From a virus (lineage: Duplodnaviria; Caudoviricetes), in the IMG/VR virus record IMGVR_UViG_3300009873_000009, positions 8,733-72,732 of that record: a DNA stretch of 64,000 nt; one strand, given 5' to 3'. Position numbers and translations under genes: made by a program. The notes under the pieces were generated by a model that was not told where the DNA came from, searched no databases, and worked only from the letters and a program-made list of their open reading frames with translations. Below, piece by piece: positions 1 through 64,000 of this stretch; the stretch's first letter is position 1; the number at the start of each line of letters is the position of its first letter.

Positions 1-372
1 CTGGAATCAGATGTCCCCAAGATCGGGGCGAACATGAAATTCGAGGACAGGTGGAGTCGGCGGGTGCTTGGCGTGCATGTCCGCAAGTGGTATTGGGATA
101 CAGTGCTGGGCGCTCACACAGAGGACCAGCGTGAAGGGACCACAAGCGTCAAGTTTCAAGCGTTTGTTCGGCTCGGTGTGATGAGCTACGACGACCATAT
201 CAAACCCCTCCTCAAAGCCAAGAAAGGAACCAAGGTCAACCAAGCACGGCGCGAGATTGATCTATCTGACCTACTTCTTTACAACGGATTGGATTCACTT
301 CTGGAGTACCTCATCGCAATGGAGCAGATGCGGTCCCTGAAGTACCCCTTACCTCAAGGAGCTGGAAAATGA
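1..372 (+). CDS. DNA polymerase A 3'-5' proofreading exonuclease domain, stand-alone ORF (5'-truncated by window edge)
   Basis: Frame 1 is open from base 1: LESDVPKIGANMKFED (ExoII-like N.KF[DE]), WDTVLGAH..D, and YNGLDS (ExoIII YxxxD). It stops at TGA 370-372, overlapping the next ATG. Confidence 0.8.
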   Translation: MESDVPKIGANMKFEDRWSRRVLGVHVRKWYWDTVLGAHTEDQREGTTSVKFQAFVRLGVMSYDDHIKPLLKAKKGTKVNQARREIDLSDLLLYNGLDSLLEYLIAMEQMRSLKYPLPQGAGK

Positions 373-1583
373 GTCAACTGGTGTTCTCTCGGAAGGAAAA
401 CGAGAAGGTCGTCATCGGCCAAGAACTGGTCGTCATCCAAGTCGAGGACATCCGCGACAAGCGGGTCCACCTGCGGATCACTGCGGGTGAGGAGCTGCGG
501 ATCGACCGTAGCGAGATCTACACTGAGATACGTGAGCGGGTTTCCAAGGACGCGGCTTCTCTCCTGGACTATCCTGCGGACGAACAGATGCTTGCCGGCA
601 TCCAAGGGGACGTCAGAGCATGGTCGTCAGGTAACTTCGGAGAGCAGGCGTCCAAGAGCCAGCCAGGTCTCGTGCTCGGCTCGCTCGCGCCAAGCGAGGG
701 ACTGACTGAGGAGATCGGAGAGCTGTGCGCCGCCAAGGATACGGCCGAGTTCAAAGACGCACTCGGCGACATCCTCATCTACCTCTGCGACTTTTGCTGG
801 CGTTGGTGGGACGGGGACTCGATTGCTCACTACGTCGGGTTCTTTGACGTCGGGGCTTCCGAGGGGGTCGCCTTGTGTCTTGCGGAACAACCGGACCCGC
901 TCGTCCTCGCGCGTCTCCATCTCCAGGTCGTCTCTGCGCGGGGAAGCCTCGCACACGCGACCCTAAAGCACCACCAGGGTATTCGCAAGTTTGCCAGTGA
1001 ACCCTACTACCGCCAGATGGCTCAGGAGGCCATAGGCAAGCTCATCACCGCTGTCTCACGCCTTTGTGTCTACGCTCTGCGCCGGCGGGCGGAGGCGGTG
1101 CTTCTCGAGGTCTGGACCAAGATCGTCTCCAAACGCAACTGGAAGGTAAATCAGGCGGAGGGGAAGGTCGGTCGGGCTATCGTCCGCATTCCCTCCCACA
1201 CTCCTTCCGAGGCCGAGGCGTACCAGAAGGGACAGGAGGCGTGGTGGCGCTTCGTAGATGTCGGGGTCTCAGCCGCCATCGTCAATCCATACCCTCCGCA
1301 CTCTTACCTCGCCATCGCTTTTGATGCGGGAGTTGCCTTGCAACGCCAGGCGGATGAGTCCGTGAGCAAAACACTCGGCGAGATCGTTCACGCCGAGTCT
1401 TGTCCCAATGACACAAACGGCGACGGGGATTGCCATAAGTGCGCCCCTGGCCCTTGCCGCGAGGCCCCTCCCTCGTCGTGGGCGGAACAGGTGATGGACG
1501 AGACCGGCCAGAGCCCAATCTACAGCAACCCTTCCGAGGCCCCGCTCGCCGAGGAAGAATTCACCGTGGACCTGGAGAGCTAG
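369..1583 (+). CDS. CsrA-like domain fused to MazG-like nucleotide pyrophosphohydrolase, with extra C-terminal motifs
   Basis: The N-terminus LVFSRKENEKVVIGQELVVIQVEDIRDKRVHLRITAGEELRIDRSEIY follows the CsrA pattern. The centre has EEIGEL...EFKDALGDILIYL (MazG/dUTPase-like all-alpha motif). Confidence 0.75.
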   Translation: MSQLVFSRKENEKVVIGQELVVIQVEDIRDKRVHLRITAGEELRIDRSEIYTEIRERVSKDAASLLDYPADEQMLAGIQGDVRAWSSGNFGEQASKSQPGLVLGSLAPSEGLTEEIGELCAAKDTAEFKDALGDILIYLCDFCWRWWDGDSIAHYVGFFDVGASEGVALCLAEQPDPLVLARLHLQVVSARGSLAHATLKHHQGIRKFASEPYYRQMAQEAIGKLITAVSRLCVYALRRRAEAVLLEVWTKIVSKRNWKVNQAEGKVGRAIVRIPSHTPSEAEAYQKGQEAWWRFVDVGVSAAIVNPYPPHSYLAIAFDAGVALQRQADESVSKTLGEIVHAESCPNDTNGDGDCHKCAPGPCREAPPSSWAEQVMDETGQSPIYSNPSEAPLAEEEFTVDLES

Positions 1584-1584
1584 G

Positions 1585-3012
1585 ATGCGAACAATACCCG
1601 CCACGCCGGAAGCGTATGACCTGCTGCACAAGGGCAGTCTCGTCCTGTCGCGTATCGAACACAACGGTATGCGAGTAGACATGCCCCGTCTAAGGAAAAC
1701 CCTGGACGAGATGCAGCGGGACATCGCCATTCTGGAAGAAGAGTTCATGGATACGGACCTCTACAAGGAATGGAAGCGGGCTTGCGGACGCAAGTTCAAC
1801 TTCAACAGCCGGCAGCAACTGGCGCATGTGTTGTTCAACGTCCTCGGCTATCAAGGCGAGGAGACCGAGAAGTCCAAGGAGACGGACGACCCGAAGAAGA
1901 AGCGCTTCAAGGCGGACGAGAGCGCCCTGGAGCGCGTGGACCATCCAGCAATCAAAACCTACATCCGCAGGTCCAAGCTCACCCACCTGCGGTCCCATCA
2001 CTTCAACCCTATCCTCCGGGAGGCAACGGCGGAGGGGTTCGTACATGCGAGTTTCAACCTCAACCTGGCCGCGTCGTACCGCAGCCAGTGCGAAGACCCG
2101 AACCTTCAGAACATCCCCATCCGCGACCCTGTGCTGGCGCAACTGATCCGCGGATGCTACATCGCCCGGAGTCCTAAGCACCAGATTGTTGAAGTGGACT
2201 TTAGCGGTATCGAGGTCCGAGTGGCGGCGTGCTACCACAAAGACCCGACGATGATCACCTACATCAAGGACAAGACGAAGGACATGCATCGCGACATGGC
2301 TGCGCAGTGCTACATGCTCAAGCCCGAGCAGGTAGACAAGGCCATGCGTTACTGCGGCAAGAATATGTTTGTATTCCCGCAGTTCTACGGCGACTTCTAC
2401 CTGCACTGCGCCAAGTCGCTGTGGGAAGCGATCGAGATGTTCGGTGGCAAGGGACTGTCCCTGGACGGGAAGTCCCTTTACCGTCACCTTCGTAAGAAGG
2501 GCATCACCGAGCTCGGCCCACTCGAGGTGGAGGAGAAACCGCCGGTCGGGACGTTCATGAGGCATATCAAAGAAGTCGAGCAGGACTTCTGGCAGAGAAG
2601 GTTCCGAGTCTACGGCGCATGGAAGAAGTCCTGGTTCAAGAAGTATCAGCAAACCGGGTCACTCCGTATGCTGTCCGGGTTCAACGTACACGGGCACCTG
2701 ACTCGGAACGAAGTCATCAACTATCCCGTCCAAGGTGCGGCGTTCCATTGCCTGTTGTGGTGTCTCATTCGGATTGACCGCTGGCTGCGGAAGAACCGAA
2801 TGAAGACAAGACTCACCAACGAGATCCATGACAGCGTGATTGGGGATGTCTACAAGCCCGAGCTGGAGGACTACCTCGGCAAGCTCAAGGAGATTATGAC
2901 GGTAGACCTGCCCCGCGCCTGGGACTGGCTCATCGTTCCACTGGAGGTCGAGGCCGAGGTCGCCCCGCTCGGTGGTTCGTGGGCGGACAAGAAAGGAGTG
3001 GAGATTCCTTGA
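1585..3012 (+). CDS. polA: DNA polymerase family A, polymerase domain only
   Basis: NLQNIP, motif A VEVDFSGIEVR, motif B R..GKNMFVFPQFYG, INYPVQG.A and motif C EIHDS are present. Confidence 0.93.
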   Translation: MRTIPATPEAYDLLHKGSLVLSRIEHNGMRVDMPRLRKTLDEMQRDIAILEEEFMDTDLYKEWKRACGRKFNFNSRQQLAHVLFNVLGYQGEETEKSKETDDPKKKRFKADESALERVDHPAIKTYIRRSKLTHLRSHHFNPILREATAEGFVHASFNLNLAASYRSQCEDPNLQNIPIRDPVLAQLIRGCYIARSPKHQIVEVDFSGIEVRVAACYHKDPTMITYIKDKTKDMHRDMAAQCYMLKPEQVDKAMRYCGKNMFVFPQFYGDFYLHCAKSLWEAIEMFGGKGLSLDGKSLYRHLRKKGITELGPLEVEEKPPVGTFMRHIKEVEQDFWQRRFRVYGAWKKSWFKKYQQTGSLRMLSGFNVHGHLTRNEVINYPVQGAAFHCLLWCLIRIDRWLRKNRMKTRLTNEIHDSVIGDVYKPELEDYLGKLKEIMTVDLPRAWDWLIVPLEVEAEVAPLGGSWADKKGVEIP

Positions 3013-3209
3013 CAATTCAACTGATCGGCGGTCCCTGTGATGGGGAGATTCGGGAGGTTCCGGAGCATGTCAGCACTTACCAGAAGCTCGCTTGCACAGC
3101 AGACCCTCTTGATCCAAGCTCCTATACGCTTCACAGCTGGGTCAAACGTCCCGGCTTCCACGTACCACCAATTCCGTTCGACCACACAACCGCAGAAAGG
3201 ATGCTATGA
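3009..3209 (+). CDS. small hypothetical protein (GGPxDG motif)
   Basis: TTG start overlaps the polA stop after a GGAG RBS; IQLIGGPCDG motif; its stop overlaps the next ATG. Confidence 0.55.
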   Translation: MTIQLIGGPCDGEIREVPEHVSTYQKLACTADPLDPSSYTLHSWVKRPGFHVPPIPFDHTTAERML

Positions 3210-4126
3210 CGGAACTATACAAGACATATCGCCCGCGGAAGCTCAGCCAGGTCTACGGCCAGAAGGATGCCGTTGCCATCCTCACCAAGAAGATCGAGCG
3301 CAAGGAGCTTCCTCACGCGCTTATCCTTTGTGGGCCGTCCGGTTGCGGGAAGACGACCATTGCCCGCATCCTCCGCCGACCACTCGAGTGTGACAAGGCC
3401 GAGTTCAGGGAACTGAACTGCGCCGACACGCGGGGACTGGACACGATCCGAGAGATTCGGTCCCGTATGAACCTGGCACCACTTCGGGGCAAGTCCAAGA
3501 TCTATCTCTTGGACGAGGTTCACATGCTCACCAAGGAGTCTCAGAACGCACTTCTGAAGATGCTCGAAGATACTCCCAAGCACGTCTACTTTCAGTTGTG
3601 CACGACGGAGCCTCAGAAGCTCATCAAGACCATCCACACACGATCCACCATCGTGCAGGTCAAGTCCCTGTCCGATGGGGAGTTGGAGAAGCTTCTGGAC
3701 TACGTGTGCACCCAAGAGAAGATCCACATTAGTGAGGAGGTTCTCGCCCGCATCGTCCAATTCAGCGACGGGTCGGCTCGGCAGGCGCTGGTCCTCCTGG
3801 ACCAAGTCTACCGCCTGGACGGCGAGGAGGCACAGCTGAGCGCCGTCGAGTCTACGACCACCGAGCGCGAGGGCAAGGAGCTTGTGAAAGCACTCATTGA
3901 CCCGAAGGTTCGCTGGCCCGAAATTGCCAACATCCTGAAGAAGACCACCGAGGAACCGGAGAAAGTACGCCGCGCGGTCCTGGGGTACGCCACTGCCGTT
4001 ATGCTCAACGGAGGCAAGCTGGCAGCGCGTTGTGTCCTCATCCTCGCGACGTTCAGGGACCACTTTTACGACTGTGGGAAGGCCGGGTTGGTGTTGGCTT
4101 GCCACGAGGTCGTCTCGCAACGCTAG
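3206..4126 (+). CDS. dnaX: DNA polymerase III gamma/tau-like clamp loader subunit (AAA+)
   Basis: LYKTYRP..L..V.GQ, Walker A GPSGCGKTT, Walker B LLDEVHML, QNALLKMLED, DGSARQAL. Confidence 0.9.
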   Translation: MTELYKTYRPRKLSQVYGQKDAVAILTKKIERKELPHALILCGPSGCGKTTIARILRRPLECDKAEFRELNCADTRGLDTIREIRSRMNLAPLRGKSKIYLLDEVHMLTKESQNALLKMLEDTPKHVYFQLCTTEPQKLIKTIHTRSTIVQVKSLSDGELEKLLDYVCTQEKIHISEEVLARIVQFSDGSARQALVLLDQVYRLDGEEAQLSAVESTTTEREGKELVKALIDPKVRWPEIANILKKTTEEPEKVRRAVLGYATAVMLNGGKLAARCVLILATFRDHFYDCGKAGLVLACHEVVSQR

Positions 4127-4136
4127 GACCAAAGCC

Positions 4137-4640
4137 ATGGCTCACAAGGACGAGGAAGAACAGGGGTTGTTTGATATTGACATCTACAACCTCGAGGAGG
4201 AATGGATGCGTCAGCCGAAGATGTTCGGGGACTATTCCGAGCAGCTGGCGGACGCTCGCAAGGAGATGAACGAAGCCAAGGCGGAGCTGGAGTTGACGCA
4301 GGCTACCCTGTCAAACCGCATCCGCAAGAACCCGGTCAAATACAAGATTGAAGGTCGGGTGACGGAGGGGGGTATCAGCGAAGCGGTGCTTTGCCATCCT
4401 CGCTACCGTGACGCCCTGGCGTCGTTCAACGAAGCCCGCCACAAGGTTGATCTTCTGGAAGGGGTCGTCAAGACCCTGGACCAGCGCAAGCGCGCCTTGG
4501 AGAACCTGGTGGACTTGCACGGGCAGCAATACTTTTCAGTCCCCGCCACCAAGAACAAGGAGCTCAAGGAGGCTGTTGACAGGCAGTCCAAGTCGCGGTC
4601 GTACCGCAGGGCCAAGTTCACCGGAGAGGAGGATGAGTAA
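4137..4640 (+). CDS. UvsY-like recombination mediator (coiled coil)
   Basis: Helical protein with DIDIYNLEEEW..QP and coiled-coil heptads, located upstream of the SSB and RecA genes as in T4-like recombination modules. Confidence 0.6.
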   Translation: MAHKDEEEQGLFDIDIYNLEEEWMRQPKMFGDYSEQLADARKEMNEAKAELELTQATLSNRIRKNPVKYKIEGRVTEGGISEAVLCHPRYRDALASFNEARHKVDLLEGVVKTLDQRKRALENLVDLHGQQYFSVPATKNKELKEAVDRQSKSRSYRRAKFTGEEDE

Positions 4641-4777
4641 TGGACTTGAATTCTTTCTGGTTCCCGCTTGGGATCATCTTGGTCCCGGTTGCTGTTTTCT
4701 ATTCCGTTAAGCTCGGCACGTATGCTTACCTGGAAGCGTGCCGGCGTTTCCGCCAGGACTATCCTCAGGAGAAGTAA
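4640..4777 (+). CDS. small single-pass membrane peptide
   Basis: MDLNSFWFPLGIILVPVAVFYSVKLG...; ATG overlaps the upstream TAA and the stop is 3 nt before the SSB start. Not in the supplied ORF track. Confidence 0.5.
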   Translation: MDLNSFWFPLGIILVPVAVFYSVKLGTYAYLEACRRFRQDYPQEK

Positions 4778-4780
4778 GAG

Positions 4781-6118
4781 ATGTCTACGAAGACAAGGAA
4801 GAAGCGTGAGGAACGGACGGTCTCCGCCAAGCGCTACGCGAAGGAGCACAGCAGTGGCTTTTCGAGGACGACCATCACCATCCCCGAGAATATGTCCCTG
4901 TTCCAGCTCAAGAAGGCGGGGACGTACCGCCTGGAGATCATTCCGTTCACGGCTGGGGAGGGCAACCCGTTCGCGGACCCTGGCTCGCCTCACTTCGAGC
5001 GGACGTTCTGGATTCACCGGGATGTCGGCCCGAACAACGACGCTTATGTCTGCCCGAAGAAAACCTTCGGCAAGAAGTGCCCGATCTGCGAACACCGGGC
5101 CAAGCTCGGCAACGACCCGGACGTGGACGACGAGCTCGTGAAGGCGCTGGTCCCCAAGGAGCGTCAGCTCTTCTTGGTCCTCGACCACGCCGACCGGGAG
5201 AAGGGAGTGCAGCTGTGGGACATCTCCTTCCACCTGTTCGGCAAGCTGCTCAAGACCAAGCTCGACAACGCCGATGAGGAGGATGGCTACGAATACTTCG
5301 CCGATCTCAAGAAGGGTTTGACCCTCAAGCTCGGCGTGGAGGAGAAGTCGTTCGGCGGCAACACCTTCTACGAGGTCAAGGACATCGAGTTCAAGAAGCG
5401 CAAGGAGGAGCTCGACTTGGACATGGATGACCAGCCCTGTCTCGACGACCTGCTGAAGGAGATGGAGTACGACGAGCTTCGCAAGATCTTCCTCCAGACC
5501 GACGACGAAGATGATGAGGACGAGGAGGAGGATGACGACGACAAGCCGAAGAAGTCCTCGAAGAAGGACAAGAAGAAGTCCAAGCCGGCAGACGACGATG
5601 AGGATGAGGAGGAGGAGGACGACGATGAGGATGAGGAGGAGGACGATGAGGATGAGGACGATGATGAGCCCAAGAAGGGTAAGAAGAAGTCCTCCCCACC
5701 GGTGGCCAAGTCCAAGGGCATCAAGGTTGGCACGATGGTCGAGCACGAGGACCACGGCCTCTGCAAAGTCGTCCATATCAGCGGGGACGGCACGTCCCTC
5801 AAGCTGGAGGATGAGGATGGAGACGTCCACAAGGCAATCGGTGTAGCCGAGGTGGAGGTCGCCGAGGACGAAGACGAGGATGAACCCAAGAAGGGCAAGT
5901 CTTCAAGCAAGGGGAAGAAGTCGTCCAAGAAGTCCTCAGACGATGATGAGGACGAGGAGGATGACGACGACATCCCTTTTGACGATGACGAGGACGATGA
6001 CGAGGACGATGACGAGGACGATGACGACGACGAGCCCAAGAAGAAGAAGGGAAAGGGCAAGAAGTCCAAGCCGGCGGATGAGGAGGATGAGGATGAGGAT
6101 GACGAGGATGATGACTAA
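4781..6118 (+). CDS. single-stranded DNA-binding protein (T4 gp32-like) with very long D/E/K-rich tail
   Basis: FWIH..VGP...YVCPKKTFGKKCPICEH (zinc site, gp32-like); LWDISFHLFGKLL; acidic C-terminal half. Confidence 0.8.
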   Translation: MSTKTRKKREERTVSAKRYAKEHSSGFSRTTITIPENMSLFQLKKAGTYRLEIIPFTAGEGNPFADPGSPHFERTFWIHRDVGPNNDAYVCPKKTFGKKCPICEHRAKLGNDPDVDDELVKALVPKERQLFLVLDHADREKGVQLWDISFHLFGKLLKTKLDNADEEDGYEYFADLKKGLTLKLGVEEKSFGGNTFYEVKDIEFKKRKEELDLDMDDQPCLDDLLKEMEYDELRKIFLQTDDEDDEDEEEDDDDKPKKSSKKDKKKSKPADDDEDEEEEDDDEDEEEDDEDEDDDEPKKGKKKSSPPVAKSKGIKVGTMVEHEDHGLCKVVHISGDGTSLKLEDEDGDVHKAIGVAEVEVAEDEDEDEPKKGKSSSKGKKSSKKSSDDDEDEEDDDDIPFDDDEDDDEDDDEDDDDDEPKKKKGKGKKSKPADEEDEDEDDEDDD

Positions 6119-6166
6119 TCGTCCTGGCGACCGGTGGTGAAGTCCCATAACTAAACTATCACCTGA

Positions 6167-6233
6167 ACAGCGGTGGAACTAGGGGTGGCATCCCTGTTCT
6201 GGTACGCTTCGGGTTCAAATCCCAGCCGCTGTC
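6167..6233 (+). ncRNA. tRNA-like element lacking a D-arm (possible anticodon GGC)
   Basis: Perfect 7-bp acceptor-like stem ACAGCGG/CCGCTGT; T-loop GGGTTCAAATCCC; hairpin TAGGG-GTGGCAT-CCCTG; only 6 nt where the D-arm should be; no CCA. Intergenic between SSB and recA. Confidence 0.55.
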
Positions 6234-6252
6234 CTTCCCCCGGAGAACAATC

Positions 6253-7368
6253 ATGAGCACTGCCAAGAAACTGAAGTCCCTCCTTAGCAAGAAGTCCGCC
6301 AAGGAGAGCAAGACAATCCCAAGCTCGGACTTCGTGAGCACTGGTAGCACCTGCCTGAACCTGGCCATCTCAGACCGTCCTCGGTGCGGGTTCGCCAAGG
6401 GTAAATACTACCTGCTGGTAGGAGACAGCAGCTCCGGCAAGACGTTTCTCACCCTGACGTGCGTGGCTGAGGCCGCCATCAACAAGCACTTCGAAGAGTA
6501 CGACTTCGTGTATGACGACGTCGAGGGCGGGGCGCTCATGAACCTGGATAAGTTCTTCGGCCCTGCCGTAGTCGAGCGGTTGCAGTCTCCGGCAATGGAT
6601 GGGGACATGCCAGTCCATTCCTCCACCGTCGAGGAATTCTTCTACCACGTTGACGATCGGATCAAGTCCGGTCGGCCGTTTATCTACATCCTGGACAGCT
6701 CAGATGCTCTGACCAGCGACCAGGAGGAAGCCAAGTTCGAGGAGCAGAAGAAGGCCCACCGCAAGGGCAAGGAAACCACCGGCGTAATGACCGACGGTAA
6801 GGCCAAGCTCTACTCCTCGAAACTCCGCAAGATCATCAAGGGGCTACGCAAGACCGGGTCCATCCTCATCATCATCTGCCAGACTCGCGACAGTATGGGT
6901 GGCGGGTTCTCCGAGAAGACTCGCGCCGGCGGTCGAGCGTTAAAGTTCTACGCCGCGACGGAGATCTGGTCCTCCGTCAAGACCAAGCACAAGCGCGAAG
7001 TGCGGGGGAAGAAACGGACCATCGGGATTCAGTGCCTGTTGCAAATCAAGAAGAACCGCCACAGCGGTAAGGAGGGAACAACGGTGGAAGTTCCCATCTA
7101 CTGGTCAACAGGCATTGACGACATCGGCGCGTGCGTTGACTACCTGATTGAAGAGAAGCACCTGAAGAAGTCCCAAGGCATTATCAACGCTAAGAAGGAC
7201 TTCGGGTTCTCCGGAACCCGCGAGGATCTCATTAAGCATATCGAGGAGGAAGACCTCTACCGCGAGCTGCAAGGGGTCTGCGGGCAAGTCTGGAAGGAGG
7301 TCTTGTCCGAGTGCGTTGTCGACCGGCGCTCGCGGTTCCACAAGCACTCCGAGGAGAAAGATGAATAA
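6253..7368 (+). CDS. recA: RecA/UvsX-like recombinase
   Basis: STGSTCLNLAI, Walker A GDSSSGKT, YILDSSDAL, IICQTRD, GGRALKFYA. Confidence 0.9.
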   Translation: MSTAKKLKSLLSKKSAKESKTIPSSDFVSTGSTCLNLAISDRPRCGFAKGKYYLLVGDSSSGKTFLTLTCVAEAAINKHFEEYDFVYDDVEGGALMNLDKFFGPAVVERLQSPAMDGDMPVHSSTVEEFFYHVDDRIKSGRPFIYILDSSDALTSDQEEAKFEEQKKAHRKGKETTGVMTDGKAKLYSSKLRKIIKGLRKTGSILIIICQTRDSMGGGFSEKTRAGGRALKFYAATEIWSSVKTKHKREVRGKKRTIGIQCLLQIKKNRHSGKEGTTVEVPIYWSTGIDDIGACVDYLIEEKHLKKSQGIINAKKDFGFSGTREDLIKHIEEEDLYRELQGVCGQVWKEVLSECVVDRRSRFHKHSEEKDE

Positions 7369-7540
7369 CGACATACGGCTGCTGCTAGAAAGCATGGCCA
7401 GAAGCCTGGGTGGGGAGTCAGGGGGGTTGAAGCACTTCGGACTAGATACAAATGCCTGGCACAATCTCCTGTTCTTCCACGCGGAGAAAGCCATTTCACG
7501 GGAACAACGCAATGAAACGCTGGCTAATCCTGGACTGTAA
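7361..7540 (+). CDS. small hypothetical protein
   Basis: ATG after GAGGAG, overlapping the recA end; 59 aa. Confidence 0.4.
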   Translation: MNNDIRLLLESMARSLGGESGGLKHFGLDTNAWHNLLFFHAEKAISREQRNETLANPGL

Positions 7541-8372
7541 CTATCTGTGCCACCGCGCGTTCCATGCGATGGGGGCATTGGAATTCAACGACGCTCCGAC
7601 CGGCGTGATCTACGGGTTCCTCCGCGACCTGGCGGTCCTCCAAGACGAGCTCGACTCCACCGATCTGGTCTTCTGCTTCGACTACGGCCGCAGCCTTCGC
7701 TATGTAGACCTGCCCAGCTATAAGGCAAGCAGGAACCAGCGAGCCAAGGAAGCTCCTCGGGAGGAACAGATCACCCGCAAGCGATTCCGCCAGCAGGTGG
7801 ACCTGTTGCGGGATCACCTGCTGCGGGGGATTGGGTTCCGAAACATCTTCTTGCAGGAGGGATACGAAGCGGACGACATCATTGCTTCTGTTGTCCGCAA
7901 TACCATACCGAAGGAGGACATGGCCGTCGTTGTATCCGCGGACAAGGATTTATATCAAGTCTTGCGAGAGAAGAAGCCAGTTGCTTCGCTTTACAATCCG
8001 GCCACGAAGCGGTGGTTCACGATTGGGATGTTCCACCAGACCTACGGTATCGAGCCTGGGATGTGGTGCGACGTCAAGGCTAGATCCGGTTGTAAGACAG
8101 ACGACATTCCGGGTATCCCAGGCATCGGAGACATCACCGCCGCCGCGTACATCCGAGGAGCGTTAAAGCCAGGTAAGAAGTTCGACGCGATTGTGTGGGG
8201 AACCAAGATCTACAAGAAGAACCTACACCTCGTCACCCTGCCATATCCGGGAGTACGAACAGACTTCGAACTGCGGGAGGACAGGGTCACAATCAAGAAG
8301 TGGAAGGCCGTTTGTGCCGAGTTCGGTCTCCGCTCCATCCGCCACCAGGCACCAATCAGGAGGAAGCCGTGA
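7512..8372 (+). CDS. 5'-3' exonuclease / flap endonuclease (T4 RNase H, PolI N-terminal type)
   Basis: LILDCNYLCHRAF, FCFDYG..LR...LPSYKASR, GYEADDIIA, SADKDLYQ, TDDIPGIPGIG (helix-hairpin-helix). Confidence 0.92.
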   Translation: MKRWLILDCNYLCHRAFHAMGALEFNDAPTGVIYGFLRDLAVLQDELDSTDLVFCFDYGRSLRYVDLPSYKASRNQRAKEAPREEQITRKRFRQQVDLLRDHLLRGIGFRNIFLQEGYEADDIIASVVRNTIPKEDMAVVVSADKDLYQVLREKKPVASLYNPATKRWFTIGMFHQTYGIEPGMWCDVKARSGCKTDDIPGIPGIGDITAAAYIRGALKPGKKFDAIVWGTKIYKKNLHLVTLPYPGVRTDFELREDRVTIKKWKAVCAEFGLRSIRHQAPIRRKP

Positions 8373-8944
8373 GCAAGGCCAAGAAGGGGTCCAAGTTTGA
8401 ACGCGATACGTGCCGCACCCTGTCTCTCTGGTGGACCGGAGGGGAGCGGGACGACGTCTTCTGGCGCACTGGTGGGTCGGGAGGGCGCGCCAAGCTTCGA
8501 GGACGCCGCGGCGTAAGTACCTACGGGCAACATGGCGACATAGCTGCCACGGACCCAATCGGCGACCCGCTGATTGACGTCTTTACCATCGAGCTCAAGC
8601 GGGGATATAGCAAGCACACCATCCAAGACCTACTTGATAAGCCTCGGAAGGGCGCGAGGCCGAAAGTCCAGGAATGGATTGACCAGGCCATCGAGAGCTG
8701 GGAGCAGGCAGGGTCATTCACCTGGCTGCTCATCTTCCGCCGCGACAAGCGGGAAGCGCTTGTCATTTTCCCCACCAGCATCACCCGCCGGTTCTGGAGC
8801 GAAGGAACCTACGTTCCAGGATCGGCGACGCTGCGCTTAGACGCGAACAACCGACATCACGATCGCTTGACCGTGATGTCCCTTGCTGACTTCTTGGCGC
8901 TCGTCAAGCCAAGAATTGTGATTGCTCGTTCCCTGGATTCTTGA
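8369..8944 (+). CDS. Holliday junction resolvase (PD-(D/E)XK, Hjc-like)
   Basis: KKGSKFER, R...SGG, GDI...D, IELKRGY. GTG start overlaps the upstream stop. Confidence 0.8.
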   Translation: MSKAKKGSKFERDTCRTLSLWWTGGERDDVFWRTGGSGGRAKLRGRRGVSTYGQHGDIAATDPIGDPLIDVFTIELKRGYSKHTIQDLLDKPRKGARPKVQEWIDQAIESWEQAGSFTWLLIFRRDKREALVIFPTSITRRFWSEGTYVPGSATLRLDANNRHHDRLTVMSLADFLALVKPRIVIARSLDS

Positions 8945-8956
8945 AAAGGAGAAACC

Positions 8957-9286
8957 ATGCCCACGACCATGCGTCCCGTTAGTTCCTTCGAGGAGCTGGA
9001 GGACATGAAGAACAAGGCGGAGCTGCCCTGGTGGATTGTCGTCTCGGCCCCGGTTGGGATGCGAATTCATCTCGCTCCGGGCTCCGCACTATGTGAGCTC
9101 TTTGAAGGAACCAAGGCCAAGGAACGGGCCAACGCCCGCGCGCTGGAGCTGGCCAATCAAGACAGAGAGGTCAGACTTCTCAACGCCAAGGGGTTTGCAT
9201 CCTGGGGTGAGGACTCCGGAGGGGTCTTCAACCAAGACGGCAAGGGCAAGGACGCTTACGACAAAGGCGTCAAGACCGTAGTTTGA
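8957..9286 (+). CDS. hypothetical protein
   Basis: AAGGAG RBS; 109-aa ORF in the + strand operon. Confidence 0.6.
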   Translation: MPTTMRPVSSFEELEDMKNKAELPWWIVVSAPVGMRIHLAPGSALCELFEGTKAKERANARALELANQDREVRLLNAKGFASWGEDSGGVFNQDGKGKDAYDKGVKTVV

Positions 9287-9451
9287 CATGGGGAGCAGAA
9301 GCAAATACCCGCATAAGGCTTGGCCGGGCAGTATGCGGGAATGCCGCGAAAGCAACCCACCGATCCGATATCCTCACCCGACGTCACCTGTGGTGGGACA
9401 GCACCGAATCGGCAAGCGGCGGAAGTACCGACGGCTAAGAAGGAGAAAGCG

Positions 9452-9718
9452 ATGATGGAGGATGACTTAACACCAGACCGCCCGCGACAAGACATCCCCG
9501 AGGAGGAGATCGAGCTTCGCCGACAGGAGGTCTTAGCCAAGGTGAGTCCGTCCAAGCTGTTCGGACGGTCCCGAGCAATGGCAGGGGGCAAACCCCCCTC
9601 CGTTCTCGTCCGGTTCCACTCCTTAGAAGACCGTGAGGCCGTCAAGGAGGCCGCCCACAAGGCGGGGATGTCCCTCAACGCCTATTGCCTGAAGATGCTC
9701 AAGAAGGGAGTGGTGTGA
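9452..9718 (+). CDS. ribbon-helix-helix (Arc/HicB-like) DNA-binding protein
   Basis: C-terminal VLVRFHSLEDREAVKEAAHKAGMSLNAYCLKML; AAGGAG RBS before ATG 9452. Confidence 0.6.
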   Translation: MMEDDLTPDRPRQDIPEEEIELRRQEVLAKVSPSKLFGRSRAMAGGKPPSVLVRFHSLEDREAVKEAAHKAGMSLNAYCLKMLKKGVV

Positions 9719-10638
9719 TGCTAGAACGACTCACCGTCCGCAACTTCCAAGCTCTGCGTTCCTTGTCCATCGAATTCGACAAGGAGGTTACAGTCATTGT
9801 CGGTCCTAACGACCTTGGCAAGACTGCTGTCCTGCGAGCTTTGGAGTGGATTTGCACGAACCAGCCGGGCGGCGAGGAGTTCAAGACAACCGGCAAGAAG
9901 AAGGTCTCGGCGCGACTGGATGTTGACGGGCGGAGGGTGACGCGCCGCCGAGCGCCTGGACGTAATCAGTACCTGCTGGACGGGAAAGACTTCCGCTCGT
10001 TCGGGGCGCGAGTTCCTGACGAGATCGCCAAGGTGCTAAACGTCTCAGACATCAACTTCCAGTCGCAGCACGAGACGGCCTTCTGGCTCTCATCCTCCGC
10101 TGGGGACGTGAGCAAACGTCTGAACGCGATCATCAACCTCGGAGCCATAGACGAGTCCCTGGCCCGCGCTGCTGCCGAGGCCAGGACGGCAAAGACGAAG
10201 CTCGAGGTGTCCCACCAGCGCCTTCAAACTGCCAAGCGGGAACGGAAGGCACTGCTGTGGGCTGAGGAGTTTAAGAAGGACGCGGACCACCTCGAGGAGC
10301 TGCAACGGAGAGCACAGGACAAGCGCGAGGAATGCGAGCGTCTTGCGTTTCTCCTCAAGGAGGCGGGCAAAGCGGCCAAGAAGGCCAGGACGCGAGGACA
10401 ACTAGCGCAAGAAGGTTCAGCGCTCCTGGCCTCCGTGGGTGAGGCGTTGAAGGTCCGGCGGCGAGTCGCCGACCTGGAGATCGTTCTACAAACCATCCAA
10501 GAAGCACAGGAGGAGTTATGCGAAGCGCAAAACAACGTGACCGAATTAAGCGCAAGACTGCGGAAGTCCCTGAATGGACGTTGCCCGATGTGCGGCCAGA
10601 AGACGTCCTCGCTGTGCTGTGTTCCGACCTCCACCTAG
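9718..10638 (+). CDS. Rad50/SbcC/gp46-like ATPase, N-terminal half with zinc hook
   Basis: LTVRNFQ, Walker A GPNDLGKT, Q-loop FQSQHE, coiled coil, C-terminal CPMCG. No Walker B in this ORF. Confidence 0.85.
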   Translation: MLERLTVRNFQALRSLSIEFDKEVTVIVGPNDLGKTAVLRALEWICTNQPGGEEFKTTGKKKVSARLDVDGRRVTRRRAPGRNQYLLDGKDFRSFGARVPDEIAKVLNVSDINFQSQHETAFWLSSSAGDVSKRLNAIINLGAIDESLARAAAEARTAKTKLEVSHQRLQTAKRERKALLWAEEFKKDADHLEELQRRAQDKREECERLAFLLKEAGKAAKKARTRGQLAQEGSALLASVGEALKVRRRVADLEIVLQTIQEAQEELCEAQNNVTELSARLRKSLNGRCPMCGQKTSSLCCVPTST

Positions 10639-11555
10639 ACCATACTCCACCCTTGCTCCGGACCGCGGAGAAAGAGTGGTACGACGTGATGCGACGGCAG
10701 TTGCGGGAGCTTAAAGCAGTCGCTCAGCTGTGCGGCGACGCGCCCATCGTTTGCGCAGGGGACATTGTCCATCGCTGGCAACAACCGCCGGAGCTCATCA
10801 ACTTCATGCTCCAGGAGTTGCCGGATATGTACGCGGTCCGAGGACAACACGATCTGCCGTACCACAGCCACGACCTGATTGAGCGCTCTGCTTATTGGTC
10901 CATGGTCCTGGCCAGGCGCATCACAGACATCTCAGACAAGGGGGTCTACTTGCCTAATGGAGGCTCCCCTATACTGATTATGGGTTGTGCCTATCCTGGT
11001 GAGTTCGGAGACGCTTCGTTCTCGGTGAAACAACACCCAGCGGAGGCCGTGAAACTCGCCGTCGTCCACCGCTACTGCTGGATGACTGGCAACTCCCACG
11101 TGAAAGCGCTTCCGCGAGACAACGCTGGTCGTCAGATCGAACTCCTCAAGAAGTGCGGCTTCACCGCCGCGGTATTCGGCGACAATCACAAAGGTTTTCT
11201 CAAGGTCCAGAAAGGGTTCCATCTCTTCAATTCCGGGACGTTCATCGTCCGCAACTCTGACGAGGTCGGTTACACTCCGCAGATCGGTCTGCTCCTGAAG
11301 GATGGGTCCATCGTCCCTTGGATGCTTGACGTCAGCCAGGACCAGTATCTAGAAGGGTTGGAAGATTTTGACTACATCGAGGCTGAGCAAGTAGGCAGCA
11401 AGGAACTTGCCGAGCTCATTGACCAGTGCGAGTCCAAGGCGGATGGACGGTGGGACTTCCGCGAAGCGGTGCTTACAGCCCTCAAGAAAACCACCAAGAT
11501 CTCCCTGCCTGTGAAGGCTTTCATTCTCCGAGCTCTGGAAGACGTCTCGCGATAG
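10518..11555 (+). CDS. Mre11/SbcD/gp47-like metallophosphoesterase nuclease
   Basis: SDLHL, AGDIVH, RGQHD, VVHRY, FGDNH, NSGT motifs; strong AGGAGGAG RBS before ATG 10518. Confidence 0.88.
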   Translation: MRSAKQRDRIKRKTAEVPEWTLPDVRPEDVLAVLCSDLHLDHTPPLLRTAEKEWYDVMRRQLRELKAVAQLCGDAPIVCAGDIVHRWQQPPELINFMLQELPDMYAVRGQHDLPYHSHDLIERSAYWSMVLARRITDISDKGVYLPNGGSPILIMGCAYPGEFGDASFSVKQHPAEAVKLAVVHRYCWMTGNSHVKALPRDNAGRQIELLKKCGFTAAVFGDNHKGFLKVQKGFHLFNSGTFIVRNSDEVGYTPQIGLLLKDGSIVPWMLDVSQDQYLEGLEDFDYIEAEQVGSKELAELIDQCESKADGRWDFREAVLTALKKTTKISLPVKAFILRALEDVSR

Positions 11556-11565
11556 GACTGCAAGG

Positions 11566-11853
11566 ATGGCGCGGACCGAAGAACAATTTTTTGACGAGCG
11601 CCCGGAGTGGTATGCGACGACTCGGCGGGAGTACGTGTCGGACAATGAGTCCGACCACCACAACTACGTCCCTCAGCCGAGCGAGCTATACCGCCGGGCG
11701 CAGGCGTTGCAATGGCTCAAAACACAGGGCTTCACCGCCCGTGTGACGGGTCTCATTCTCCAGGCAGAGTGTCTCGAGGTTGCTCGGCGGTTGCTCCACC
11801 GGGTCGGGGTCAAGGAGGCAAACAAGCGCCTGCGGGCGTTCCTAATCATATGA
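11566..11853 (+). CDS. hypothetical protein
   Basis: 95-aa ORF in the operon; its stop overlaps the next start. Confidence 0.5.
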   Translation: MARTEEQFFDERPEWYATTRREYVSDNESDHHNYVPQPSELYRRAQALQWLKTQGFTARVTGLILQAECLEVARRLLHRVGVKEANKRLRAFLII

Positions 11854-12098
11854 TGACCGTCAAAGACTTCCAACGACTGACTGCCGAGATCGAGGACGCC
11901 AAGAAGCAGGCGGCCCGGGCCGAGGGTGTAGTCAGTGCCAAGATGGCCGAGCTTCGGAGTGAGTTCGGCTGCAAGACCGTCAAGGAGGGGAAACGGAAGT
12001 TCGAGAAGTTGCTCGCCGAGGCCCAAGAAAGCAACGACGCGGCTGTCGAAGCTCTTGCCAAGTTCCAGGAGAAGTGGCGGGAGGTTCTCAATGACTAA
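11850..12098 (+). CDS. small coiled-coil protein (possible Rad50 complex part)
   Basis: Helical heptad pattern; directly upstream of the Rad50 C-half. Confidence 0.6.
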   Translation: MMTVKDFQRLTAEIEDAKKQAARAEGVVSAKMAELRSEFGCKTVKEGKRKFEKLLAEAQESNDAAVEALAKFQEKWREVLND

Positions 12099-12783
12099 CT
12101 ACCGGAAACTCGCCGACCGGAAAATGGAGGAGCTCCGCTCCGCGAGGCGGGCGGTCAAAGCAGAGAAGGCCGTCCTGTCCCAGGCGCAGCGCGACGTCGA
12201 GGACGCCGCCGAGGCACAGGTCTTTCTACAGCGAGTGGCGCAAGAGGTTCAGCGCTCCGCCCACAAACAAATCTCCGCCGTTGTCACCCGCTGCCTGCGA
12301 GCAGTCGGATACGACTACAAGTTTCGCATCGTCTTCGAACGCAAGCGCGGCAAAACAGACGCCCGCCTGGTGTTCGTTAAAGACGGGCTTCAGCACTCCC
12401 CTTTGAAGTCCAGCGGCGGAGGCGCAGTAGACGTCGGCGCGTTCGCACTGCGGTTGGCGTGTCTTCTCTTCTCGCGCCCGCGGTTGCGACGCCTAATGGT
12501 CTTGGACGAACCCTTCAAGCACGTAGACGCAGGAAGGCGGGTCCGGTTGCGCGTGCTCCTCGAGACTCTGGCCAAGGAGCTGGGAGTGCAGTTCATTATG
12601 GTGACTCACGATCCGGAACTAGAAACCGGAACGATCATCCGACTCGCCAAGAAGCCGGGCGGCGCAGGCATCCTTGGAAGGAGACTAGCGCCTGCGGAGG
12701 GAAGCGCTACCAAGAAACTGAATTCCCCCGGAGACCAATCGCGAGGGGAACCAGCGCCCGCGCCGCCCGGTCTTCCTAACTAA
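12091..12783 (+). CDS. Rad50/SbcC-like ATPase, C-terminal half
   Basis: Coiled coil, then ABC signature SSGGG, Walker B MVLDEPF and H-loop MVTHD. Confidence 0.88.
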   Translation: MTNYRKLADRKMEELRSARRAVKAEKAVLSQAQRDVEDAAEAQVFLQRVAQEVQRSAHKQISAVVTRCLRAVGYDYKFRIVFERKRGKTDARLVFVKDGLQHSPLKSSGGGAVDVGAFALRLACLLFSRPRLRRLMVLDEPFKHVDAGRRVRLRVLLETLAKELGVQFIMVTHDPELETGTIIRLAKKPGGAGILGRRLAPAEGSATKKLNSPGDQSRGEPAPAPPGLPN

Positions 12784-13555
12784 TCGAGAAGTGTTGTCCC
12801 TTGGCAAACCCAGCCAGGAGTGCCGGATAGTCGTACTTCCACTGTGGCTTCAAGTAGAAGTTCCCCATCTTGATCGGCTCGTTCCCTCGCTGGTCCCAAT
12901 GACACTGATGAGGGTTATCTGCGTTGCTGTCTCGGACTCCGCTCAGATGAGACGGCGCGACTCCCCAGCGGTAGAAGTAGTAGATGTGTGACGTCGGAAC
13001 GCGCTCCATTCGCCCGATGTTTCGCATCACTAGCATTTGGTTGAACCGCTGGTCCTCACATCCACTCAGCCCGGAGGGATAGCCGCCGATGGACTCCAGA
13101 ACCTCCTTGTGCCAAAGCGACATGACGTGAGTGTTGCCTGGCGTCTGGACCTCCTGCGCTCGTCCTCCATTCGGGCAGTAGAGGTAGTTCGCTGCCCGCC
13201 ACTCGCTCAACGCCTCGCGCCGATTGAGAGCTGTCAACCGACCCATGCTATAGCTCAGCCGATGAGGCAGATTAATGTCGTCATCATCCCATCGGCACAT
13301 GCAGTCCCCGGTCGCATGCCCGATCATGTCCTGAAGCTTGGCGGACAGGGAAGCGAAGCGATTCGGATAGTTGATCACCCTCACATCCATCCGAGGGACG
13401 TCCAGGTAGATGTTTTGACCCGGCGTGTCGTTGCCGATAATCAGTTCCTTATGTGGCCAGTCCTGACGAATGAAACACTCCACCGCCTCCTCCAGAAGAT
13501 GGAGATGGTTCGGGGCGCGGTTAAACGTCGGCATTAGGCAAGTAACTTTCGTCAT
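12776..13555 (-). CDS. glycosyltransferase family 2
   Basis: VTCLMPTFNR, QDWPHKELIIGND, RWDDDD (DxD), GGYP...EDQ.F. Confidence 0.88.
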   Translation of the reverse strand: MTKVTCLMPTFNRAPNHLHLLEEAVECFIRQDWPHKELIIGNDTPGQNIYLDVPRMDVRVINYPNRFASLSAKLQDMIGHATGDCMCRWDDDDINLPHRLSYSMGRLTALNRREALSEWRAANYLYCPNGGRAQEVQTPGNTHVMSLWHKEVLESIGGYPSGLSGCEDQRFNQMLVMRNIGRMERVPTSHIYYFYRWGVAPSHLSGVRDSNADNPHQCHWDQRGNEPIKMGNFYLKPQWKYDYPALLAGFAKGQHFSIS

Positions 13556-13567
13556 GGCTTGGTCTCC

Positions 13568-13915
13568 TTAGTACCTGGCAACCACCGCCATCCCGGCGGC
13601 TACCATCTGGTCATTGACACACTCCTTATCCCCTAGCTCCGGGTGCACCGGATGGGTGCGCAACACCTTCGCCAGCCATCTTCCATACTTCTCTTTCTTG
13701 TCCTTGATTGTTTGAACGCAGATGGTCCATCCCATCAGCTGCTCCTTGAGCCAGTCCCGGGCGACCGGACCCTGCGGAGTCTTAAGCTCCGGCGCATTGA
13801 TCCCGTACAGCCTTACGGTCTGGTTCCTCATCCAGATCCCGAAGCCGAGGTCGATGTCGATAAGGAGAGTATCCCCATCAATCACCCGCAGCAGGGTTGC
13901 ACGGTATTCGTACAC
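13568..13915 (-). CDS. thermonuclease (staphylococcal nuclease-like)
   Basis: RVIDGDT, VRLYGINAPE, DKKEKYGRWLA, VNDQMVAAGMA; GTG start after GGAG. Confidence 0.88.
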   Translation of the reverse strand: MYEYRATLLRVIDGDTLLIDIDLGFGIWMRNQTVRLYGINAPELKTPQGPVARDWLKEQLMGWTICVQTIKDKKEKYGRWLAKVLRTHPVHPELGDKECVNDQMVAAGMAVVARY

Positions 13916-13917
13916 GG

Positions 13918-15801
13918 CTACTCCTTCCATAGGCCTAAGGGACACTCGGAAACTCGCATCGCCGCCTTGGCATCCAAGAAGCATCCGCAAACACTGCAAC
14001 GGTCATCCAACCGGTGAGGACAGGTGGAGCACGTCTCCAGTCTCCCCCGCAGCACCGATTCGTCTACGTGCCGGAACCCGTCGGCGGCGTGCTTCGCCAT
14101 CGTGCTTGCGAAGTTGCCAGCCATCGTTAAGACATCCGGTAGCTGAGGCTTGTCCTCCGCGAGGCGACCGAGAACCGTCAGTCCGTACTGTTCATTGGAG
14201 TGGTAAACAACGGACCACTCCGGATTGCTTTTCATGAACTCCCGCAGCGCGGTGAGAAGACCAGGCTTGGAACCGTCCTCCCCCTGCTCCGCGTTGGCCT
14301 TGGTGCCGCGGCAGACGATGTAACGCCGGACGTTCGGAGCGAACTTGTTCAATTCCTCCGCCAGCATCTTGTAAGAATGCTTTGAATCGATAAACAGCAT
14401 GTCCGTGTCAACAATGCCCTGGACCTCCGTAGACCAGGCATGGGTGAGGGTGAGACGGGCCGCCGCCCCTTCCATATCAGGGGCCCACTCCTTGAGCTGT
14501 TCCAACGTGTGATCCCGCTCGGCGTTGTACGACACCAGCCACGCCTTGCCGCCCTTGGCAACGGCGTCCGTCAAACCTACATAAAGCGCGACGGTGCTCT
14601 CGCGGCGCTTGGAGAATTCCGTGACGTGACGGCATTGACCGGCCAGCTCCCGCAGCTTCGGCAAATGCTGATTGAGGTCTCGGACGATGCTTTTCATTCC
14701 AAGGTAAAGCTCATCCGGACTGCGAGCTACGGACAGTTTCTCCTCCTGATCCGTCTTGTGACCGCATGAGCCACAAGAAGCTCCCGCCGGCTCCTGGATA
14801 TGGGCTATCGGGTTCTTGACCAGATGGTCCCATTGCTTTTGATCCATCAGACCAGAAGCTACAAAGTGGTCGTGAACTGGTTTCAGGTCAAGCCCGAGCT
14901 CCTGGAATTCGAGCACATAGTTGCGGACCTTCAGATATCGGGAGAGTGGATAGCGAACACCAGCCGGCCGTCCAAAGCGGTGCAGCCACTTGAGGAACGG
15001 CAGGCACATCGCCTTGCCTCCTTGCCTGCGAAACTTCTCGTGAATGTAAAGCTCCTCCCCTCCGAACCCGCGGGCGTGGGGATTGAAGCCGGGCCAGGCG
15101 TCCTTAGTGCAGGAGAACAGCCCAAGGCCTTGTCCTGGGATTTCAAAGGGCGGGTCTGTATCCGCCGCACCGAGACGGACGAACCCCCGCTTCAAAAGCT
15201 CCTGCTCGTGCCCCGGCCATGGAATGGTGAGGACATCCACCACCTGCCCTCCCATCTTGAGGTCTCGAAGAGCAACACAGCCTCCCTGTTCGAAAGTCGA
15301 GACGTGACGCCCCTTCGGAGCCTTCCAAGCCTGTCCCCACGTTCCCCACATTTCCGCCCGCCACTCGTCATTGAAGTGGGTGGTGATGTTGTGCAGTGTA
15401 TCAAACACCAGCGGGCCGTGGTAGATGTTCTTGTCTTGATACTCCTCATTGACATAGAAATCGATGAGGGTTTTCAAAGCCCCGTACTGCAGGAGAACAT
15501 GGCAGTCCATCACGAGCACAGCATCAGCATTCGCATGCCTAAAGATCAAGTCTCGGGATGGGGAGGTGCCGAGATTCCCAGGCAGCGGGACGTACTTCGC
15601 GCCGGCGGTTCCGTCTTTCATCCAAGACTTGGCGTGCTCGGCGATGAGTTTGCCGGCCGGACTCTCCGGCGAGTTATCCACAATCACGAACTCCACCAGC
15701 GGCATCACTTCGCTGTGGAACATCCGCAACGCCTGAACAGTAAAGTAGACGCCGTCATAGTCCTCGTGGTGGGCCATGCCCACCGTCAAAGCCGGTTTCA
15801 T
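13918..15801 (-). CDS. GT-A glycosyltransferase fused to class I SAM methyltransferase-like domain and C-terminal Cys cluster
   Basis: N-terminal VIVDNSP...VLVMDCH and GFGGEE; then DMLFIDSKHSY (Methyltransf_24-like); then CSTCPH....CSVCGC......CPLGLW. Confidence 0.75.
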   Translation of the reverse strand: MKPALTVGMAHHEDYDGVYFTVQALRMFHSEVMPLVEFVIVDNSPESPAGKLIAEHAKSWMKDGTAGAKYVPLPGNLGTSPSRDLIFRHANADAVLVMDCHVLLQYGALKTLIDFYVNEEYQDKNIYHGPLVFDTLHNITTHFNDEWRAEMWGTWGQAWKAPKGRHVSTFEQGGCVALRDLKMGGQVVDVLTIPWPGHEQELLKRGFVRLGAADTDPPFEIPGQGLGLFSCTKDAWPGFNPHARGFGGEELYIHEKFRRQGGKAMCLPFLKWLHRFGRPAGVRYPLSRYLKVRNYVLEFQELGLDLKPVHDHFVASGLMDQKQWDHLVKNPIAHIQEPAGASCGSCGHKTDQEEKLSVARSPDELYLGMKSIVRDLNQHLPKLRELAGQCRHVTEFSKRRESTVALYVGLTDAVAKGGKAWLVSYNAERDHTLEQLKEWAPDMEGAAARLTLTHAWSTEVQGIVDTDMLFIDSKHSYKMLAEELNKFAPNVRRYIVCRGTKANAEQGEDGSKPGLLTALREFMKSNPEWSVVYHSNEQYGLTVLGRLAEDKPQLPDVLTMAGNFASTMAKHAADGFRHVDESVLRGRLETCSTCPHRLDDRCSVCGCFLDAKAAMRVSECPLGLWKE

Positions 15802-15812
15802 CCTTGGTCTCC

Positions 15813-17729
15813 TTAGGAATTAGCACAGGGCATTATCGTTGTCCCGGGAACGGGCCCAGGATCAGGAGGGAAGACGCAATTGCACGGCGGTCCAACAGGC
15901 GTGCAATTGTAGCTGGTGTTGATCCACGCCCCTCCCAGCCACTGGTACTCGCAGTCCCCTCCGCAGGGAGCTGGAGTAGTGGTGGTGGTGGTCGTTGGAC
16001 AAACCGTCGTAGTGGTCGTCGGGGCTACCGTCGTAGGAGCCGAGGTAGTCGTAGTGGTCGGGCAAACAGTAGTAGTGGTGGTGGTCGTTCCTGTTCCGGC
16101 GCACTTCGTATGGGCTATTTCTCCTGGCCAAGGATAGTTCGGGAGGGTGGCGGCGCAGGGGCAGTCCTCCGTGCAAGGGTCTCGCGTTTTCACCCAATCA
16201 TTGCAAGCTCCGCTGAAAACCCAAGTGCACTGATCATCGCAGGGTGACAGTGTAGTGGTCGTTGTGGTGACAGCAGCGGTAGTAGTGGTATTGGCCGAGC
16301 ACGGAACCTCAAAAATCGTTCCATCCGGATAGTCCCCATAGTGACCGGACGGACGCTCACAATGGCAGTCCCCGGAGCACGTGTCTTCTTGCAGCACAAT
16401 GTCATCGCACGCGCTACTTACCTGATACTTACACACCTCGCAAGGAGCCGCGCACGGCGCGCAGGTAGTAGGCTGGGAAGTGGTGCTGTAGCAGCGAGCG
16501 CAGGGACCAGCTGTGGTAGTGGTCCCTCCCGTAGCCACAGTGCAGGGAACGGAGACAGGAACGCACTCGGAACCAGTCTGAGACGGCTGCTCACAGCGGC
16601 AATCGCCTCCGCCCGAGCAGGAATCCGAGGTCTTAATCCAGTTTCCGTCTACATACCAGAAAGAGCAGTCTCCCTGGCACTGTCCAGGTGGAGCGGTGGT
16701 CGAAGCGGTGCAATCCGTGCCGACTTCTTCGCAAGCGTGGGAAGCGTCGCAGGGGGAGCTTGGAGGACCGCAGGCGCACTCCCCATAACCACCAGGGCAG
16801 GGCTCAGTCCCCGTCCAGAACTTAACCCAACTGAAGCTGCCGCCCGCCCCTGGCAAGCACCGCCAATCACAACCGTCGCAGTTCTCGATACCGCCAGTCG
16901 GGTCTGCAGTAGTGGTGGTGTTGCAGTCACAGGTGGTGGTCGTTGTTCCAGGATCAGGGGTCGTACTGGTTGTGGTCGTCGGGCAGTTAGATGGTGGCAG
17001 GTTTATCGTCTGCGAGCATCCTGTCACCGTAATCTCGTTCTGCGTCCGTCCGCAGAAGGTCGGGTAAAGACACAGGCACGGCGCAGGGGTTGTGGTGGTC
17101 GTTGTGGTCCCCGGCCCAGCGGTTGTCGTGCTCGACGTCGTCGTCGGGCAAGGACACTCGGTGGTCGTTGTTGTGGTCGTTGGCTCGGCAGTCGTTGTCG
17201 TAGTGGTGTTGGCGCACGTGCTGGCGTACAGCGACCACTGCTCTTCGTACTCCTGCCAGGTCCAGGTGCAGAAGCCGGCGCAAGGATTCGGCGGCGCGGG
17301 CGGAAGAGTCGTTGTAGTGGTATAGCCTGCGTGGGGACGCTCACAAATCCACCGGCCGTACTTCTCACGCTCAACTCGGAACCAACCTTGTGTGTAATAC
17401 AACGGCTGGTCATAGATGTTATAGATCTCACGGCGCAGGTAAGACCCGTCGTCCGTGCGCATGGGACGAACAACGTAGTCCTGCTCGTCGTCATCCCATG
17501 CGATAATGGAGATGCAGCACTCCCGAGACCCTGGAATGTTGCCAACCCGTGCAGGGATATGCTCACCGATTGGCAGGTGGGCGACGTAGACTTCGGGCGC
17601 CATCTCAGGAGTCCGCTTTCCGGACTCCCGGCCTTGGCTGGGAGCTGCTCGGCGCTCCCGCTGCATGAGGTCTTTGATGGCTTGAAGGGCTTCCTCAGTG
17701 AGGACGTAGCCCTCTTTCGAAGTGGCCAT
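15813..17729 (-). CDS. Cys/Thr-rich repeat protein, probable tail tip/fibre-associated
   Basis: About six C-x2/3-C-x-W...W...C-x-C-x-P modules separated by poly-Thr linkers; at the distal end of the tail operon. Confidence 0.7.
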   Translation of the reverse strand: MATSKEGYVLTEEALQAIKDLMQRERRAAPSQGRESGKRTPEMAPEVYVAHLPIGEHIPARVGNIPGSRECCISIIAWDDDEQDYVVRPMRTDDGSYLRREIYNIYDQPLYYTQGWFRVEREKYGRWICERPHAGYTTTTTLPPAPPNPCAGFCTWTWQEYEEQWSLYASTCANTTTTTTAEPTTTTTTTECPCPTTTSSTTTAGPGTTTTTTTPAPCLCLYPTFCGRTQNEITVTGCSQTINLPPSNCPTTTTSTTPDPGTTTTTCDCNTTTTADPTGGIENCDGCDWRCLPGAGGSFSWVKFWTGTEPCPGGYGECACGPPSSPCDASHACEEVGTDCTASTTAPPGQCQGDCSFWYVDGNWIKTSDSCSGGGDCRCEQPSQTGSECVPVSVPCTVATGGTTTTAGPCARCYSTTSQPTTCAPCAAPCEVCKYQVSSACDDIVLQEDTCSGDCHCERPSGHYGDYPDGTIFEVPCSANTTTTAAVTTTTTTLSPCDDQCTWVFSGACNDWVKTRDPCTEDCPCAATLPNYPWPGEIAHTKCAGTGTTTTTTTVCPTTTTTSAPTTVAPTTTTTVCPTTTTTTTPAPCGGDCEYQWLGGAWINTSYNCTPVGPPCNCVFPPDPGPVPGTTIMPCANS

Positions 17730-17732
17730 AGG

Positions 17733-18239
17733 CTACCGCGGCGAGACGAACAGGGAAATCCGAGTGGGACGCTCCATCGCTTTGAGATAGACGTTGACTC
17801 CGGGACGGAGCTCGACAGCCATGAACCGGCCCGGACGCACCACCAGTGGGACGTCGTCGGCCGCCTCCTCCGTGCCGAAGCCAACCAAAATGACCTGCTT
17901 GGTCAGGCGCTCACGCTCCTCGGCCGAGGGGTTGACCGCCATGCCAAGCCCCGCCCGGTTCTCGATGGCGATGAAGCCCGGGTTCGTCACCCACTGCATA
18001 TCCAACCGCTGCCACTCCGTAGGGATCAGCAGCTTGCGGATGTACGGTTCTCCTCCCTCCTCGAGGAGAGCGCTGAACTGGTGAGCAGCTGATGTCGGTT
18101 GCTCGCCATACAGCTCGTGATTGACCGTCACCGTGGCGGTGAGTCTGTCCTTGCGGACTTGGTCTTGTCTGATCTCGACCGGGCGCGCAAGTGCCCGCAA
18201 CGCCTCCTCGGTCTCCGTCAGTGTTGGCTGCCTTCCCAT
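17733..18239 (-). CDS. hypothetical tail-region protein
   Basis: 168-aa ORF tightly packed in the tail operon. Confidence 0.6.
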   Translation of the reverse strand: MGRQPTLTETEEALRALARPVEIRQDQVRKDRLTATVTVNHELYGEQPTSAAHQFSALLEEGGEPYIRKLLIPTEWQRLDMQWVTNPGFIAIENRAGLGMAVNPSAEERERLTKQVILVGFGTEEAADDVPLVVRPGRFMAVELRPGVNVYLKAMERPTRISLFVSPR

Positions 18240-18249
18240 GATTGGTCTC

Positions 18250-19188
18250 CTAGGTCAGGGTCGCCGGGATTCCCAGCAACAGGAAATTGGACTCCGCATA
18301 CCTCTCCAACGTGATCACGGCAGGGTCCGCTCCTCCCTGCACTGGACGGCCTTGTCCGTCCAAGAACACGCGAGTGTTCTCACCATTGATGTCTTTATAT
18401 TGCTCGAAGTTCTTCGGATCGGTCAGGTCCGCTATTCCGGGATCTAGTTTGTTGTCCTTCAACGCGCTGCCAGGCGCCCAGCCAAGCAAGCACATCGTTC
18501 CCTCATCCAGCACTCGCCGATCCCAGGTGTTGCCGTTGGCCTCGAATTCATACACCACGGTGAAGTAGAACGAGCAAGTGCCGTACAGCTGGCGTTGCCA
18601 GGTTGCCGAGGAGAGCTTGATCATCCGCGAACCAAGCCCCCACAGCGAACTGTCGTTGACAGTATTGGCCATCGCGGCGATGACACCAAGGGGCAGAGTC
18701 CCAATATTCATCTCGACCCGGACGGAGGGGCGGGTCTCATCAAACTCCACCATCTTGCCGCGAATCTGTTCCAAGGCGCTGTTGCGGAACGGATTCCCGA
18801 AGCGGTCCTCGTGGCACTCCACGGACTCGGCAGCAAACGAACCGCTGATCTTGGGAGGCTCGGCGAGGGGGCTTTCAATGGACGAGTCCTGGCAGCGCTT
18901 CAATGGCTTGGTGCTGAAAAGCTGCTCGACCGTCCAGAGCGTCGACTTCTCCTGTCCCTGCATGTGCTGCTGAACCGTCCAGTTGGGCCAGCAGTAGGCC
19001 CACGGATCGTGATCAGCGAAGAAGGACCACGACGATCCCACCGAGGGGAGTCCGGGACAGTTGAAGACAGCCGCCGGCCCGAGCTCGACGTCTCGAGTGT
19101 CTATCAGCCATTTCATTCGGTACTCGCGGTGCCCGTCCTTGTCGCGGCTACCGCTCCACCCAATCTCTCCCAAAACAATGGCAGACAT
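18250..19188 (-). CDS. probable distal tail/hub protein
   Basis: Immediately downstream of the tape measure gene; beta-rich, 312 aa. Confidence 0.55.
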   Translation of the reverse strand: MSAIVLGEIGWSGSRDKDGHREYRMKWLIDTRDVELGPAAVFNCPGLPSVGSSWSFFADHDPWAYCWPNWTVQQHMQGQEKSTLWTVEQLFSTKPLKRCQDSSIESPLAEPPKISGSFAAESVECHEDRFGNPFRNSALEQIRGKMVEFDETRPSVRVEMNIGTLPLGVIAAMANTVNDSSLWGLGSRMIKLSSATWQRQLYGTCSFYFTVVYEFEANGNTWDRRVLDEGTMCLLGWAPGSALKDNKLDPGIADLTDPKNFEQYKDINGENTRVFLDGQGRPVQGGADPAVITLERYAESNFLLLGIPATLT

Positions 19189-19191
19189 GAT

Positions 19192-22100
19192 CTACAGCTC
19201 CGCGAGTTTGATTGTCATGATCTCGCCAGGTTCCTTGCGAGTGTTGTCGGCAATGATCTCCAGATGCCGAGCCATCTCCGCCTCCTTGGCGTTCTGGATT
19301 TTGTCGGGCACCGCAAACTGGAAGCGGTCCACTCGCGCGGCGTCCGGTCCGAGGCGACGAGGAGCAACAGGCTCAACAGCCGCCACCCCTTCCCCCTTCA
19401 ACGCCCGCTCCGTCATGTCGCGATGCTTGCGGAAAGCGTCCAGCCGCGCCATCGCCTCCGCACTGCCCGCCTCCACCGCGTCAATGCCTGTCACCTTGAA
19501 GTCTACCTTCAAGTCCTTGGCCATCTGCTTTCGTGCTTCGGCCATTTCATAGTTGAAGGCTTGAAGACTGATTCGGTTCTTGTCCAGCAGTCCCTTCAAC
19601 TCCTCCTCGGTCTTCTTGAAGCGCTCCATCGGAGAAGCGTATTTCTGCATGATCTTCTCCGCTTTCTCCATGGCCTTCTTCTCATCCTCCAAAGCACGTA
19701 GCTTCTTGGACAAAGCTCGAACGCCATCCAGTTGAGCGTCTGTAGCTCCTCGCTGGGCGAGCTCCCACTGCTTGATTTCGTCTGAGTGCATGCCGAAAGT
19801 AGCGATCTGCTTCTTGATCTCATCCTCAAGCTCGCCAATCTCGCCAGACAGCTCGGAGGTCATCGCCTCCGCCCCTCCATCCAACATCGGGGCGTGTTCC
19901 ACCATTGCTGTGTTCACCGCAGCATAATAGTCTTGGACCACCTTATCCGCGTAGACATCCATCTGCTGCGGGATGTCGTATTTGAATTCCGGCGCACTCT
20001 TCAGCGAGGAGACGAATCCTTCCAAGGGCAGCTTGAGGTTCTTGCCCTCCTCAGCCATAACCCGATTCATCTCCCCAATGAGATCCGTGTTGTGCATCCC
20101 CGCCTGGAAGTCTCCACCCATCTTGGCGAAGAAGTCCGAGAAGGAAACCTCCCGGCCCATCAGGCTGTTCTTGATAACCTCCCACAGCTTCTTGCCGAAC
20201 TCGATCAGGTATCCGGAGGCGACTTTCAGTCCGTTCCAGATCGCTTCGTTGAACTCCCCTTGGAACAACCGGGTGAACATACCGGAGAGCCAACCCTGCC
20301 AGACTGTCCAGAGTCGGAAGACAGTCTTCAACGCCACCATGGTGTTATGCTCCATGTTGGAGTGGTAGGTGGCCAACAGCCCCGCCATGTCCGTCAGCAC
20401 TCCCCGCCAGTTGTCCGGAATCCATTTCATGAACGCTTGGAAGTTGTGCTGGATGTTATACAAGAACCCGCGGGCCTTCGTCACAAAGTTCTCGAGCCAG
20501 ATGACGCTTTGCTCCCACGCGTACTGCATTCCCTCCGGTCCCACAATAGCGTAAGTGATTCCTCCCACCGCTGCGGCAATAGCAGCGACCGCCGCAACGT
20601 AGGGAGCCACGGCAAGACCGGCCGAAATAACACCGGCGAGCGAGCCAACAGCAGTCACCACCAAGCCCAAGGCGGTCACAGCGGAACCAAGCATCACAAG
20701 GAGAGGACCGACAGAAGCAGCCACCGCCGCTATAATGAAAGCAGCTTGCTTCATTTCCGGGCTCAACGCCCTCCACCATTCAATGCCCTGGCGGACATAT
20801 TCGTTGAGCTGGAGAATGTAAGGAGCCAGAGCTTGTCCGATCTCGATCGCCACCAGCGTCAACTGATTCTGGAGGATTTTCATCTGGCTGGCGAAGCTTG
20901 CCATCTGCTTATCCGCCACGTCCTTCGTCACCCCTCCCGCCTCACGCAGTCCCTTTTCATACGCTTCGATCTTGTCTGAAGTGCCGAGCAAGGCCTTGAT
21001 TGCGGCAACAGACCTGTCCTGAAAACCAAGCATGGCGAAAGTCGCCGACTTCTGTTGGTCGGACATACTGCCTAGCTTGTCCTCCAGCTGGCGGATGATC
21101 TGGACCATCGGGAGCATCTTGCCAGAACCATCGTACACCGAAACACCCAGGCGTTTCCAGTCGTCGGCTTGCTTCCGGCTCGAGGTCTGTAAATCCCGCA
21201 GCACGATATCCAGCTTCTCGCCAGCCATCTCAGCCTTGACGCCTTGGTCCGCATAAGCCGCCAAGACCGCAACTCCTTCCTCAACGTCCTTGTTTAGGAG
21301 ACGCAAAGCCGTGCCGGACTTGGTTGTGAGCGCGACGGAGAATTGCTCCACCGAAGCATTGGCCAAAATGTTGGCCTTGGTCAACACGTCGGAGAGACGC
21401 GTCATGTTCTCCATGTGGACTGCCGAGTCCTTGGAGCTCAACCCTAGAGCGGACTGCGCATCAGTCAGCAAATCAGTAGCTCGTGCCATGTCAAAAGCGC
21501 CAGCCGTGGCAAACTTCTCGACAACAGGCAACGAAGCCATAGACTGCTCGGCATTCAAACCAGCCGAAGCAAGGAAGAAGTAAGACTCCGCCAGCTTGTC
21601 CGGACCGATAACACCACTGGCCGCCAAGTCCTTGGCCACGTCCGCCATCTGGCGACGGGTTCCATCACTAAGATCCCCCATGATGGATAGGGACTTGGTC
21701 ATGGCGTCGTCAAACTTGCTAAACTCATTCACCGCCACAGCGGCGAACGCCACGATCGGTCCTGTGACCGCAAGAGACATCTGCTGCCCAAATCCGGAAA
21801 TACGATCCCCCACCATCCCAATGCTTTGACCAAGATTGGTCAACCGTTCAGATAGAGGAGGGACTTTCTCCCCAGCCTCCCCCAGCTCCTTCTCCAGCTG
21901 GTTCGTAGCGCGATTGTAGTTCTCGAGTGGAAGCAGGCCGGCGTTATAAAGCATCGTTAGTTCGGCGAGCTTCTTGGCGTGGCGCTCCTCGGGAGTCAGA
22001 GTCCCTTCAATGACAGACTTGGCACGAGCGACTGCGTTGTTGTACGCCTCCTGCGAGCCGGTCAGAGTCGGCAGCTTGGAATTGGTTTGAGCTAGTGCCC

Positions 22101-22404
22101 GGTTGTACGTCTCCTGGGTGATGTGACCACCGGCAAGGAGCATACCAAGCTCCTCAACGCTCTGTGCGTACTGCTCCATCGGAGTGGCCGTTGCCGCAGT
22201 GATCTCCGCCGCACGGCGCATAGCCTCGGCTTGAGCGTCCAAGGCGTCCTTGGAAGCCTGCTCGATGTTCTTGACGGCGTCGGCGGTCAATTCCTCCGCC
22301 ATCACAAGGACGTCGGTGTAACTATCCCCGTCCGCAAGGAGGGTGAAGACGAGACTTTCAACGTCCCCTCCTCCCCCTCCGCCGCTATTTCGTTCTCGGG
22401 CCAT
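19192..22404 (-). CDS. tail tape measure protein (TP901 family)
   Basis: 1070 aa, helical and Ala-rich; FDDAM.K, GFQDRS.AA..ALL, Trp-spaced repeats; follows the tail chaperones. Confidence 0.93.
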   Translation of the reverse strand: MARERNSGGGGGGDVESLVFTLLADGDSYTDVLVMAEELTADAVKNIEQASKDALDAQAEAMRRAAEITAATATPMEQYAQSVEELGMLLAGGHITQETYNRALAQTNSKLPTLTGSQEAYNNAVARAKSVIEGTLTPEERHAKKLAELTMLYNAGLLPLENYNRATNQLEKELGEAGEKVPPLSERLTNLGQSIGMVGDRISGFGQQMSLAVTGPIVAFAAVAVNEFSKFDDAMTKSLSIMGDLSDGTRRQMADVAKDLAASGVIGPDKLAESYFFLASAGLNAEQSMASLPVVEKFATAGAFDMARATDLLTDAQSALGLSSKDSAVHMENMTRLSDVLTKANILANASVEQFSVALTTKSGTALRLLNKDVEEGVAVLAAYADQGVKAEMAGEKLDIVLRDLQTSSRKQADDWKRLGVSVYDGSGKMLPMVQIIRQLEDKLGSMSDQQKSATFAMLGFQDRSVAAIKALLGTSDKIEAYEKGLREAGGVTKDVADKQMASFASQMKILQNQLTLVAIEIGQALAPYILQLNEYVRQGIEWWRALSPEMKQAAFIIAAVAASVGPLLVMLGSAVTALGLVVTAVGSLAGVISAGLAVAPYVAAVAAIAAAVGGITYAIVGPEGMQYAWEQSVIWLENFVTKARGFLYNIQHNFQAFMKWIPDNWRGVLTDMAGLLATYHSNMEHNTMVALKTVFRLWTVWQGWLSGMFTRLFQGEFNEAIWNGLKVASGYLIEFGKKLWEVIKNSLMGREVSFSDFFAKMGGDFQAGMHNTDLIGEMNRVMAEEGKNLKLPLEGFVSSLKSAPEFKYDIPQQMDVYADKVVQDYYAAVNTAMVEHAPMLDGGAEAMTSELSGEIGELEDEIKKQIATFGMHSDEIKQWELAQRGATDAQLDGVRALSKKLRALEDEKKAMEKAEKIMQKYASPMERFKKTEEELKGLLDKNRISLQAFNYEMAEARKQMAKDLKVDFKVTGIDAVEAGSAEAMARLDAFRKHRDMTERALKGEGVAAVEPVAPRRLGPDAARVDRFQFAVPDKIQNAKEAEMARHLEIIADNTRKEPGEIMTIKLAEL

Positions 22405-22771
22405 TCTTGTTTCCCTTCTTTGGAGGAGCCTTGGCTGTCCCTGTCAACGCTCCCCAAAAGGCCTTGGACCTGGCGGCTCTGGTTTCCTTCGTCACGCTCC
22501 TGTCCGGTTGAACCCGCTTAGGTTTGAACCGGATCAAGAACGGGTCGAGCTTAATCCTGCCAGGGTTCTTCTTGTTGACCCGCCGAATCTCCTGAGCAAT
22601 CTGCGCAAGATAGTAATCCTGCTTCTCAACGACATTGCACAGGTTGTCAAGATACTCCTGCCACTTCAGGAACTCGGTGGACGTGGTGAGCCGGCGGCAC
22701 AACTGAACCGGCATGTGAAGGTGAGAAGCGAGGCGGAACCAAGCCTCATCCTCACCTTCTAGTCGTTTCCC
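22385..22771 (-). CDS. tail assembly chaperone GT extension (-1 frameshift product)
   Basis: The -1 frame is open from the slippery site: GKRLEGEDEAWFRLASHLHMPVQLCRRLTTSTEFLKWQEYL... Confidence 0.75.
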   Translation of the reverse strand, partial: GKRLEGEDEAWFRLASHLHMPVQLCRRLTTSTEFLKWQEYLDNLCNVVEKQDYYLAQIAQEIRRVNKKNPGRIKLDPFLIRFKPKRVQPDRSVTKETRAARSKAFWGALTGTAKAPPKKGNKNGPRTK

Positions 22772-23139
22772 TCCTCGCCCTCATCCTCCTCCTGGGTCTT
22801 GCCCTTGACGCTCATGCCGGAGAGCTTCAGAGCCTCCTCGGCCAGACGTTCCAGAACGCTAGCGGGCCATCCCTTCATGGTAGCCTCCTTGACCGGGCTC
22901 TCCGACCCCTCCTTGTAAAGGCAGAGTGCCAAGATGGACGTGTGGATGCCCTCGAAGGATTTGATCCCGATGGTCTTGCCCGTCTTCAGATCCTTCTCCG
23001 AGCGGGCTTTCATCTGGTTCATATACTGCTCGCGCTGCGTTCCGTTGAGCTCCTTGATGACGTAGTTGTCGGAGCCGAGCTTGACCGGCAAGGTCTTGAG
23101 GTCCAGGTCGAACGCGAGCACGCAGTCTGTGGTAGCCAT
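22759..23139 (-). CDS. tail assembly chaperone (lambda gpG analogue)
   Basis: Lies between the tail tube and tape measure genes; ends ...GAG GGA AAC GAC TAG containing G GGA AAC. Confidence 0.8.
   Translation of the reverse strand: MATTDCVLAFDLDLKTLPVKLGSDNYVIKELNGTQREQYMNQMKARSEKDLKTGKTIGIKSFEGIHTSILALCLYKEGSESPVKEATMKGWPASVLERLAEEALKLSGMSVKGKTQEEDEGEEGND
22765..22771 (-). other. programmed -1 ribosomal frameshift slippery heptamer GGGAAAC
   Basis: XXXYYYZ heptamer in the correct phase just before the G stop, like lambda GGGAAAG. Confidence 0.8.
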
Positions 23140-23161
23140 CGTCTTGGTCTCCTGCGGACAT

Positions 23162-23203
23162 AAAGCAAAAGCCTGGGGAGGTTGTCCGAGACCCTCCCCA
23201 GGC
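23162..23203 (-). terminator. intrinsic terminator after major tail gene
   Basis: GCCTGGGGAGG/CCTCCCCAGGC 11-bp stem followed by TTTTGCTTT on the - strand. Confidence 0.7.
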
Positions 23204-23242
23204 CACAAGAAACGAAGAAGCTCATCCCCTCCAGGAGGAGCT

Positions 23243-23668
23243 TTAGGCCGAGCGAACCGGAGCGATCTCGTCGCCGTTGTCGTCCTGATTGCTCGGGATG
23301 ATCTGCACCTCAGCTTCGGGCTGCTCGCCTTCCACCGTTTCATTCGGTTGGAAGGAGTTGATCCAGCCCCAGAAGACCAGCGTGTCCCCGTCCTCAAAGG
23401 TGACAGTGATCTCCTGATTGACGTTGATCATCAGCATGATCTGGTCGTAGACCGCGGGATCGTAGGCGCACGTCAGGCTGGACTCGGTGAGAGTCTTCAG
23501 CTTCTTCGGGGCCTTGGTGCGCCAAGCCGAGTTGCGCATGGTGGTGGTATCGTTCTCACCACCGCCGTCAATGCCCGGAGGCGTGACCGTCTTCTCCCAC
23601 AACTTCACCGCGCCGTTCTCGGCGAAAGCGATTGTCGTCGGATGTCCATCGTCCAAGCGTCGCGACAT
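23243..23668 (-). CDS. major tail tube protein
   Basis: PPGIDGGGENDTTTMRN...AYDPA...FWGWINSFQP, typical of siphovirus tail tube proteins; expected synteny. Confidence 0.75.
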   Translation of the reverse strand: MSRRLDDGHPTTIAFAENGAVKLWEKTVTPPGIDGGGENDTTTMRNSAWRTKAPKKLKTLTESSLTCAYDPAVYDQIMLMINVNQEITVTFEDGDTLVFWGWINSFQPNETVEGEQPEAEVQIIPSNQDDNGDEIAPVRSA

Positions 23669-23718
23669 AGCAGAATCTCCTTAACCGTGGAGGGGTTGAA
23701 ACAAGGAAAAATGCGGAG

Positions 23719-24318
23719 CTAGTTGACGAGCGCCGCGATGCGCAGGTTGGCAGTGCCGGCCGAGTCCCCGTTGGAGAAGAAGGCCTTGGTGATATCGTCT
23801 CCGACCACCGGGTTCGCCGACCCGTCGCCGGTATCCCAGCGGAACATCTGGTCCTCATCCAGATCAATGGCGAGCTCGACCCCGCCAGCATCCTCCAGGA
23901 CGATGAGACCCTTGCGGGTTCCAGACGCCACAAGGAGCTGAAGGTCGTCGCCATCAAAGAGGAAATTCTCCTCGATGGGAACGAACGCTGTGATCTCGGA
24001 CTCGTCCGCGGGCAGGTTGTCTCCCGCTCCACCGTCGATGGGGACGGCATTGCCGGCGACGGTGCCGACCGTCATGCCATAGCGACGGCCCCCGTCCCAA
24101 TACACATCGAGCCGCTGGCCGGTGGTGATGGAATGGCCGGCGTCCATCGTCAACTCACCGGTATCGTCATCCGTGCGGGTTGTGAGATTGCCGGTCTTCG
24201 CGGCGGCGAGGGCAGTCTTCTCCTTGGTATTCAGGCCTTCGCCTTCCACAGTGCGCTGCTCACCGTATCCCTTCCCGGCGAGCGACACCTGATTGTTGAC
24301 GGTAGCGCGATACGACAT
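23719..24318 (-). CDS. hypothetical virion protein
   Basis: 199 aa, Gly/Thr/Asp-rich, in the neck-tail operon. Confidence 0.55.
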   Translation of the reverse strand: MSYRATVNNQVSLAGKGYGEQRTVEGEGLNTKEKTALAAAKTGNLTTRTDDDTGELTMDAGHSITTGQRLDVYWDGGRRYGMTVGTVAGNAVPIDGGAGDNLPADESEITAFVPIEENFLFDGDDLQLLVASGTRKGLIVLEDAGGVELAIDLDEDQMFRWDTGDGSANPVVGDDITKAFFSNGDSAGTANLRIAALVN

Positions 24319-24321
24319 GGT

Positions 24322-24771
24322 CTAGTCCTCCAAGAAAGTGAGTGTGATAACGCCGTTGAACGTATAGGTCGTGCGACGCTTCTCGTCCTGTCCCAATCCC
24401 AGGAGGGTTCCGGTCCGACTGATGTTATCCACCCGCCAGACCTCTCCGTCGACAGTGACGTTTTGCCGTACCACTCCGTCCAACGCCAAGGCGATGGATT
24501 GCGCCCTACCATAGCTTATCGAATCGCTGCTAGCACGAACCCGAATCTGGAAACCTGGGTGTTCTATCCTCTTGCCATCACCCATCAGTCTTCCGTCCGG
24601 GAAACCAGACGTGTTGTAGACAGCGATGGCGTTGTCGTGGGTGTTGCCTCCGTCCGGCATGTGAGCAACGTAGGCAATCCACTCCTTCTTCGGCAGGGCG
24701 GGAGTTTCAGCAGCCTCAGCTACACCAAGGTCGACTAGCAGCTTACACAAGACCTGCGCTGGGGACTTCAT
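24322..24771 (-). CDS. tail terminator/completion protein
   Basis: IEHPGFQIRVRA...Y..A..I..AL..., LGQDEKRR..YTFN; synteny. Confidence 0.7.
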   Translation of the reverse strand: MKSPAQVLCKLLVDLGVAEAAETPALPKKEWIAYVAHMPDGGNTHDNAIAVYNTSGFPDGRLMGDGKRIEHPGFQIRVRASSDSISYGRAQSIALALDGVVRQNVTVDGEVWRVDNISRTGTLLGLGQDEKRRTTYTFNGVITLTFLED

Positions 24772-25130
24772 TTGTCAATCTCCTTCCTGACGATCTCTCG
24801 CATCTCAGCCCGCTTCTCTCGCGCGGGCTGCTCCAGGTACTTTGCCTGCTTACCTGGTGCGTGCGCGGCTTGTAAGTCCTCATGAACGTAGATGGCGTAG
24901 TCCATGCCATACGTGACATAGACCACCGTCGAGAGTCCTTCCCCCTCAGCCCGGGTGTTGGCGCTGTTGCGAAGAGCTCCCGTATCGATGGGAACTATCT
25001 TCTGGCTCTCGCGCTGCAAGAAGAGACCGGCCTTCTTCAGACCGACCTGCATACCCTTAGCGTGCTCCTTGCGTTTGCGGCGCAGAGCTTTGATGATCGC
25101 TTCAACTCCCTTGGCCTTGACGCTGGGCAC
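24768..25130 (-). CDS. HK97 gp10-like neck/tail component
   Basis: ESQKIVPIDTGALRNS...YAIYVHE...GKQAKYLEQP. Confidence 0.8.
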   Translation of the reverse strand: MPSVKAKGVEAIIKALRRKRKEHAKGMQVGLKKAGLFLQRESQKIVPIDTGALRNSANTRAEGEGLSTVVYVTYGMDYAIYVHEDLQAAHAPGKQAKYLEQPAREKRAEMREIVRKEIDK

Positions 25131-25474
25131 TACAGATACGCCGTTAGAAGCGTCTCCTTGAGGTTCAGTTTCGGGATCTTGGAGAACTGGCGGATCTCGA
25201 ACACGCCGGTGTTGTTGCGAGGGGTGACAACGTCGAGCACACTGTCCAACGTCCCCAGCATCAACAGCCCGCCAATCGGAGTATCACGATCCACGTACAC
25301 TACCGATTGGCTCACCTGCTTCGTTCCCTCGCGGTCAAGAAACTCGACCGCCATGTCCTCCCAACGGCAGTCGATCTCCTGCGGGCCTTCGTACAACGGC
25401 GACCCTTCCGCGTCCGCGCCAAGCAAAGGCCAATAAACAGCCTTCTGCTTACGCATCCTCGTGATCAGGCTCAT
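25130..25474 (-). CDS. head-closure (stopper) protein
   Basis: 114-aa beta-rich ORF between the connector and gp10-like genes. Confidence 0.65.
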   Translation of the reverse strand: MSLITRMRKQKAVYWPLLGADAEGSPLYEGPQEIDCRWEDMAVEFLDREGTKQVSQSVVYVDRDTPIGGLLMLGTLDSVLDVVTPRNNTGVFEIRQFSKIPKLNLKETLLTAYL

Positions 25475-25881
25475 CCGGCGTCCTCCAGAGTGGGTTCAGT
25501 TCCGGCCCAGTGGACGGAGGGCGGTCGTCGCTTATAGCCGTCCTCCATGGACTTGTTCAGCGCGGCCAATCCTCCCTCGGTGTCGAGGAGCATGGCTTGC
25601 TGCCCATACATGGTGGATTGGAGGTTCAGGCCAAGCTTGTATTGCTTGGCCTCGCTCACCGGTCCGACGCCTTCACTCGCAACTCGCAAGTCCCTCACCG
25701 CATAGAAGTGAGCAGCCAGCCAAGTCTCGATGAGCGTCAACGTCTCCTCATCATAGCCGTAGTCCTCGATGGCGCACACGCGCGTCACAATGCTGTTCGC
25801 CGCGGCAATGAACGGCGTCAAGGTGATGGTGTCGTCCGTCTCAATGATCGCCTGGACTTCAGGTGCGGTTGTTCGGGGCAT
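25471..25881 (-). CDS. head-tail adaptor/connector protein
   Basis: FIAAANSIV...IETWLAAHF...L.ST.YGQQA..LD. Confidence 0.7.
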   Translation of the reverse strand: MPRTTAPEVQAIIETDDTITLTPFIAAANSIVTRVCAIEDYGYDEETLTLIETWLAAHFYAVRDLRVASEGVGPVSEAKQYKLGLNLQSTMYGQQAMLLDTEGGLAALNKSMEDGYKRRPPSVHWAGTEPTLEDAG

Positions 25882-26829
25882 TTAGACTTCTCCCACCATG
25901 GAGGGCAGTTCGTAAGTCGCGCCGGCGTCTGCCGGGATGGTCACGATAAAGTTCTTGGCGCTGGTCCCGCGGGAGAAGCTGTACGTCACCCCTTTGAACA
26001 GATCGGTGAATTCCACCAATCCGTTCTCATCGCTCATCGCTGTCCGCGGCGTGCTGTCATACGAAATGCCGAGGCCGTTCAGCGGAGCTTGACGGATGAG
26101 GAACGTGAACTCGACTCCCTGTTCCGGATCGCCAACTTCGTCGTACGCTACCACGAAGCCGGTTGTCATCTCCGGATCAGCAGATGGCGTGACGGCAACC
26201 TGGGTGAGCTCGATCTCGGCGGTCTCGTCCCCGTTCACTTCCAAGACTTCCGGGGTGTAGCTGTAACCCGACTTGGATGCGGCGATGTCCCAGTCCCCGT
26301 CGTTCAGCAAGAACGTGATCTCCCCATCCACGTTGGACTGACCGACGTAGGACTCCACCCCCTGCGTCATTCGTACGGTGACAGCGGAAAGCGGGTCAAC
26401 TCCGTCCGTCGTTGTGATGGTGACTGTCCTCGCGCCGCCGCCGAGCTGGTCGGTAGTGACCTGCTTAGCGCTGTTCGCCTTGGGAGTGTGATTAGCCTTC
26501 AGCATCCGCATCAGTGGGACGTGAAGGTCGCCAGACTCTTTGATGTATTCCAGGAACAGAACACCAACGTCAAACGGGCTGGCTGCCGCACCAAGAGGGT
26601 CACGAGTCCAATGACCGTCGTCTTGATGAGTCATGGCGTTGGCTTGGGCTGTCGCCTGCCAGGTGCCATCCGAGCACCGCCACCACTTGCCGGCATTAGC
26701 TCCCGACAACGCCTTCAAGTACCAATTGACGGTCCCGGAGACAATGGGATCGCCGTTGGCTCGCGCGAGGAGCGTGAACCCGCGGAGACCTGTTTCTCCG
26801 GCTTCAATGGTCTGATAGTCGGCGGCCAT
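25882..26829 (-). CDS. virion protein with Ig-like/carboxypeptidase-regulatory-like beta domains
   Basis: G.SNVDGEITF.L..GDWDIAASKSGY and SDENGLVEF.DL beta-sandwich patterns. Confidence 0.55.
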   Translation of the reverse strand: MAADYQTIEAGETGLRGFTLLARANGDPIVSGTVNWYLKALSGANAGKWWRCSDGTWQATAQANAMTHQDDGHWTRDPLGAAASPFDVGVLFLEYIKESGDLHVPLMRMLKANHTPKANSAKQVTTDQLGGGARTVTITTTDGVDPLSAVTVRMTQGVESYVGQSNVDGEITFLLNDGDWDIAASKSGYSYTPEVLEVNGDETAEIELTQVAVTPSADPEMTTGFVVAYDEVGDPEQGVEFTFLIRQAPLNGLGISYDSTPRTAMSDENGLVEFTDLFKGVTYSFSRGTSAKNFIVTIPADAGATYELPSMVGEV

Positions 26830-29228
26830 TAGTAAAATCCTCCTTGAACGTACTGGAGGAGGATAACGTAAAGAGCGACCCGACCGCCAGACACATCTAC
26901 GAAACTTTCTAAAGTAGCAGCGCCCGCCAATAAAGAAGCGGCCGCGGTGTAGGTCGGGGTCTCGTGCTGGGCAAACGCAGACAACGTCGCACCGCTCACT
27001 GTCAACGAGGCCAAGGCCGTATAGGTGGGAAGACTGAACCCCACCGAGGCCGTGAGGACAGCACCCGCCACCAAAAGGGAGGAGGCGGCTGTGTAAGTTG
27101 GGGGGTCATGGTCTGCGAGCGCGCTCAAGACAGCAGGAGCGGTAGTCAATCCAGCCGAAGCGGTGTAGACAGGAGGGTCGTGCTCCACCGACGCCGACAA
27201 CTCTGCGGGAGCTGCCAGCAGCGCAACCGAAGCGGTGTAGACAGGAGGGTCGTGCTCCGCGCTCACGCTCAAAATAGCGGGTGCTGCAACCGCCACAACC
27301 GTCGCGGTATAGGTTGGATCACTGTAACTCGCAGCCGCCACAATCACAGCAGGAGCTGCCCCAAGATCAACAACAGCCGTGTAGACAGGAGGGTCATGCT
27401 CCGCAGAAGCGGCAAGAACAGCAGCTGCGGTTTCCATGGAAACCGCAGCTGTCTTCGTTCCCGCTTCAAACGTCACTGACGCAGCAAGGGTGGCGGCGGT
27501 GGCCATCAACGCAGCCGAGGCGGTGTAGACAGGAGGGTCATGGTCTGCCGAAGCCGCAAGAACAGTGGGTGTGACAATCAACGCAGCCGAAGCGGAGTAG
27601 ACAGGAGGGTCGTGCTCCGCCGACGCTGCTAGTGTTGCAGCCGCGGCAACCAATGCGGCAGACGCAGTATAAGTAGAAGGTCCGCCAGAAAAGGAAGCCG
27701 AAGCCGCAAGAGTAGCGGCCCCCACAGTAAGACCCGCCACCGCAGTAAACGGACCTGAGGAGTAGCCCACCGCATAGGCGATGGAGCTGGCGTTCTCAAA
27801 CTTAACCTGCAACAAACCATCCGAGTCAGTGTAGCAGGCGAACGCGGCAGTGCTCCGAAAGTCACTATAGAGGTCGTCGCTGCTTCCCTTCGTTCGCACC
27901 GCCCAGCTGACGGCAGCATTGGTAGTGAGACGAGCAGCGAGTCCGAATATACAGATCTCTGACTCCACGGCATCGACATACAAACGAGGAGCGTCTTGCG
28001 GGGACGAGTTCTCGGACATGCGGAAATTGAAGTCCCGCGTGGCTGTGGCGCTTCCCTGGATGATGACACTCACAGCGTTATTGTTACTCCAGCCGGGCCT
28101 AGCCAGCACCTCGTGCACGGGACCGCTTATGTCGATGAGAATCCACTTAGCGGCAACCACGCCCAAGTCGGCCACGCTGAACGTGACCGACGCAGTAGTG
28201 CGAGTGCGTCCACTGATGTCACTCGCTGCCGTTGTGAACGTAGCTGAGTCATCTACGTCCTCACACCAAATCGTAATATCGGGTTCGTCAGTTCCGGAGC
28301 CTCCGACCCTCACGGCCAAGTAGACCTTCGGGGTGGAGCCGTTACTCTCGTCAAAGTTATCAAACCGTAAGCCGACCCAATCCGTCGTAGCGTCTAGGTC
28401 GTTTGTGCTGGTCACACCCGTGAGCGTGACAGTCGTACCAATCTGGTGCGCATCGTCACTGCCGGCCGCGATCAAGTATTCTCGACGCCGAACGGGGAAA
28501 CAGTCCGAGTAGCTGCCAGCCGCTCCGTTGTGGTGAATCGGCTGCGAATTCACGAATCCGACGAAGCCGGAATGCAGCCAGCCCGAAAGCTGAAACTCTG
28601 CCGAGCTGGTGGAGGTGTTGTAAGCTTCGTATATCTCATTGGCGTCGAGAACCACCCACGCGCCAGTACCGCTAGGAGGGGACGCCCCGCCGGAGGTCGG
28701 ATAGAAAGTGTCCTCGTCGTCCGTACTGCCGTTGCAGCGGACTCCCGCCCGCGTGGCACCGGGTGTCATTCCATTGTCTCGTGAGATCACCAAGAAGGCG
28801 AGCTTAGCTATTTCACTTCCCGTGTCGCCGCTGATGTCTACGTCGCCCCAGGCGTCCGAGCCGCCGGAATCTATGACGCGATTGGTCAGTCCTGTTCCTT
28901 CCGAGAGGAGCACCTCCTTGTGCAGCCAGAGGTGGATGCCGGTTCCAGAGCTAAGCGCCTGGACTTTCGCCTCCAGTATGTCCCCACTGTCCACCTTCAC
29001 GAAGATGTCCGTCTGAGCGTTAGGCGGAATCAGAAGGTAGTGGTCGTCCGTGCTCCCGTTGCAACGGAGGCCCACGGAACGAGTATTGCTGATATTCGTG
29101 TTCTGAACTCGGATGATAACGCCGGCTAGATTGCCGGCGTTCTGGACGAGGGATGACACGTCCACGTCATAGTAGTTTGTGCCGTCCCGCGTAGGGGTCA
29201 CGTCCACGGGTGCTATGTCAAGAGGCAT
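26829..29228 (-). CDS. large virion protein (fibre/decoration-like) with ~27-aa HDPPxYTA repeats
   Basis: 799 aa; N-terminal beta domains with a repeated R(C/T)xGS(T/S)DD motif; C-terminal Ala-rich tandem repeats. Confidence 0.65.
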   Translation of the reverse strand: MPLDIAPVDVTPTRDGTNYYDVDVSSLVQNAGNLAGVIIRVQNTNISNTRSVGLRCNGSTDDHYLLIPPNAQTDIFVKVDSGDILEAKVQALSSGTGIHLWLHKEVLLSEGTGLTNRVIDSGGSDAWGDVDISGDTGSEIAKLAFLVISRDNGMTPGATRAGVRCNGSTDDEDTFYPTSGGASPPSGTGAWVVLDANEIYEAYNTSTSSAEFQLSGWLHSGFVGFVNSQPIHHNGAAGSYSDCFPVRRREYLIAAGSDDAHQIGTTVTLTGVTSTNDLDATTDWVGLRFDNFDESNGSTPKVYLAVRVGGSGTDEPDITIWCEDVDDSATFTTAASDISGRTRTTASVTFSVADLGVVAAKWILIDISGPVHEVLARPGWSNNNAVSVIIQGSATATRDFNFRMSENSSPQDAPRLYVDAVESEICIFGLAARLTTNAAVSWAVRTKGSSDDLYSDFRSTAAFACYTDSDGLLQVKFENASSIAYAVGYSSGPFTAVAGLTVGAATLAASASFSGGPSTYTASAALVAAAATLAASAEHDPPVYSASAALIVTPTVLAASADHDPPVYTASAALMATAATLAASVTFEAGTKTAAVSMETAAAVLAASAEHDPPVYTAVVDLGAAPAVIVAAASYSDPTYTATVVAVAAPAILSVSAEHDPPVYTASVALLAAPAELSASVEHDPPVYTASAGLTTAPAVLSALADHDPPTYTAASSLLVAGAVLTASVGFSLPTYTALASLTVSGATLSAFAQHETPTYTAAASLLAGAATLESFVDVSGGRVALYVILLQYVQGGFY
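26900..27760 (-). repeat. about 11 imperfect ~81-bp coding tandem repeats
   Basis: Recurrent GTGTAGACAGGAGGGTC(G/A)TG on the + strand encoding HDPPVYT. Confidence 0.8.
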
Positions 29229-29229
29229 G

Positions 29230-29838
29230 TTAGCGGACTACCTCCACTTCTATGCCCGCAGCTTTAAGAGCTTCCAGTCTAACCGCCGACGCCGCCCGCT
29301 TGCTTACAGTGCGAGGCTGTCCATTCACGTCTGTGCTTTCGCGGTCCAGGTCTGCATACCGCTCCTGCACTGGCAGAGTGTCGTGATATGCCGCCCTCGC
29401 CTGTGTAAGCTGCTCGTCAAGGGCCGATTGCAGCCGCTCGAATAGCTGCTTGGCCGTCATGGCAAGAAGTGTCACGCGGCCTTGGAGATCAATACTGCGC
29501 GTGCGGCTGGGATCGCCGGGCACAACGTCGTAGACGATGCCGTCCTTGCCGGGGAAGGGATGCGAGACGCCCGATTGCCAGCCGTTGGCCCAATAGTGCT
29601 TGCCAGTCGTGCCGAACGAGCGAAGGTGTGTGTTGGCGGGCTGCTGCTCTTGCCGCGTGATCGCAGAGACGATCTCCTTTCCGTCGGCATCCAGAATGGC
29701 GGGCCGTACAATGACCGTGGCCCACTCCCATCTCCGGTCCCCGTAATAGCAACGATTCAGTCTCTCGCGAGCGGCCTCGAATGGCGGGTCGGTGACGCGG
29801 CGAACCCGCTCGAATTTGATGCGACTGTAATTGGACAT
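29230..29838 (-). CDS. hypothetical protein
   Basis: 202-aa ORF abutting its neighbours. Confidence 0.55.
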   Translation of the reverse strand: MSNYSRIKFERVRRVTDPPFEAARERLNRCYYGDRRWEWATVIVRPAILDADGKEIVSAITRQEQQPANTHLRSFGTTGKHYWANGWQSGVSHPFPGKDGIVYDVVPGDPSRTRSIDLQGRVTLLAMTAKQLFERLQSALDEQLTQARAAYHDTLPVQERYADLDRESTDVNGQPRTVSKRAASAVRLEALKAAGIEVEVVR

Positions 29839-30242
29839 TACGGTTCAACGTAGAGGTAGATATCCCCTTCTTTCTCCGCGCCCGCGCCCGCGATCACAAG
29901 GTTCAATTCGTCCGCGAGAGCAACAGGAGCTGCGGAGCTCACCGCGTCCACAATCGTCTCCACTCCGGGAGCGATGGTCTCAGCTTCCGTTGCCGAGCGG
30001 TCAGCCCCCTGTCCGTTCAGTACGTCATAGCCCGCACTGTCCAGGAGGGTGACGTCATAGTCCGCGTCCGGAGCCGGGTCGCCTGGCGCGAACGACACCC
30101 GCCGGAGGATACCGGAGATGTAGCTGGTGGTGACATCCACCGCCCCGCTGCCATCGCTCACCCAATGAAGGTGATACTTCAGCAGCCGGTTAAGAGGATT
30201 GCCGACGAGGACTTCTTCCATGGAGCCGGCCATAGCTAACAC
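29838..30242 (-). CDS. hypothetical structural protein
   Basis: Beta-rich 130-134 aa ORF in the late operon. Confidence 0.55.
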   Translation of the reverse strand: MLAMAGSMEEVLVGNPLNRLLKYHLHWVSDGSGAVDVTTSYISGILRRVSFAPGDPAPDADYDVTLLDSAGYDVLNGQGADRSATEAETIAPGVETIVDAVSSAAPVALADELNLVIAGAGAEKEGDIYLYVEP

Positions 30243-30270
30243 TCCGGAGGGGGTCGAGAATCAAAACGGA

Positions 30271-30978
30271 CTACAGCTTATCGTTCGTCAGGGGCTCACG
30301 ATCGAGCTCCAGCTCGGTGGCGTGCCACAGCAGATGGAACAGCATGTCCCGAAGCTCGGTGCTTTCCAGAGCGGGCTTCGGGACTCGAGGAGTGCCACGA
30401 ATCTCATCCTCGAAGGTCTTCTGGACGAGAGCCGAGCACTCGACCCACTCGTCGTAGGAGCCGGTCGAGAACGCTTCAAACACAGCCCGCAGTGCCATGT
30501 CGTACGTCTTGTCATCCACCCGCTGCAAAGCAGCCAAGACTTCCCGATACTGCGCCCCCGCGGGCGAAGCCGCGAAGTCCTTGGCCCATTGCGGCATCAC
30601 CGAATCGTAGATCGCGCCGCGGAGGGACAGCCGCCACGCTTCCAGCTTGTCCCCATTGCGTCGTGCCTCCTCGACCTGGACACCGTCAAAGACGGCCTGC
30701 ATCATCTTCAGCTCATCCTTCCACGGGATGGCGTCAAAGAGACGCTTGGCGATCTCCGAATCCAGATCAATAATGATCCCCCGCCCGCTCGGATGGGGAC
30801 GTCCCTCGCCGGTGGACTCCGGTTCCTCCCACCAGGCTTTGACGCAAGCGAGGAGATACCTGGCCCAATCCCCGACCTGGGACTTGGGATCGAGGCCGTC
30901 CACGAGCTGGGTATAGTGCGCCAGGATGGCGTCTGTAAGCGGCGGAGCGAAGCTCCCGCCGAATCGTTGCTTGGCCAT
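30271..30978 (-). CDS. hypothetical protein
   Basis: 235-aa ORF in the late operon. Confidence 0.55.
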   Translation of the reverse strand: MAKQRFGGSFAPPLTDAILAHYTQLVDGLDPKSQVGDWARYLLACVKAWWEEPESTGEGRPHPSGRGIIIDLDSEIAKRLFDAIPWKDELKMMQAVFDGVQVEEARRNGDKLEAWRLSLRGAIYDSVMPQWAKDFAASPAGAQYREVLAALQRVDDKTYDMALRAVFEAFSTGSYDEWVECSALVQKTFEDEIRGTPRVPKPALESTELRDMLFHLLWHATELELDREPLTNDKL

Positions 30979-30979
30979 G

Positions 30980-31384
30980 TTAGCTGATGGGCTGGGTGAG
31001 GGTCATGCTGCTGATGGCAATCGTGCCACCAGCCACGATGACGTTGTTGTCGAAGTCATAATCACCACTGCCCTGGCCGCACGTGGCGTCGGCCAGGACG
31101 TTGAGGTCGCTATCCGTGATGGTGGCGGTAAGCGCGGTTCCGCTGTTGTCCGCACTGGTATCGCTGGAGATGGCACTCGCTGTAGCAACGCCCGTTGAGG
31201 CGTTACCGAAGGCGGGATCGCTGAAGGTAAGCGTTCCCAAGATCGTGCCATACGTCCCACCGACTGAGCCGGGCTGCGTGCCGGTGTAGATCTTGGTCGT
31301 GCCAGCGCCCGACCCTTGGTCGATGGTATCCACGATGCCGTTGCAACCGTTGTTGCGCATCGTGGTTCCGAGTCGAAGTGCCAT
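30980..31384 (-). CDS. small structural protein (minor tail/decoration-like)
   Basis: KIYTGTQP...GT.LGTLTFSDPAF...ATASAI, G.G.GD..FDN..IVAG. Confidence 0.6.
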   Translation of the reverse strand: MALRLGTTMRNNGCNGIVDTIDQGSGAGTTKIYTGTQPGSVGGTYGTILGTLTFSDPAFGNASTGVATASAISSDTSADNSGTALTATITDSDLNVLADATCGQGSGDYDFDNNVIVAGGTIAISSMTLTQPIS

Positions 31385-31431
31385 AAGGATAACTCCTGAC
31401 CAGCGGTTTCAGTGGTGGACGTTCTCGTCGG

Positions 31432-31907
31432 CTAATCCGACAAGGCCAAGATCAGCTTCTTCACCGCCTTGGCGTCGATGCCGTTGCCCTTCTTGAGCGG
31501 CTTGTCGGGACGGTCGTTGTCCGTGACGAAGTGGACGTCGCCCTTCAGGAAAACGTGGAGGCCCGCCTTCTCCGCTCCCGGGAACAGGTCGGTGACGTCG
31601 TCTCCGAGAGCGCTAGACGTCACCGCGGGAGCGGTCTTGTCCTTCGCGTCCTTCTCGGGAGCCGGGCTCGGCGAGGGGGCGGAGGCGGCCGCAACGGTGG
31701 CGCGCGGCTCCGTGACCTCGTCGGGAGCGGTCACTTCGGGAACACCCGCTGCGAACCGCTCGAATTTTTCCTTGCCGAAAATCTTGTCCAGAGGGAGCGG
31801 GCTGTCAAACACCACGTCCGGCCCCTTGGGAAGTTTCTTGTACGACACCGTCTGACCATTCGGCAGGGTCTCGGTGTGTCCTCCGACGAGCAACTTGAAG
31901 CGCGGCA
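31432..31907 (-). CDS. hypothetical protein downstream of capsid gene
   Basis: MPRFKLLVGGH... start after a GGAG RBS. Confidence 0.55.
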
Positions 31908-31939
31908 TCTTCTTGGTCTCCTGATGCGCTGTTATTAGG

Positions 31940-31974
31940 AAAAGACCGGCGGGGTATGTATACCCCGCCGGTCT
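31940..31974 (-). terminator. intrinsic terminator after major capsid gene
   Basis: Perfect inverted repeat AGACCGGCGGGGTA/TACCCCGCCGGTCT followed by TTT on the - strand. Confidence 0.75.
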
Positions 31975-32006
31975 CGGGAAGCCTATCAATCAACCGCCCT
32001 CAGATG

Positions 32007-33065
32007 CTAGGCGGTCGCGCCATGCACGATCCCGCAGTTGCCGTTGTAGTCGGCCCGAACCTGCGGAACCCAGATGCACATGACCTTATAGTGCAGCTGA
32101 AGTCCGCCCTTGGACTCCCACTGCACCGTGGTCATTTCCATCCCGCTCACCGCGCGGACGACGTCGTTCGTCATCTGCACGAGGAGCAGGTCGTAGTTCT
32201 CGAGGTAGTCGAGAGTGCGGCAATCCTGAATGCCGTCGATCTTCTTCAGCCGCTCGCGGAGCGTGAGGTCGCCCTTCGCGGCCGAATAGTCGTCATCCAT
32301 GTATGCATCCCAGCTGGGGGAGCAATACAGCATCCAGGGACCGTAGTGGAAGTCGGCTTGGCTCTTCGCCTTCATGGCAAGCACCTGGCCGACGAGAGTG
32401 GCCGGCGTCCAACCGCCGGACGTCGGAGACGTCAGCGTATGGGTGTTCCGGCTGGGGAAGTTCTTGAGGCCGTAGATCGTACCGCCGCCATAGGCGTACG
32501 TGTCGGCGACACCGATCGTCAGCTTCTCCACTTCCTCCGCCACTCGACGAGCCGCGAGCTCAGCGCTCGTGGTGTCGAGGGGGCTTCCGCCACTCCGGCT
32601 CGCCGCGATCTGGCGGGCGGTGAAGCTGAAGTCCTTGTGGATGATCGGCAGCGGCAGGTTCGTGAGATCGAACAGCGGCCGATCGTTGTCACCTTCGCGG
32701 ACGCCGTCCATCGAGATGATGGCCGGACCGATGTCGGACTGGCGTTCGGTCTCCAGGACCGTCTTGCCCATGCCGTTCGGAATGCTGAAGCTGAGACCCG
32801 CGCCCCGGATGTCGGCCCAGGCGCGGAGGCGGGGCTTGGCCGCCTTCACGATGGCCTCGTCCAGAATCTTCCAATCGTCCTTGCGCAGGGTGGCGGGAGT
32901 GTTCGTGACGATCACTTCCACCTTCCCATTGCGCACGACGTTGCGGTACATCCGACCGTCGTCGCCCATCCACGGACGGAGGACGTTGTGGTCAAAGCCC
33001 GCATTCATCAAGATCGTGGCTACGTCGCCATGACCCTGACCATTCATGACAAAATCGAGGTTCAC
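32007..33065 (-). CDS. major capsid protein (HK97 fold, encapsulin/linocin M18-like)
   Basis: TLRKDDWKILDEAI, LPLPIIHKDF.F..RQ..ASR...LDT, GPWMLY, F-site ...MCIWVPQVR; follows the protease and decoration genes. Confidence 0.85.
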   Translation of the reverse strand: MNLDFVMNGQGHGDVATILMNAGFDHNVLRPWMGDDGRMYRNVVRNGKVEVIVTNTPATLRKDDWKILDEAIVKAAKPRLRAWADIRGAGLSFSIPNGMGKTVLETERQSDIGPAIISMDGVREGDNDRPLFDLTNLPLPIIHKDFSFTARQIAASRSGGSPLDTTSAELAARRVAEEVEKLTIGVADTYAYGGGTIYGLKNFPSRNTHTLTSPTSGGWTPATLVGQVLAMKAKSQADFHYGPWMLYCSPSWDAYMDDDYSAAKGDLTLRERLKKIDGIQDCRTLDYLENYDLLLVQMTNDVVRAVSGMEMTTVQWESKGGLQLHYKVMCIWVPQVRADYNGNCGIVHGATA

Positions 33066-33138
33066 AGTGCTGTCCTTTCAGTAAGGGCTATGGCAACCAA
33101 TCCACCACGACGAGTGAGGGACGGGACTGCTCTATTTG

Positions 33139-34050
33139 CTAGGCCGCGCGGGCCTTGATGAACGCCTCGGAACTGCCGGCGCTGTTGTCGACCGCCTCCA
33201 CCGCGACCGCCACAAGCTGCGTCGCCGAGCGCGAACGCTCGACCACGAGCTGGGTAAGCTCGGCTTCGTTGTCAGCGTGAGCCGCCGACCAGTCGGCATT
33301 GATGGCGATCTCGATGCCGGCCGTGGTATCGGTCGTCGTCTCCTCCTTGAAGAACGGCTTGGCCGTGACGGTCCCGGGAACACCGAGAGCCTGCACGCCC
33401 TGCGCCGTATACTTGCCGGAGGCGCCCACCGCTCGAAAGACGAGGATGGCTTCGAAGTAGCCGACGTCCCCGTCCGCCACGTCCACCGCGCCGGTGGTGG
33501 CGATGGTGACGTTGCCAACCTGAAGCAGCAGCGTCAGAGTGTCGGTGCTGTTGTTGTCGTTCACCGTCACCTGACCGCGAATCTTGATGATGTCGCCGGC
33601 CTGGAGGGTGTTCGCCGGGATGGTGTAGGACTTGTCAAAGTCCGCCGCATCCGTGGTGTTCTCATGCTCGGCGCTATCCGCCGTGTTGGCGTACAGAACC
33701 GTGTCCGCGATCTGAGCGGACTTGACCAAGCAGCCATCACCGTTGGAGACCAGCGGGTCTCCAATCACCACCGCGGCCGCATTGGCAGGGAGACGCGCCT
33801 GGACAACGTCACCCGGCTTGCATACGGCCACGGGGACAATGTCGTCCTCGGCGTACGCATCCGTGATGGTCTTGCCCTGGAGTGCGTCCTCCTTGGCGAA
33901 CAGGCGCTCGGCCCATCCGCCGGGCATGGCGTGCTTCTTCACCTTGCCGGTGGAGAGAAGCGTGAGCAGGTGGCCGGGCTTCAGCGCGGCGGATGCGGGA
34001 TACTCCTCATGCGCCGGGCAGCCCTTGACCTCAATACGATTCAGGGACAT
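33139..34050 (-). CDS. capsid decoration/cement protein with inserted beta domain
   Basis: A.AALKPGHLL...G.VKKH, D.YAEDD.V....PGD..QARL, IGD.LVSNGDG.L; lies between the protease and MCP genes. Confidence 0.65.
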   Translation of the reverse strand: MSLNRIEVKGCPAHEEYPASAALKPGHLLTLLSTGKVKKHAMPGGWAERLFAKEDALQGKTITDAYAEDDIVPVAVCKPGDVVQARLPANAAAVVIGDPLVSNGDGCLVKSAQIADTVLYANTADSAEHENTTDAADFDKSYTIPANTLQAGDIIKIRGQVTVNDNNSTDTLTLLLQVGNVTIATTGAVDVADGDVGYFEAILVFRAVGASGKYTAQGVQALGVPGTVTAKPFFKEETTTDTTAGIEIAINADWSAAHADNEAELTQLVVERSRSATQLVAVAVEAVDNSAGSSEAFIKARAA

Positions 34051-34117
34051 AGATCAATCTCCGAAGGGGTTTCCAAAACGAATCACAACGGGGCTAGCCA
34101 GGGGCTAGAGAGGTTGT

Positions 34118-35575
34118 CTACTTCTTCTCGAAGTTGAAGACGGGGCCGGGCAGCGGCTCCTCCTTCACCGGGGCCGCATTGGTCTGCGGGGCACCCGCGG
34201 CTCCGAGGAACGACGGCGTGTACGCCGGCGCGGCACTGCCGTTCGCAGCGGGGGCCGTCGGGGTTGCGAGCTCGGCCAGCGCCTGAAGCTCACCGAGCTC
34301 CTTGGTGGTAAGCTGCTCCTTGGTGAAGCGGTTCTTGCTGTTGGCCGTGATGACGGCGATCAGACGGTCCCGCTCGGCGTTGTACGCCACGAGCCCATTC
34401 TGGAGCATGCCACGCATCTCCGGCGGAGCCTGGGCGATGAACTGTTCCGGCGTCTGCTTCGCGTTCGCGGCGGGGGCCGCAGGCGCAGGCGTGGTTGCCG
34501 GCGGGAGGGTGGTGGTCGTTTCCGGGACCGGATCTTCGGCGTTCTTCACGACCTTGTCGAAAAGGCCGTCGGGCATCTCCATCAGAGACTTCCGATCGGA
34601 CTCATCGAACTTCTTGTTGACGATGAGCTGGTTGACACGCTGCTCGCGGTTCATAGAACTGCTCTCCTGGTGAGGGGGTTGAGCCGCATTCCGAGCAACG
34701 CCGTCAGCGGCTTTCCAATCTGTTACGCGACGAACCTCTGTGGGCAAGCCAGTCAGAGACGCTTTGCCGTCCTTGATGGTGTAACCCTGGCGGAAGAACG
34801 TGCCGTCTTTGGAGTAGACGAAGTCGCTATCGAAGACATCTTCCACCCACACCGGCATCGGCTTGTCATTCAAACCGAACTTGTCCACCAGCATTTGATA
34901 AAGCAGCTGCGTAATTTCCTGGAAGCTCATCTCGTGCAGGATGAGACCCGACCGATGCGCCATGCGGGAAACGGCTTGCGCCATCGCCCGCTGCACCGCC
35001 GGGTCTTTCAACTGCGCTTCGTTGAGCCGCAGGAAACCAGCACCGTCCGCGATCGAGCACGCCCCGATCTTGTCCGGCAGGAGCGCGAGATGGTCGGGCT
35101 TGTAGTTGCGAGCGATGGCCCGATAGGCCTCCCCGCGCCACTCCCCCTCCTTGTCCTCGTTCTCCGTGAACAACCCGGTCGAGAGCTCCATCACTTCGTT
35201 GCGCTCGATGGCTTCGAGAACCCGCAGGTCCACTTCCTTCGCGCGCTGCTCGTCAATCCAGGCTTCCGCCGTCAGCTTGCCGTTCTTGTAGGCGGTGTTC
35301 ATCACCACCCCGACCTTGCGGGTCGTGAGAATGACAGGGTCGCAAGCGGAAACGCCGCGGCCGTCCTTCTCAGGATGGTAGACCACCACCGGCTTGTGGT
35401 TCCAGACTTCCGGAAACTTCGCAAGCTCGTCGCTAGGGTACAGCAGGGGTCCATTGCTTCCAGCGTGCACACCCTCCGTCATCATGACCATCGGGACGAC
35501 GAGATAGTCTCGCCCTTCCATCTTGTCGTGGCGGACAAGGCCGGTCAAGTTCGTGACGATGCGTTGCAGAATCAT
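34118..35575 (-). CDS. prohead protease/scaffold (DUF2213-like)
   Basis: PVVVYHP, ELSTG, RNYKPDHLALLPD..GACS..DG.G; helical scaffold-like C-terminus. Confidence 0.8.
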   Translation of the reverse strand: MILQRIVTNLTGLVRHDKMEGRDYLVVPMVMMTEGVHAGSNGPLLYPSDELAKFPEVWNHKPVVVYHPEKDGRGVSACDPVILTTRKVGVVMNTAYKNGKLTAEAWIDEQRAKEVDLRVLEAIERNEVMELSTGLFTENEDKEGEWRGEAYRAIARNYKPDHLALLPDKIGACSIADGAGFLRLNEAQLKDPAVQRAMAQAVSRMAHRSGLILHEMSFQEITQLLYQMLVDKFGLNDKPMPVWVEDVFDSDFVYSKDGTFFRQGYTIKDGKASLTGLPTEVRRVTDWKAADGVARNAAQPPHQESSSMNREQRVNQLIVNKKFDESDRKSLMEMPDGLFDKVVKNAEDPVPETTTTLPPATTPAPAAPAANAKQTPEQFIAQAPPEMRGMLQNGLVAYNAERDRLIAVITANSKNRFTKEQLTTKELGELQALAELATPTAPAANGSAAPAYTPSFLGAAGAPQTNAAPVKEEPLPGPVFNFEKK

Positions 35576-35629
35576 AAAACCACTGCTCCCGAAGAAGGCC
35601 TGAATATCCCCTAGCACTTCGGATGATGT

Positions 35630-36202
35630 CTAGGGACTGGCGATTATTGGTGGACTAACCGCTGGTGGGATTGTCGTGCTCGTGCTTGTGGTAGTCGGTT
35701 CCGGTGTTGTGGTGGTGGCTACCACCGAATTGGTTTCCACCTTGGTTGATACCGTGGTGTGACCATCCTGTTGCCGGACCTTCACTTGCACCGACTCCTC
35801 CTTGCCCTTCTGATCCGTCAGCAACCCATCCAAGCTCCGACTGAGAATGGGAGGGATAGGCACTCCTGCCTTCCGGGCGTTCTCCAGCACGCTCAGCCCT
35901 TCGTTGATGACGAAGAAGCCGGCGGTGAGCTTAGACAGGGGAAGGTCGGGTTGCATGGATTCGAGCGCGGCCGCCGCTCCAATGATAAGCAGGATCGAGC
36001 ACTTACGCATCATCCCCACGAAACTGACCTTGCTGGAAAGCTCTCCTTGTACGACCGCCGCACACATCCCGGACGCCACGTCCAGGACCATCATGACCAG
36101 CAGCAGCCCAATCATTGGATATTGGGCGTATTGATGTAACGCCCATTCCGTCCATGCGTCCATGGGAACTGTAGCAAGTAGGGGTGTCATAGGGAATAGC
36201 AC
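35630..36202 (-). CDS. holin (phage holin family 4-like) with Thr/Pro-rich tail
   Basis: LDVASG..AA....LSSK...GMMRK, FF.INEGLSVLENA...GVPIP..L. Confidence 0.82.
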   Translation of the reverse strand: MLFPMTPLLATVPMDAWTEWALHQYAQYPMIGLLLVMMVLDVASGMCAAVVQGELSSKVSFVGMMRKCSILLIIGAAAALESMQPDLPLSKLTAGFFVINEGLSVLENARKAGVPIPPILSRSLDGLLTDQKGKEESVQVKVRQQDGHTTVSTKVETNSVVATTTTPEPTTTSTSTTIPPAVSPPIIASP

Positions 36203-36261
36203 CAGGCTGGCGGGTCGCTACTCCCGCCAGCCAACTAAGAAACTATGACCCGCAGCGAGGA

Positions 36262-36648
36262 TCAGGCTCGACCGAACAGTCGAGCAAACAGGTTGCGGAT
36301 GGCGCCGAAGCCTCGACGAACCGGCTGGCGATTGGCGAAGAACGTCCTCACCGGACGCGCCGCAACAATGGTTCTGATCGGACCTCCCGAGGCCGAGCAC
36401 GAACCTCCGTGACAGGACACGAACTCCTCGACTCCGGGGGCCTGTGAGACTGGTGCAGGATCGGGGAGACCGTCCCACGCCTTGGCGACCGGCTCGCTGA
36501 TCACAGACAGGAACACGGTATGATCCACCGTCTCGAAGGACGCCGCCGCCTGCGGCTCGCTCGCCGTATCGAACAAGCTCGCATCCGCTGCCTTCGCCGT
36601 TCCGGCCCACGCCATACACGCCAGCACACACGCGATCAAATCTCGCAT
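36262..36648 (-). CDS. secreted protein with Arg-rich amphipathic C-terminus
   Basis: Signal peptide MRDLIACVLACMAWAGTAKA; SCHGGSC; ARPVRTFFANRQPVRRGF. Confidence 0.6.
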   Translation of the reverse strand: MRDLIACVLACMAWAGTAKAADASLFDTASEPQAAASFETVDHTVFLSVISEPVAKAWDGLPDPAPVSQAPGVEEFVSCHGGSCSASGGPIRTIVAARPVRTFFANRQPVRRGFGAIRNLFARLFGRA

Positions 36649-36662
36649 AGCAAAATCTCCTG

Positions 36663-36812
36663 TTAAGGGGAACAGAAAAGCCAGACTCCAAGCTGCCAGA
36701 TCGCCGCCAGGATCACAAACGCAAACAGCACGAGGACAGGAAAGCCGCAACCGCCCGAGGAGGCAGCGCCGCTCCAATCGTAACCGCCGAAGCGTTCGTC
36801 TGATGGGATCAT
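36663..36812 (-). CDS. small membrane peptide
   Basis: MIPSDERFGGYDWSGAASSGGCGFPVLVLFAFVILAAIWQLGVWLFCSP; not in the ORF track. Confidence 0.45.
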   Translation of the reverse strand: MIPSDERFGGYDWSGAASSGGCGFPVLVLFAFVILAAIWQLGVWLFCSP

Positions 36813-36821
36813 GGGTTTGAG

Positions 36822-38042
36822 CTACACAGCCAAGAAACTCTCGCCAGCGAGGACGCGCTGCGTAGCCTCGGCGGCCTTTTCCTGACGGGTCTTGTAGTAG
36901 TCCTGGGTGGTGGAATTACGGAGGTGGTCCAACAGGTCAGTGACGTTAAACGCCTCCCAGCCAGTGCGGTCCCAGCCCCACACTCCGCAGACCGCGAACG
37001 AGTCGCTGCCACGAAGCATGCCGGCAATGCTGTTCGCCTTGACGTAGAACTGGCCGACCGCCATCGGAGGAGCACCTTCCGGACGTCCATTCTGGCGATT
37101 CCACCTCCCCCACGACTGCTGGATATTCCCAATCATGTCGCCATACTTGCTGCGCGCCCAATCGGTATCCACGTAACCGACATGCGCCATAGCATGGGAC
37201 CAGCTACCTCGCTGGGAAGCGACACCGTACTCGTCCGTCTCGGACGAGAACCCGTAGCCCGAGCACACGTTAACGCCGAAGCCGAGGTAGATGGCGTCAC
37301 GGTACTCCTCGAGACTCTGGATGGGGATGATCCACTTCGCCTTGTTCTTGCGGCTCTCCTCTTCGAGCCAGGCAGGGACGCCTCGCGAACCCTGACCAGC
37401 CCAATTCTCGGTGGACGAGGAGAAGCGGGTGAAATCCACCGACTCCTTACCATCCGGACTGGTGTAGAGCTTGCGGAACAGAAGACCGCCTTTACCCTCC
37501 GGACCGATGTAGCGGCAGGGGGCCGAGCAGGACCAGCCATCGCCGTTGTAGCCGCGGCTGCGATAGATGTTCTCTTTGACAAGACGGCCCTTGTATTCCG
37601 TCTCGCCGAACAGCGCATCGTTCGCATGATCCATCTCAGCGGCGTTGCCCGTTCCGTGAACCGTGCAACTCCCGCGGGTCTGCGCCTCATCTCCTCCCCA
37701 AGAGGGAGAGAAGTGCAACGCCGCCACATACGGAGCCGCGACCTTCCCTGTCCCAATGCCCTTGGCCCAAGGGAAAACGTCGTACAACCGCGGCATCGCG
37801 GTCATAAAGCGGTCGCAGGCGTCCCGCTCCTCCTTGGCGACCAGGCTGGGATTGATCCCAAGGAAGCCCCGACTATAGATCTCGTGGAGCTCAGCCGGAG
37901 TGGGACCGGTGTTAAATTCGTCCGCACTTGGCAATCCGGGCGCGCCGAAAAGCGGGTTCGCTCCCGCCCGCTGAACGCTCTCGCCCCGAACAACCTGCCA
38001 AGCATCTTCGAATGACTTGTTCGTGAATTCTTTGATCGCCAT
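36822..38042 (-). CDS. papain-like (C1-type) cysteine peptidase, candidate lysin
   Basis: Q.RGSC (oxyanion Gln and catalytic Cys), WSHAMAHVGY (His), IQQSWG (variant of NSWG). Confidence 0.75.
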   Translation of the reverse strand: MAIKEFTNKSFEDAWQVVRGESVQRAGANPLFGAPGLPSADEFNTGPTPAELHEIYSRGFLGINPSLVAKEERDACDRFMTAMPRLYDVFPWAKGIGTGKVAAPYVAALHFSPSWGGDEAQTRGSCTVHGTGNAAEMDHANDALFGETEYKGRLVKENIYRSRGYNGDGWSCSAPCRYIGPEGKGGLLFRKLYTSPDGKESVDFTRFSSSTENWAGQGSRGVPAWLEEESRKNKAKWIIPIQSLEEYRDAIYLGFGVNVCSGYGFSSETDEYGVASQRGSWSHAMAHVGYVDTDWARSKYGDMIGNIQQSWGRWNRQNGRPEGAPPMAVGQFYVKANSIAGMLRGSDSFAVCGVWGWDRTGWEAFNVTDLLDHLRNSTTQDYYKTRQEKAAEATQRVLAGESFLAV

Positions 38043-38054
38043 CTGGTCTCTCCT

Positions 38055-38435
38055 TCAGAAGATTGGAGCTTGGGGGACTTCCCCTCGCCTGTGATGGATG
38101 GTGTGACCTCCTAACGCATCCCACTGAACCTCAAACACGAGCTCCGTCACGCGCACCCCTCGCACCATCTTCGTCCAATGGCGCACGTAGTGACATACCC
38201 GATAGCCGTCGTGGTAGACGCGCACCGGAACCAGCCGTTGATTGACCCTCACAATCGGATAGCCGCCTCGATGGACCTCTATCTCCCAGCGCTCCCCATT
38301 TAGCATCTGGAAAGTTTCATAGAAGCGGTTCCGGTCCAAGCTGTATCCCTCCGCCGGACCGCCCCACCACCAAGCGCCGTTCCACCAGAAGAGCGGAGCA
38401 ACAAGCAGCAGCAGAGCGGCCGGCTTCATTGTCAA
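38055..38435 (-). CDS. hypothetical protein with hydrophobic N-terminus
   Basis: MTMKPAALLLLVAPLFWW... Confidence 0.5.
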   Translation of the reverse strand: MTMKPAALLLLVAPLFWWNGAWWWGGPAEGYSLDRNRFYETFQMLNGERWEIEVHRGGYPIVRVNQRLVPVRVYHDGYRVCHYVRHWTKMVRGVRVTELVFEVQWDALGGHTIHHRRGEVPQAPIF

Positions 38436-38441
38436 ACCCTC

Positions 38442-39257
38442 CTACGGCAGGGATTCCGCAGCAGTGCGAATGGCCTCGCCGGTCTCCGTCCAGAGCGCGG
38501 CGATGCCCTTGACGTCATTCACCGTTAGCTTTCTATCTGCGAACATAGCAGCCTGCTTGTCCGCGAGCGGGCGGAAGAACGGAACGGCCCAGGCAGCAAT
38601 GGTGGTTGTGTCCAAAGCCTGATTATTCAAGTCCTTGGTCTTGCTCCGGAACGTCTCGAGGTTCCATCCTCCATTCCGAGCAGGGTCGCCGCCCTGACTA
38701 CCGACACTCAGATAGTTCTCGGCTACGGCCAACGCGCGCGCCTTGGTCATGGCCGGCTTCGGCACCGCGTCAAGCCACTTGCGAACCTCCCCTGCGAAGC
38801 CGGTCGGTGAGGGTCCGGGAGTCGGGCCAGGCGTTGGACCTGGCGTGGGACCGGGGACAGGGACGTTGCCATCCACTCGAAACTCCTTCGAGTACCGTTG
38901 AACATCGAACGAGACCGGAACCTTGAGCTTCTCCAGCTTGGCCTTGCTGATGTCGGTTGGATTGGCGGGGTCCGGAATCCAGACGGTGATCTCACGGAAC
39001 GTCTGCGTCAGGACGGTCGCTTCAGCCCAGTGCGCTCCCGGAGGCGCCCACACGTGCAGTTTCTTCCCGCCCTCCAGCTCGAAGTATTTGCTCGCCGGAT
39101 CGACCCGCCAGGAGATGGTGATCATTCCGTCCGCGGGGACAACACAGTTGCAGCCCACCACAATCGGGTCGTAAGGGGCGATCACGTCGGGAACCACCAC
39201 CTGCGCCTGGCACAGCGCGGCAGTCGTGAGCAGAATCAGCAGAGAAACGAATCGCAT
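38442..39257 (-). CDS. secreted protein with PGPT linker
   Basis: Signal peptide ..ALCQAQ, beta domain, (PGPT)4 linker, helical C-terminal domain. Confidence 0.65.
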   Translation of the reverse strand: MRFVSLLILLTTAALCQAQVVVPDVIAPYDPIVVGCNCVVPADGMITISWRVDPASKYFELEGGKKLHVWAPPGAHWAEATVLTQTFREITVWIPDPANPTDISKAKLEKLKVPVSFDVQRYSKEFRVDGNVPVPGPTPGPTPGPTPGPSPTGFAGEVRKWLDAVPKPAMTKARALAVAENYLSVGSQGGDPARNGGWNLETFRSKTKDLNNQALDTTTIAAWAVPFFRPLADKQAAMFADRKLTVNDVKGIAALWTETGEAIRTAAESLP

Positions 39258-39281
39258 CTTCAGGTCTCCTAGAGAAAAGGT

Positions 39282-39329
39282 GAAAGAAACGAGGACGGGA
39301 GCCAGCGGGCAAGGCAACTCCCGTCCTCG
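39282..39329 (-). terminator. probable intrinsic terminator
   Basis: GAGGACGGGAG/CTCCCGTCCTC 11-bp stem followed by TTTCTTT on the - strand. Confidence 0.55.
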
Positions 39330-39351
39330 GCTCGGCCCATCCCGCCGAGGC

Positions 39352-39723
39352 TTAATGAGTGTCGAAGGGGTTCTGCGTGGTGGGGGTGACGGGCTGCGGC
39401 TTCGTGCTGTCCTTCACCTTCTGCCGTAGCCAGGTGAGCGCCGGGCGGACCATCGGGATCGTATAGGGGTCGATGAACCACCCCTCCACGAAGTCGTTGA
39501 TCGGCAGGTCCACGTCCACCACGTACTTCTTGACGAGCGCTTCCACGTCCGTCACGAGCTCGTTGAACGCGGCGTCGTCGTCACCGATGCCGACCATGAT
39601 GAGCTGAAGCGCCACCATGACATCGTTGCCGATTTCCATCCCCTCCGCGATGGTGATTCGACCATCCGCGAGAGCGTCTTTCAGATTTGCCACCACCTTC
39701 TCCAACGCCGCTTGAAATCGCAT
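39352..39723 (-). CDS. hypothetical protein
   Basis: 123-aa helical ORF. Confidence 0.55.
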   Translation of the reverse strand: MRFQAALEKVVANLKDALADGRITIAEGMEIGNDVMVALQLIMVGIGDDDAAFNELVTDVEALVKKYVVDVDLPINDFVEGWFIDPYTIPMVRPALTWLRQKVKDSTKPQPVTPTTQNPFDTH

Positions 39724-39794
39724 GGTCTGTCTCCTTGAACCAGGAACTAGAAACGCAAGTAAGGCGTTGTATAGAACGGCACGTCCTCTGTGGT

Positions 39795-40073
39795 CTACGG
39801 GATCGCGCCCTCCGGTATCTCCGGCAAGGGTGGGACTTCCCCCTCAACGATCTCCAGGTCTTCCAGGACTCGATTTGCCAGCATGTAGAACGGCCAAGGC
39901 TCCTCGAGGAGCTGCTTCCCCTCCCACGGTTCCATGCCTGGCGCATGGAGACTTCCCACCAGGGACGCCTCGGCCTCGATCAGCAGAATAGCGGGCTGGT
40001 CCCCGGCCACTTCCCCCTTGTCCCAGGAGACCTCGAGTGGGACGCCCGCTCGTGTGCCACGTAGCCTGAACAT
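39795..40073 (-). CDS. small protein coupled to MuF gene (possible immunity/partner)
   Basis: Its ATG overlaps the MuF stop; 92 aa, acidic. Confidence 0.55.
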   Translation of the reverse strand: MFRLRGTRAGVPLEVSWDKGEVAGDQPAILLIEAEASLVGSLHAPGMEPWEGKQLLEEPWPFYMLANRVLEDLEIVEGEVPPLPEIPEGAIP

Positions 40074-43000
40074 TAGAGATCAAACCCTACAAGAATGCCA
40101 AGGGTGAAAGCAGCCTGTTCCTCATCAACCGCTTCGTCTAGTCCATAGGCTCCTTCCGCTCCCATGGACAAGATCTCGAAGTGGTCATCTCGACCGTAGA
40201 CGCGACCGGAGTAGTGGTTGAAGAACTCATCCTTGTAGCCAACCTCGGAGCTTCTGCCGTTGATGGCTGTTACCGTTTCACCTGGCTTGCGACGCTTCTG
40301 CAAGTAAGCAGACTCCACATGACCCAGCTGGGTTTTGGACTTGCGGCGATTGCGGCGGACGGACGTGTTCTCCACTACGTGCATGAGCTCATGAACCGCG
40401 GTGCCTGTCGTCCCTCGTTCCGAGCCCCCACTGATCCCAACTTCAATCAGGTGCGAGAAGACATCACCCTTCTGATAACCACGAGCCACTCCCTTCACTG
40501 TGATGCTTTTCTCGCTCGCGATCACCTTCAACCAATCCTTCGGCAGAAACTCCTTGCCCCGCTGCATTGCCTCGAAAGCCTTCTTATGTCCCTCGGAACC
40601 TTTAGCAGCTCGCATGTCAAGAGTCACACCACCGAAGTCTCGAACCTCCTTCAGCAGTCCTAGTACCTGCTCCGGCTTGGGCTTGTGGCGTTCCCGCAGC
40701 TTCCGAATCTCCTCTGCCGTAGCATTGTGCCGTTCACTAACCTCCTTGTATTTCCCCTCCCCATACTTCCGGTCCATCCAGTCCGCAAAGCCGAACGCCT
40801 TGTCCTTCGGCGCGGACTTGCGGTCTTCTGTCCACTCCCTAATGAACCTGTCCATCTCCGCTTGATTCGAGTCAGCTTCCCCTTGCAAAGCAGACAGCCG
40901 ACGTTCCTTATCTGGATTGAAACCCTGACGATTCTTCAGCTCCTCTTGCACTACCCTGCCGACGCGAACAGCGTCCTCCCACTTGGTTACACCCTTATCC
41001 CCAATCTCAGCCCACACCCGCTTCGAGAATTCCGTAGCCTCGCCAGTATGGGTGAGCCAGTCCGGCTTGCCTTCCACTCGAGGAGCGGGCGTCGTTGTCG
41101 TGATCGTAATGATGGGTCGCGGCGTTGTGGTAGGACGCGGGGCGATGAGCGGCTTGGGAGTGGTCGTTGTTCCTCCCGCAACCGGCCGTCCCGTGGTGGT
41201 CGTTGCGCCCTTGCTCGCTGTCAGGAACGCAGCCTGCTCCGGCGTCAGCTCGGCAGGAGCGCCACGCTTCTCCCATCCGCCTAGCTGTGCTCGGATAGTG
41301 GCATCGGAAGCTTTGAGGCCAGCAGCATCGAGCGCCGCCTTCGCCTCGCGGAAGGAGAACCCCTCCTTGCCCATCCAACGCACTACGGCTGTAGCGGCAT
41401 GGTCGCTGAATTCCGGAGCAATAGGCTTCGGGTCTACCGGCGGAGCTGTAGTAAGTGGCCGCGGCGGAAGCGTCGTTGTCACGTACACAGGAACAAGCGC
41501 CGGAACCCGCTTCACGCCAGCAAGCTTGCGAGCTGCGTGACGGTGATTGCCGTCCAGAATACGCCCGTCCTTGTCCAAGCCGATAGGAGCATAGTCTCCT
41601 AACCGGCCCGAGCTGCCGAAGCTCTGGATATGCTTGGACAAGAAGCGGCTGGAATCGTTGATGTAGTCATCGCCGAACTGTATCGGCTTGGCCTCCTCCA
41701 GGTCCACCATCCGCAACTCAAAGCCATCTGGAATCTGCTGTCCCGCTCGCGTGTAGAACGTAAGCAGACCTTGGATTTCGTAATCAGCTAACGCAGCTAC
41801 CTCAATGGAGACATCCTCCCCAATTTTTAGCAGCTTAGCATTGACCAGCTTGGGATTAACCCGAACTGCCCCTTCATGCTCCTTGAGCTTAGCCTGTAAC
41901 TCGGCAAGCTCCTCCTTGCTCCAATTGTCCCTGTCCCGGATGTCCTCACGCGAGGGAAGGGTGAGGCGGCTTGGTGGCGGCTTGGGTGTGGGGGTTGTGG
42001 TGGTCGTTGTGGTCGTAAGCTGAGGGTCGACCGGGGGCTTCGGTGGGGGCTTGGGGGGAAGTACGTTGCCGGCCCTCACGCCTCGCAGATACTCCGCCTG
42101 TTCCAAGGTGAAGTCAGCCGGCGTTCCCCGTTTCTCCCATCCGCCTAGCTGCGCTCGGATGGTGGCGTCCGAGACGTCAACACCCAGGTCGGCGAGGACT
42201 CGCTTCGCATCCTTGAAGCTCCACCCCTCCTTGCCCATCCAGCGGATGGCCTCCGTCGGCTGCTTGTTGAACAAGCTCGGTGCGGGAGCGCCTACCGTAA
42301 TCACATCTTGAGCAAAGGAGCGTTGCTGCGGTACGTCTAAGTCCGCGCCGGCCCACGCACTCTCCTCGTGCGGGTCTTCTGCTTTCGGTTTCTCGGCTCG
42401 CACGGAGGCAGACACAGCCTTGCCGATTTTAGCCTTGGTCCGCTTCTGGCCCTTTTCCTTGCGGTCGGCATCAGCAGGCACCCAAGCGCAACGGCAATTG
42501 GGATGGCGGGGGATGAGGCCTCGCGCCTCCTTCACCTTTAACACCACCCCTTCCATCGGTCCGCAGAGCGAGCAAACCTTGTCATCCCCTGCTGTAGACC
42601 ACTCCGCCATCACGCCCACTTCCTCGACGCCAAGACGATCAAAAGCGTCTAGCTGTCCCTCCGCGTGAGCGTGAATCATCTCCGTTCGGGCGATGGTCAT
42701 GGCCCGTTGCTTGGAGATGCCTATGGACTTGTGAATCTCCCCCGCCAGCTTCTTCGGATTCTGGCCGTGCGCAAGACCATCGGAGAGGATCTGGCTGAGG
42801 CGGGACGACATGCTAGCCGTCACCCCCTTCAGTCCCTCGAAGCTGCGAGTAGACAGCGCCTCGATACGCTTCGTGCCAGTCGGTGAGTCAAAAGCCTCGG
42901 TGAGAAACTGCTGCCGAGTCCCCGCATGGAAGTCGAGCTTCTCTGCCATAGCCTCCGGTCGAGCTTGGGCGAACGATCGCACGGTGCCATGCTTGTAGCT

Positions 43001-43306
43001 AGACCGAATATGCTCCGCGAGCCATGGCTCCTGCTTCTGGCCTGGTTTGACCTGGAGGATGCCGGCATCCACCTGCTTCTTCAGCCACTCGCGATACTGG
43101 TCAATCTTCTTGTCGTCGGACAGAAACTTCCAACGCACGTTCAGCGCGAGGGGGTTCGCAGGCGCAAGACCGAAGCAGTCCTCCTTATAGATCAGATCCC
43201 ACGAGGCGTTCTCCAGAGCAGTCCAACGCCGCAGCATGTCGGCGAGGAACCGCTTCCGGATTGCGCCGGTTCTGGTGGGATCGGTCCTTAGGGGGTTCGC
43301 GGCCAA
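40073..43306 (-). CDS. MuF/SPP1 gp7-like head morphogenesis protein with ParB-like and HExxH metallopeptidase extensions
   Basis: RA.TIARTE...AH..G, W.TAGDDKVC..C, PRHPNCRC (MuF); ILDGNHRHAA (ParB/Srx); TAVHELMH...EILSMG (zincin). Confidence 0.85.
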   Translation of the reverse strand: MAANPLRTDPTRTGAIRKRFLADMLRRWTALENASWDLIYKEDCFGLAPANPLALNVRWKFLSDDKKIDQYREWLKKQVDAGILQVKPGQKQEPWLAEHIRSSYKHGTVRSFAQARPEAMAEKLDFHAGTRQQFLTEAFDSPTGTKRIEALSTRSFEGLKGVTASMSSRLSQILSDGLAHGQNPKKLAGEIHKSIGISKQRAMTIARTEMIHAHAEGQLDAFDRLGVEEVGVMAEWSTAGDDKVCSLCGPMEGVVLKVKEARGLIPRHPNCRCAWVPADADRKEKGQKRTKAKIGKAVSASVRAEKPKAEDPHEESAWAGADLDVPQQRSFAQDVITVGAPAPSLFNKQPTEAIRWMGKEGWSFKDAKRVLADLGVDVSDATIRAQLGGWEKRGTPADFTLEQAEYLRGVRAGNVLPPKPPPKPPVDPQLTTTTTTTTPTPKPPPSRLTLPSREDIRDRDNWSKEELAELQAKLKEHEGAVRVNPKLVNAKLLKIGEDVSIEVAALADYEIQGLLTFYTRAGQQIPDGFELRMVDLEEAKPIQFGDDYINDSSRFLSKHIQSFGSSGRLGDYAPIGLDKDGRILDGNHRHAARKLAGVKRVPALVPVYVTTTLPPRPLTTAPPVDPKPIAPEFSDHAATAVVRWMGKEGFSFREAKAALDAAGLKASDATIRAQLGGWEKRGAPAELTPEQAAFLTASKGATTTTGRPVAGGTTTTPKPLIAPRPTTTPRPIITITTTTPAPRVEGKPDWLTHTGEATEFSKRVWAEIGDKGVTKWEDAVRVGRVVQEELKNRQGFNPDKERRLSALQGEADSNQAEMDRFIREWTEDRKSAPKDKAFGFADWMDRKYGEGKYKEVSERHNATAEEIRKLRERHKPKPEQVLGLLKEVRDFGGVTLDMRAAKGSEGHKKAFEAMQRGKEFLPKDWLKVIASEKSITVKGVARGYQKGDVFSHLIEVGISGGSERGTTGTAVHELMHVVENTSVRRNRRKSKTQLGHVESAYLQKRRKPGETVTAINGRSSEVGYKDEFFNHYSGRVYGRDDHFEILSMGAEGAYGLDEAVDEEQAAFTLGILVGFDL

Positions 43307-43321
43307 GCGGTCTCCTCAAGT

Positions 43322-43366
43322 AAAAGAAAACCGCCGCCAGGGGAAGATGCGAGCCCCGGCGGCGGT
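43322..43366 (-). terminator. intrinsic terminator
   Basis: ACCGCCGCC(A)GGGG/CCCCGGCGGCGGT stem followed by TTTTCTTTT on the - strand. Confidence 0.65.
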
Positions 43367-43400
43367 GAGCTCAAGCGCCGAGCGTGCGGACGCGAGCTAC

Positions 43401-43799
43401 TTAGAAGGTGATGGCGCCGCTGATGACAAGCGAGCCATCGGGGAGGACAATCACCAGATACCACGTGTCCGACCCATTCTCGCCGATGGCGACATCGATG
43501 TCCCCGTCGGCCTCGGACACGAGAAGCCCCGCCTTGTTCGCGACGTTCTCGATCATGAGACCATCGGTTCCGGCGGCGACCGTGTCAGGGGCCGTCCCAG
43601 CCAGCGAGCTGCCGTCGGCATCATCCGAGAGATAGAACTGCACGGCACCTGGCGTGTCCAAGTCGTTGCCGTTCGCGTCCTGGAGCTGGACGCTCACCGT
43701 AATGGAATCATTGTCCTCCGCACCAACGCTGATGCTGGCGCGTCCGACGTGATTCGCGGCCTTGAAAGGCGAGGCCGCCGCGGGAAGTTTGCCGCTCAT
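43401..43799 (-). CDS. hypothetical beta-rich protein, likely structural
   Basis: 132-aa ORF in the late operon. Confidence 0.55.
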   Translation of the reverse strand: MSGKLPAAASPFKAANHVGRASISVGAEDNDSITVSVQLQDANGNDLDTPGAVQFYLSDDADGSSLAGTAPDTVAAGTDGLMIENVANKAGLLVSEADGDIDVAIGENGSDTWYLVIVLPDGSLVISGAITF

Positions 43800-43990
43800 G
43801 ACTCATCTCCTGTGTGATGGACTTTGAAGATCTCTTCCAAGGCCTCAGCCATGGTCAGCACTGCCAGAAACGGCGCATTCTTAGCACAATGCTCGACGTA
43901 GCCACGTAGCCAAGCCTGTGCTGTCTGGTCGTTCCGGAGTGACCGTTGAATGGCGCATTGTAACGTGGCAAGCTCTTGATCGGGACTCAT
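43796..43990 (-). CDS. small hypothetical protein
   Basis: MSPDQELATLQ...; overlapping start/stop junctions. Confidence 0.45.
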   Translation of the reverse strand: MSPDQELATLQCAIQRSLRNDQTAQAWLRGYVEHCAKNAPFLAVLTMAEALEEIFKVHHTGDES

Positions 43991-44226
43991 TGCAGCTTCT
44001 CTCCCTTTCTCAAGATCTGCACGAACTCCATGCGCAAGGGCGGGCCGCCTCCGTCCTCCAAGAATCGGCACGCCTGATAGACGTAGGTAAGCGGGTACTT
44101 CCGCGTGCCTCCGGAGTGCGTATAGATGGGAAGCTTCCCAGGGCAGTCGATCAGTTTGACATGCCGGCGATCTCCATCCAACGGACCGCCGGCAAACTCA
44201 CACTCAGCCCGCAGGTAGTCAGCCAT
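43987..44226 (-). CDS. small hypothetical protein (GGPxDG motif)
   Basis: EFAGGPLDG motif, the same as in ORF 3009-3209. Confidence 0.5.
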   Translation of the reverse strand: MADYLRAECEFAGGPLDGDRRHVKLIDCPGKLPIYTHSGGTRKYPLTYVYQACRFLEDGGGPPLRMEFVQILRKGEKLQ

Positions 44227-44371
44227 CTTCGTCCTCCTCCCCATCCTCGGAAGGAACCACCCCTTCGTGACCGCACAGGTGGCAGTAGTAAACGAGCCCG
44301 CCATCCACCTCGCTACGTTCGAAGTCGTCCACTTCTCGCGAACAGCTATCGCATCGGATTGGGTGGTCCAT
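44219..44371 (-). CDS. 50-aa zinc-ribbon peptide
   Basis: MDHPIRCDSC...YYCHLCGH; AAGGAGG RBS 8 nt upstream; overlaps the portal 3' end. Not in the ORF track. Confidence 0.55.
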   Translation of the reverse strand: MDHPIRCDSCSREVDDFERSEVDGGLVYYCHLCGHEGVVPSEDGEEDEDG

Positions 44372-46022
44372 TCGTCGGTCCTCCTTGGCCAGGCGGTCCC
44401 TTCTGAGGTGGTCCGTTCGGAGGTCCGTTGGGAGGCGGCGGGGGAGGGATCGGTTTCCCGTCGGGCGTCATGCCGAGCTCAGCCATCGCAGCACGTTCCT
44501 CCTCCTGCTTGGCTTCGAGCTCGACCTGATGCTCCATCGCCGCTTCCATAATGGCCTCAGCCTCGTCCTCCTCGAGACCTAGGATGATGGTGAGATACTC
44601 CTTCGGCGGGATGAGCGTCTCGACATCCCCGCCCACGTACTTCGCAAGCGCCTCCGTCTTCTTGGCCGCAATGTCCACCTTGTCCTTCGGAGCTGGTGCG
44701 TTGAGGTCAGGCCAATGGACGTCGTACTGCTCCGGCTCCGGCAGCACTCCCGCGGCAATGAGGCGGTCCACGAACTCCCGAATGATCATCGGCGTCACGT
44801 AGCGCTGCTGACGGCGAATGATGCGGTTGTTCCACGTCTCCTGGTCTTGCGTGGACGCCAGATGAGCCGCCTCGCTCCCGAGGAAGATGCGATAGGGCGC
44901 TCCGATGGTGATGGCAATTGCCATGAGCTGGGCCTTGATCTGCGGCTCCGGGCTCACCACTTGCGGCGCGAGGGACTTGGCCTCGACTCCTTCAAGCGTC
45001 AGGTAGCGTTGCAGTCCCTCCGCCCACTTCTCGATCTCGCCTTTCAGCTCATCGCGGTCAATGGCGATAGTGTTCTCCGGGTCGCCCTCGAAGCTGAAGC
45101 CAGGCAGAGCGCCACGCCAATACATCTCCGCCGAGCCGCCGAGCACCTTCTGCAAGTCGAGGAGGCGGTTCCAGACAGGGCGCTGCCGCGGAGTGCCGAA
45201 CGTCTCACTCCCCTTGCGGTTGTCCGCGACATGGATGACGTGAGTCCAATGCACCTTAGTGGACTTGCTATCCGGCAGCGTCTGCGCCGAGGCCATCTCC
45301 GTGGGAGTGAACAGCGTGATATTGTAATACTTCGGCAGGCCATAGCGAGGATTCGTCACGTCCTGTTCGTACTCTGCGATCTTAGCCGCCTCCTCATCAA
45401 ACGGCCGCAGATACAGCAGCTGCTTGGAAACTCCCTCCACCGAAGGCGCAACATCCAGCACGCCCTCCGGAGGGATTGTGGTCGTTGTAGGCGCTCCTGT
45501 GGTCGTAGTCCCAGGCGGTTCGGCGTTCTCGACCGGCTCTTTCTCTGGCTTCGGTGCCTTGCGCTTGACGTTGGACGTCTTCGGGGGCTTGGTCTTCTGA
45601 GACAGACGTGCCTTGACCGCCTCCTCAACGCCGGGGACAGGCTCCTCAAGTGACGTGCCGAAGCCGAGCAGGAGCACGCCATAGTGACCAATGCCGGAGA
45701 GCTCGTCAATCCGTTGTAGATAGTGGAAGACGTTGTGGAGCTTCGCCAGGTCTTCCCAAGCCTGCTCGAATTCGGTCAGCTCCGGTTCTTCCTGCTCGAA
45801 GATTTCCGGTTCAACCACCCAGGTCTCCGTCGGGTAGATAGAGACAACACGCTCCGCAACGTCGCCACGATCGTAGGACTTGCGATACTCCGCCGGTGTT
45901 ATGGAATCGGGATAGTTACACTCGTCCCAGAGGTCACGGCCGGTCTCTCCCGTGATGCGTCTAAGCCATGCGAGGCGTTGCGACGCAATGTTATTGAGGA
46001 CCATTTCCAAAGTCTTGCTCAT
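44346..46022 (-). CDS. portal protein (DUF1073-like)
   Basis: NP.YG.PK.Y, HWTHVIH, G.P..RPVWNRL.DL.K..GG..E..W, G.P.RI..G.E; lies downstream of terL. Confidence 0.85.
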   Translation of the reverse strand: MSKTLEMVLNNIASQRLAWLRRITGETGRDLWDECNYPDSITPAEYRKSYDRGDVAERVVSIYPTETWVVEPEIFEQEEPELTEFEQAWEDLAKLHNVFHYLQRIDELSGIGHYGVLLLGFGTSLEEPVPGVEEAVKARLSQKTKPPKTSNVKRKAPKPEKEPVENAEPPGTTTTGAPTTTTIPPEGVLDVAPSVEGVSKQLLYLRPFDEEAAKIAEYEQDVTNPRYGLPKYYNITLFTPTEMASAQTLPDSKSTKVHWTHVIHVADNRKGSETFGTPRQRPVWNRLLDLQKVLGGSAEMYWRGALPGFSFEGDPENTIAIDRDELKGEIEKWAEGLQRYLTLEGVEAKSLAPQVVSPEPQIKAQLMAIAITIGAPYRIFLGSEAAHLASTQDQETWNNRIIRRQQRYVTPMIIREFVDRLIAAGVLPEPEQYDVHWPDLNAPAPKDKVDIAAKKTEALAKYVGGDVETLIPPKEYLTIILGLEEDEAEAIMEAAMEHQVELEAKQEEERAAMAELGMTPDGKPIPPPPPPNGPPNGPPQKGPPGQGGPTNGPPNPMR

Positions 46023-46089
46023 TTGTCAGCTCCTCGAGGAGTACGAAGGGTCGCCGATCAATCCAAGGACGTCAAACGACTGGTCCCAC

Positions 46090-46317
46090 TTACGCAGGCG
46101 AATTGGAGCGTTTTGCTAGAGCCTTGGCACGGCGGCTCAGCCCAGGCAGGCGGCTCGCGGCGGCTCGCGCCTTCTCCTGCGCTTGGACCTGTTTCTCGAC
46201 AACGATCTGAGCCACAACCTCCTCACTGAACGTCGGAGGGGTCCGCCCCTCGAAGTCCGCCAGCTGGGATTGGAGCTCGTCCTTGGACAGACGCCGACTG
46301 CGATCAATGGTCTCCAT
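46090..46317 (-). CDS. hypothetical protein
   Basis: 75-aa ORF between terL and portal. Confidence 0.45.
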   Translation of the reverse strand: METIDRSRRLSKDELQSQLADFEGRTPPTFSEEVVAQIVVEKQVQAQEKARAAASRLPGLSRRAKALAKRSNSPA

Positions 46318-46329
46318 CCTTTTCTTCTC

Positions 46330-47784
46330 CTATGGTAGTAATTTCCCGGCTCGGCCCTTACCTGCGATGACATTAAACGCTCCCGAGCTAGCGTCCACTT
46401 GGTCCTTGTATTTGCCGCGGTCGAAGTACCGGAGCTCGTCTATGTAAGCCTGGTTCCAATCAGCTTCGACCAGGATCACATTCTCGCCATTGACTTGGGA
46501 GGCGAACGGTTCAGCACGGAGGCGCTTGTCGCCGTCCCCCTTCCCCACTTTATGGATGAGCACTCGGAAGCCGGCTAGGCGCTTCACCGTGTCACGTGCC
46601 GAGTCCTTACCGCCCGAACCACCCTCCTGTTCAACGGCAATAATGACCTTCTTCCCATCTGCCCTAGCAGTGCGGAGAATAACCTGCTCCCGTTCATACG
46701 ACTCCCATTGCCCCCGTTCTACATGGAGAACCCAATACGTGGGGAGCTTGTTTCTTATCTGGACTCCAATCTTCACCCCTACCGTATAGGCTCCCCCATC
46801 CAATGTCCCAGCCTTATCCCAATACCGGATGATCCGTGCGAATGAACTATCCGGTGGACGGTCCTTCTCTATTCTGAGGCGTTGCACTTTGAACATGCCT
46901 CCGCCTAGCGGCACAGGCGACTGCCCGAACTGTCCCGCATAGCTATATTCCCCGTCCGCCTTATGATTCTTGAGCACCTCTCTCGGGAGTCGTATCGGGT
47001 CTAGGAGTCCGTTCTGGTACTTCTTGGCAAGACCAGCAGGACGCACCTCGTATCCCTCATCACAGGTAGCAGGCAGGCAAATATGGCGAACCGGCATTCC
47101 CTTCTTCTTGGCGAGAAGGCGGCCGGCGGGATCATCCTCGTGGAGTCTCTGCATCACCATCGCCATTGCCGTGATGCGCTTATCGACCTTGCGAGTAGGC
47201 CAGACCTCCGACATCCAGCTATTGGCGGCTTTAAGGTCGGCCTCGGATAGAGCCTGCTGCGGATCGAGCGGGTCGTCTGTGATCAGAAAATGCCCATGAT
47301 GCCCCGTCGGGCTTTTACCCCCTACGGTCGCGACCAGTCTCATCCCTCCTGCCGTGTTCTGGAAATGCCCCTTCGTGTCCTGGTCGTCCCGGAGCTCTAC
47401 CTCGGGGAAACAGGCTCGATATTTTTCCGAGCGAATGACGTCACGAGACTTGCGGGACAGGTCGAGCCCGAGAGTGCCCGTGTGACTTGCGTTGAGGAGG
47501 CGGGCAGTCGGCATCCTGGTCCAGACCCACGGGCAGAACATCACCGACGCAACAGTGGACTTGGTGGTGCCTGGCGGGATGTTGACGAGGAGCTCGTGCT
47601 CGGCAGGTTTGTTGCGGAAGACCAACTCCGCCTGATACTGGAGCTCGTCGCACATGAGCTCGATGTGGAAGTTGAAGATGGGAGTCTCGGGAATAATGAC
47701 ATCCCAGAATTCCCGTATGAATTCGTAGAAGCTCTCGCGCGTAATAGACGCGACGAGGTCGTGCTCGGCGAACCCTCGCTTCAT
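46330..47784 (-). CDS. terL: terminase large subunit
   Basis: VNIPPGTTKS (Walker A), LITDDP (Walker B), MQRLHEDD, YWDKA, EQEGGSGG, F..G.Y.DQVDA. Confidence 0.93.
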   Translation of the reverse strand: MKRGFAEHDLVASITRESFYEFIREFWDVIIPETPIFNFHIELMCDELQYQAELVFRNKPAEHELLVNIPPGTTKSTVASVMFCPWVWTRMPTARLLNASHTGTLGLDLSRKSRDVIRSEKYRACFPEVELRDDQDTKGHFQNTAGGMRLVATVGGKSPTGHHGHFLITDDPLDPQQALSEADLKAANSWMSEVWPTRKVDKRITAMAMVMQRLHEDDPAGRLLAKKKGMPVRHICLPATCDEGYEVRPAGLAKKYQNGLLDPIRLPREVLKNHKADGEYSYAGQFGQSPVPLGGGMFKVQRLRIEKDRPPDSSFARIIRYWDKAGTLDGGAYTVGVKIGVQIRNKLPTYWVLHVERGQWESYEREQVILRTARADGKKVIIAVEQEGGSGGKDSARDTVKRLAGFRVLIHKVGKGDGDKRLRAEPFASQVNGENVILVEADWNQAYIDELRYFDRGKYKDQVDASSGAFNVIAGKGRAGKLLP

Positions 47785-48524
47785 TGGGCGGCCTCCACCG
47801 TGAGCGCCCGGCGTTCGTTACGGAGCGCGTCCAGGATTTGCTTCCGCACCTCGAGCGGTAACTGTAGGTCGTCAACCGCCACGACAGACAGGTTGTGTTG
47901 GACAGCTCCAGTGTGCTCGTGCTCGATCTTCTCGCCGTAGCCCCGGTCGCGGTTCAGGGTCTTATTGGCGAAGATCGTTGCCGGGGAGTCCCCGCGGGCG
48001 ACCAGTCCCACCAAGGCGCTTTCAAAGAAGTCCTTCTTGGCTTGGTGAAGCTCGTCAATGAGGGCGGCGAAGTCCGGATCAAACTTGGTCCAGTAGCGTA
48101 CGATGTCGCGGCTCAGATTGAGGGCGCGACGAGCCGCCGACTGCGAGAAGTTGTAGTGGCTGAGCGCGTACAGAAACAGGTGCTGCCGAGTGTTCTTGCC
48201 TTCGTTGGCCAGCAGCGCCTCGATTCTCTGGACGGCGTTCGGTTCCTCCTCGCACTCCTGGAGCAAATCCCACAGCGCCTGAAGGCGGGGCGGCAGGCGG
48301 TTGTAGACGTACTCCCGAAAGTCCTCGGTGTGCACGCACTTGGACGCGCCCTTGCGAGCCTGCTTCAGCGCATAGCGGAACCCTGGCCGCTTCCGTTTCC
48401 AGAGCTGGATCGTGGCCGGACTCACGCCGAGCGCAGCGGCGATCTTCTCGTCACTCAATCCCTCGCGCGCCAGTTCGTAGGCATCGATGGCAAACTCCGG
48501 TTTCCAGAACGTCTTCTTCTTCAT
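47781..48524 (-). CDS. terS: terminase small subunit
   Basis: N-terminal HTH (GLSDEKIAAALGVSPATIQLWK), IFANKTLNRDRGYG; directly upstream of terL. Confidence 0.8.
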   Translation of the reverse strand: MKKKTFWKPEFAIDAYELAREGLSDEKIAAALGVSPATIQLWKRKRPGFRYALKQARKGASKCVHTEDFREYVYNRLPPRLQALWDLLQECEEEPNAVQRIEALLANEGKNTRQHLFLYALSHYNFSQSAARRALNLSRDIVRYWTKFDPDFAALIDELHQAKKDFFESALVGLVARGDSPATIFANKTLNRDRGYGEKIEHEHTGAVQHNLSVVAVDDLQLPLEVRKQILDALRNERRALTVEAAQ

Positions 48525-48883
48525 TGGTCCCCCGCCTGGGATGAGGCGTCAGGGGCGTACGATACTCGTGAAAAGTTCTGATAACACGCCTACAAAGCTA
48601 ACATCGGTCCCACTACTGCGCTCGGATAAGTCGCCGTTGATGGGTTGCCCTGGCCTCGCCTGCGCTCCCTGGCGGGGCGGTTGGAACAGGGCGGGGGACA
48701 GGGGGTCGGGGCGGCCGAGCGCGCGCTAGGCGAGCGCCTACGCGCTCCAGGAGGGGGTTTCCGAGGGGGCCGGCGGGCCGGATATAGGGAGAGGGGAGAG
48801 GGGGCGGCGGGGGGGTTGATGGACAGCTGTTATACCCCCATTGTGGGAAATCCGGCAGAAAATCAAAATATTTTTCCCGCACC

Positions 48884-49012
48884 TAACCTGATACCGGATA
48901 AGGGTTTCCGGCTCGTCCCCCACCGGGGGGCACGAATCATTATCCGGTTAATAGCGTATCCGGAAAACCGCCCGGAAAGGCGCTGTAACCTGATACCGGA
49001 TAAGGGTTTCCG
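48884..49012. repeat. 27-bp perfect direct repeat (2 copies) in non-coding late/early junction
   Basis: TAACCTGATACCGGATAAGGGTTTCCG at 48884-48910 and 48986-49012. Confidence 0.9.
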
Positions 49013-49273
49013 TCAAAAACCCCCCTTCTGGACCGACTCCGTATAGGGTATACGGCGTCAACAAACACCTGCGAGGGCAAACGAGTAGGGCAAACCGGGG
49101 CCGAGTAAGGGCAACCCCTAGTCGCCACCAGATCTTTTACAACCTAGAGAGTCCACGGGCAAGGCGCTGCGGCGCGTTGCAGACCAGAACACTGCCTGGC
49201 CGTTTCCGCGACGACCCTTCGGTCGCCACCCCCACAACAATCCAATGAGCAGGGGGACGCGAACGCATACAAC

Positions 49274-49329
49274 AACGCGAAACGCCGGTTCGCCGGCGTC
49301 TACGGGTTTGACCCGTACTGATGAGCGTT
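49274..49329 (+). ncRNA. type II hammerhead ribozyme 1
   Basis: AACGC-GAAA-CGCCGG(TTCG)CCGGCG-TC^-TACGGG(TTTGA)CCCGTA-CTGATGA-GCGTT; predicted cut after 49300. Confidence 0.9.
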
Positions 49330-49357
49330 CAACCAAGGAGCGTGCCGAGCCCGCTAA

Positions 49358-49445
49358 GGACGAAACGCTCGGATCAACATACCGCGGCACCAGCCCGGGA
49401 GTTACGTTCCGAGCGTCCAGGGGTTACGCCCCTGCTGATGAGTCC
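49358..49445 (+). ncRNA. type II hammerhead ribozyme 2 (34-nt loop III)
   Basis: GGAC-GAAA-CGCTCGGA..TCCGAGCG-TC^-CAGGGG(TTACG)CCCCTG-CTGATGA-GTCC; predicted cut after 49417. Confidence 0.9.
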
Positions 49446-49466
49446 ATCCAACTAAAGGAGTTTCCC

Positions 49467-49685
49467 ATGAACCAGAAAATGAAACGCTACGCCATCACCT
49501 ACCGCATCCCCACCAAAAGCACGCTTGGCAAACGCAAGTTTGTCGAGAAGCAGGGGTTCAGTGAGGAACACGTCAAGATTGAGTTCCTCGCGCTGCACCC
49601 GAACGCCATAGTGGAGTGCGTTCTTCCCATCCCAGGTCAAGAGCAGCCGGCCGAGGATTGCGGTAGAGGTCGTCCCCGCCAATGA
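49467..49685 (+). CDS. early hypothetical protein
   Basis: AAAGGAG RBS 10 nt after HHR2; MNQKMKRYAITYRIP... Confidence 0.7.
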   Translation: MNQKMKRYAITYRIPTKSTLGKRKFVEKQGFSEEHVKIEFLALHPNAIVECVLPIPGQEQPAEDCGRGRPRQ

Positions 49686-49693
49686 GATGCTAA

Positions 49694-49745
49694 GGACGAA
49701 ACGCCCTCGCGGGCGTCCGGTTGTAACGCAACCGCTGATGAGTCC
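49694..49745 (+). ncRNA. type II hammerhead ribozyme 3
   Basis: GGAC-GAAA-CGCCC(TCGC)GGGCG-TC^-CGGTTG(TAACG)CAACCG-CTGATGA-GTCC; predicted cut after 49717. Confidence 0.92.
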
Positions 49746-49768
49746 ATCCCAACCTTACGAGGTTCCAA

Positions 49769-50242
49769 ATGCTTACACTTTACAAAGGCCGTCTGTCCTG
49801 GAACGGATACCGCAACGCATGCCCGCCGGACATCTACGACCTGGCGCTGCGTCCCACCCCGAACAACCTGCGAAGGCTGTATTCCCTCGGCTATCTGCCG
49901 CAGGGAGAGTTGGAGACCTGTCTTACCATTCTCGGTTCTGTTACCCCTAGCGAAGAAGGAGATGAGACCATGTCGAAGTCCTCCACGAAGAAGGCCGCCA
50001 AGTCCGAGTCCACCCCCCGCGTTACGCTCTTCGAGCAGAGCGTCACCGCAGTCCTCCGGTTCATGGGGCTGAACGACTGGGTGTTCGATGACGCCCGCCT
50101 CGCGCTCAATACGCTGGGCGCGAGCGAGATCAGCGACACGACCATCCGCATTCAACTGCGGGCGGGCAAGAAGGGCGAGCGCGGCGAGCCGGCCAAGTTG
50201 ACCAAGTCGCAGATCGCGTCACTCAAGAAGGCCGCGAAGTAG
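49769..50242 (+). CDS. early protein carrying the shared 'RWMG' helical domain (second in-frame start at 49970)
   Basis: C-terminal VTAVLRFMG...DDARLAL..LG...SDTTIRIQLRAG..GERGEPAKLT; strong AAGGAG RBS before internal ATG 49970. Confidence 0.7.
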   Translation: MLTLYKGRLSWNGYRNACPPDIYDLALRPTPNNLRRLYSLGYLPQGELETCLTILGSVTPSEEGDETMSKSSTKKAAKSESTPRVTLFEQSVTAVLRFMGLNDWVFDDARLALNTLGASEISDTTIRIQLRAGKKGERGEPAKLTKSQIASLKKAAK

Positions 50243-50297
50243 GACGAAACGCCAGGGTGCCCTGGCGTCGGACGGTTGTGCCGTCCCTGATGAGTCC
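50242..50297 (+). ncRNA. type II hammerhead ribozyme 4
   Basis: GGAC-GAAA-CGCCAGG(GTGC)CCTGGCG-TC^-GGACGG(TTGTG)CCGTCC-CTGATGA-GTCC; predicted cut after 50269; first G is the last base of the upstream TAG. Confidence 0.92.
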
Positions 50298-50318
50298 CAA
50301 GTCACAAGGAGCAAACCC

Positions 50319-50768
50319 ATGCCTGCCAAACGCCGTCACCTTCTCTGCATCCGGGAGAACCTCCGTCCATTCTTCGAACGCCGTCTGAACGTCCTCGGAA
50401 TCGACCACTCGTTCGACAACGACCACAGCCGCGAGAACGGGATCTACACCGTTCGGTGCTCGGCCTCCGACGCGCAGTACGTCACCGCCTGGCTGGAAGG
50501 GGTGAGCGCCGCGACCTCCTGGGAGGTTCCCTTCAAGACCCGCTTCACCCTCCCTCGCGTGATCGAGTGCACCTTCGCCCACGTTTGCGACAACGAACTG
50601 ATCGAGGACGAAGAGAATCTTGAGGACTTCGAGAAGGTTCTCCGGACCGCCAAGTCGATCAGCGAGATTGTAGACCAGCTGTACGCCTACACCGGCATCG
50701 AACACGGTGACGGGTGGCAGTTCGTCCTCGACGCGCTCGCGGAGGGGGTCGGTGAGACAATCCACTAG
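50319..50768 (+). CDS. early hypothetical protein
   Basis: CAAGGAG RBS just after HHR4; acidic C-terminus; its TAG overlaps HHR5. Confidence 0.7.
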   Translation: MPAKRRHLLCIRENLRPFFERRLNVLGIDHSFDNDHSRENGIYTVRCSASDAQYVTAWLEGVSAATSWEVPFKTRFTLPRVIECTFAHVCDNELIEDEENLEDFEKVLRTAKSISEIVDQLYAYTGIEHGDGWQFVLDALAEGVGETIH

Positions 50769-50819
50769 GACGAAACGCCCGCGAGGGCGTAGTGCCGTTT
50801 TGCGGCACCTGATGAGTCC
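50768..50819 (+). ncRNA. type II hammerhead ribozyme 5
   Basis: GGAC-GAAA-CGCCC(GCGA)GGGCG-TA^-GTGCCG(TTTTG)CGGCAC-CTGATGA-GTCC; GUA site, predicted cut after 50791. Confidence 0.9.
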
Positions 50820-50838
50820 CTTTTTCGGAGTTTCCAAA

Positions 50839-51060
50839 ATGTACGTCATCGTCACCAGCGTCGGTCTCCAACTGTTCCTTAGCAAGCGTGAGGACGGAGG
50901 ACGCGAAGAACTGGCCGGCTTGGTGCCTCGCATCGAGCAGGCATGGCACTTCCGGACCTACCTAGACGCGAGCGAGATGATCCGAAAGCGCTACGCCGCG
51001 TACCGCGAGCACGGCAAGGCGTGCACCCCCTTAGAGGTGCGCGAGGTCGTCGGCGAGTAA
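50839..51060 (+). CDS. early hypothetical protein
   Basis: GGAG RBS after HHR5; 73 aa. Confidence 0.6.
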   Translation: MYVIVTSVGLQLFLSKREDGGREELAGLVPRIEQAWHFRTYLDASEMIRKRYAAYREHGKACTPLEVREVVGE

Positions 51061-51074
51061 AACCCGTAAAACAA

Positions 51075-51121
51075 GGGGTTTTTAACCCCGCTTGTGCTAC
51101 AAATGTAGGATTCGTTAGACT
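51075..51121 (+). promoter_or_regulatory. repeated sigma70-like early promoter/operator, copy 1
   Basis: TTGTGC-18-TAGACT with an internal palindrome CTACA-AA-TGTAG; near-identical copy at 54871. Confidence 0.65.
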
Positions 51122-51146
51122 GGCAACCCCTCACCGAGAGCACCCA

Positions 51147-52346
51147 ATGAAAACCACGAAGCAAGAATTCCTCGACGCGCTCAAGGAGCACACCGGCTAT
51201 TGGGTCGGCACGACCAAGCTGCTCGACGCGCTCGACCTACCGAACAGCGCCCGGCCGCAAACGCTCATGATCCTCCACTCGCTCACCGAGCAGGGAGTTC
51301 TGGAACGGCATGGCAAGGCGAAGTTCGCATGGCGGTGGGTTCCCAACACCAAGACCGCCGCGGACATCAACTGGAAGCACAACCCCGCCAGCGTCAAGAC
51401 CGGCGGAGGCGAGGGGAGCGGGACCACCACGGTCAACAATGAGCGGGTCGACCAGCTGAACGACCTCGTCGCCAACCTCGAGACGACCGTCGAGTCGCTG
51501 ACCAAGCGGCTCGAAGAGGTCGCCGCGACGAGCGTCCGCGAGATCATCCTGAAGAACTACGAAGGGCAGCGCACGACACGGCTCAAGGACGTCACCCTCC
51601 CCAAGCAGTTCGACCAGACGCTGTCCCTGGCCAACTGCCGGCGCAACATCCTCCTCGTGGGTCCGGCCGGTTGCGGCAAGACCTACCTGGCGCGCCTCAT
51701 CGCCAAGTCCCTGAAGTTCTCCTTCGCGTCCCTGTCCTGCACGGCAGGCATGAGCGAGTCCCACCTGCTGGGCCGCGCGACGCCGGACATCCAGAAGGGA
51801 ACCACGGTGTATCAACGGTCCGCGTTCCTGGAATGCTTCGAGGAGGGAGGGGTCTTCCTGCTCGATGAGTTGGACGCCGCGGACTCCAATACCCTCCTGG
51901 TGATCAACGACGCTTTGTCCTCCGGTCGCTGCTCCGTTCCCAATCGTCCGGACAACCCGGTCGCCGTCCGGCATGAGGATTTCGTTCTCATCGCAACGGC
52001 CAACACGTTCGGGCGCGGCGCGAGCCGGGTCTACGTCGGTCGTAACCAGTTAGACGAAGCGACGCTCGATCGGTTCCGCATCGGGACCATCGAATGCGAC
52101 TACGACCGCGCCGTCGAAGCGAGCGTTTGCCCGGACGAGACCATCCGGGTGCGGTTGCAGACCATCCGGCGGAGTATTGAGGACGCGTCCCTCCGACGCA
52201 TCCTGTCAACCCGGTTCCTCGCGGACGCCTACGTCATGCATAAGTCCGCGGGCTGGACCATCGAGACCATCCTCAATACCTACTTCCAAGGCTGGTCTCC
52301 CGAGGAGCGTGCCAAGGTTGACATCCCCTACGCCAATTCCCACTAA
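51147..52346 (+). CDS. MoxR/CbbQ-NorQ-type AAA+ ATPase with N-terminal HTH and coiled coil
   Basis: GPAGCGKT, FLLDELDAAD, IATANTFGRG...YVGRNQLDEATLDRF. Confidence 0.88.
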   Translation: MKTTKQEFLDALKEHTGYWVGTTKLLDALDLPNSARPQTLMILHSLTEQGVLERHGKAKFAWRWVPNTKTAADINWKHNPASVKTGGGEGSGTTTVNNERVDQLNDLVANLETTVESLTKRLEEVAATSVREIILKNYEGQRTTRLKDVTLPKQFDQTLSLANCRRNILLVGPAGCGKTYLARLIAKSLKFSFASLSCTAGMSESHLLGRATPDIQKGTTVYQRSAFLECFEEGGVFLLDELDAADSNTLLVINDALSSGRCSVPNRPDNPVAVRHEDFVLIATANTFGRGASRVYVGRNQLDEATLDRFRIGTIECDYDRAVEASVCPDETIRVRLQTIRRSIEDASLRRILSTRFLADAYVMHKSAGWTIETILNTYFQGWSPEERAKVDIPYANSH

Positions 52347-52350
52347 AGCC

Positions 52351-53193
52351 ATGAAAATCATCAAAGACACCAAGCTGCGAGGCCATGCCATGATCTTCGA
52401 CGGCATCCTCGACCTGGCGAACAGCACTCACGACGCGATCAAGCAGGGCGCGTCCCTGCCCGACTACCAATCCCTTGCCTACCGCAGTAACTGGCTAGGA
52501 CGCACCTTCTCCTCCTGGGAACAGGTGGTGGAGGCCTGCCGTTCTCACTGGCCCAAGGGCATGGACATCGTCAAGGCGATGATTGAGGAACTGAAGAAGC
52601 AGCCCCTCCCCCAGCCCAAGTCCCGCAAGCGCAAGGCGCGGTGGAGCGAGGACGACGGGGAGGTTGAGGTAGGCAGGTTCCTCGCCGGCGAGTCGGCGTT
52701 CTACCGCGACGTCCGTCGGGACAACGTGCACGGTCCCGAGACCCTCACCCTCCTCTGCAACCTGGACGCGAGCGGGGGGATTGATCACAACGAAATCTTC
52801 TGGCGGGGCGCGGCCGCGGTTGCGATCTGCGACCTGCTCGAAGACGCCGGCTATTCCTGCGAAGTCTGGATGTGGGGAGTCGGAGATGGGACATGGAACA
52901 ACGACCTGCCTACCGTGTTCACTGCTGTCCCGCTTAAGAAGGCCGGCGCTCCCTTGGACCTCAACTGCCTGGTGGCGGGGTTGTCAGCTTGGTTCCTCCG
53001 GTCCCTGGTGTTCCATAGCTACCTCATCGCAGACCGCCACGTGATGCGAGGCTGGGGACAGCCGAACTACAATATCGGCAAGTGGGTCAATTACATCCCG
53101 GCAAACCAAGATGATATTCGTCACGTTCCTATGGCCGAGACGGCACTGGAAGCAGTGCACTCGGCCTACAAAATCCTGAAGGAGTTGCAATGA
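52351..53193 (+). CDS. VWA-like partner of MoxR AAA+ ATPase
   Basis: TLLCNLDASGG (degenerate MIDAS), RGAAAVAICDLLE.AGY.CEVW; adjacent to the AAA gene. Confidence 0.65.
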   Translation: MKIIKDTKLRGHAMIFDGILDLANSTHDAIKQGASLPDYQSLAYRSNWLGRTFSSWEQVVEACRSHWPKGMDIVKAMIEELKKQPLPQPKSRKRKARWSEDDGEVEVGRFLAGESAFYRDVRRDNVHGPETLTLLCNLDASGGIDHNEIFWRGAAAVAICDLLEDAGYSCEVWMWGVGDGTWNNDLPTVFTAVPLKKAGAPLDLNCLVAGLSAWFLRSLVFHSYLIADRHVMRGWGQPNYNIGKWVNYIPANQDDIRHVPMAETALEAVHSAYKILKELQ

Positions 53194-53333
53194 CACTGCA
53201 AGAGACGATCAACCTGTTCCAGTCCGAGACCGGCAAGACTGTCTCGGACTCGTTCCAAGACTTCTGGTTCTGGCTTGACAGCCACCTGGAGAACGGCACT
53301 GGACCATTCGCATCCTCAGGAGACAAACAATGA
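53190..53333 (+). CDS. small hypothetical protein
   Basis: ATGA overlaps at both ends; 47 aa; not in the ORF track. Confidence 0.45.
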   Translation: MTLQETINLFQSETGKTVSDSFQDFWFWLDSHLENGTGPFASSGDKQ

Positions 53334-53659
53334 ACAGATTCTATGTCATCCTCGATCTCCTCCCCCGGTTGAAAGACCTGGCGGAGGAGTACCGCAACGA
53401 AGCCGAGCATCAGGATGGGGCCGAGTATTGGGACCAGTTCCCCGACATAGACGCCGTCCTCGCCGACCTCGGGCTGTACCTCACGGCTCGAACCGACGTC
53501 GAGGACAAGCGCTGGCGCGTCCTCTGCTCCGGTCCCTACACCCCGACCGACCAGCCGAGCGAAGAGATTTTCGTCACCGCTAAGACCGCCGCGGCGGCCA
53601 AGCGGGCCTTCCGTCGCGACCATCCCCATCACGCCGTCATCCTGGTGGAACGCTCATGA
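53330..53659 (+). CDS. hypothetical protein
   Basis: Coupled ORF with RBS. Confidence 0.6.
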   Translation: MNRFYVILDLLPRLKDLAEEYRNEAEHQDGAEYWDQFPDIDAVLADLGLYLTARTDVEDKRWRVLCSGPYTPTDQPSEEIFVTAKTAAAAKRAFRRDHPHHAVILVERS

Positions 53660-53904
53660 TCTACAGTCTCGATCAATTCACTCGGCATGGCGACTCGCTC
53701 GTTGCCGAGGCCAGCGACCTCAACGCGAGAGGGAGGGACGAGCATGTCCTAATCCGTAGTCACTTCACCGGCCGAGTCGTTCGGTTCATCTTCTCGAGAA
53801 CCGAAATGACTCCGGACGGTGAGGATATTGCGGGCTGGCATTACACTGCCGACCCGCGTGGTCCCGTTGTCAAGACTCCCCGTGTCCTCATCATCAACGA
53901 CTAG
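53656..53904 (+). CDS. hypothetical protein
   Basis: Coupled ORF. Confidence 0.6.
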   Translation: MIYSLDQFTRHGDSLVAEASDLNARGRDEHVLIRSHFTGRVVRFIFSRTEMTPDGEDIAGWHYTADPRGPVVKTPRVLIIND

Positions 53905-53908
53905 CCCA

Positions 53909-54346
53909 ATGAAACCGTTCAAGCCTCACGACCTGGCGTTCATGACCGTCCCTACCTCTACTCGCCGGCGCGTTGTAGAGGTGCTGTCCTTCCCTGTCCC
54001 CGGCGGGACCATAATGGTGCGCATGGTCCCAGGAGACTGCGAGACATTGCGGGAGGTTCCCCTGTCCCTCCTCGCGCCATGCAACAAGACCCGTTACATC
54101 CACTTCGCCGAGGTTGAGGGACGGTTCATGTTCCCGGAGGACATGCTGCGCTACGACGGCGCGGCGCTCTGCGACCCGGATCAACCGGAGGACGAGTATC
54201 GTCCCACCGGTCCGGTCCTCATCTACAAGATCAGCGACCGGGCACGTCCGCCGTGGACGGACGCCCGTTGGCTCTCGTTCGGCTGCAAGGTTCGTCACAT
54301 TCTCACCCACGACTTCCGGAAGTCCCCCACAGGAATCGGCCAATGA
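53909..54346 (+). CDS. hypothetical protein
   Basis: Coupled ORF; GRFMFPEDMLRYD motif. Confidence 0.6.
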   Translation: MKPFKPHDLAFMTVPTSTRRRVVEVLSFPVPGGTIMVRMVPGDCETLREVPLSLLAPCNKTRYIHFAEVEGRFMFPEDMLRYDGAALCDPDQPEDEYRPTGPVLIYKISDRARPPWTDARWLSFGCKVRHILTHDFRKSPTGIGQ

Positions 54347-54870
54347 CAGGACGTATCATTTCCCATGACGAGACTCTGCACGGCCTCCGCGCCGAGTCCA
54401 TCACCAAGATCGACCAGCGGACGGGCAAACGCACCGTGCGCCTCCTCCAGTACCGCGGCGACCGGCGAGCTGGAGAAGAAGTAGAGGTCCGTACGGAGCA
54501 ATTCCTTTCCGACGTCCAAGTCGTCTCCTCGATCTGCAAGAAGCGAGGCTTCGAGAAGGTCAAGGATCGCCGTTACAAGGACTGCTGCAAGGCATGCGGG
54601 CGTGGTCAGTCCGTTCTGTACGCCAATGCCCCGCCCGGCAGCTCCGGGCGCGAACAGCTTTGTCCCTCCTGCCTGCTCCAGCTGTACGGCAACGAGATTG
54701 ACGCCGTCTTCGAGGGAGGGAACGACGTCACCCGCTCGCCGGCGGGAGTCGAGTTCGTCAAGCTGGGGCTGAGCGCCGACGGCAAGTTCATGCGGGTCCG
54801 TCATTTCAAGGAGGGGTGGGAATGGGAAGTCCCCCTCGCGCACTGGCGCTCCCGCTGGACGACGGGATGA
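54343..54870 (+). CDS. hypothetical zinc-finger protein
   Basis: CCKACG...LCPSC. Confidence 0.55.
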   Translation: MTGRIISHDETLHGLRAESITKIDQRTGKRTVRLLQYRGDRRAGEEVEVRTEQFLSDVQVVSSICKKRGFEKVKDRRYKDCCKACGRGQSVLYANAPPGSSGREQLCPSCLLQLYGNEIDAVFEGGNDVTRSPAGVEFVKLGLSADGKFMRVRHFKEGWEWEVPLAHWRSRWTTG

Positions 54871-54917
54871 GGGGGGTTAAAGCCCCCTTGTGCTACAAAT
54901 GTTAGATTTGTTAGACT
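54871..54917 (+). promoter_or_regulatory. repeated sigma70-like early promoter/operator, copy 2
   Basis: GGGGGGTTAAAGCCCCCTTGTGCTACAAATGTTAGATTTGTTAGACT. Confidence 0.65.
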
Positions 54918-54961
54918 CGGGCTCCGAGTTGTTCCATAACTTCATGCCAAGGAGTTTCGTC

Positions 54962-55360
54962 ATGCCTACGCTGGAAGCCGACGTGGCCACGCTCACCGCC
55001 GAGCGGGACCAGTTTCTCGACATGCTGAACGCAATGGCTGTAACACTGGCCGGCATGAAGCTGCCGCTGAGCGGGACGTTCTCATTCCGGCGCGAGGATG
55101 CGGCAGCGACATTGCGTGACATTGTGCGGCATCTGGAAGGCGAGTGGCAGAAGATCACCGCCGAGCGGGACGCGGCTGTAGCCGAAGTGGAGGAGGCGTG
55201 CCGCCTTAATTGTGAGATGAAAGAGCTATTCGACCAAGTGTGCGACGAGCGGGACGCCTCGCGTGCGGAAGCGGCGGAACTGCGGCGGCTGGATGGGGCG
55301 AAGGCGCTCGCCGAGGCCGCAGACATCGCTGAAGCCGCAGCACGGAAGGGGGCCCGCTAA
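54962..55360 (+). CDS. coiled-coil hypothetical protein
   Basis: AAGGAG RBS; repeated TAERD motif. Confidence 0.55.
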   Translation: MPTLEADVATLTAERDQFLDMLNAMAVTLAGMKLPLSGTFSFRREDAAATLRDIVRHLEGEWQKITAERDAAVAEVEEACRLNCEMKELFDQVCDERDASRAEAAELRRLDGAKALAEAADIAEAAARKGAR

Positions 55361-55363
55361 CCT

Positions 55364-55858
55364 ATGGCAACGGTCCTCGCATACGAAGCGGCGTGCTCCA
55401 CCTACGAAGACTCGGAGGAGGTTATTCGTTCGGTGGTCCGCCGCTTTGTCCGCAAGTACGGAGGCGACAGGGACGAAGTCCTCGGCCGAGCCAATGTCCT
55501 ATTCATGGAGGCTCACGAGAAGTACGTCCCAAGTCGCGGCAGGTTCCTGCCCTGGCTCCGGTTCATGCTGTGGCGATGCCTGCATGACGAGCTGCGGAAA
55601 ACACTGTATCGCAAGAACATACTGAACCCGGTCGGGTCCGAGGGACTGGAGCTGTTCCCGGACAAGCGGTCTACGTTTGACGTCTCCGCGCTGCTGGACG
55701 AGCTGTCCGCAGACGCAGCATGTGTTGTCAACCTGACGCTGGACCAAGCGAGCGGACCAGCGTCCAAGCACCAAGTCATCATTCCATTCCTCCGTGAAGC
55801 CGGTTGGACCATCGACCGCATCATGGAATCCTTTGACGAGATCCGGAGAGCGCTATGA
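55364..55858 (+). CDS. phage sigma-70 family (ECF-like) factor
   Basis: Region 2-like ...DEV...ANVLFMEAHEKYVPSRGRFLPWLRFMLWRCLHDELRK; short region 4-like C-terminus. Confidence 0.65.
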   Translation: MATVLAYEAACSTYEDSEEVIRSVVRRFVRKYGGDRDEVLGRANVLFMEAHEKYVPSRGRFLPWLRFMLWRCLHDELRKTLYRKNILNPVGSEGLELFPDKRSTFDVSALLDELSADAACVVNLTLDQASGPASKHQVIIPFLREAGWTIDRIMESFDEIRRAL

Positions 55859-55955
55859 CAGAACTACTGAACGAGATCGCCAGGACTCGAAAGGAGTTCG
55901 TCATCTCCGTAGAACAAGCAGTCGAGCAGCTAGCCAGGATCAACGCCAATCTCCA

Positions 55956-57353
55956 ATGATCACACTCAAGCGATACCAGGAGCGAGGAGTCAGGCGCATT
56001 CGCTGGTTCATGGCTGCCGGCGGTGGCGCTCTCCTCGCGGACGAGATGGGGCTGGGGAAAACCATCCAGGCGCTCGCTTGGTTCCAGGAGGTCGTCCGGC
56101 GTCTCAAGCGCAAGGGCAAGAAGGCGGGGCCAGCGATCATCGTCTGTCCCTCCTCGGTGAAGTGGAATTGGGAGCGGGAGGCCGCCCACTTCAACCTGCT
56201 CGCGGAGGTGATTGACGGCACGCGTCCTCCCCGCCAAGCCCGAGGCCGAGCACCCATCGTGCCGGACATCTTGGTGATCAACTACGACATCCTAAAGCCC
56301 TGGCTCAAGCGCTTGCGGAAACTCAATCCGAGCGCCGTCATTATTGACGAATGTCACTACATCAAGAACCGCGGGGCAAAACGCTACCGATGGGTCAAGA
56401 GTCTGTGCCGCGGAGTGCGGCGCATCCTCGCCATCGGTGGCACGCCCCTCACGAATCGACCGGCCGAGATGTGGTCCACCCTGAACCTGCTTCGCCCGGA
56501 CATCTTTGACTCGTTCTACAGCTATGGCCTCCGCTACTGTGATCCCCAGCGCAAGCCGTGGGCATGGGAATACAAGGGGGCAACCCACCTGGACGAACTG
56601 CACGCCATCCTCAAGAAAACGTGCATGATACGCCGCCTCAAAAGCGACGTCCTCGACGAGCTGCCAGCCAAGACCCGGTTCGTCGTCCCGGTCGCGCTAA
56701 GCAAGGACGCGCGCAAGGAGTACGGCAAGGCGGAGGGGGATTTCCTGTCCTGGCTAAAACGGTATTACAGCTCCGCCAAGGTTCGCCGAGCGAACAAGGC
56801 ACAACGACTGGTGAAGCACGGCTACCTGAAGCGCCTCGCGGGAACCCTCAAGCTCCCCGAGGTGTTCCGCTGGCTGGACGACCTATTGGAGCAGAGCGAC
56901 GGGAAGGTTATCGTCTTTGCCGTCCACAAGAAGATCATCTCCGCGCTGCGGGAGCGGTACGGAAAGCTGGCCGTGGTGATCGACGGTTCTGTCACCGGGC
57001 GCGAGCGTCAGCGAGCCGTGGACAAGTTTCACCGCAGCAAGAAAGTACGGATGATGATCGGTAACATCCAAGCCGCGGGCGTTGGATGGAACGGCACAGT
57101 CGCCAATACCGTGGTGTTTGCCGAGCTCGGATGGACGCCAGGAGAGCACACACAGGCGGAGGACCGCGCTCACCGTATGACGCAGAAGAAGAACGTCTCG
57201 ATATACTACCTAGTGGCGCGAGGGACCGTGGAGGAGAAACTCTGCAAGCTCATCCAGAAGAAGCAAGAGGTTCTCTCCTCGACGCTCGACGGTCACAAGG
57301 CCAACACGCTGGACATCTATAAGCAGCTGGAACGGTTCCTGCTGCGGGCGTAA
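55956..57353 (+). CDS. SNF2-family (SF2) helicase
   Basis: LLADEMGLGKT, IIDECH, GGTPLTN, KVIVF, G.NGT.A, QAEDRAHR. Confidence 0.92.
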   Translation: MITLKRYQERGVRRIRWFMAAGGGALLADEMGLGKTIQALAWFQEVVRRLKRKGKKAGPAIIVCPSSVKWNWEREAAHFNLLAEVIDGTRPPRQARGRAPIVPDILVINYDILKPWLKRLRKLNPSAVIIDECHYIKNRGAKRYRWVKSLCRGVRRILAIGGTPLTNRPAEMWSTLNLLRPDIFDSFYSYGLRYCDPQRKPWAWEYKGATHLDELHAILKKTCMIRRLKSDVLDELPAKTRFVVPVALSKDARKEYGKAEGDFLSWLKRYYSSAKVRRANKAQRLVKHGYLKRLAGTLKLPEVFRWLDDLLEQSDGKVIVFAVHKKIISALRERYGKLAVVIDGSVTGRERQRAVDKFHRSKKVRMMIGNIQAAGVGWNGTVANTVVFAELGWTPGEHTQAEDRAHRMTQKKNVSIYYLVARGTVEEKLCKLIQKKQEVLSSTLDGHKANTLDIYKQLERFLLRA

Positions 57354-57514
57354 CTCCGGGAGGTTCGGTATGGAACGAGTTGACGAGTTGGGTTGCAAAG
57401 CTGCCGCCCTTTTGATCCTGATGGACCATAACGACCGCCTCATCATCCCGTCCCGTGATGAGTGGATAGGTATTCACCTGCTCGAAAGAGACGGCGAGCT
57501 CAAAAGGAAAACCA

Positions 57515-57760
57515 ATGGACAATCGAAACACGGCAACGCTGTTCATCCGAGCGCTGCCGCCGGCGCTGAAGGATGCGTTCAAAGCGTGGTGCGCTCGTCG
57601 TGGGATGTCTATGACGCAGTGCATAACTGACATGATGCGGCGTATGATCCAGGAGGACGAGAAGGATGCCGCAGCACATCGAAGACATACTGCGAACGCT
57701 GGGCGTGGCATACGTCACGGAAGGGCACGAGCACTGCCGTCCGGGATGGGTGCAACTTGA
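57515..57760 (+). CDS. ribbon-helix-helix DNA-binding protein
   Basis: TLFIRALPPALKDAFKAWCARRGMSMTQCITDMM; the 3' end overlaps the primase gene. Confidence 0.6.
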   Translation: MDNRNTATLFIRALPPALKDAFKAWCARRGMSMTQCITDMMRRMIQEDEKDAAAHRRHTANAGRGIRHGRARALPSGMGAT

Positions 57761-58538
57761 CTGTCCCTTCTGTAGCAAGGGGTGGCGTCACTGGCGCATG
57801 GGATATTCCCTCGCCGGGCGATACGTCAACTGCTGGGCGTGCGGTCCTCACGGACTGGTCGAGACGCTCGTCGCGGCCTCGGAACGTCCCTGGCGAGAGA
57901 TCAAGGCGCTGCTCGGCGACCTGGCCTCCAAGCCTGTGCCGGAGCGGCCGCGGGGAACCCTCATCCTCCCGAAGGGTGTCGGTCCCTTACTGCCGGCGCA
58001 TGTCAAGTATCTCAAGAGGAGGGGGTTTGATCCGGACGAGATCATCAAGGTATGGCGAGTCCAAGGTCTCGGCCTTGTCCCCGACCTGCGGTGGCGGTTG
58101 TTTATCCCGATCTACCACCAGGGGGAGGTTGTGTCTTGGACCACCAGAAGCATCTCAGACACGCACTCACTGCGGTATCGGAGTGCTGGACTCCTCGAGG
58201 AGTCCCTGCCGCACAAGGAGCTGTTGTACGGGGAAGATTACGTTCGTCACTGCGTCCTGGTTCAGGAGGGGCCCCTAGACGCCTGGCGTATAGGACCAGG
58301 GGCGGTGGCTACCTGTGGGACGGGATTCAGTAGGGCGCAGGTAAACCGCCTGTCCCGTTTCCCCGTTAGAGTAGTGTGTTTCGACAATGAACCGGAGGCA
58401 CAGAAGCGAGCGCGGCAATTATGCGACCTGCTCGAAGTGTTTCCGGGAGAGACCTACAACGTGCGCTTCTCGGCGAAAGACGCCAGCCGGTCGAGCGAGC
58501 GCGAGATTCGAAGGCTGCGTAGAACCTTTCTGGAGTGA
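57666..58538 (+). CDS. DNA primase (zinc finger + TOPRIM)
   Basis: CPFC...NCWACG, YLKRRG, VQEGPLDAW, VCFDNEPEA, KDA. Confidence 0.88.
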   Translation: MPQHIEDILRTLGVAYVTEGHEHCRPGWVQLDCPFCSKGWRHWRMGYSLAGRYVNCWACGPHGLVETLVAASERPWREIKALLGDLASKPVPERPRGTLILPKGVGPLLPAHVKYLKRRGFDPDEIIKVWRVQGLGLVPDLRWRLFIPIYHQGEVVSWTTRSISDTHSLRYRSAGLLEESLPHKELLYGEDYVRHCVLVQEGPLDAWRIGPGAVATCGTGFSRAQVNRLSRFPVRVVCFDNEPEAQKRARQLCDLLEVFPGETYNVRFSAKDASRSSEREIRRLRRTFLE

Positions 58539-58542
58539 TGCC

Positions 58543-58752
58543 ATGCCACGCCAGCTACAGCTTTATGGACTGTTCGACAGGGACGGCAACCTCATCCGTG
58601 AGCTTCGCCGGACCAAGGAGGCGGCCAAGAAAATGCAAACCCGGCTGCGAGGACGGCAGGAACTGGTTCCGCTCCCCGACTACACCACGCCCTACTGCGA
58701 GGGCTGTCTCCGCTCACGGGATCGTTGTGTCTGCAACGATCCGGGGAGGTAG
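58543..58752 (+). CDS. small Cys-containing hypothetical protein
   Basis: YCEGC....CVC; GGAG RBS. Confidence 0.5.
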   Translation: MPRQLQLYGLFDRDGNLIRELRRTKEAAKKMQTRLRGRQELVPLPDYTTPYCEGCLRSRDRCVCNDPGR

Positions 58753-58932
58753 CCTTGATCCTCCAGGTCGAATACTGTATCTGGTCCACCCCGATCTATC
58801 GCTACCAAGACGAGGACGGAGACTACCGAACCGCCACCAAGCTGGAACAGGTCCGCGAGCGGGCCAAGAAACTCGGCTACGCTGGCATCCATCTCATCCC
58901 CATCTCCATCACAGACTCTGCGAGGCATCACC

Positions 58933-60054
58933 GTGGACCATCCAAGCAAGCACTTCCGCGGCATCTGGATTCCCGAGGAAGTGGTCAGTCTGGTGGAGAG
59001 CGGGGAACTGTCAGGGACCGAGATGCTGCTTCTCGCTCTAATTGAATCCTACGTGTCCGAGGAACACGGATGCCGAACCAGCTACGACTATCTGGCGGAG
59101 CGTATTGCCCTATCCCCGCAGCGTACTCGCAAGATCATAAGCGGGTTGCGTTTGCGGGAACTGGTGTTCGTAGGGAAGTCGGATGGTCGGGGAGTGGAGT
59201 TGTTTACATGCTGGTCGCGAGTGGTCAGAAATGACCACTCTGAGTGGTCAGAAATGACCAAGGGGCACAGCCGATCCGGTTCTAGGGGTACTCTCCCCTT
59301 TAGGGGGAGAGTTACCCCTAAAAAATCAACAGGCAAGCGCGTTCGTGGTTTTGGGTTGGTTGAAGAGGTCCAGGAGGAAGACATCAGCATCGCCAGAAGT
59401 TACAAGGAGATCATCAACACCAAGACCAGTCGAGTCGCCAGCTGGTCGCCCAAGAAGCAGGCCGGGGAGTTCGCCAAGCTCCGGAAGGCGGTGGGCGCGG
59501 AGCGCCTGGCCGCCGTTCTCGAGTGGTATGTCAAGAACATCAAGAAGGCCAAGTCCCTCAAGCTACCGATCGCCGCCAGCCCGTCACAGTTCCGCAAGCG
59601 GTTTGACTGGATTGAAGACATCATGAGCAGGCTTGTCGCCAAGGACGTTCAGGTGACTCCTGCCGCTGCCGAGCTTGCTAAGAAGATCACAGCAACCAAT
59701 CCCTGGCCCAAGGGGAAGGAACAGATACCAGTGGTGGTCCAACGGAGCTGGAATGCGTATGACGAATTCAAGCAGCGTGCCAGGTCCAGGCTCGAGGTGA
59801 GGGACCGGAACCTGCTTGAGATGATGACCGGCATCTACCGGAAGTCAGAAGGCTTCGTTGAGCACTGGTTTAACGAGGTCTGCCGGTCGATCAAGAATTG
59901 GAAGGAGTGGTCGGGAGACCTCGAGCCTTTCGTCTTCAGTCCCTCCCACTCTCGCTTCCGGAGGATGGCTATCAGCGAGGCGACTCGGTGCGCCGGGCGG
60001 TCCGGCGAACAGCTATGGGATAAGCTGCTAGGAACCCTAGGATATGAAAATTGA
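58933..60054 (+). CDS. replication initiator (lambda O-like, N-terminal winged HTH)
   Basis: FRGIWIPEEV...TEMLLLALIES...SYDYLAERIALS..RTRKIISGL; directly upstream of the DnaB-like helicase; carries iteron-like repeats. Confidence 0.7.
   Translation: MDHPSKHFRGIWIPEEVVSLVESGELSGTEMLLLALIESYVSEEHGCRTSYDYLAERIALSPQRTRKIISGLRLRELVFVGKSDGRGVELFTCWSRVVRNDHSEWSEMTKGHSRSGSRGTLPFRGRVTPKKSTGKRVRGFGLVEEVQEEDISIARSYKEIINTKTSRVASWSPKKQAGEFAKLRKAVGAERLAAVLEWYVKNIKKAKSLKLPIAASPSQFRKRFDWIEDIMSRLVAKDVQVTPAAAELAKKITATNPWPKGKEQIPVVVQRSWNAYDEFKQRARSRLEVRDRNLLEMMTGIYRKSEGFVEHWFNEVCRSIKNWKEWSGDLEPFVFSPSHSRFRRMAISEATRCAGRSGEQLWDKLLGTLGYEN
59219..59326. other. candidate replication origin inside initiator gene
   Basis: Two copies of GAGTGGTCAGAAATGACCA (23-bp period, each palindromic); 16-bp inverted repeat 59283-59320; A-tract. 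Confidence 0.6.
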
Positions 60055-61444
60055 GAAACGGGACGGCGCTCAGGAGCGCCGCGTCCTGATTGGTATGCTT
60101 GTAGACCCCTCCGTGCTCGGATGGGTCGCCGGTCGATGGGACAGGAAAGCCGGTCTGTTCCGCAACGACTGGTCCAACCTCATCGGCAACTGGTGTGTAG
60201 ACTACTTCAATCGCTACGGCGAGGCCCCCGGCCAAGCCATCGAAGGGATGTTTGAATCCTGGGTGGACAAGGCGAATCGAGACAAGGACACCGTCGCCCT
60301 CATTGATAGATTTCTCAAGTCCCTGTCCGAGGAGTACGAAGGTCTGGCCGAGGAGAGCAACCCCCAATTCGTCATAGATACCGCGGCGGAGTATTTCAAC
60401 AAGATCGGACTGCTCAAGCTGGCCGAGGCCATCAACGGCGACGTAGACTCCGGTGAGCTGGAGAAGGCGCAACAGCGTGTCCATGCCTTCGGGCGGGTGG
60501 ATTCCAAGACGAGCGGGAGCGTGGACGTACTACTTGACCAAGCCGCCATCCGTGAGGCTTTCGAGTCCAAGTCCGAGCCGCTCATTCGTTACCCCGGAGC
60601 GCTCGGCAACTTCTTCAACGACGCTCTGGAACGGGATGCGTTTGTGGCGTTCATGGGTCCGGAGAAGCGAGGGAAGACCTGGTGGCTGTTGGACGTTGCC
60701 TGGCGTGGGTTGTTGCAGCGACGCAAAGTTGCGTTCTTTGAAGTCGGGGACATGAGCCAGAACCAGATCATGCGCCGGTTCATGTCACGTGCTGCCCGCC
60801 GCCCCCTCCGGCCCGGACTGGTCCGATACCCTAAGCACCTGGAGCACGTGCCGGACTCCCCGTATACGATCGAGTTCGAGGAGCGCAACTTCGAGAAACC
60901 GCTTGGCTGGCGGAGCGCCTGGAGAGCTTGCCGTGACGTCCTGGAACGGAAGGTCAAGTCAGAGCACTCCCTGCTGAAGCTGGTCTGCGCTCCCAATTCC
61001 ACCCTAAGTGTGCCAGGGATTAGTTCCATCCTTCAAACTTGGGAGCGACAGGACTGGATACCGGACGTCATTGTGATTGACTATGCGGACATTCTAGCAC
61101 CCATCAGCGGCTACACCGAGTCCCGAGACCAGATCAATGCCACTTGGAAGGCCCTGCGAGCGCTCTCCCAGTCCACCCACTGCCTGGTGGTGACGGCGAC
61201 ACAGAGCGATGCCGAGTCGTACGGCGTTGAGGTGCTCGGCCGGCGTAACTTCAGCGAGGACAAGCGTAAGCTGGCCCACGTGACGGGCATGGTAGGGTTG
61301 AACGCCGACGAGTCCGAGAAGCGAGACGGCGTGATGCGGTTGAACTGGGTGGTGTTGCGCGAGGGGGAGTTCTCCGAGACGAAGTGCGTTTACGTGGCGG
61401 GGTGCCTGCACGTGGCCAATCCCGCGGTTCTTTCAACCTTCTAA
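60044..61444 (+). CDS. dnaB: DnaB-like replicative helicase
   Basis: GPEKRGKT, FFEVGDM, PDVIVIDYADIL, VVTATQS, SED.RK. Confidence 0.85.
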   Translation: MKIEKRDGAQERRVLIGMLVDPSVLGWVAGRWDRKAGLFRNDWSNLIGNWCVDYFNRYGEAPGQAIEGMFESWVDKANRDKDTVALIDRFLKSLSEEYEGLAEESNPQFVIDTAAEYFNKIGLLKLAEAINGDVDSGELEKAQQRVHAFGRVDSKTSGSVDVLLDQAAIREAFESKSEPLIRYPGALGNFFNDALERDAFVAFMGPEKRGKTWWLLDVAWRGLLQRRKVAFFEVGDMSQNQIMRRFMSRAARRPLRPGLVRYPKHLEHVPDSPYTIEFEERNFEKPLGWRSAWRACRDVLERKVKSEHSLLKLVCAPNSTLSVPGISSILQTWERQDWIPDVIVIDYADILAPISGYTESRDQINATWKALRALSQSTHCLVVTATQSDAESYGVEVLGRRNFSEDKRKLAHVTGMVGLNADESEKRDGVMRLNWVVLREGEFSETKCVYVAGCLHVANPAVLSTF

Positions 61445-61453
61445 GGTCGAAAA

Positions 61454-62035
61454 ATGAATGAGCAGATCAAGTGGCTCAAAAGTACGTTCCTCAACTTTGA
61501 TATGCGGGCGATCAGAGAGGTCATGACAAAGTACGGCGTCTCCGAAGCGGACGCGATGGTCGAGCTCGCTACGGCACCGCCAGAGGTGGTCTTCTACACC
61601 CAGCCTCCCGACCCGAAGCCGTCAATGGGTGTTCTGGACGCGATATCCATTGACTACGCTGCGTCACCAATGAGCGTTCTGAAGGCTCTGGCCTTCGCCA
61701 CCCAAGGCGGTGTGACCATTCGAGTCATTGAGATCGGTCACGGAGCCTATAGCTTGGAAGCGACTTTGGACTCCCGAGACCTGACCATAGATCAGGCATG
61801 TGTGGCTGAGACTGTCACGACTACCATAAAGGAGCTGGTGGATAAGCTGTACCGGATGGCTCGGGAGAAGGTTCAACCCCCTCCCCCAGCACTCAAGCCC
61901 TACTTCAAGCCTCTTGATGGCGGACTGCCTCCCGAGTGCAAGCCTTGTGTCAAATGCGGCGAGAACGCAGGGCCGGGGCGCTGGGGACGGAAGTGCAAGA
62001 AGTGTCTCGTCGTTGATGGACCTGTTCGTTTCTGA
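61454..62035 (+). CDS. hypothetical protein with C-terminal CxxC motifs
   Basis: 193 aa; CVKCG...CKKC. Confidence 0.55.
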   Translation: MNEQIKWLKSTFLNFDMRAIREVMTKYGVSEADAMVELATAPPEVVFYTQPPDPKPSMGVLDAISIDYAASPMSVLKALAFATQGGVTIRVIEIGHGAYSLEATLDSRDLTIDQACVAETVTTTIKELVDKLYRMAREKVQPPPPALKPYFKPLDGGLPPECKPCVKCGENAGPGRWGRKCKKCLVVDGPVRF

Positions 62036-62053
62036 GTCCCGGAGTTTCATGCC

Positions 62054-62302
62054 ATGCTAAGTGAATACGCGCGCACATTGAATGAGATCGTAGACAAGAT
62101 CTACGATACCGCGGCCGAGCTGGAGATGACGGACGTGGAGCTCGGCGAGAAGGCCAAGCTTTGCCCAGCGACTATCTACCGTCTCGCCCATCGAATCACC
62201 AAGGAGCCTCGCTTTTCGACGGTATGGAAGCTGTGCAAGGCTGTAGGCCTCACCTTGACGGTTGCCCAACAGAAGGCGATGCGGAAACGCAGAGCGGCGT
62301 GA
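62054..62302 (+). CDS. XRE-family HTH transcriptional regulator
   Basis: MTDVELGEKAKLCPATIYRL....TKEPRFSTVWKLCKAVGL. Confidence 0.75.
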   Translation: MLSEYARTLNEIVDKIYDTAAELEMTDVELGEKAKLCPATIYRLAHRITKEPRFSTVWKLCKAVGLTLTVAQQKAMRKRRAA

Positions 62303-62370
62303 GTTCGACCGTCACGACTAACTAGATTGGCGCTGGCGTTTTCCAGTTTCCCCAACTTAGGAGACGTGAC

Positions 62371-62742
62371 ATGATTGCTTTCGTGCTGATGTTCCTGGCG
62401 GCGGACGTACAGCCTCCCCAGGTCGGCGAGGTGTACGACGTCAAAGGGTCCGTATTCGCGGCCAAGTCCCTCCTCCATGTCGAGGAGCTCGGCAAGGCGA
62501 TGCTCGCCAAGGACAGCGAGGGAGTAGTGGACATGGTCGAGAAGGGGTCCGCGATGTTCTTCGGTCCTCGTGCCGGCGGCGCGTGGGTGTTGCGGGTTCT
62601 CGAGGTTAAGAACGCGGACGCTTTCAACCGATACCCCTACGTGGAGTGTCGGTTGCTACGAGACGGGAAGGTGGTCGGCACTGTGTTCGTTTTCCAGGTC
62701 TACTTCAAAGACCGTACCGTGATAAGGAAGGAGGGCGGATGA
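62371..62742 (+). CDS. hypothetical protein with N-terminal hydrophobic segment
   Basis: MIAFVLMFLAAD; AGGAG RBS. Confidence 0.55.
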   Translation: MIAFVLMFLAADVQPPQVGEVYDVKGSVFAAKSLLHVEELGKAMLAKDSEGVVDMVEKGSAMFFGPRAGGAWVLRVLEVKNADAFNRYPYVECRLLRDGKVVGTVFVFQVYFKDRTVIRKEGG

Positions 62743-63455
62743 GGAAACCCAAGAAGTTCAAGAAGGTCCGCACCGAGAAAGAGAAACAGCGTGACTTCAA
62801 GTTTGCTCGTGACGAGCCGGTCAAGGAGACCAGCTTGGACGAGAAACTCGCGCAGTTGGACGGTCGTGAGGTTCTCGAGGTGCGGATGGGGGAAGACGAC
62901 GTCGGGTGGGAGTTTCGAGTCAAAGACATGAAGGAGACGCTAGGGTGCCTCGCACTCACGTTCCTCTGGAACCCGAAGCCGAAAGACTCGGAAGACTATG
63001 ACGTGCTCCTGCTCGGCGGAGTCCCCTACCTCGTCCGCGGCAAGCAGCTGCTGAAGTTGCGGCGGTTGATCGCCATGCAAAGCATGGAGGATCAGGAACG
63101 TCACAACGGCATCCCAGGGACGAGGACCAAGGACGGCAGACTGCAGTGGGTTGGCCCTGGCGTATGTCCGGAGGATGTCTACGCCAAGATCGAAGGACGC
63201 TCGGCCAAGACGCAACAGGAGAGCGGGAAGCGGGATAAGGTTTTCGGGTTTCCCGCAACCGCTGTCCTGCGTTGGATGGGGAAGGAGGGATGGAGCAAGG
63301 CGGAGGCGAGGAAAGCGTTGGACAGCCTCGGTGCGGAGGTTGCAGACGCGACTATAGCGGCCCAGCTCCGGGCGGGGGCGACAGGCGAGCGGGGACCACC
63401 TGCCGCACTCTCGTCTTCCCAGGAAAACGACCTCTATACCGCAGCAGCTCAATGA
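62739..63455 (+). CDS. hypothetical protein with C-terminal shared 'RWMG' domain
   Basis: FGFPATAVLRWMGKEGWSKAEARKALDSLG...DATIAAQLRAG..GERGPPAAL. Confidence 0.65.
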   Translation: MRKPKKFKKVRTEKEKQRDFKFARDEPVKETSLDEKLAQLDGREVLEVRMGEDDVGWEFRVKDMKETLGCLALTFLWNPKPKDSEDYDVLLLGGVPYLVRGKQLLKLRRLIAMQSMEDQERHNGIPGTRTKDGRLQWVGPGVCPEDVYAKIEGRSAKTQQESGKRDKVFGFPATAVLRWMGKEGWSKAEARKALDSLGAEVADATIAAQLRAGATGERGPPAALSSSQENDLYTAAAQ

Positions 63456-63469
63456 TTTTTTGACCCCCC

Positions 63470-63498
63470 TTGCTTGCTCATCCCGATTAGAGTAGCAT
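63470..63498 (+). promoter_or_regulatory. sigma70-like promoter
   Basis: TTGCTT-17-TAGCAT upstream of ORF 63560. Confidence 0.5.
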
Positions 63499-63559
63499 AG
63501 CGTGCGTTTTCACCTTACCTTGCCGGGCCTCACCGCCTGGCGCATCTAGGAGACCTACG

Positions 63560-64000
63560 ATGGCGAGTTTCAAGCGGAGCGAGATCGTTGCCCTGTTCAA
63601 AGCCCTGGAGTTTGACGCCGCCGACGAGTGGAACAACGCTCGTCTCGTGGCCAAGCTCAAGAAGCTGGATCAGGTGATTGAGGAGGACGCCGACGCCGGC
63701 GACCACAAGGATCTCCTGAAGAAGGTGCTGAAGGCCGTCAAGGCCAAGGAGGAGATCGAGATCACCGACGACGAGGACGCCGACGAGAAGCCGGCCAAGA
63801 AGGGCAACGCCAAGAAGGCCAAGGCCGCCAAGGAGGCGGAAGCGGACGACGACGAGGACGACTCCGACGAGGACGACTCCGACGAGGACGACTCCGACGA
63901 GGACGACTCCGACGAGGACGACTCCGACGAGGACGACTCCGACGAGGACGACTCCGACGAGGACGACTCCGACGAGGACGACTCCGACGAGGACGACTCC
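63560..64000 (+). CDS. K/D/E-rich protein, 3'-truncated by window
   Basis: AGGAG RBS; MASFKRSEIV...KKAKAAKE then (DEDDS)n. Confidence 0.7.
   Translation, partial: MASFKRSEIVALFKALEFDAADEWNNARLVAKLKKLDQVIEEDADAGDHKDLLKKVLKAVKAKEEIEITDDEDADEKPAKKGNAKKAKAAKEAEADDDEDDSDEDDSDEDDSDEDDSDEDDSDEDDSDEDDSDEDDSDEDDSDEDDS
63851..64000 (+). repeat. perfect 15-bp tandem repeat (GACGAGGACGACTCC) x10 or more
   Basis: Ten identical units run to the window end. Confidence 0.95.

Follow-up and report, generated by a model that had tools for sequence, protein, structure and literature searches.

What does a run of self-cleaving ribozymes do for the transcript that carries it? The role of bacterial and phage hammerheads in biology has been described as largely elusive (Weinberg et al., 2019; PMC6765202). 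The compact locus analyzed here, with five intact ribozymes, four small genes, and a precise geometry of stop codon, ribozyme, and RBS, is suited to asking how self-processing affects the stability and translation of an mRNA. Judged from sequence, we consider it probable that in this uncultured tailed phage, whose genome is 72.7 kb, five active type II hammerheads (HHR1–HHR5) self-process the rightward mRNA into per-gene messages. The reading that accounts most economically for the locus is one in which a polycistronic RNA is divided gene by gene.

A structure-descriptor scan of both strands of the window (the whole 64-kb stretch of DNA that was analyzed) returned exactly five type II hammerheads, all on the + strand (Table 1), against a chance expectation of 0.045 matches per window in order-1 Markov random sequences. 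These are the same five that a preliminary description of this DNA had listed; the descriptor found no further hammerhead on either strand of the window, and model R1, introduced below, found no sixth copy in the 72.7-kb genome. The full catalytic core claimed for each copy was present in all five: the conserved C3-U4-G5-A6-N7-G8-A9 and G12-A13-A14 nucleotides (CUGAUGA, GAAA), the basal stem II pair G10.1-C11.1, the A15.1-U16.1 pair with the H17 cleavage nucleotide, and a GUC or GUA triplet; the predicted cut positions are given in Table 1. All five have type II topology: loops close stems I and III, stem II is left open, and an element runs from the stem II 3′ strand through GAAA, stem III, the cut site, stem I, and CUGAUGA to the stem II 5′ strand. 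Stem I is uniformly 6 bp with a 5-nt U-initial loop, as had been observed earlier, and stem II is 4–5 bp. While stem II (GGAC/GUCC in HHR2) and its flanks are identical in HHR2–HHR5, stems I and III vary between copies.

Table 1. Ribozymes, genes, and candidate terminator of the punctuated block, with covariance-model scores and predicted cut positions.
Feature	Coordinates	Strand	Triplet	Predicted cut after	RF02276	Model R1	Description
HHR1	49274..49329	+	GUC	49300	36.4 bits, E 9e-5	55.7 bits, E 1e-13	Type II hammerhead in 5′ leader; stem II AACGC/GCGUU (5 bp); stem III loop UUCG
HHR2	49358..49445	+	GUC	49417	19.6 bits	63.4 bits, E 6e-16	Type II hammerhead; stem III lengthened by 34-nt insertion
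gA	49467..49685	+					72-aa ORFan; SD AAAGGAG; GC by codon position 0.59/0.38/0.70
HHR3	49694..49745	+	GUC	49717	27.9 bits	67.6 bits, E 4e-17	Type II hammerhead
gB	49769..50242	+					157 aa; alternative start 49970 behind GAAGGAG
HHR4	50242..50297	+	GUC	50269	Unlisted even at E ≤ 10	64.4 bits, E 3e-16	Type II hammerhead
gC	50319..50768	+					149-aa ORFan; GC by codon position 0.62/0.39/0.83
HHR5	50768..50819	+	GUA	50791	20.8 bits	60.3 bits, E 5e-15	Type II hammerhead
gD	50839..51060	+					73 aa, final gene of ribozyme-punctuated block; GC by codon position 0.66/0.41/0.81
Candidate terminator hairpin	51059..51083	+					A-tract/U-tract arms directly 3′ of gD; z-score −1.0

The hammerhead three-way junction was both the MFE and the centroid structure for all five copies in RNAfold. 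Across the five, 97.6% of cells were paired and 10 of 17 pairs had changed on both sides, a covariation score that none of 500 shuffles equaled, while slid controls paired in only 26–45%; the stem covariation reported in the preliminary description is thus confirmed. In a 108-sequence alignment of relatives, which had been chosen by a pairing descriptor, 15 of 17 pairs were compensatory. GC content by codon position was coding-like for gA–gD, which identifies + as the coding strand, and on the same measure the antisense ORFs 49637–50155 and 50223–50933 were rejected as shadows of these genes. On this evidence the five elements look like genuine type II hammerheads, and they lie on the coding strand.

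The Rfam model Hammerhead_II (RF02276), put forward earlier as a check, gave a divided answer. No match was obtained in the whole window at the gathering score, whose 37-bit threshold is an operational criterion and not a property of ribozymes, and an E-value threshold listed four of the five copies, at 19.6–36.4 bits (HHR4 was absent). Against model R1, which was built solely from 108 similar ribozymes on other viral contigs, HHR1–HHR5 scored about 56–68 bits. Since the curated threshold misses all five copies, standard annotation overlooks this subclass, while a subclass-specific model finds them at E of about 1e-13 or lower. Core and topology are the same in the array and in RF02276, as are the CGAAAC and CUGAUGAG strands and the A that precedes stem II. 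The two differ in stem II, which is very short in the RF02276 consensus and 4–5 bp in HHR1–HHR5, and in the pseudoknot by which that consensus joins loop I to the 3′ tail, of which the subclass shows no signal.

At physiological Mg2+, minimal hammerheads that lack tertiary contacts cleave slowly. The folds could be kept as structures, such as stabilizing hairpins, binding sites for RNases or proteins, or translational insulators, with slow or no cutting in vivo for want of the usual tertiary contact. In the majority of type II hammerheads, loop I forms a pseudoknot of at least 4 bp with the tail that follows stem II, and the type II ribozyme tested needed it to cleave fast at physiological Mg2+ (Perreault et al., 2011, PLoS Comput Biol 7:e1002031; PMC3088659). 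In the present array, complements between loop I and the 3′ tail reach 5 bp in HHR4 (UUGUG/CACAA) and HHR5 (UUUUG/CAAAA) and just 3 bp in HHR1–HHR3, and among 176 distinct relatives there was no enrichment of this pseudoknot, its distribution equaling that of shuffled tails. The missing signal, the sub-threshold Rfam scores, the slowness of minimal hammerheads, and the published pseudoknot deletion data (PMC3088659) all favor a structural role. Such a role alone would nevertheless not demand that the catalytic nucleotides be invariant in all five copies and invariant or nearly so in the 176 relatives, where only the tolerated N7 varies (U/C), and we regard it as very unlikely. With the pseudoknot signal absent, the in vivo rate of the subclass would depend on some other tertiary contact. 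The relatives have A just 5′ of stem II in 96% and U opening loop I in >90%, and their geometry is fixed, with stem I at 6 bp and stem II at 4 bp. These features suggest a tertiary contact between loop I and the stem II flank, of a type that other natural hammerheads have.

The A 5′ of stem II is also part of the upstream stop codon in 90 of 154 related ribozymes (58%). In a pseudoknot-free subclass that relied instead on contact between the loop I U and this nearly invariant A, a terminating ribosome might melt stem II, GAAA, and stem III, so that the array would be a translation-gated processing switch and not a constitutive cutter. We consider this unlikely; if true, cleavage would be coupled to the translation state of the upstream gene.

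Processing into per-gene messages, the reading we prefer, draws on the placement of the ribozymes. Along the + strand the order is stop codon, ribozyme, RBS, and ATG. HHR3, HHR4, and HHR5 lie at 8, −1, and −1 nt from the upstream stop: HHR3 begins 8 nt past the gA TGA, and the first G of stem II is the G of the TAG that ends gB (HHR4) or gC (HHR5), in agreement with the earlier account of three copies 0–8 nt after stops, two of them taking their first G from TAG. That account had also placed an RBS and ATG about 20 nt after HHR2–HHR5, and we measured 21, 23, 21, and 19 nt to the respective start codons, with GGAG or GAGG 10–12 nt 5′ of ATG. HHR1 is followed by an SD-like AAGGAG (49335–49340) without a usable ORF. 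No Pfam or PHROG match was found for gA–gD, and searches for homologues of gA and gC among 5.8 billion proteins returned only the queries themselves. Residues 78–157 of gB form a domain found twice in the MuF-like head protein and also at the C-terminus of the ORF at 62646–63455.

The array sits at the head of a + strand arm, divergent from the terminase/portal/head arm, in which genes for a helicase, a primase, a replication initiator, and DnaB follow; the genes that mark the surroundings as phage are TerS, TerL, portal, and MuF to one side of the array and helicase, primase, and DnaB to the other. Because it heads an arm running into replication genes, an early or middle transcript is plausible. 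A sigma-70 promoter scan of 48300–51400 found none, and the leader at 49013–49273 had no significant structure. The hairpin directly after gD is a possible but weak candidate for an intrinsic terminator closing the punctuated block; a consensus terminator scan gave a site only on the − strand (51089–51075), and that scan was not above shuffles.

On this layout, the rightward mRNA would carry the small accessory genes and then the replication genes, and each ribozyme would fold once its own 52–88 nt had been transcribed and cut itself after C17 (A17 in HHR5). Since a ribozyme begins at or just past a stop codon and leaves about 20 nt to the next start, the cuts would yield single-gene pieces. 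The predicted products are a 5′ leader that would be discarded, a gene-less piece of 117 nt, three monocistronic messages (gA, 300 nt; gB, 552 nt; gC, 522 nt), and a 3′ piece starting with gD. A message between two cuts would begin with a 5′-OH, the G+C-rich stem I hairpin, a single-stranded core strand, and an exposed Shine-Dalgarno sequence, and would end with its intact stop codon and then the stem III hairpin bearing a terminal 2′,3′-cyclic phosphate. The 5′-OH would be a poor substrate for 5′-end-dependent RNase E entry and the 3′ hairpin would hinder 3′ exonucleases, the likely outcome being stability set per gene and translation independent of adjacent sequence. No host RNase would be required, and every message would keep a stop codon. 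We regard both cleavage in vivo and this fate of the products as plausible.

T7 early mRNA is processed by RNase III, and RiboJ is a synthetic ribozyme insulator. As in T7, a polycistronic phage RNA would here be cut in intercistronic gaps into hairpin-ended messages; as with RiboJ-type insulators, cleavage would uncouple gene expression from upstream sequence. RNase III processing in T7 leaves a 5′-phosphate and a 3′-OH, whereas the predicted self-cut would give a 5′-OH and a 2′,3′-cyclic phosphate and would make a host enzyme unnecessary.

RtcB joins 5′-OH and 2′,3′-cyclic phosphate ends, and the predicted end chemistry of the inter-ribozyme pieces is that of an RtcB substrate. A host ligase of this type could circularize them into circular mRNAs or a 117-nt circular small RNA. 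Circularization was raised as a possibility by Perreault et al. (PMC3088659), and the unit lengths of the present array (117, 300, 552, and 522 nt) are all divisible by three. However, the same holds for 31 of 121 ribozyme-to-ribozyme units of other arrays, which is chance level, and stops occur in all circular frames of the three gene-bearing units, so that their endless translation is impossible; the 117-nt unit has one stop-free frame, but its ATG and GTG both lie outside that frame. We took the multiples of three as coincidence on these grounds and rejected circular translation as their explanation. Circular or spliced products were sought in the earlier study and none were found (PMC3088659). 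Circularization of the pieces seems to us extremely improbable.

Processing of phage RNA by hammerheads has precedent. Perreault et al. described multiple hammerheads that flank individual prophage genes, with loci in Clostridium scindens and Azorhizobium caulinodans and at the Agrobacterium tumefaciens ardA locus, and proposed that long phage RNAs are processed into single-gene mRNAs, the role also proposed here; cleavage was shown for three multi-ribozyme transcripts in vitro, at all of their sites, and for one in E. coli (PMC3088659). The same processing idea was repeated by Weinberg et al. (2019; PMC6765202), and in D. vulgaris, cleavage in vivo has been reported for three type II hammerheads (PMC8782182). 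The present array belongs with the clustered phage hammerheads, with five copies on the + strand around gA, gB, gC, and gD, and resembles the prophage clusters in that several hammerheads on one strand, type II included, flank small and varying phage genes. It differs in copy number, with five in 1.55 kb as against the triple arrangements mentioned in the text of that paper; in position, as it heads the replication-side arm of a free metagenomic phage genome; and in its two back-to-back leader ribozymes and the stop codon inside the ribozyme 5′ edge. The suggestion in the preliminary description that no such phage system had been described does not stand, given this precedent and the arrays of three to eight copies of the subclass that are common in IMG/VR. 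The locus reveals no new kind of system and joins the clustered phage hammerheads known since 2011.

A scan of IMG/VR found the same subclass on 114 contigs, with 238 hammerheads and arrays of up to eight copies (L042, in 3.2 kb), L035 and L079 having seven each. These arrays share with HHR1–HHR5 the pattern A-GGAC-GAAAC...CUGAUGA-GUCC-A, the 6-bp stem I, and the 5-nt U-initial loop, along with stop-codon overlap, a next start mostly 12–28 nt downstream, and small cargo genes (median 95 aa, function mostly not assignable). They carry different cargo, their contigs are not close relatives of the present phage, and their shortest unit is 248 nt, in contrast to the gene-less 117-nt unit found here. 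The preliminary description had proposed a search of related phages for the same spacing. In 172 of the 238 IMG/VR hammerheads, the stop of an upstream ORF lay between −1 and +3 nt of the ribozyme. Among the nearest relatives, no hammerheads were found in seven loci related by TerL at 29–42% identity (nearest 41%) or in the one locus related by the ATPase gE at 43%. The array is therefore not conserved in the lineage sampled. A blastn search with window positions 48500–52500 against 50,697 phage records gave no match, and tblastn detected no homologues of gA–gD in any of the loci compared.

This patchy distribution bears on a further explanation, in which the ribozymes are mainly joints of exchangeable gene cassettes and the microhomology of their near-identical 11-nt core strands, AGGACGAAACG and CUGAUGAGUCC, lets accessory genes swap, duplicate, or be lost, cleavage being secondary or giving new genes context independence. 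The array is missing from the closest TerL and gE relatives, cargo varies between arrays and includes ORFans such as gA and gC, and the identities of flanked genes were likewise not constant in the prophage clusters (PMC3088659). Within the present array, the Shine-Dalgarno sequence without a gene behind HHR1 looks as it would after cassette loss, and stem II with its flanks is identical in four copies whose stems I and III differ; stem sequences are also common to the copies inside other single arrays, e.g., L042 and L098. Still, no recombination junction and no cassette common to two phages emerged, the tblastn search with gA–gD giving nothing, and microhomology alone would leave the strict catalytic conservation and the compensatory stem changes unexplained. 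We doubt that cassette exchange is the main role of the ribozymes; the explanation is compatible with processing into single-gene messages because it concerns origin and not mechanism. In L112 and L115, a homologue of gE is accompanied by a single hammerhead 1.2–2 kb upstream.

Exactly five sequences on the two strands of the 64-kb window matched a descriptor demanding CUGANGA, GAAA, a stem II of at least 3 bp, stems I and III of at least 4 bp and U-H at the cut site, for which 0.045 hits per window are expected by chance (200 order-1 Markov random sequences). Their coordinates were identical to those claimed for five type II hammerheads in the preliminary description (HHR1 to HHR5, numbered 5' to 3'). 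Each element opens with the stem II 3' strand and GAAA, continues through a stem III hairpin, the GUC or GUA triplet and a stem I hairpin, and closes with CUGAUGA and the stem II 5' strand. This layout is that of a circularly permuted hammerhead of type II, and the three-way junction was both the minimum-energy and the centroid structure in 5/5 elements. The stems differ between copies yet stay paired, as had been claimed: in the mutual alignment, which had been fitted to the model, standard pairs filled 97.6% of base-pair cells, 10/17 pairs had changed on both sides and the covariation score was matched by 0/500 column shuffles, while slid controls paired at only 26–45%. We are confident that HHR1–5 are real ribozymes. 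A purely structural, non-cutting role is unlikely because every catalytic nucleotide is invariant, although fast cleavage in vivo would depend on a tertiary contact.

Features of the window and of compared IMG/VR viral loci (L numbers)
Feature	Position	Strand	Remark
HHR1	49274-49329	+	descriptor; predicted cut after 49300
HHR2	49358-49445	+	descriptor; predicted cut after 49417
HHR3	49694-49745	+	descriptor; predicted cut after 49717
HHR4	50242-50297	+	descriptor; predicted cut after 50269
HHR5	50768-50819	+	descriptor; predicted cut after 50791
HHR1-HHR2 unit	49301-49417	+	117 nt
gA	49467-49685	+	small ORF
gB	49769-50242	+	small ORF; C-terminal region 49970-50242
gC	50319-50768	+	small ORF
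gD	50839-51060	+	small ORF
MuF-like head protein	40073-43306	-	repeats at residues 341-408 and 635-695
ORF resembling gB C-terminus	62646-63455		51% identity
TAACCTGATACCGGATAAGGGTTTCCG, first copy	48884-48910	+	perfect 27-nt direct repeat
TAACCTGATACCGGATAAGGGTTTCCG, inverted partial copy	48935-48948	-	between the direct copies
TAACCTGATACCGGATAAGGGTTTCCG, second copy	48986-49012	+	102 nt from first copy
AGGGCAA(A/C)C, three copies	49074-49117		spacings 13 and 21 nt
G runs	48680-48830	+	C-rich on terminase-operon strand
Eight-copy array	L042:3033-6291	+	3.2 kb
Seven-copy array	L035:7232-11139	+	same type II subclass as HHR1-5
Seven-copy array	L079	-	same type II subclass as HHR1-5
gE homologue	L112:6111-6992		44% identity; type II hammerhead upstream, same strand, 4890-4943
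gE homologue	L115:3690-4532		34% identity; type II hammerhead upstream, same strand, 1714-1770

Rfam 15 gave no match to the window at gathering thresholds. The search with its Hammerhead_II model (RF02276) suggested in the preliminary description succeeded in part: with an E-value threshold it listed HHR1 (36.4 bits), HHR3 (27.9), HHR5 (20.8) and HHR2 (19.6), all below the cut-off of 37, and HHR4 was absent from the list. In the RF02276 consensus, stem II is very short and a conserved 3' tail pairs with loop I as a pseudoknot, whereas stem II of HHR1–5 is 4–5 bp long and loop I/tail complementarity in their subclass was not above that of shuffled tails. Therefore, we built a separate covariance model, R1, from 108 hammerheads on other viral contigs, which scored HHR1–5 at 55.7–67.6 bits (E 1e-13 to 4e-17) and found no further copy in the window or in the 8.7 kb by which the virus record (72.7 kb) exceeds it. 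The covariation counts of the 108-sequence alignment are not independent evidence, given that the descriptor used to assemble it demands pairing.

The ribozymes are closely fitted to the small ORFs gA to gD. HHR3 starts after a gap of 8 nt from the gA TGA, the G of the gB and gC TAG codons is the first stem II G of HHR4 and HHR5, respectively, and the next ATG follows HHR2 to HHR5 by 21, 23, 21 and 19 nt and is itself preceded, at 10–12 nt, by GGAG or GAGG; these distances confirm the earlier account of both flanks, upstream stop and downstream ribosome-binding site. Given that each stop codon lies 5' of its cut site, cleavage would never produce a message without a stop. The best reading, which we consider fairly probable, is that the polycistronic RNA would process itself constitutively into single-gene messages with hairpin-protected ends, each beginning with a 5'-OH and the stem I hairpin and closing with the stem III hairpin and a 2',3'-cyclic phosphate. 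A benefit in stabilisation and insulation is less certain.

This mechanism is plausible and was already published, so that the novelty claimed for it does not hold. Perreault et al. discovered natural type II hammerheads in 2011, proposed the processing idea and obtained the expected cleavage products in vitro from multi-ribozyme transcripts of C. scindens, A. caulinodans and A. tumefaciens, the last of which also gave cleavage products in E. coli (PMC3088659). In D. vulgaris, three type II hammerheads located close to phage-like genes cleave in vivo (PMC8782182), and a 2019 review repeated the processing idea while regarding function as still largely elusive (PMC6765202). Therefore, the statement that no such phage system had been described was incorrect.

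The ribozymes could also be joints between gene cassettes, which fits the data and would complement rather than replace processing: an SD-like AAGGAG behind HHR1 has no usable ORF, the cargo genes are ORFans and the array is absent from the nearest relatives by TerL and by gE. HHR1 and HHR2 are separated by 28 nt, both in the leader, and the ORF-less unit (RNA piece between successive predicted cuts) that they delimit could be a small RNA released by cleavage or else an orphan joint between cassettes; the shortest of 121 units in other arrays is 248 nt. Circularisation of the released units is weakened as an explanation. It was suggested by all four unit lengths being multiples of three, but 31/121 units of other arrays are divisible by three, which is chance level, stops occur in every circular frame of the gene-bearing units, and a search by Perreault et al. 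for circular or spliced RNAs was negative (PMC3088659).

An exact-pattern scan of IMG/VR (GGACGAAACG, 12–42 nt, CTGATGAGTCC; without stem requirement) retrieved 114 viral contigs, and the descriptor recognised one or more complete hammerheads in all but 2 of these loci, giving 238 ribozymes (176 distinct) with the window included. At least three hammerheads lay on one strand in 31 loci, the largest array being the eight copies of L042; there and in the seven-copy arrays of L035 and L079, each hammerhead sits between small ORFs. For 172/238 ribozymes, the distance to the stop of a long upstream ORF was −1 to +3 nt (64 at −1, 51 at 0), and the next start codon was mostly 12–28 nt downstream. The nucleotide immediately 5' of stem II was A in 96% of the set and belonged to a TAA, TGA or TAG stop in 90/154. 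Stem II had 4 bp in 158/176 distinct ribozymes, and stem I plus its loop, which U opens, spanned 17 nt in 115/176. Thus, the window array is typical of a common viral arrangement. Among the distinct hammerheads (loci L007–L120), the CUGACGA core variant (N7 = C) occurred in 36/176 and GUA instead of GUC in 9/176.

Cargo genes, the ORFs directly downstream of hammerheads, had a median length of 95 aa, and family matches were few among the 150 scanned in these loci: DUF932 (PF06067) was commonest (8/150), phrog_1221 and phrog_572, both of unknown function, had six members each, the ArdC N-terminal anti-restriction domain occurred once, and no structural family was among the matches listed. In the window, the + strand ORFs had coding-type GC by codon position, whereas overlapping antisense ORFs did not. 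No homologues of gA and gC were found among 5.8 billion proteins. A stretch of 75–80 aa at the C-terminus of gB has homologues in two repeats within the MuF-like head protein (41–44% identity) and at the C-terminus of a further ORF, which supports translation of gB.

The window covers bases 8733–72732 of an IMG/VR virus record with an estimated completeness of 94%. To the left of the array, a − strand operon begins with small terminase, large terminase, portal and the MuF-like head protein. To the right, on the + strand, gA–gD (no Pfam or PHROG match) are followed by a weak terminator-like hairpin, a CobS/MoxR-like AAA ATPase (gE) and a DUF7192 protein, and farther on by a helicase, primase, replication initiator and DnaB-like helicase. 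The array therefore stands at the head of the non-structural arm, and this gene order suggests that it may belong to the earliest transcript, as previously proposed. Two loci with gE homologues, L112 and L115, each carry a single hammerhead 1.2–2 kb upstream, which hints at a similar module order.

The array adjoins a 750-bp divergent control region, with the terminase operon on its other side; a sigma-70 scan of 48300–51400 identified no promoter. The direct copies of TAACCTGATACCGGATAAGGGTTTCCG sit in this region, were not found elsewhere in the window and are possible operators or promoters arranged in tandem. A stretch packed with G runs lies in the same intergenic region, and the leader upstream of HHR1 holds three copies of AGGGCAA(A/C)C.
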